The position numbers and the translations under genes were made by a program. DNA of 18,956 nucleotides. Origin: Ignisphaera sp. (GTDB lineage: Archaea > Thermoproteota > Thermoprotei_A > Sulfolobales > Ignisphaeraceae). The stretch covers positions 78,833-97,788 of the forward strand of contig JAWAHS010000004.1 of the NCBI GenBank assembly GCA_038889075.1, read 5' to 3'. The notes beneath the pieces were generated by a model, which was given only the letters and a program-made list of their open reading frames with translations, made no database searches and was not told where the DNA came from. Shown here one piece after another: positions 1 to 18,956 of this stretch. Within the stretch, counting starts at the first letter, position 1. Every line of letters starts with the position of its first letter.

Positions 1-2539
1 TGCTGGGCTTTGGTATGGAGAACACTCTATCTCTAAAAACTGCAGGTAGCCTATCCTTAAGCATGATATAGTCTACGGCTCTAATCGATGCACTCTTAAC
101 TACTGAGAGGTCTATACCGAGGCTGATGATATCTGAAAACGCTATATCGTCTAGCTGGGAGAGGAGAACTAGATCAAGATCATCGGGTCTGTACTCTTCT
201 AGAGTCTTCCTTATATCATTCCATTTAAGGGTATTGAGGAGCCCTGCCGCTTCAGGTTCATGGAGTTCGAAGAACTTCTTTTCACCGATCTTCTCTACAC
301 TATACATTATTGTTTCAAATGGTATTCCATACACCCTCCTGAGTACAACCATCAGGAGGGCGAGTCCCAGCCTCAGCAGCGATGAGTCCTCCCTATCATC
401 AACATCGTATATCATTCCATAGGTGAAATCCTTGTACTCTCCAAAGGTTTCGGTAGGTACGTAGACAACCTTTCTATCATATGTTACAGTAAAGCTATCG
501 CCTATCTTTACAACCCTGGGCCTACTTGATATTAGACGCCACATAACTCTATTAGGTATCTTTCTATATTCTCCAAAGCCTTTCCTAGGGGGGTATACAA
601 CTGCCAGTACATAGCTGTAGAGCTTTCCCCGTGCAATATCCCTTAGAAAGGACGGCTCCTCACTCCACAGAGTCTTTACATATCTGTACTCTTCAAAGGC
701 TTCAGCAATAGCGTCATGGCTAGCAATTCTAAACTTTCTTAGAGGTCTCTCTACAATACCTCTAACAATTTTTGTAGACGTGCCGTGGTTAATATCGGTA
801 ACGATTGCATCTTGGCTAAGATCTATACAGCCAACCTGAAACCTTTCAACAAGATCGCAGTGGCCTACAGGCTCTAGGGGTATGATCTTTCCATCATCCT
901 CAAGATACCTCTTTATACCATATGGTGGTGCAAACTCGTAGAAGTTTAGCCTCTCCCAGATCCACTTAGCCCTTTCACTATCTATAGACCCATCCCTTCT
1001 AACAACCCTTACATTTTTCAGAACCCTATGTTCCTCCTCGCTTAGTCCAACCTTGAACCAGGGTGATAAAATCTTTGCAAGTGCTTTAAACAGCTTGATG
1101 TAGTCGTTATCTGGGTTCACGATAGCTTTCTCTATTGGGAGTGAGAGCCACTTTTCCAGAGCCTCGAAACCCTTTGATAGTAGCTCCCAGTCCCACCTTG
1201 TAGAGGGTATTACCACAGACTCTGTGTACGGTATCTCTCTTCTCCTGCCCTTTCTGCCCTCCCTCTGTAGAAACTCCCTTACATTTTCAGGCAGACCTAT
1301 ATGAACTACCCTTACAACAGTCCCAATATCTATCCCCTGCATTAGCGTCCTTGGACTTACGATTATCTTCACCTCTCCTCTTCTAGCCCTCTCCTCTATC
1401 TCCTCCCTCAACCTCTTTGAGACGAGGTGGTGATGTGATGCAACGGCATCTCCAATATACTCTTTCAACATCCTGTTTATCTCCTCAGCCCTTGCAATAC
1501 TTCTAGTAAAAACTAGGGTAACACCATCGTCCTTTGTATAGCTCGATAGAATCTCTCCAATATCCATTGCAATCGATGGTGCTTGTAGCCCTAGAGCCTC
1601 TAGAAACTGTACTACTCTATATGTATTCTTTTTAAAGGTTTCAAAATCCTCTAGCGCTCTTGCAACTATTCTATCCTCTATCCCTCTGCTTTCTATATAG
1701 TCCTTGTAGCTCCTAATCCTGCTCCAAACCTCATATAGATTCTTCCCAAGTACAATATACGTTCTATTCTCAACTCTAAAGGGCTCACCATCAATAACTA
1801 TACACCTTCTCTTAGTAGTAGCTTCTAGAAACGAGCATAGATCTGCTGGATTTGCTAGAGTTGCTGTTAGTACTGCTACCTGCGGTCTTTCATCTGCTAT
1901 AGTGCTAAGGATATCTATTGTGGCTAGCATAAGTGCAATACTTCTAGGACTGTAGAAGTCGAACTCATCAATAACCAGGAGATTGAGCTTTTTAATAAAC
2001 TGGTATAGTGTTGATGATGGATTTAGAAGAATCTTCTTCAGCTCATGGAAGAGAAAAGCTGGGTTTGTTATAATGAGATTTGATGCAGATATCTCTCTTC
2101 TTAGTCCAGCTGACCCAAGTCTCTTAACAAGTTCATCCCTATATAGAGCATCCAGCTTAAGAACCTTTGCATTTATAGCCTCCGAATATAGTGATATTCT
2201 CTTTATCTGATCATTTGCAAGAGCTAGTGTTGGATAGATAGCCATTGCCCTAAAGTTGGGATTCTCCTTAAATCTTCTATAGAAGTAGAAGAACCAAGCC
2301 TCAGTCTTTCCAGAGCCAGCACCTGATTTAAGAATTGCGCAATAGCCGTTTTCAAGAGCCTCCACCGCCTCTAGCTGATGTCTGTAGAGCTCTTGAGAAG
2401 CAATCCAGAGAGACTTTAACTCTGGAGCAATATCACCAAATTTTATATTGGTTCTCTTAGGCTCTACAGCCTGATCAACCCTCTCAATATATTCGTAGCC
2501 CATCCTTGCAAATACATCGCTACTATCTACAATGGTCAA
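1..2539 (-). CDS. SF2 DEAD/DEAH-box helicase, >840 aa, C-terminus runs off the window (archaeal family, most reminiscent of Hrq1/YprA/SftH-type helicases)
   Basis: Partly translated by hand on the minus strand: TTG at 2539 after GAGGT RBS (alternative ATG 2503); Q-motif LYRHQLEA, Walker A SGAGSGKT, motif II LVIDEFD, motif III LTAT, motif V TLMQGIDIG, motif VI QREGRKGRR. The same frame is open at the left edge. Absent from the ORF track, presumably because no stop lies in the window. Confidence 0.9.
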   Translation of the reverse strand, partial: MTIVDSSDVFARMGYEYIERVDQAVEPKRTNIKFGDIAPELKSLWIASQELYRHQLEAVEALENGYCAILKSGAGSGKTEAWFFYFYRRFKENPNFRAMAIYPTLALANDQIKRISLYSEAINAKVLKLDALYRDELVKRLGSAGLRREISASNLIITNPAFLFHELKKILLNPSSTLYQFIKKLNLLVIDEFDFYSPRSIALMLATIDILSTIADERPQVAVLTATLANPADLCSFLEATTKRRCIVIDGEPFRVENRTYIVLGKNLYEVWSRIRSYKDYIESRGIEDRIVARALEDFETFKKNTYRVVQFLEALGLQAPSIAMDIGEILSSYTKDDGVTLVFTRSIARAEEINRMLKEYIGDAVASHHHLVSKRLREEIEERARRGEVKIIVSPRTLMQGIDIGTVVRVVHIGLPENVREFLQREGRKGRRREIPYTESVVIPSTRWDWELLSKGFEALEKWLSLPIEKAIVNPDNDYIKLFKALAKILSPWFKVGLSEEEHRVLKNVRVVRRDGSIDSERAKWIWERLNFYEFAPPYGIKRYLEDDGKIIPLEPVGHCDLVERFQVGCIDLSQDAIVTDINHGTSTKIVRGIVERPLRKFRIASHDAIAEAFEEYRYVKTLWSEEPSFLRDIARGKLYSYVLAVVYPPRKGFGEYRKIPNRVMWRLISSRPRVVKIGDSFTVTYDRKVVYVPTETFGEYKDFTYGMIYDVDDREDSSLLRLGLALLMVVLRRVYGIPFETIMYSVEKIGEKKFFELHEPEAAGLLNTLKWNDIRKTLEEYRPDDLDLVLLSQLDDIAFSDIISLGIDLSVVKSASIRAVDYIMLKDRLPAVFRDRVFSIPKPS

Positions 2540-2702
2540 GCTGTATACCTCAGTATCTATCAAGTTTCAGCGGGGTATTTTATGCTGCGCTACTCAAAAT
2601 AGCTATCTATTTAAATTCTAGTAGCTCAAGATACATACATAAAGTTGACTGTGGTATGGATGGCACAGATGCTAAACAGTCGTCAGGAGGTGATCTTCAG
2701 AG

Positions 2703-3140
2703 CTATCGTTGGTTGGAAAACACTTCTTCGTTATAGGGAGCTGGAAATCTGTGTTGTAGAAGGTGGCTGTACTGTATACACGTATACTCCATTTCTATTT
2801 TGATGACATCCTCCCTAACTCTGCTGAGATAGCGTATGGCTTCTTCTGGTTTTAATAGATGTATTTCAAATGGGTGATAGTATGGTAGATCCAACATTTT
2901 CTCGATAAGGGCCTTCACCCCCGCCCTACTCAATGCTCCATTGGGTATGTTGGGCGATACTATAACTATATCTACATCGCTGCCGCCAACATAATTGCCT
3001 CTAGCAATGCTTCCAATAACATAGACCTCTGTGTCGCGTAGTACACTTCTTGCTATAGTGGCGATTTTATCAACCCATATTCTCCACTCTCTCAACATTT
3101 CTCTACGCTTTAGTATAGATTCCATGAACAGGTTCAACAA
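2703..3140 (-). CDS. Minimal nucleotidyltransferase (MNT), antitoxin of a HEPN/MNT pair
   Basis: VYVIGSIARG...GSDVDIVIV (GS + DxD) and PFEIHL; TTG start overlaps the TGA of the upstream HEPN remnant, preceded by GGTGGTGA RBS. Confidence 0.88.
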   Translation of the reverse strand: MLNLFMESILKRREMLREWRIWVDKIATIARSVLRDTEVYVIGSIARGNYVGGSDVDIVIVSPNIPNGALSRAGVKALIEKMLDLPYYHPFEIHLLKPEEAIRYLSRVREDVIKIEMEYTCIQYSHLLQHRFPAPYNEEVFSNQR

Positions 3141-3447
3141 TCACCACCTAGAATCTTTCTAACTAAATTCACCGCCTCTTCAACAACTCTAATCATCTAC
3201 ATCGCATCCTCCTTCTCATACTCCTTTGCGGAATACCTAGCTATGAGATAGGCATCTTCGAGAGCTAGTACCGTTTCCCACCCTAGGTTTTTGTAGGTTT
3301 TTCTAGGGCGGGTTGTGCCTCAGCCCTGCGGTTCACGGTGGCTACTAGCCACTCTACGCAGGGGTCATGGGCACCGTTCGAGCCCAACGGCACGGGGCTC
3401 ACATCTAGGTGTCTCTTCTTAAGAAGCTCTACCTCCAATCTATGCAT
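3137..3447 (-). pseudogene. HEPN-domain toxin pseudogene, split by an insertion/deletion
   Basis: N-terminus MHRLEVELLKKR (3447-3412) typical of archaeal HEPN proteins; C-terminal piece VLALEDAYLIARYSAKEYEKEDAM*MIRVVEEAVNLVRKILGGDC* (3271-3137) with the LEDAYxxxRY motif, an internal TAG at 3199-3197 and a stop coupled to the MNT start. The central part is missing. Confidence 0.8.
3271..3411 (-). mobile_element. Right-end remnant of a tnpB-carrying IS607/IS605-type element (tnpB 3' tail plus omega/reRNA scaffold)
   Basis: About 60% GC (hand count 84/140) in AT-rich surroundings; encodes HLDVSPVPLGSNGAHDPCVEWLVATVNRRAEAQPALEKPTKT*, resembling from memory the C-terminal tails of archaeal TnpB proteins; nested stems 3277-3286/3303-3312, 3324-3330/3357-3363, 3338-3343/3347-3352, 3380-3385/3395-3400; ends in ...GGGAAACGG directly abutting HEPN coding sequence. 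Confidence 0.7.
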
Positions 3448-3663
3448 ACTACACATCTCATTGCATCCCCCATGCTAAAACCGTTGCATATAAGGGCTAG
3501 GTAGGTTTAAAATCTATACGTCTACATCCTTCCTATGCAAAGAATCTTCCACCAGGTTTGCAGACCATCACCTACTACATCTAAACCTAGCCTCAGATGC
3601 TATGATGTGGAAATGCACTCTTCGGAGAATGATGTATTCAGTGTGAATTGGTGTCGATCTTTC

Positions 3664-3717
3664 TAGTCAGCCTTGAAACACCTCATCATGTCTCAGAGTT
3701 CACAGCCATCATCACTT
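3664..3717 (-). ncRNA. Box C/D methylation-guide sRNA
   Basis: Minus strand: C GTGATGA (3715-3709), guide TGGCTGTGAACT, D' CTGA, C' ATGATGA, guide GGTGTTTCAAGG, D CTGA (3670-3667); canonical 12-nt spacers; intergenic. Confidence 0.9.
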
Positions 3718-3736
3718 TTTTTTTAAATCTGTACTG

Positions 3737-4243
3737 CTATAGCTGTGGCTTCTCTTTATATACTATTCTCCTTATGGCTGGAATGACTATAAGGGCTCCT
3801 GGTAGAGTCGCTGCTAGGTTTCCTGCTGTAACAAATATGAATAGTAGGTGGGGCTGTCCTACCTCAAATATATATCCCAATAGTATAATGCCTATATAGA
3901 GTCCGACTATTGCTGAATCCATTGCTGCTACTAGTGGTAATACCCACCTTCTATAGCCGAGGATTCTTCCAATGATGTAGTTGAGTATTGAGTATGTAAA
4001 TGTGCATGCCGTTCCTATTACGATATCCCATACACCAAAGGGGGAGAATATATTTGCTATGAGTGTGCCTATGGTTAGCCCTAGTACACCCTCAATCCCC
4101 ATTATATATGGTAGTGGTGAGAGCATATCAGCTACTCTAACCTGTATAGGTCCATAGCTGAGTGGGTGTAAGAGTAGAACGAGGGCTATATACATAGCAG
4201 CAATTACAATACCTCTAACGACTACTATCTTCACTCTATACAC
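3737..4243 (-). CDS. queT: QueT-family ECF S component (7-deazaguanine/preQ precursor transporter)
   Basis: IAAMYIALVLLLHPLSYGPIQVRVADML, GLTIGTLIANIFSPFGVWDIVIGT signature; 168 aa, highly hydrophobic. Confidence 0.85.
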   Translation of the reverse strand: MYRVKIVVVRGIVIAAMYIALVLLLHPLSYGPIQVRVADMLSPLPYIMGIEGVLGLTIGTLIANIFSPFGVWDIVIGTACTFTYSILNYIIGRILGYRRWVLPLVAAMDSAIVGLYIGIILLGYIFEVGQPHLLFIFVTAGNLAATLPGALIVIPAIRRIVYKEKPQL

Positions 4244-4324
4244 CTTAGGAGCGGGTATTGTGAACTTTAACCCTATAAGCCTTTTGGTGAGTTTTGAACA
4301 CAGCAGTGGTGTGAGGCTTGTATA

Positions 4325-5044
4325 ATGCCTAGAATTGAAGTTAGAAACCTCACAGTTAGATATGGTGAAAGATCGGTGCTCAATGGTGTGGATGCGGAAT
4401 TTGATTCAGGTGTGCATGTAATTTTAGGTAGGAATGGTGCTGGAAAGACAACGTTGCTTAGAGCTATTGCTGGGCTTGTTGAGTTCACAGGTGATATTAG
4501 AGTTGATGGTAGGAGTATCAAGGGTTTGAATAGAAGAGAGCTGGCTAAGCTTATAGCCTACTGCTGGCAGAATCCGTTCTATGGCTTTATAGAGGTTAGC
4601 GTAAAAGATGAGGTTGAGGTTATACTTAGAACACTCGGGGTTTCGGGGAACAGGTATATAGTTGATATACTTGTTCCTAAACATATTACGGATAGAGACC
4701 CGACAACTCTTAGCGGTGGTGAGGCTAGGAGGGTCTCACTAGCCTCAATACTCGTTGCAGACCAGCCTATATGGTTGCTGGATGAACCGTTTACAAATCT
4801 GGATAGGGATGGCATCGAAGCACTGTTAAAGGTAGTGGAGTATGGTAGGGGAAGGGGTAAGACAATAGTTATTTCACTACATGAAGTATTCTATGCATAT
4901 CTCCTCAATCCAGATACGTACATAGTCATAGATGATGGAAAAATTGTTAGAAGCGGTGGATGGAATGATATTAGTGATGATACTCTCATAAGCACAGGAC
5001 TACTCACTGTAGGTGATATATGTGTTAAACTATATAATAGATGA
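4325..5044 (+). CDS. ECF transporter ATPase (EcfA/CbiO-like)
   Basis: Walker A GRNGAGKT, Q-loop WQNP, signature LSGGE, Walker B LLDEP, H-switch ISLH. Confidence 0.9.
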   Translation: MPRIEVRNLTVRYGERSVLNGVDAEFDSGVHVILGRNGAGKTTLLRAIAGLVEFTGDIRVDGRSIKGLNRRELAKLIAYCWQNPFYGFIEVSVKDEVEVILRTLGVSGNRYIVDILVPKHITDRDPTTLSGGEARRVSLASILVADQPIWLLDEPFTNLDRDGIEALLKVVEYGRGRGKTIVISLHEVFYAYLLNPDTYIVIDDGKIVRSGGWNDISDDTLISTGLLTVGDICVKLYNR

Positions 5045-5591
5045 AGTGTTTTCATTTAGGGAAAAGAAGACACTTCTCCATAGAAAAGAGCTCCTACCAC
5101 TTAAGATAGCACTATTTGTAGCATCTATAGCAATCCCCCTAGCCACAGATCTGATGATAGCCGTAGCATATGTTGTAATTCTATGGCTAGTGCTGCTCCT
5201 CCTAGGTTTAAAAAGAGCTACACTCTACATAGTGTTTTCAACAGCAACTCTATACCTATCTCTACTTCTGGTAGCACTCATACTGCAAGGTGATACGGGG
5301 TGTATAGTGAGACCATTGCTAACAGCATCAGCAACACTATCAATAGGTCTTCTAATATTTGCAACTCTATTACCACAGCATCTCACCAGGTTTCAAATAC
5401 TATACCTACTCAGTGTGATTTTCAATAGTGTATTGAGAGAGATAAGAGATGCTCAGATAGTCCTTAGAGCTAGAGGTGAAACAGGTTTTAAATACTATCT
5501 AAGGATATTTACAGTATCTATAGAGGTGGCTCTATCTAGAATAGATACACTAGTCGATTCCCTAAAAGCTAGAGGAATAGAACTGCGTTAA
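5013..5591 (+). CDS. ECF transporter T component (EcfT/CbiQ-like); start may be GTG 5022
   Basis: Hydrophobic N-terminal helices and two C-terminal Ala-Arg-Gly motifs (LRARG, LKARG); overlaps the ATPase gene. Confidence 0.8.
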   Translation: MIYVLNYIIDEVFSFREKKTLLHRKELLPLKIALFVASIAIPLATDLMIAVAYVVILWLVLLLLGLKRATLYIVFSTATLYLSLLLVALILQGDTGCIVRPLLTASATLSIGLLIFATLLPQHLTRFQILYLLSVIFNSVLREIRDAQIVLRARGETGFKYYLRIFTVSIEVALSRIDTLVDSLKARGIELR

Positions 5592-5650
5592 ATAATGCAT
5601 CAATCTCAGATGGTATGTATATTTATTTTAGAAATATATCTCCACACTAG

Positions 5651-6208
5651 CTATTTCATGGAGATCTCAAGCTGTCTAGAGGGTATAGCAATACTGGTTG
5701 TAGATATTGCTAGTGCTATCGATACTGCTATGGGTGTCTTTATAGATCCTATGTATACCACGGTTCTCGTAGCTGGTGGAAGTGGGTAAGGGAGCTGTAG
5801 TAGATTTAGTGCTATCCTATGCTGCTCCTCCATGTAATGGGTTGATACATATATATCTACGGTTTTATTATAGCTCGATACGATTTCATAGCTTCCATCA
5901 CTATATACTACTGCTATTGCTGTCAGGAGTACGGTTCTACCCATCTTATTATCTATGTATATGGCTGTGTCTGTACCGTTAAAGCTCCATGTGCTCTCTA
6001 CACCATAGAGTACAAGCTGTCTATCATTTCTCTCTGTAATGTGGTTCGCCATCTCCTTAGCTAGTGAGCCGAATCTCTCTAGTGTAATTATAATGAATGT
6101 TGCTGAGGCTATGAAGATCGCAATCAGTACAACTGAACCGACTATCGCAGCTATACCTCTATACGATCTTCGATACCCATGAAGCAACCTCACCACCTCT
6201 ATAAACAA
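5651..6208 (-). CDS. Pilin-like protein with class III signal peptide (likely minor pilin); true start probably 6193 or 6187
   Basis: RRSYRG|IAAIVGSVVLIAIFIASATF: basic leader, RG cleavage site, hydrophobic helix; overlaps the upstream pilin gene. Confidence 0.7.
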   Translation of the reverse strand: MFIEVVRLLHGYRRSYRGIAAIVGSVVLIAIFIASATFIIITLERFGSLAKEMANHITERNDRQLVLYGVESTWSFNGTDTAIYIDNKMGRTVLLTAIAVVYSDGSYEIVSSYNKTVDIYVSTHYMEEQHRIALNLLQLPYPLPPATRTVVYIGSIKTPIAVSIALAISTTSIAIPSRQLEISMK

Positions 6209-6662
6209 TCTTTACATAGGCTAGAGAGCCGTTTACAGGACACTTGAATACAGCTATCGAATTAGATGGGATTCTGACTACACCCATTCCATCAACCGTA
6301 TAGCTTCCATCAACTGTATAGAGTCTACATACAGATAGTGTGTTGTTTATGTATACCGCACTGATATCAACGGAAAATCCGCCTGCTACAGCTATGACTA
6401 TAGCTTCCACACCCCTTATATAGCTAGCCATAACCTCCAGACTCTCCCTATACTCTGCCTTTGCATATTCTATGCTCTGGCTAAGCGCTAGATAGTAGTT
6501 GTCTATAACCGTATAGGTGTATACGAATACCCCTAAACCAGCAGCTAAAGTGATTATTGTAGCTATAAGTGTAGCGATATACTCGCTAACACCTTTCGTA
6601 AGCAATTCTCTCACCCTAAATATAGTGGTATAGTGCTGCACCTCTATATAAGATTCCTGCAA
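6159..6662 (-). CDS. Archaeal type IV pilin-like protein; true start probably GTG 6614
   Basis: LLTKG|VSEYIATLIATIITLAAGLGVF class III signal peptide followed by a beta-rich domain. Confidence 0.78.
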   Translation of the reverse strand: MQESYIEVQHYTTIFRVRELLTKGVSEYIATLIATIITLAAGLGVFVYTYTVIDNYYLALSQSIEYAKAEYRESLEVMASYIRGVEAIVIAVAGGFSVDISAVYINNTLSVCRLYTVDGSYTVDGMGVVRIPSNSIAVFKCPVNGSLAYVKIVYRGGEVASWVSKIV

Positions 6663-6732
6663 TCATTGCAGACACTAGCACCTCTCGTGGATATGGCTAG
6701 AAATAGATCTGCTAAAATTTTTGAGGAAAATG

Positions 6733-6740
6733 TTTAAATA
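6733..6740 (+). promoter_or_regulatory. TATA box (with purine-rich BRE-like upstream) for the pilin gene
   Basis: GAGGAAAATG-TTTAAATA, ~34 nt before ATG 6774. Confidence 0.55.
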
Positions 6741-6773
6741 TACGTGGATGTCCATTTTCTACTGGGAGAGGTT

Positions 6774-7223
6774 ATGCAGGGTTTTTCAAAAGGAGTTTCA
6801 CCAATTATAGCTACAATAATACTTATAATCATCTCTGTAGCTGCTGGAGCTCTCCTGTGGCTATGGGTATCTGGCTACGTATCATCGTCGCAGATGCCTT
6901 CGCAGGCCGCATGGTATGAGAGGATAAAGATAGATGCAGTAAACGTAGTGAGTAAAAATGAATTGAATGTATATGTTAGGAATCTCGGGAATACAGCAGT
7001 AAAAATAGCATCCGCCTACATTCTTACAGTAGATGGCGTTGCAATAGATTCGGTTACCATCGAACCCAGCATTTCAATCGAACCACAAAAAGTAAAGGAG
7101 GTAAAACTCACAATCAGAAACTCCAGTGTGTATTCTCCTGGATACACATATATAGTAAAGGTTATTACAAGTAGTGGTGTAGAAGCAAGCTATGGCTTTG
7201 TATGGCCAGCTCTTATCGAATAG
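6774..7223 (+). CDS. Archaeal type IV pilin (candidate major pilin)
   Basis: MQGFSKG|VSPIIATIILIIISVAAGALLWLW textbook class III signal peptide; ERIKID, VYVRNLG, Y.VKVITSSG motifs; ATG 6774 after GGGAGAGG RBS (ORF track start 6744). Confidence 0.88.
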   Translation: MQGFSKGVSPIIATIILIIISVAAGALLWLWVSGYVSSSQMPSQAAWYERIKIDAVNVVSKNELNVYVRNLGNTAVKIASAYILTVDGVAIDSVTIEPSISIEPQKVKEVKLTIRNSSVYSPGYTYIVKVITSSGVEASYGFVWPALIE

Positions 7224-7384
7224 AGTCTTATAGACGTTCAAAGCAGAACATGGTGGATCCAAATAGGGGGTAGGGGCAGAGCATGTGTTGAGTAGATGGA
7301 TGTACATCTATGGTTTGAAGCATCCGTACACCTTATTAACAAAATACCCAGTGTAGTCTTTCGGTAAGGCTATGGTGCTACTAT

Positions 7385-8929
7385 ATGGCTGTTTTGAATA
7401 GAAGGATTGTCGACCAGTATTATATTGGTTTTCGAAACTATGTAGCGGTAACCATTGCTGAGGGTATTGATGGTAAACTTCTCTACATAGTCTCTGAACC
7501 ACAGCTTACACCAATTGGAGATAAGGTTTACGGCAGTGTCTACAACTATATTATTTCTGATTTGGGTGTGCTAAAGGTTTTTTCAACCTTTACTACATTC
7601 GATGATGGTTACGAATATGCTAAGAGCACGGTTTATAGAATCTGTAAAAAGATTGTAAAGAACTGTAGCATTGAGGAGAACCAGATCGAGTATATAGTAT
7701 ACTATATTCTGAGGGACTTTATCGGATACGGTGAAATAGATCCATTTATAAGAGATCCAAATATAGAGGACGTCACATGCGACGGTTTCAATAGACCTAT
7801 ATATGTATTCCATAGTATACATGAGTGGCTTGAAAGCAATAGGGTTCTCAATAGTAAAAATCTTGAAAAGACTGTAAGGAGGCTTGCATATAGAGCTGGT
7901 AGAGAGGTCAATATAGCACAGCCAATTGCTGAGGGAATTCTTAGACCAGAGGGGTATAGAGTTCATATAGTACTCGATGTAGTTTCTCTAACAGGCCACA
8001 GCTTTACAATTAGAAGGTTTAGAGAATCTCCGTATACAATTGTTGAGCTTATCAATAGAGGTATGCTTAGCCCTGCCGTGGCTGCTCTCCTATGGCTTAC
8101 GGCAGAGAATAGACAGGGTATGATATTCTACGGCCCTACAGGTTCGGGAAAGACAACGCTTCTAAATGCAATAGCTATGTTCATACCTCCTGAGCTCAAG
8201 ATAGTCACTGCTGAGGATACCCCTGAGATAAGGCTTCCATTTCACGATAACTGGATCTCCATGTCGACGAGGCTGAGTAGCGATCCCTATGTACAGAACG
8301 TTACCTTACAGGCGCAGGTAGAGTCAGCAATGAGGCAGAGACCTGATGTTCTCATACTCGGTGAGATAAGGGCTAGGGAGGCTTACAGCTTCTTCCAAGC
8401 TGTCTCCACAGGGCACGGAGGACTTACAACAATACATGCTGAGAATATAGAATCGTTAATTAGAAGACTTGTATCGCCACCGATGTCGGTCTCAAAATCT
8501 CTTATATCCACAGCAAAGCTCTTTATACATGTTCTAAGACTTGTTGATGTAAAGGGTGTTAGGAGAAAGGTTACATATGTGTACGAGGTTGAGAGCTATA
8601 ATCCTTTAGAGGATAGAATTACCGTTAAGACACTTGTTAAATGGGATAGATATCGGGATGCGTGGCTGATTGATACAGATGGTAGTAGCGTATTGAAGGA
8701 GATTTCAGATCTTATTCTACTAAGCTATGATGATGTTATCGAGGATCTCTATAGGAGAACAGCTCTGCTACTATATGCAACTAGGAATAACCTAGATATA
8801 GTATCGCTATATGCTCTAGCGAGAAGGTATAGGAGGGAACCTGAGACTACATATAGGGAGGTTGTAAGGAAAATGGATGGTGAAGTGGTGATTGAGAAGC
8901 TTAGAGATATTGAAAGAAGAACTCTATGA
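7385..8929 (+). CDS. Type IV pilus assembly ATPase (TadA/ArlI/VirB11 family)
   Basis: RDFIGYGEIDPFIRDPNIEDV, Walker A GPTGSGKTT, Asp box AEDTPE, RQRPD.LILGEIR Walker B, His box TGHGGLTTIHA. Confidence 0.95.
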   Translation: MAVLNRRIVDQYYIGFRNYVAVTIAEGIDGKLLYIVSEPQLTPIGDKVYGSVYNYIISDLGVLKVFSTFTTFDDGYEYAKSTVYRICKKIVKNCSIEENQIEYIVYYILRDFIGYGEIDPFIRDPNIEDVTCDGFNRPIYVFHSIHEWLESNRVLNSKNLEKTVRRLAYRAGREVNIAQPIAEGILRPEGYRVHIVLDVVSLTGHSFTIRRFRESPYTIVELINRGMLSPAVAALLWLTAENRQGMIFYGPTGSGKTTLLNAIAMFIPPELKIVTAEDTPEIRLPFHDNWISMSTRLSSDPYVQNVTLQAQVESAMRQRPDVLILGEIRAREAYSFFQAVSTGHGGLTTIHAENIESLIRRLVSPPMSVSKSLISTAKLFIHVLRLVDVKGVRRKVTYVYEVESYNPLEDRITVKTLVKWDRYRDAWLIDTDGSSVLKEISDLILLSYDDVIEDLYRRTALLLYATRNNLDIVSLYALARRYRREPETTYREVVRKMDGEVVIEKLRDIERRTL

Positions 8930-9806
8930 GCGTATTCAGATTCCTGTAAAGCTGTTCCATAGTTTTTTTAGTAGATTGGATAATCTATTTAGGCTGAATC
9001 TGAATATCTATGTTATCGGCTCTGGGGTATCCTCCAGCGTAGATAGATACCTCTCAATGGCATCGAAATGCAGCTTCGTAGCGATAGCTATAGCCATACC
9101 CATTACACTAATCTACACCCACTATACAGCAAAACTACCGCTATTTACCTCATTACTGCTATCGCTCTTCGTACTACCTCTGCTACTACTGCTCACCTCT
9201 ATAGAGTTTACAATGTTGTTACCAAAGATGCTATACATTAACAGAGGTGCTATTATAGATTCTAAAGCGATCCTACTATTTACAGCCGTAGCCCTTCTAA
9301 CCACAGGGGGAGAGAGTCTTCAAGGTGTTATCGAAGGTATTCCAAAGGCTCTCGGTAAAGATTACCGCTATTTTTCAATAGAAATCGATTTAGTAAGATC
9401 GCTTACTAAAATAGGAACTCCGCTAGATGTAGCTTTAAGAAAAGCTGCCGAGGTAACGCCATCGCCAACGATTAGAGAGCTCTTATCATCACTAGCATCG
9501 ATTTCAAATATCGGTGGAGATGTATCGTCTATTGTAAGATTACAGCTGGATAGATATGTAGGTAGGTATGAGATTAGCATTGGAAAGGCTGTTGAAAGTC
9601 TAAATGTGTATATGGAGATCTATATTGCTCTAGCACTACTCATGCCAGTCCTCATAGGCTCATTGGCAGTACTTACACTGCTTCACCCACTGGCTGGTAT
9701 ATCCTTTGAACACATAATGTTTTTCTCATCATTCCTACTCCTTCCAGTATCAGCAATAGCAATAATAGTACTAGCTGATACAATTGTATCGAGGATTAGA
9801 CCATGA
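8892..9806 (+). CDS. Type IV pilus membrane platform protein (TadC/ArlJ/T2SS-F family)
   Basis: TM pairs flanking G.PLDVALRKAAEVTPSPTIRELL...GGDV T2SSF-like segment; overlaps the ATPase gene. Confidence 0.85.
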   Translation: MRSLEILKEELYERIQIPVKLFHSFFSRLDNLFRLNLNIYVIGSGVSSSVDRYLSMASKCSFVAIAIAIPITLIYTHYTAKLPLFTSLLLSLFVLPLLLLLTSIEFTMLLPKMLYINRGAIIDSKAILLFTAVALLTTGGESLQGVIEGIPKALGKDYRYFSIEIDLVRSLTKIGTPLDVALRKAAEVTPSPTIRELLSSLASISNIGGDVSSIVRLQLDRYVGRYEISIGKAVESLNVYMEIYIALALLMPVLIGSLAVLTLLHPLAGISFEHIMFFSSFLLLPVSAIAIIVLADTIVSRIRP

Positions 9807-10705
9807 TATGGAAGAAGCTGACTCTACTACCGCTATTCTTTATATTTACGGTTTTCATAGTTCCCCACTATATACTACCTCTTCTATCAAATGCTGTTGG
9901 ACTGAATGCATTTAAAGGTCTGCAAGGGGTTCGAATACAGCTATGGATAGTCGTTATCCCAATACCTATATTCGAAACACCGGATTCGTACTCCTTTGTA
10001 GGCTTTCTCATGGCAGGCTCTACAGCTATAGCATACCTTCTGTATAGAGATGGTATTAGGATGCGTAGCATGTTGAGAAAGCAGTCTGCATCACTAGTAC
10101 CCCTCATATCATCATATATTAGAACAGGTATGCCTGTACTAGATGCTCTAAATGAAGCTGGTAAAACATTGGGCGATCCGATATACAGCTATATTGCTAG
10201 ATTTGTAAACCTCGTTAAACTTGGTAGCGATCCAGAGGAATCCTTTGAGAACTGCTTCTCTGGTTTTCCAAGGGATGTGCGGATACCCCTTGCAACTGTA
10301 GTAGTTGCTATAGGTAGTGGCGGTAGGATTGCTGATATACTATCCGTAGCCGAGAGATTCACACTTCATATGTCTAGACTTGAAGAGCTTAGGAGATCTA
10401 GGCTTGAAGGGTATAGGGCTGTTCTCATTCTTGCAATAATAGCATTTACTGTAAGTGCCATTCTCTCACTTACTATAGTATCCTATGCATCTAAAGCACT
10501 CTATTTCTCAGGTTTGATAGGAAGGGTTTTCAGTTTGCAACTAGTATCCACAATGTACTATATACCGGCATTGATGATAGTGATTACATCATCTATAGCT
10601 ATAAGTAGGGTAGTTTACGGCGAAACCGCTATAGCTCTCAAATACATATCAATCCTATCTCCAATAGTATCTATAGCTTTTGCAGTAGCCACACATCTTT
10701 TGTAG
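9803..10705 (+). CDS. Second type IV pilus membrane platform protein (TadC/TadB-like)
   Basis: RTGMPVLDAL, KLGSDPEESF, SGGRIADIL T2SSF-like motifs; ATGA overlap with the preceding gene. Confidence 0.85.
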   Translation: MIWKKLTLLPLFFIFTVFIVPHYILPLLSNAVGLNAFKGLQGVRIQLWIVVIPIPIFETPDSYSFVGFLMAGSTAIAYLLYRDGIRMRSMLRKQSASLVPLISSYIRTGMPVLDALNEAGKTLGDPIYSYIARFVNLVKLGSDPEESFENCFSGFPRDVRIPLATVVVAIGSGGRIADILSVAERFTLHMSRLEELRRSRLEGYRAVLILAIIAFTVSAILSLTIVSYASKALYFSGLIGRVFSLQLVSTMYYIPALMIVITSSIAISRVVYGETAIALKYISILSPIVSIAFAVATHLL

Positions 10706-10833
10706 AACGACACCCCGACTACTAGATAGTGTGTGCAACCGAGGATGCCATACACATGACTATAGATGCTGTAGTGTCACTCCCTACAGTGTTTATAAGC
10801 AGCGACTATAATCCACTGTATAGGCTGAATACA

Positions 10834-11535
10834 TTGCCTATAAAGGCTGTAGCATTTGATGTATGGAATACCCTACTAGATATAGGCATAGCCTTTAATC
10901 AGCTAGCATATGTAGCCTCAACCAAGCTTGGTATAGATATGCATAGCATTAATAAATCGATAATCAAGGCATACAATTCCGCAAAGAGATTAAGGAGGTA
11001 TAGCAATTTAGATGGGTTTCAAATCGTAGTTGAGTCGCAGAAGATTCTAGCAAACGAACTTGGTATAGATGTGGATACAGTAATGCAGATTATCGATGAA
11101 GCATTTTCAACAGTTGATATAAATAGCCTTCCCTTTAATGATACTAAGGAGATTCTCAAAATACTAAGGAGAGTAGGCTTTAAAATGGGTATTATAGGCA
11201 ACACATTATTTTGGAACAGCATATATACAAGGAGAATTCTAAAACAGCTTGAAATACTAGACTATATGGATGCTGTGCTATTTTCAGATGAGCTAAGAAT
11301 AAATAAACCGGATAGAAGAATCTTTCTACAATTTAGTAAGGAGATAGACATAGAACCTGACTACATAGCCTACGTAGGGGATAGCATAGTTGAAGATGTT
11401 GGAGGAGCTCTTTCAACAGGAATGAAAGCAATATATATAGATAGAAATAGAAGGGAAAAGATAATATTAAAAGACATAGGTATAGCCATAATAACAAACC
11501 TACTTGAGGTTGTAGATGCCATAGACGCTTTCTAG
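10834..11535 (+). CDS. HAD-superfamily hydrolase
   Basis: Motif I AFDVWNTL, motif II IIGNT, KPD, motif IV VGDSIVEDVGGA; start placed at TTG 10834 downstream of TTTATAA (10792-10798) rather than the ORF track start 10729. Confidence 0.88.
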   Translation: MPIKAVAFDVWNTLLDIGIAFNQLAYVASTKLGIDMHSINKSIIKAYNSAKRLRRYSNLDGFQIVVESQKILANELGIDVDTVMQIIDEAFSTVDINSLPFNDTKEILKILRRVGFKMGIIGNTLFWNSIYTRRILKQLEILDYMDAVLFSDELRINKPDRRIFLQFSKEIDIEPDYIAYVGDSIVEDVGGALSTGMKAIYIDRNRREKIILKDIGIAIITNLLEVVDAIDAF

Positions 11536-11787
11536 ACCCTTTGTATCAGCAAAACAGCCCTCTGCATCCAAATTAAAACCTCATGGCTAAGATCCATCAT
11601 CTGCAAACCAAGAGAATCCCAAACCATAAGCAGAACTACTTATTCCGAGACCATTGCCTATCCAAATGTATAATCCATACACATCTCACTCCGCATAATC
11701 TATACATATCCCATATTATATGACACACCATACACTCATTTACATATATATATAGGTGTATTTAAATTAAATCTTTGGGGGAGATGC

Positions 11788-12147
11788 ATGGCTGAACAAT
11801 CTATAGCAACACCAAGTATTAGTGAGGATGAGAAGCTGTGGGGTTTCCTAGCATGGCTTCTATCAATAGTTGGGGCAGTGCTTGCAATGGTATTGAAGCC
11901 TGGTTATAGATATGCAAAGTACTGGGCATATCTATCGCTATCCTTTTTCATATTGATAATTATAGCGTCCGTAATAAGTATGGTACTGGCAATAATACCG
12001 TTTGTAGGGTGGGTACTGGCCGGTTTAATAAGCATTGGCCTAGTTGTTGTATGGATTATTGGCATAATTAAGTCGCTACAACCAACATGGTGGAAACCGC
12101 CACTAGTATACGATATAGCTAAAGCTATTGGTATAGAAAGAATCTAG
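11788..12147 (+). CDS. Small membrane protein, DUF4870/Tic20-like
   Basis: EKLWGFLAWL, IPFVGW, WIIGIIKS...WWKPP pattern; three TM segments; TTTAAA at 11761-11766 and GGGGGAG RBS. Confidence 0.75.
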   Translation: MAEQSIATPSISEDEKLWGFLAWLLSIVGAVLAMVLKPGYRYAKYWAYLSLSFFILIIIASVISMVLAIIPFVGWVLAGLISIGLVVVWIIGIIKSLQPTWWKPPLVYDIAKAIGIERI

Positions 12148-12204
12148 AAGCTACTCTATTTCAACCATTTTTACTTTTATATCACATTTCCAATACTATT
12201 TTGG

Positions 12205-12260
12205 ATGGTGATGAACCCTTCATGCACTGATAATATGATGACTGCTGGGAAGACTGATAT
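12205..12260 (+). ncRNA. Box C/D methylation-guide sRNA
   Basis: C GTGATGA (12208-12214), guide ACCCTTCATGCA, D' CTGA, C' ATGATGA (12235-12241), guide CTGCTGGGAAGA, D CTGA (12254-12257); 12-nt spacers; TTTTATAT about 26 nt upstream. Confidence 0.9.
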
Positions 12261-12297
12261 ACTATAGCTTTTCCCCACCCTCTAGTTAATTGATATA

Positions 12298-13857
12298 CTA
12301 TTCGATACTATTGTTAGCTTTTCTGCTTTCAACGAATTCAGGGTAGTATTGTTTGAGTAGGCGTTTCATGTCAACGTATGGTGTAAATGTTTTGTAGGCT
12401 CTGTATGCTACTTCTGTAAACTTCCCTCTATCGGAGTTATAGAGATCGATTATATCTAGTAGCTTCTTAAGAAAATCTCTATAGTCCTTCTCATCTAATT
12501 CAGAAGCTCTGGCATTCCTTTCAATATCTATAAATTCTTTCAGTTCCTCTCCAAAGAGCCATCCGTTGACACCATCCTCAATAAGTTCGAGACTTGCACC
12601 ATCTCGTGAAGATAGTGTTGGAACACCGTTGACACCTGCCTTCATCATACTGGTTCCGCTAGCCTCCCAGCAGCTAAATGGTGTAAATAGCAGTAGATCT
12701 GAACCTGATAGTGCATAGTATGCGAATTCCATTCCGTAACTTGGATGGAAGTAGAAGTTTGGTATAACTCTAGAGAATTTTGCAAAGAGTTGGGCTTGTT
12801 CCCTACCCCATTCATCGTTTGGATGGGGTTTACCTGAAACAACGATGAATACTGCATCCTTTAAATCGGTATTCTCTTCCAAGAACCATTCAATAAAGTA
12901 GGGCCTCTTGTACCTGGTTATTCTTCTACACCACGATATGATCATTCTATCCCCTATTTTCTTACCGGAGAGGGTTTGGACTACCATAGAGAATTCTCTT
13001 TTAAGATCTTGATGTATCTTCGAGAAGGATTCTGCATCTCCCTGAATATTCTTTACCCTCTGCCACCTTTCTATATCAATAGCGTTGGTTACATAGCTAA
13101 GCTTATTAGCATACTTTGGAAAGAGGGTTCTTGTAATCTCAAAGTGTTTTCTAGATACTGTAAATACTTTTTCAGAGATCTCCATAGCGGCCTCAGTCAT
13201 TGTTTCAACAGCTGGTAGCGATATGTCCAGAAGCTCCTCAGCCTCTCTACAGATTTTAGGATGGCCCCATGGACCAGGGGTGTGGGTTACAAATCGTACT
13301 CTGATATTCTTTGGCAGTAGATATGGTGTTAGAGCTAGGTGGGCTTCCTGTATATCGACAATGGATATCTCTATAGATGACGCTATCCTCTTTACTATTT
13401 CACTGGATATTGCTGCGGCTCCTATATAGTATGTACACTCATCCCTATGGTGCCTGTATAGGTATCTAAACAGCCTTGCTGTGGTCAAAGGTCTGCTAAC
13501 TCTATAGAGTATAGCCTTTGCGGAACCGTGGATGTATTCGTATAGATCAGCTTCAGCAATAAGCCTACCACTACCAGATCTAGCCTCAATACTACCGATG
13601 TAGCTAAGCTTTGAAAGAAATGAAAGACTGTGCCTGTGCCTGGTTTCAATATACCTTACCCTATTCATGCTATCCCAATCAACATATCCATTTGGATAGA
13701 ACGGTACAACCAGTATATACGGCAGTCCAATTCTACCAGCTGTATAGAATTTATCTGCAATAAGTACACCTAATCCACCTGCATAGTTTGCAGACCCTTC
13801 GAAGGCGGCCTCCGTAGCAACATCTATAACAGCTCGCATCGACATATCCCAATACAA
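12298..13857 (-). CDS. glgP: Alpha-glucan (maltodextrin/glycogen) phosphorylase, GT35, short form; start may be ATG 13845 or 13839
   Basis: YAGGLGVL, RRITRYKRP, GKPHPND, PLP site EASGTSMMKAGVNG. Confidence 0.92.
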   Translation of the reverse strand: MYWDMSMRAVIDVATEAAFEGSANYAGGLGVLIADKFYTAGRIGLPYILVVPFYPNGYVDWDSMNRVRYIETRHRHSLSFLSKLSYIGSIEARSGSGRLIAEADLYEYIHGSAKAILYRVSRPLTTARLFRYLYRHHRDECTYYIGAAAISSEIVKRIASSIEISIVDIQEAHLALTPYLLPKNIRVRFVTHTPGPWGHPKICREAEELLDISLPAVETMTEAAMEISEKVFTVSRKHFEITRTLFPKYANKLSYVTNAIDIERWQRVKNIQGDAESFSKIHQDLKREFSMVVQTLSGKKIGDRMIISWCRRITRYKRPYFIEWFLEENTDLKDAVFIVVSGKPHPNDEWGREQAQLFAKFSRVIPNFYFHPSYGMEFAYYALSGSDLLLFTPFSCWEASGTSMMKAGVNGVPTLSSRDGASLELIEDGVNGWLFGEELKEFIDIERNARASELDEKDYRDFLKKLLDIIDLYNSDRGKFTEVAYRAYKTFTPYVDMKRLLKQYYPEFVESRKANNSIE

Positions 13858-13872
13858 GCCTCTAATCCCATA

Positions 13873-13884
13873 CCTTTATAAAGG
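13873..13884. promoter_or_regulatory. Palindromic TATA box of the phosphorylase gene
   Basis: Perfect 12-bp palindrome CCTTTATAAAGG, ~28 nt upstream of ATG 13845. Confidence 0.55.
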
Positions 13885-13905
13885 ATACAGTGAATAAACT
13901 GATAG

Positions 13906-13970
13906 AATTCAGTGGGGGCGGGAATACTCTTCATTGAAAAAATTCAGATCCGGCCCAGCTAACATCATCC
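13906..13970 (-). ncRNA. Box C/D sRNA (variant C boxes)
   Basis: Minus strand: C ATGATGT (13968-13962), guide TAGCTGGGCCGGAT, D' CTGA, C' ATGAAGA, guide GTATTCCCGCCCCCA, D CTGA (13912-13909); GC-rich guides in AT-rich DNA. Confidence 0.72.
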
Positions 13971-13994
13971 AGGTCACAGTTTCTAGAATAAAGG

Positions 13995-14001
13995 TTAAAA
14001 A
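13995..14001. promoter_or_regulatory. Candidate bidirectional TATA element serving two divergent C/D sRNAs
   Basis: TTAAAAA (+)/TTTTTAA (-), centre 28-30 nt from each sRNA C box. Confidence 0.5.
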
Positions 14002-14023
14002 TCTTACTTACATAGCTATAGAT

Positions 14024-14079
14024 ATTAGATGAGGTGCCGTCGAGCGTCTGAATAATGATGAGGTGGTCCTAAACCGAAT
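14024..14079 (+). ncRNA. Box C/D sRNA, probably guiding two neighbouring 16S rRNA sites
   Basis: C TAGATGA (14026-14032), guide GGTGCCGTCGAGCGT, D' CTGA, C' ATGATGA (14055-14061), guide GGTGGTCCTAAA, D CCGA (14074-14077). Confidence 0.75.
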
Positions 14080-14303
14080 CCGCAGATTCGAATCAGCAAC
14101 AAGTTTCTAAAATCTATTAATTAGAACCCATAGAAAGCTGAGTACAAAAATTTGTAGTTTCTAGTGGAAATATTATTGAAGAATTAAAGTGAACTACGTG
14201 GAAAAGCATGGTAGGATGGAATAGTCGAAGTTGGTAATCGCTAGATGGATGTTGTGCTTATGTTATTAAAGACTTTTATTTTAATCCCTTCACCATTTAG
14301 TAT

Positions 14304-15077
14304 GTGGTAAAGTTGGTATGTGTTGAGAAGCCCCTAACCTTCTTAAGTAGTGGCTTTGAGTTATCAGCATATCTACACACGCCTACACCAGAACCTTCCA
14401 CAATGGTTTTAATGCTTCACGGATTTACAGGTAATAAAATTGAGGCAAATAGACTGTTTGTCGATATTGCTAGAGCCCTATGTGGTATAGGGCTATCCGT
14501 CTTTAGATTCGACTATAGATGTCATGGTGAAAGCCCTCTACCATTTGAGGAATTCAAGCTGGATTACGCTATTGAGGATGCTGAAAATGCTCTAAACTTC
14601 ATTGAAAAAGCGTACAGACCTAAAAGAATAGGTGTAGTTGGTCTTAGTATGGGTGGTCATATAGCTATTAAAATAGCTTCAAAACATCAAGATAGAATCT
14701 CAGCGATGGTTCTCCTAGCACCTGCGGTAGACTTTGGAAAACTTGTTGAAGGTGCAAAGAGCGTTGCCCAGAAGGTCGGCGAATACTATGTATTCGGTCC
14801 ACATCGCCTTAAGGAGGAGGGTGTGATGAGTATAGTTAAATCCAATGCAATGGAGCTGGCTGAAAGCATATCGATACCTGTACTCATAGTGCATGCGAAA
14901 AATGATACTGCTGTACCATATAGACAGTCAGAGGAGTTCTTCAATAGATTGAAATCGCTGGAGAAAAGGCTGGTTCTACTTGATGAAGGTGAACACGTAT
15001 TCCTTACATACAGCTCTAGAAGTAGGGTTATCGATGAAGTAGCCAATTGGTTTAAAAATAGGCTAGCCATATCCTAA
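14304..15077 (+). CDS. Alpha/beta-fold hydrolase (esterase/peptidase S9-like)
   Basis: HGFTGN oxyanion motif, nucleophile GLSMGG, Asp in HAKNDTAVP, His in GEHVF. Confidence 0.9.
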   Translation: MVKLVCVEKPLTFLSSGFELSAYLHTPTPEPSTMVLMLHGFTGNKIEANRLFVDIARALCGIGLSVFRFDYRCHGESPLPFEEFKLDYAIEDAENALNFIEKAYRPKRIGVVGLSMGGHIAIKIASKHQDRISAMVLLAPAVDFGKLVEGAKSVAQKVGEYYVFGPHRLKEEGVMSIVKSNAMELAESISIPVLIVHAKNDTAVPYRQSEEFFNRLKSLEKRLVLLDEGEHVFLTYSSRSRVIDEVANWFKNRLAIS

Positions 15078-15154
15078 TCTATGCCATTTTTAAGACAATC
15101 TATACTATTTTTAATATCTCTACGAAAGCTAGATGTTTCGGTAGATCCAGATAG

Positions 15155-15931
15155 ATGCTGTGCCATAGCTATGAATTGATTGAAATGCCCATCGACATGC
15201 ACCCCAGAATAGTATGCTATCCATACGGAGAGGGATCCTCATGTATATATAGGATAGAAAATATAAGAGAGATGGGTATTGAGAATATATATAGTTTTGG
15301 AAAGGTTCAAATAGATAGATACCACGTTGTTGGAAAAGGCCATGCAGCAATCATTGTCCTTGCCAGACATAGAGTACACGGAACTGTAGCTCTAAAGATC
15401 AGGAGGATGGATTCGAAGAGAGCTTCTTTAAGAGATGAAGCAAAGCTCCTCGAAGCTATACATGGATATGCACCTAGGGTATACCTATACTCAGATGATT
15501 TTATAGTAAGGGAGTATGTAGATGGCCCAACAATAGAAGAGTTTCTAAAGGCGATTCGCAGTAGAAATGACGTTGCTACTCTTATAAAGAGCCTCCTCTT
15601 AGCTACATATACACTTGATCAACTTAATATAGATGTAGGTGAGCTTTCGAGACCATATAGACAGGTAGTTCTACTCTGTGGGGATCCCAGTAAACCATAC
15701 TTTATAGATCTAGAGTCTGGAAGACTCTATTTAAAGCCATCTAATGTAACAAGAATTATTAACTTTGTACTATTTGGGTGTGTTAAAGGTAGTAGGATTA
15801 GGGATGTCCTTGGTCTAGATGAATACAGAGTTTCACTATTAATTGAGCTAGCAAGACGGTATAAGTATTCACCCCACGCTTCTCGGGAAGATATACTCAA
15901 TAGAGTTTTTAGTATAGTTGGAGACTATTGA
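15155..15931 (+). CDS. Archaeal Ser/Thr kinase-like protein (COG2112-like, RIO/Bud32-related)
   Basis: VGKGH Gly-loop, VALKIRRMDS, EAKLL, IVREYVDG hinge, GELS loop, FIDLE. Confidence 0.8.
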   Translation: MLCHSYELIEMPIDMHPRIVCYPYGEGSSCIYRIENIREMGIENIYSFGKVQIDRYHVVGKGHAAIIVLARHRVHGTVALKIRRMDSKRASLRDEAKLLEAIHGYAPRVYLYSDDFIVREYVDGPTIEEFLKAIRSRNDVATLIKSLLLATYTLDQLNIDVGELSRPYRQVVLLCGDPSKPYFIDLESGRLYLKPSNVTRIINFVLFGCVKGSRIRDVLGLDEYRVSLLIELARRYKYSPHASREDILNRVFSIVGDY

Positions 15932-15944
15932 GTGCATCTGAGTA

Positions 15945-16793
15945 TCACCCACCACCTCGATTCTTGTAGAGCTGCTCTATGTTTAGCGTACTTCTAAACC
16001 ATACGTCTATCTGTGTGAATGGAATCTCTATACCAGCCTCACCCAATGCCTTCCTCATTCTCCATAGCAAATCCTTTGTAGCTTCGTATGCTAGTGGTGG
16101 AGGTGTCCACACCCTTACTGTTACATCCATACTACTCTGACCAAGATTTGAAACAAAGATATCTGGAGGTGGGTTTACCAATACATACGGATGTTCATCT
16201 AGGATATTCTTCAGTATCCTATACACCTTTTCAGCATCCTCCCTATAGGCTATTCCAAGCTTAAACTCTATCCTTCTAGCTACTGCTTTACTAAAGTTCT
16301 TTGTAATACCGGTAATTATCTGGCTATTGGCTACACTAACAACAAAGCCATCAAATGTTCTTATACGTGTAAAGATGGGAGATACCTCTGTTACCTCACC
16401 AGCATTACCACCGATCTCCACAACCTCACCAACATTTATAGTCTTTTCAATCATTAGATAGAGCCCTGCAAAAAGATTTGAGAGAACCGGCTGAAGAGCA
16501 ACACCAACAACTATGCCGGCAAAACCTCCAGCTATTATGAATCCCGTTAGATCTATACCAATAGTTCCGAGAGCTACTACGACAACTATAAATAATAACG
16601 TGTAGTATAGAGCTCTACTCAAATTAGATGCGATCGCCTTGGATACTCTAGCTGATAGAAATTTTAGAAATGCTCTTCTAATCATAACACTAATTGCTAT
16701 TCCAACAGCCAGTATAGCTATAAATACAAAAATTTTATACAGCATTCCACTACCCTGTAGCAGTAGATTTCTAATAACATCTACCAGCTCCAT
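15945..16793 (-). CDS. mscS: Small-conductance mechanosensitive channel (MscS family)
   Basis: GGFAGIVVGVALQPVLSNLFAG, GEVVEIGG, TRIRTFDG, GIEIPFTQ; ATG 16793 overlaps the DUF432 stop (TAATG); ORF track start 16805. Confidence 0.93.
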   Translation of the reverse strand: MELVDVIRNLLLQGSGMLYKIFVFIAILAVGIAISVMIRRAFLKFLSARVSKAIASNLSRALYYTLLFIVVVVALGTIGIDLTGFIIAGGFAGIVVGVALQPVLSNLFAGLYLMIEKTINVGEVVEIGGNAGEVTEVSPIFTRIRTFDGFVVSVANSQIITGITKNFSKAVARRIEFKLGIAYREDAEKVYRILKNILDEHPYVLVNPPPDIFVSNLGQSSMDVTVRVWTPPPLAYEATKDLLWRMRKALGEAGIEIPFTQIDVWFRSTLNIEQLYKNRGGG

Positions 16794-17518
16794 TAGTACC
16801 CCCACACCATCTCATTTCTATAGCTAATTAGAGATGCCTTAGCCTCCTCCGGTTCGTCTACGGCTTTAAATCCAGGTTCTATGGGCTGTTTCTCATACTC
16901 TACAACAGCTGTCGATGGGCTGTTGATGATCACTCTAATATGCTGGGTACAGCACCTCCAGCTACCCAATCCATAGAATAGTGCTAGGGGTGATGTATCT
17001 AGGAGTAGCTTTGACATGGATGCAAATTTCTCTAGCTTATTTCTTATCTCTAGATGTGATATACAGAAGCCGAGCTCTAGATCTCTGGGCTCTTCTAGGG
17101 AGACTCTAGTTCTACAGTACCTAGCAATAACTCCACCTACATCTCCATATCTCGATGGTGGGCCATAGAGGGTGTATTTATACAGCTTATGTAGGGGGAC
17201 TATGTCTAGAATTGTAAAGGAGCTATTCTTATAGCCGTATACAGCTATATCGATTGGTAGATACATGTAGAGGGCTATGCTATCCATCGGTGGAATATAG
17301 ATTGGGATAGAAAATTCGCAGAGGATGTACCTTGTAACAAATCTTGGATAGAATATTGGATAGATGGGAAGTAGCTTTAATGTGACATCCTTTGTTAGGA
17401 TCTCCCTCTCAATCGTTTCACCTCTATACCTTCTATACAGTATATTCCCCTCCACTCTGGTAACATCAATCCTATACATATCTAGTACAATGGATGCCTC
17501 TATCTCATCTCCGAACAT
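16793..17518 (-). CDS. DUF432-family protein (typical archaeal mscS neighbour)
   Basis: YLPIDIAV, KYTLYGPP..G.IARY motif; translationally coupled to mscS. Confidence 0.78.
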   Translation of the reverse strand: MFGDEIEASIVLDMYRIDVTRVEGNILYRRYRGETIEREILTKDVTLKLLPIYPIFYPRFVTRYILCEFSIPIYIPPMDSIALYMYLPIDIAVYGYKNSSFTILDIVPLHKLYKYTLYGPPSRYGDVGGVIARYCRTRVSLEEPRDLELGFCISHLEIRNKLEKFASMSKLLLDTSPLALFYGLGSWRCCTQHIRVIINSPSTAVVEYEKQPIEPGFKAVDEPEEAKASLISYRNEMVWGY

Positions 17519-17591
17519 TTAGGATTCACTAAAAACAGTACTAGCATATGTAGTTAATAAAAATAGTTATAGTAGTATGACAGTGAAAAAT

Positions 17592-18956
17592 CTATTCTAT
17601 AGCTTTTACCTCAAAGCTATAGCTTCCCGAGCCTATCTCAATAACGACCCTATCACTCTCCTCTCTAACAGAGAGAATGCCATTCACCTTTGATAGCTCT
17701 CCAGCTTTCCACACCACCTTACCTCCCTCAAGTATCTCTACCTCCTTCCCTATTTTCGGCAGATAGACCTCCGCTACAGACCCTACAGGAACGGTAACAT
17801 CCACTTTGAATACCTTTTCATCCCGACTCCATGTAACTGCCACCAGCCCCCTTACCGTATATAGATATGCTGATGCATGGCTGAGTCCCTTAATTAGCGG
17901 TGGTCTTACAGCAAATCTCTTGAATCCTGGCTCAATTACCTCAAGCCCGGCTAGCTTTCTGTATAGCCATGCATCGATGCTACCGAACATGTGATGGTTG
18001 TGGGAATTCATACCTGAACCTGTCAACTTCTCCCATCTTTCCCATAGTGTTGTTGCACCTTCTCTAATCATGTATCCAAAGCTTGGATAGCTTTCCTGTA
18101 TCAATGCTTGGTAGGCAAGCTGTATATAGCCATATTTTGCTAAAACCTCTGGGACATACTTCATGCCGAGTATACCTACATTGAAGTGGCTATCCCAATC
18201 AACTTCAATACTGTGTACAAGTGCTCTAAGGATATCGGAGATCTTCTCTCTTGGTACGAGATCTTCTGCGAGCGGCAATGCTAGACATGTCTGGGAGCCA
18301 CCGAATTCTGGTGAGCCTAGGTATATTGTTGTGCCTCCAGATGAAGTGTATATGGAGTAGTAGCCCAAGACTTTGCGGCCAAGAACATCTCTCTCGTGAA
18401 GGAATGCCCTATTGAATGCCTCCCCTATTTCCCTAGCCTTGCCATCGAAGTAGAGAGCGTCGCTTTCCTTGTTGAGCACTTTGGCCATGTTTGTCAACAG
18501 CTTTGCATCCCTGTAGAGGATCCATGTCGAGATTATCTCTGTGGGGCAGTCCTGGGTATTTCTAACTCTTCCTGGTGGAACCCAGTCACCATATTTGCCA
18601 AAGTACAGAATGCCATCCTTTGTCCTGCTGTATAGATAGTTCCACCACCTCTTTGCATATTCAAATACCCTCTCTATAACCCTTCTATCTCCATAGTATA
18701 GATAGAGTATCCATGGAATGTATATGAATGCCGTCCCCCATGCTGGATCGGCTGGATAGAGCTCCCAGTAGGGTGGTACGACATCAGGTATGGAGCCATC
18801 CTCCCTCTGGGAGTCTATTATATCGTTGACTATCTTCTCATAGTATTTTACCATATTGAAGTTTAGTGCTGCTGCATCCGATGAGAGCCACGCATCTCCG
18901 AGCCACCCCATCCTCTCTGACCTCTGAGGACAGTCCGTTTGCACACCATTGGTTAA
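17592..18956 (-). CDS. Alpha-L-rhamnosidase (GH78), C-terminal part; 5' end outside the window
   Basis: TDCPQRSERMGWLGDA, YGDWVPP, GATTLWERW, MNSHNHHMFGS; the frame stays open to the edge (LTNGVQTDCP), so 18944 is not the start. Confidence 0.93.
   Translation of the reverse strand, partial: LTNGVQTDCPQRSERMGWLGDAWLSSDAAALNFNMVKYYEKIVNDIIDSQREDGSIPDVVPPYWELYPADPAWGTAFIYIPWILYLYYGDRRVIERVFEYAKRWWNYLYSRTKDGILYFGKYGDWVPPGRVRNTQDCPTEIISTWILYRDAKLLTNMAKVLNKESDALYFDGKAREIGEAFNRAFLHERDVLGRKVLGYYSIYTSSGGTTIYLGSPEFGGSQTCLALPLAEDLVPREKISDILRALVHSIEVDWDSHFNVGILGMKYVPEVLAKYGYIQLAYQALIQESYPSFGYMIREGATTLWERWEKLTGSGMNSHNHHMFGSIDAWLYRKLAGLEVIEPGFKRFAVRPPLIKGLSHASAYLYTVRGLVAVTWSRDEKVFKVDVTVPVGSVAEVYLPKIGKEVEILEGGKVVWKAGELSKVNGILSVREESDRVVIEIGSGSYSFEVKAIE

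Follow-up and report, generated by a model that had tools for sequence, protein, structure and literature searches.

The 18,956-nucleotide stretch of DNA analysed here (the window) comes from Ignisphaera sp., a hot-spring archaeon, and contains a HEPN gene located upstream of its MNT nucleotidyltransferase partner, both on the minus strand (Table 1). HEPN-MNT toxin-antitoxin pairs are classified as type VII systems. We searched 41 related genomes and found the orthologous pair in G006, where the 37 nt at the HEPN 5' end are 92% identical to the window, and the 3' part of HEPN together with MNT is 68% identical. The spacing between the 5' and 3' HEPN matches differs, being ~232 nt in G006 and 147 nt in the window. 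The G006 ortholog encodes an intact 132-aa HEPN protein (Pfam PF05168, E 8.6e-30) followed by MNT, and comparison with this uninterrupted protein, as proposed in the original prediction, reveals that the centre of the window gene is missing. Only residues 1-12 and ~88-132 are kept, while residues 13-87 are lost. The ..PRTHSIRH.. segment of G006 HEPN, which represents the R-x-H catalytic stretch, falls in the absent part, and a full HEPN domain with its R-x(4-6)-H stretch is not found in the window gene. The HEPN toxin gene in the window is thus dead, and only MNT is intact. The locus resembles a type VII pair in that a gene for a HEPN RNase-type toxin (PF05168) lies beside an MNT gene (PF01909), and it differs in that the HEPN gene without residues 13-87 is dead and MNT alone is intact.

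Table 1. Positions of features at the interrupted HEPN-MNT locus, numbered along the window
Feature	Position	Strand	Basis and details
Candidate promoter: two TATA-like boxes upstream of the HEPN start (CTTATATG, 3493-3486; TTTTAAA, 3511-3505)	3486-3511	-	Read from the window letters
HEPN 5' remnant, 12 codons (MHRLEVELLKKR)	3412-3447	-	Alignment to G006
Chimeric ORF, 54 codons: HEPN 1-12 joined to TnpB tail 381-422	3283-3447	-	ATG at 3447; the ORF list gives an upstream ATG (3283-3456, 57 aa)
Insert: right end of an IS607-type element with the final 42 codons of its tnpB, putative omega-RNA scaffold region	3272-3411	-	Joint 3271 to 3412 in X13/X15/X11 and G006 alignment; probably derived from a MITE copy
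Hairpin 1 (GAGCCC / GGGCTC), 9-nt loop with CCGUU (3390-3386), proposed pseudoknot 5' half	3380-3400	-	Fold and covariation
Three-level nested stem domain (GGUGCCC.../...GGCAC, CCCUGCG/CGCAGGG, GUGGCU/AGCCAC)	3315-3374	-	Helices 3-5: 6 pairs with compensatory changes
Hairpin 3 (CCCGCCCUAG / CUAGGGUGGG), A-rich loop	3277-3312	-	Helix 6; ~85% like the ends of own-genome MITE family A
Terminal AACGG: last scaffold letters, boundary with GG core, proposed pseudoknot 3' half	3271-3275	-	Flanks diverge after ...GGGAAACGG
HEPN letters in guide position (UACUAGCUCUCGAAGAUGCC)	3251-3270	-	From the element boundary; putative guide
HEPN 3' remnant (..VLALEDAYLIARYSAKEYEKEDAM*MIRVVEEAVNLVRKILGGDC*) with in-frame TAG at 3199-3197	3134-3270	-	Window sequence and G006 alignment; final stop at 3136-3134
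MNT nucleotidyltransferase gene, intact, downstream, same orientation	2703-3125	-	Pfam PF01909, E 1.1e-9; ortholog in G006

We compared contigs from public runs with positions 2700-3760 of the window. Three of them, X13 (12.7 kb), X15 (4.1 kb) and the shorter X11, are ~98% alike to the window in their flanks (12 other letters in 572), yet have 225 other letters (75 codons) between 3271 and 3412. Because these contigs join 3271 to 3412 with different letters in between, the insert in the window can be delimited to 3272-3411, with the originally stated limits (3271-3411) right to within one base. Position 3271 is common to the window and the uninterrupted allele. In the alignment to G006, HEPN similarity ends at 3412 and returns at 3271. 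The 140-nt insert is foreign and has a GC content of 62%, with local values of 0.55-0.63 compared with 0.35-0.49 nearby. Closely related populations thus contain two alleles at this place, of which the chimeric one is recent and strain-specific. The 225-letter allele was not found as a protein among the 8 sequences retrieved from 448 HEPN homologs (E <= 1e-10). No difference from the window is listed for X13 or X15 at the TAG at 3199-3197, a tabulation that is not proof of identity; the toxin may therefore have been shortened by ~21 residues already before the insertion.

A repeat-induced false join would also explain this arrangement, since these communities contain very many copies of the family to which the insert belongs. 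Both junctions nevertheless lie in unique sequence, with just 4 nt shared at the left, and seven runs from four studies (one of which may be the source sample) contain 0.77-0.93 of the sampled words of this 1061-nt stretch (2700-3760). We consider an assembly artefact extremely improbable.

The first 12 HEPN codons are joined in frame to a 42-codon TnpB tail, as noted when the 54-aa chimeric ORF was first described. Among 21 candidates from a protein search with this ORF, limited to longer proteins, 10 had E <= 0.01. Four of these are TnpBs of 422 aa, with Thermosphaera and Zestosphaera MAGs as source names, and over their last 41 residues they match the TnpB-like tail of the chimeric peptide (residues 13-54) with 88-90% identity. 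In a translated search, the same segment was 88% identical to residues 381-422 of P0005, one of the four. No Pfam family matched the 54-aa ORF, which is a by-product of the junction.

We next looked at the element from which this tail originates. The genomes searched from the same family encode no TnpB closer to P0005 than 45% identity, and we therefore took full cognate elements from hot-spring metagenome contigs. Scanning these contigs with P0005 returned 11 loci. The whole 422-residue TnpB is present at 85-88% identity in L064-L067 (L066 and L067 represent one locus from two records), most of tnpB in L068 and L069, the last 210 residues in L070, which lies at a locus edge, and the tnpB tail only in L072-L074. 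In L066, the tnpB start is preceded and overlapped by a tnpA gene (L066:894-1523) coding for a 210-aa protein with Resolvase (E 2.5e-26) and HTH_17 (E 5.4e-14) domains, and the TnpB itself contains PF07282 (E 1.6e-18). The element family, consisting of a serine-recombinase TnpA and a 422-aa TnpB, is IS607, and MAGs assigned to related genera from hot springs encode TnpBs cognate to the insert.

The search for tnpB elements sharing the end of the insert, which the original prediction had called for, thus led to L064-L070. The full 140 nt of the insert can be aligned to the right ends found there (84-93% for L064-L068a and L070), and the insert is 92.9% identical to L068a, 90.1% to L065 and L070, 86.5% to L064, 84.4% to L066 and 78% to L069. 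In nhmmer searches with the insert, related copies were recovered at E values from 9e-36 to 2e-19 (9e-36 to 4e-20 for these tnpB-bearing copies), and the likeness is not due to chance. All aligned copies share the end ...GGGAAACGG, which in the window abuts the 3' part of HEPN as predicted, and immediately after it the flanks diverge (in the window and 9 loci, with 7 distinct flanks besides that of the window). The right end reads ...ACGG in 13 of the 15 rows of our alignment. On the left side, ...AGGG is found in 4/5 distinct copies and AGGA in 1/5, and a GG core dinucleotide is present at both element junctions, although the exact crossover point is not fixable from sequence. The guide RNA used by a TnpB overlaps the 3' end of the nuclease gene and takes its guide from the flanking DNA. 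The right junction corresponds to a true transposon right end, and the adjoining HEPN letters therefore sit where a TnpB guide would be, in agreement with the original proposal. Together, the similarity to tnpB 3' tails and element right ends supports the earlier assignment of the insert to the 3' tail of tnpB and the adjoining right end of an insertion sequence that carries TnpB, the putative omega-RNA scaffold region of such an element.

We also considered other identities for the insert. Rfam models at gathering thresholds gave no match anywhere in the window, RAGATH-18 included. A permissive Rfam search of positions 3100-3700 returned 9 weak matches, of which the two touching the insert (RNase_MRP at 9.3 bits, and a lncRNA model overlapping by 3 nt) were taken as chance. 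A T-arm-like hairpin could be rejected as a tRNA or tRNA fragment, as ARAGORN found 0 genes. The 3' ends of the tnpB genes in the Ignisphaera genome itself were examined as a source, and none aligns with the insert. Complementarity between loop and terminus was noted in a C1/C9-type element of this genome as well, where it is lost on folding. No second full copy of the insert was found in the genome; its first and last 50 nt are similar to two short families that occur there in several copies (described below), one family for each end. Many relatives carry several copies of the 5' hairpin module, and in 2 of the 23 matching loci retrieved, L028 and L032 (G008), it is located inside the tails of intact ORFs of 438 aa and 436 aa; a domain scan of the first showed a TnpB domain (PF07282, E 7e-12).

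The insert is predicted to fold into a series of stems (Table 1). Its minimum free energy is -59.2 kcal/mol (z = -5.5), a value equalled by none of 200 shuffles; the opposite strand gives z = -3.2. RNAalifold analysis of 15 aligned copies produced a consensus of 30 pairs, 11 of which show compensatory changes, so that the structure comparison suggested earlier did uncover covariation. All 30 consensus pairs can form in the window, compared with 26-30 in copies attached to a tnpB frame and 26-27 in the gene-less copies of G034, G028 and G011. The scaffold stems of the window copy are not decayed, and the nested stems originally described are intact. Helix 1 has 93% of its cells paired and 2 pairs in which both partners change, and the module it belongs to encodes the ...SPVPLGS...HDP portion of the TnpB tail in full elements. 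When the fold of the window copy is combined with the proposed pseudoknot (43 pairs in total), 89.7% of the cells are paired, compared with 35-40% when the partners are slid. In this structure, 10/43 pairs change on both sides, and the covariation score is reached by 0/500 shuffles. As the copies are related and the 43-pair structure was derived from one of them, this covariation should be read as support rather than as a probability.

The proposed pseudoknot, which had been suggested to link the loop of hairpin 1 to the last scaffold letters, would be formed by complementary pentamers that are indeed present, CCGUU (3390-3386) and AACGG (3275-3271). Five of five pairs are possible in 12 of the 15 rows, namely in the window, in all 6 tnpB-frame-attached copies, where both pentamers are invariant, and in L072, L073, L074, L068b and L020. 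The pairs are broken in G034 (3/5 and 4/5) and in G011 (2/5), and no compensatory change was seen in them among the 15 aligned rows. A C at 3376, present in the window and in L068a, would let this CCGUU pair locally in a competing hairpin; most copies have a G at this position.

We then analysed how the insert came to lie in HEPN. At the left junction, the letters GAGACAC(C/T)TAG are common to the window, to L072 and to P0001, and differ in full elements. L072 (L072:89-308) is a gene-less element of 220 bp, in which a left end with GGTTTATAAAGG is fused to the scaffold, and P0001 is a hydrolase fragment that runs into a MITE-type copy. The junction reads GAGACACCTAGATG in the window, GAGACACTTAGATG in L072 and ..SRHLDVSP in P0001; tnpB-bearing copies have AAAACTAG, GAAGCTAG, GAAGCTAA or AAAACTGG at this position. 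Just inside the junction, the window continues from GAGA into CACCTAGATG, L072 reads ..TTCGAGACACTTAGATG, and P0001, with the same junction as L072, reads ..GASRHLDVSPVPLG. The tnpB-bearing copies read ..CTAAAACTAGATG, ..CTGAAGCTAGATG, ..CTGAAGCTAAATG or ..CTAAAACTGGATG here. In the uninterrupted HEPN gene of G006, AAGAAGAGA is directly followed by TCATC.

These comparisons suggest a two-step origin. A 220-bp MITE of the IS607 family would have inserted into HEPN in the orientation of the gene, with its right end placed at ...G and adjoining TACTAGCTC. A subsequent deletion of ~300 bp may then have occurred between the GAGA of HEPN codons 11-12 and a GAGA within the MITE (4-nt microhomology), taking with it ~75 nt of the MITE left end, where its TATA-like box lay, and the 225 nt of HEPN that contain the catalytic stretch. 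This would leave behind a complete right-end scaffold module followed by HEPN letters in guide position, and as its only lasting effect a toxin gene that could not be restored beside an intact MNT gene. It is likely that the MITE insertion came first and the deletion second. We infer this order from 4-7 shared letters at one junction; the microhomology deletion and transcription from the HEPN promoter are likewise proposed. The deletion is estimated at ~300 bp rather than ~2 kb because the junction letters match the MITE rather than the full element. The original scenario of an inserted element followed by a deletion is thus retained in that a deletion has cost the element its left part and HEPN its centre; the parent is more likely the 220-bp MITE than an element carrying transposase and tnpB, and the deletion correspondingly small.

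Alternatively, a full-length IS607 element of ~2 kb could have inserted, and a single deletion starting at HEPN codon 13 and ending in the tnpB tail would then have left the scaffold. This would account for the frame of the insert tail, which is that of TnpB, and full-length elements with the same right end do exist. The ACAC inside the left junction fits the MITE form (L072 and P0001), however, while tnpB-bearing copies have AAAA or GAAG, and the loss of 300 bp is more parsimonious than a loss exceeding 2 kb. We thus regard a full-length parent as unlikely and favour the MITE. L072 (220 bp) and two families in the Ignisphaera genome, A and B, qualify as MITEs by having both ends, no gene and several copies. 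The window copy is a MITE fragment rather than a MITE, because its left end is lost.

Members of the two families of the Ignisphaera genome are ~250 bp long and carry no gene; each has a TATA-like box and a GC-rich scaffold and ends in GGGA(C)AAACGG. Family A is found at ~6 distinct places, with one further copy split on C5; its nhmmer matches near the end of C8, at the start of C2 and at the end of C2 may represent contig-edge copies of one element. Family B comprises 3 good and 3 decayed copies.

We next asked if the scaffold could be used in this genome. There are four full-length tnpB genes plus fragments, and their tails are unrelated to the insert. The genome is therefore not devoid of tnpB, which would have spoken against the original hypothesis, but none of these genes is cognate, the best match being 30% identical to P0005 and 31% to the TnpB of G008 type. 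The assembly searched is 99.6% complete in 25 contigs, and a cognate copy may be unassembled. No intact IS607 TnpA was found with the L066 TnpA as query: the 6 matches are all partial, none spans the 210 residues, and one is split by another element. Since the TATA-like box of the MITE itself appears to have been deleted, any transcription would have to start at the candidate HEPN promoter. The insert lies 36 nt past the start codon of an operon with an intact MNT gene, and for this reason an RNA containing scaffold and guide is probably made from it. Among the metatranscriptome contigs of X20, which derive from a mixed community and show neither expression nor silence of this allele, none was seen to bridge either junction. 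Positions 3200-3272, MNT and parts of the insert are matched by contigs of this set at 88-99% likeness, whereas 3420-3760 is matched by none, and the sole contig extending to 3272 departs from the window sequence beyond that point.

As the genome contains neither a TnpB of this kind nor an IS607 TnpA, the remnant is most likely idle. We thus interpret the locus, with considerable confidence, as a recent, structurally intact but idle remnant, a half-MITE scar in HEPN. What speaks against idleness is the lack of scaffold decay, with 30/30 consensus pairs and 5/5 pairs of the proposed pseudoknot kept and 92.9% identity to L068a. An undecayed scaffold has the look of a functional RNA, but its recency explains this equally well: the structure would still be intact because the remnant is young. 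The single-spacer system or regulator envisaged in the original prediction is not supported, given that the best TnpB in the genome is not cognate, that TnpA is not intact, that the promoter part of the MITE is gone, that neither junction is bridged by an RNA contig and that no exact viral match to the guide was found.

An orphan guide usable in trans would require that an RNA from the HEPN promoter is loaded by a cognate IS607 TnpB, either unassembled or acquired by transfer, which would then cut uninterrupted HEPN alleles. The scaffold is complete from the hairpin proposed for the pseudoknot through the last base, and the geometry resembles that of ISDra2, with complementary pentamers here at -120..-116 and -5..-1. 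For X13, X15 and X11, the runs with the 225-letter allele, no difference is listed in the 20 nt at the guide position (3251-3270). Cognate TnpBs in related hot-spring genera are also compatible with such a role, and gene-less elements with guide RNAs for TnpB in trans are discussed in a published report (PMC10055086). In X13, the summed depth of scaffold relatives is 1000-2000, compared with 13.6 for the flanks; with relatives so abundant in the same type of community, a cognate TnpB could arrive by transfer. On the other hand, the 99.6%-complete assembly lacks a cognate TnpB, and no X20 contig crosses either junction. The 225-letter allele agrees with the window only up to 3271 and shares a single G with it, so that the GG/GGG found beside the left ends of 4/5 distinct copies is not evident next to the target, and a proper adjacent motif may be absent from this allele. 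The guide 20-mer has 0 exact matches in viral contigs, and elsewhere in the genome only chance words of 13-15 nt. Taking these points together, we consider a trans-acting guide quite unlikely. If it existed, uninterrupted alleles would be converted to toxin-null ones, or incoming DNA bearing HEPN would be excluded. Very unlikely, in our view, is the more specific scenario in which the half-MITE is a promoter-captured guide RNA, a cognate TnpB cuts the uninterrupted allele, and recombination spreads the toxin-null allele; this would constitute a natural one-guide allele drive, or an anti-addiction immunity made from transposon debris.

The insert could also act in cis only, with the 140-nt leader altering the stability or translation of the MNT message, or with a role for the 54-aa peptide. 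MNT is intact, downstream and in the same orientation, and the strong fold of the insert would be in line with an effect on the message. Against this, the arrangement is not conserved, being one allele of one lineage, the peptide belongs to no family, and the tail is more alike as DNA (78%) than as protein (~55%) when the window is compared with G028. We thus judge an effect in cis to be most unlikely, and retain the idle half-MITE remnant as our interpretation.

The locus provides a clean and datable case in which an IS607-type MITE appears to have killed a toxin gene and half of the MITE was then lost, with both alleles still found in public hot-spring data. Hot-spring archaea of this group carry several gene-less IS607 families, made up of hardly more than a TATA-like box and a guide-RNA scaffold, and these sit in the genome without a matching nuclease or an intact recombinase. 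It thus becomes testable whether such orphan scaffolds are dead weight or a reservoir of ready guides for an incoming TnpB. Proof that the remnant is used would make it the first such guide RNA under the control of a host promoter.

We compared the remnant to known systems. TnpB guide RNAs with a guide from flanking DNA are known already, as are gene-less scaffold derivatives for IS605-type elements. Among the titles and abstracts listed, none describes IS607-type MITEs from these archaea or a toxin promoter with an orphan scaffold behind it. RNA modules at the 3' end of archaeal tnpB genes have a precedent in the sense-overlapping ncRNAs of IS1341-type tnpB, for which Gomes-Filho et al. (PMC4615843) report expression. 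Those RNAs come from a haloarchaeon, belong to the IS1341 type and are expressed, whereas the window scaffold is known from sequence. The omega RNA of ISDra2 TnpB, as outlined by Nakagawa et al. (PMC10097598), has a 116-nt scaffold with a pseudoknot between -5..-3 and -105..-103. It resembles the scaffold described here in length (116 nt versus ~130-140 nt), in having several stems, and in the complementarity of a 5'-hairpin region to the pre-guide letters. There is no sequence similarity between the two, and the pseudoknot in our case is conserved only, without covariation or a solved structure.

The closest relative in terms of element type is the IS607 IStron of Clostridium botulinum, for which Zedaveinyte et al. 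(bioRxiv 10.1101/2023.11.20.567912) give a GG core, an adjacent motif TGGG and a scaffold ending in UCGG. In both cases the omega RNA (reRNA) region overlaps the 3' end of tnpB and reaches the right end of the element, the TnpA is a serine recombinase, and the core is GG. The scaffold ends in ...UCGG in the IStron and in ...ACGG here, and the left side is TGGG there and (A)GGG here. The window element is archaeal (hot-spring Thermoprotei), has no group I intron and no Rfam match, and the window copy lacks tnpA, tnpB and the left end. Gene-less, PATE-like derivatives of IS200/IS605 elements encode omega RNAs for TnpB in trans, according to Meers et al. (PMC10055086). L072 and families A and B are similar to these in keeping both ends and the scaffold without a protein gene. 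They differ in being of the IS607 type rather than of the Y1-transposase type, and the window copy departs further from the PATE-like elements in that it is a truncated half-MITE located behind a host promoter.

The window-type scaffold, an IS607-type tnpB tail and right end that lies within the HEPN toxin gene, has a decayed second copy in the same genome (see the table). P0001, a 119-aa fragment of the fumarylacetoacetate-hydrolase family, is a second instance of a gene struck by this element, its frame continuing through a window-type MITE (..GASRHLDVSPVPLGSKGAHDP..). A further right-end-like terminus (..CCTTAGGATGGGAAATAG) is located at L072:1-88, immediately 5' of the 220-bp gene-less MITE of this metagenome locus, which suggests tandem or nested insertions at such termini.

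We compared the host genes to the intact HEPN-MNT pair of the relative G006. The 3' part of HEPN contains an in-frame stop codon, at which no difference is listed in the public runs carrying the 225-letter allele (HEPN with 225 other letters in place of the insert), and HEPN may thus have been shortened before the insertion. The MNT protein comprises 145 aa in the window versus 115 aa in its G006 ortholog, and in the other runs 3 nt are inserted after window position 2784, in this region. The candidate C/D box sRNA stays below the Rfam thresholds (top score 19.4 bits); the stretch at 3661-3718 is 77-94% identical in 13 related genomes of the same genus and family (87-94% in most).

Features located in the window and elsewhere in its genome
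Feature	Position	Strand	Remarks
Window-type scaffold, decayed second copy	C1:382808-382934	+	nhmmer E 2e-4
In-frame TAG, HEPN 3' part	window 3197-3199	-	Glu-Asp in G006
MNT ORF 3' extension	window 2703-2790	-	~30 codons past G006 ortholog end
Candidate C/D box sRNA	window 3665-3716	-	C GTGATGA, D' CTGA, C' ATGATGA, D CTGA
MITE family A	C2:273975-274211	+
MITE family A	C8:3048-3279	+
MITE family A	C8:67187-67404	-
MITE family A	C2:108-326	+
MITE family A	C7:34703-34928	-
MITE family A	C2:362072-362223	+
MITE family B	C15:1151-1411	+
MITE family B	C14:32054-32309	-
MITE family B	C7:70384-70641	-
MITE family B, decayed	C12:19279-19564
MITE family B, decayed	C2:102749-102980
MITE family B, decayed	C2:333662-333898
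386-codon open frame	C5:39926-41086	opposite

Two gene-less families were found in this genome. Family A elements (~235 bp) run from a left end (GGGTTTGGTAGCTGTTTC..) through a TATA-like box and a GC-rich scaffold to the terminus ..GGGACGGGAAACGG, their final 45 nt being ~85% like the window insert; some of the matches at contig edges may represent a single copy counted twice. The family B scaffold (element size ~260 bp) encodes ..LDGSPVPLGSTATHEP.., which the TnpBs (436-438 aa) of the relative G008 likewise carry in their tails; the window's own genome has no TnpB of this type. At C5:39796-41109, an IS607-type tnpA is interrupted by a family A element split into two halves, which flank 1.1 kb of DNA. 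The open frame on the opposite strand of this segment has no Pfam match and contains RuvC-like motifs, without a zinc ribbon. Its C terminus (..ERPTKT) resembles that of the 422-aa TnpBs (..GKPTKT) of full IS607-type elements.
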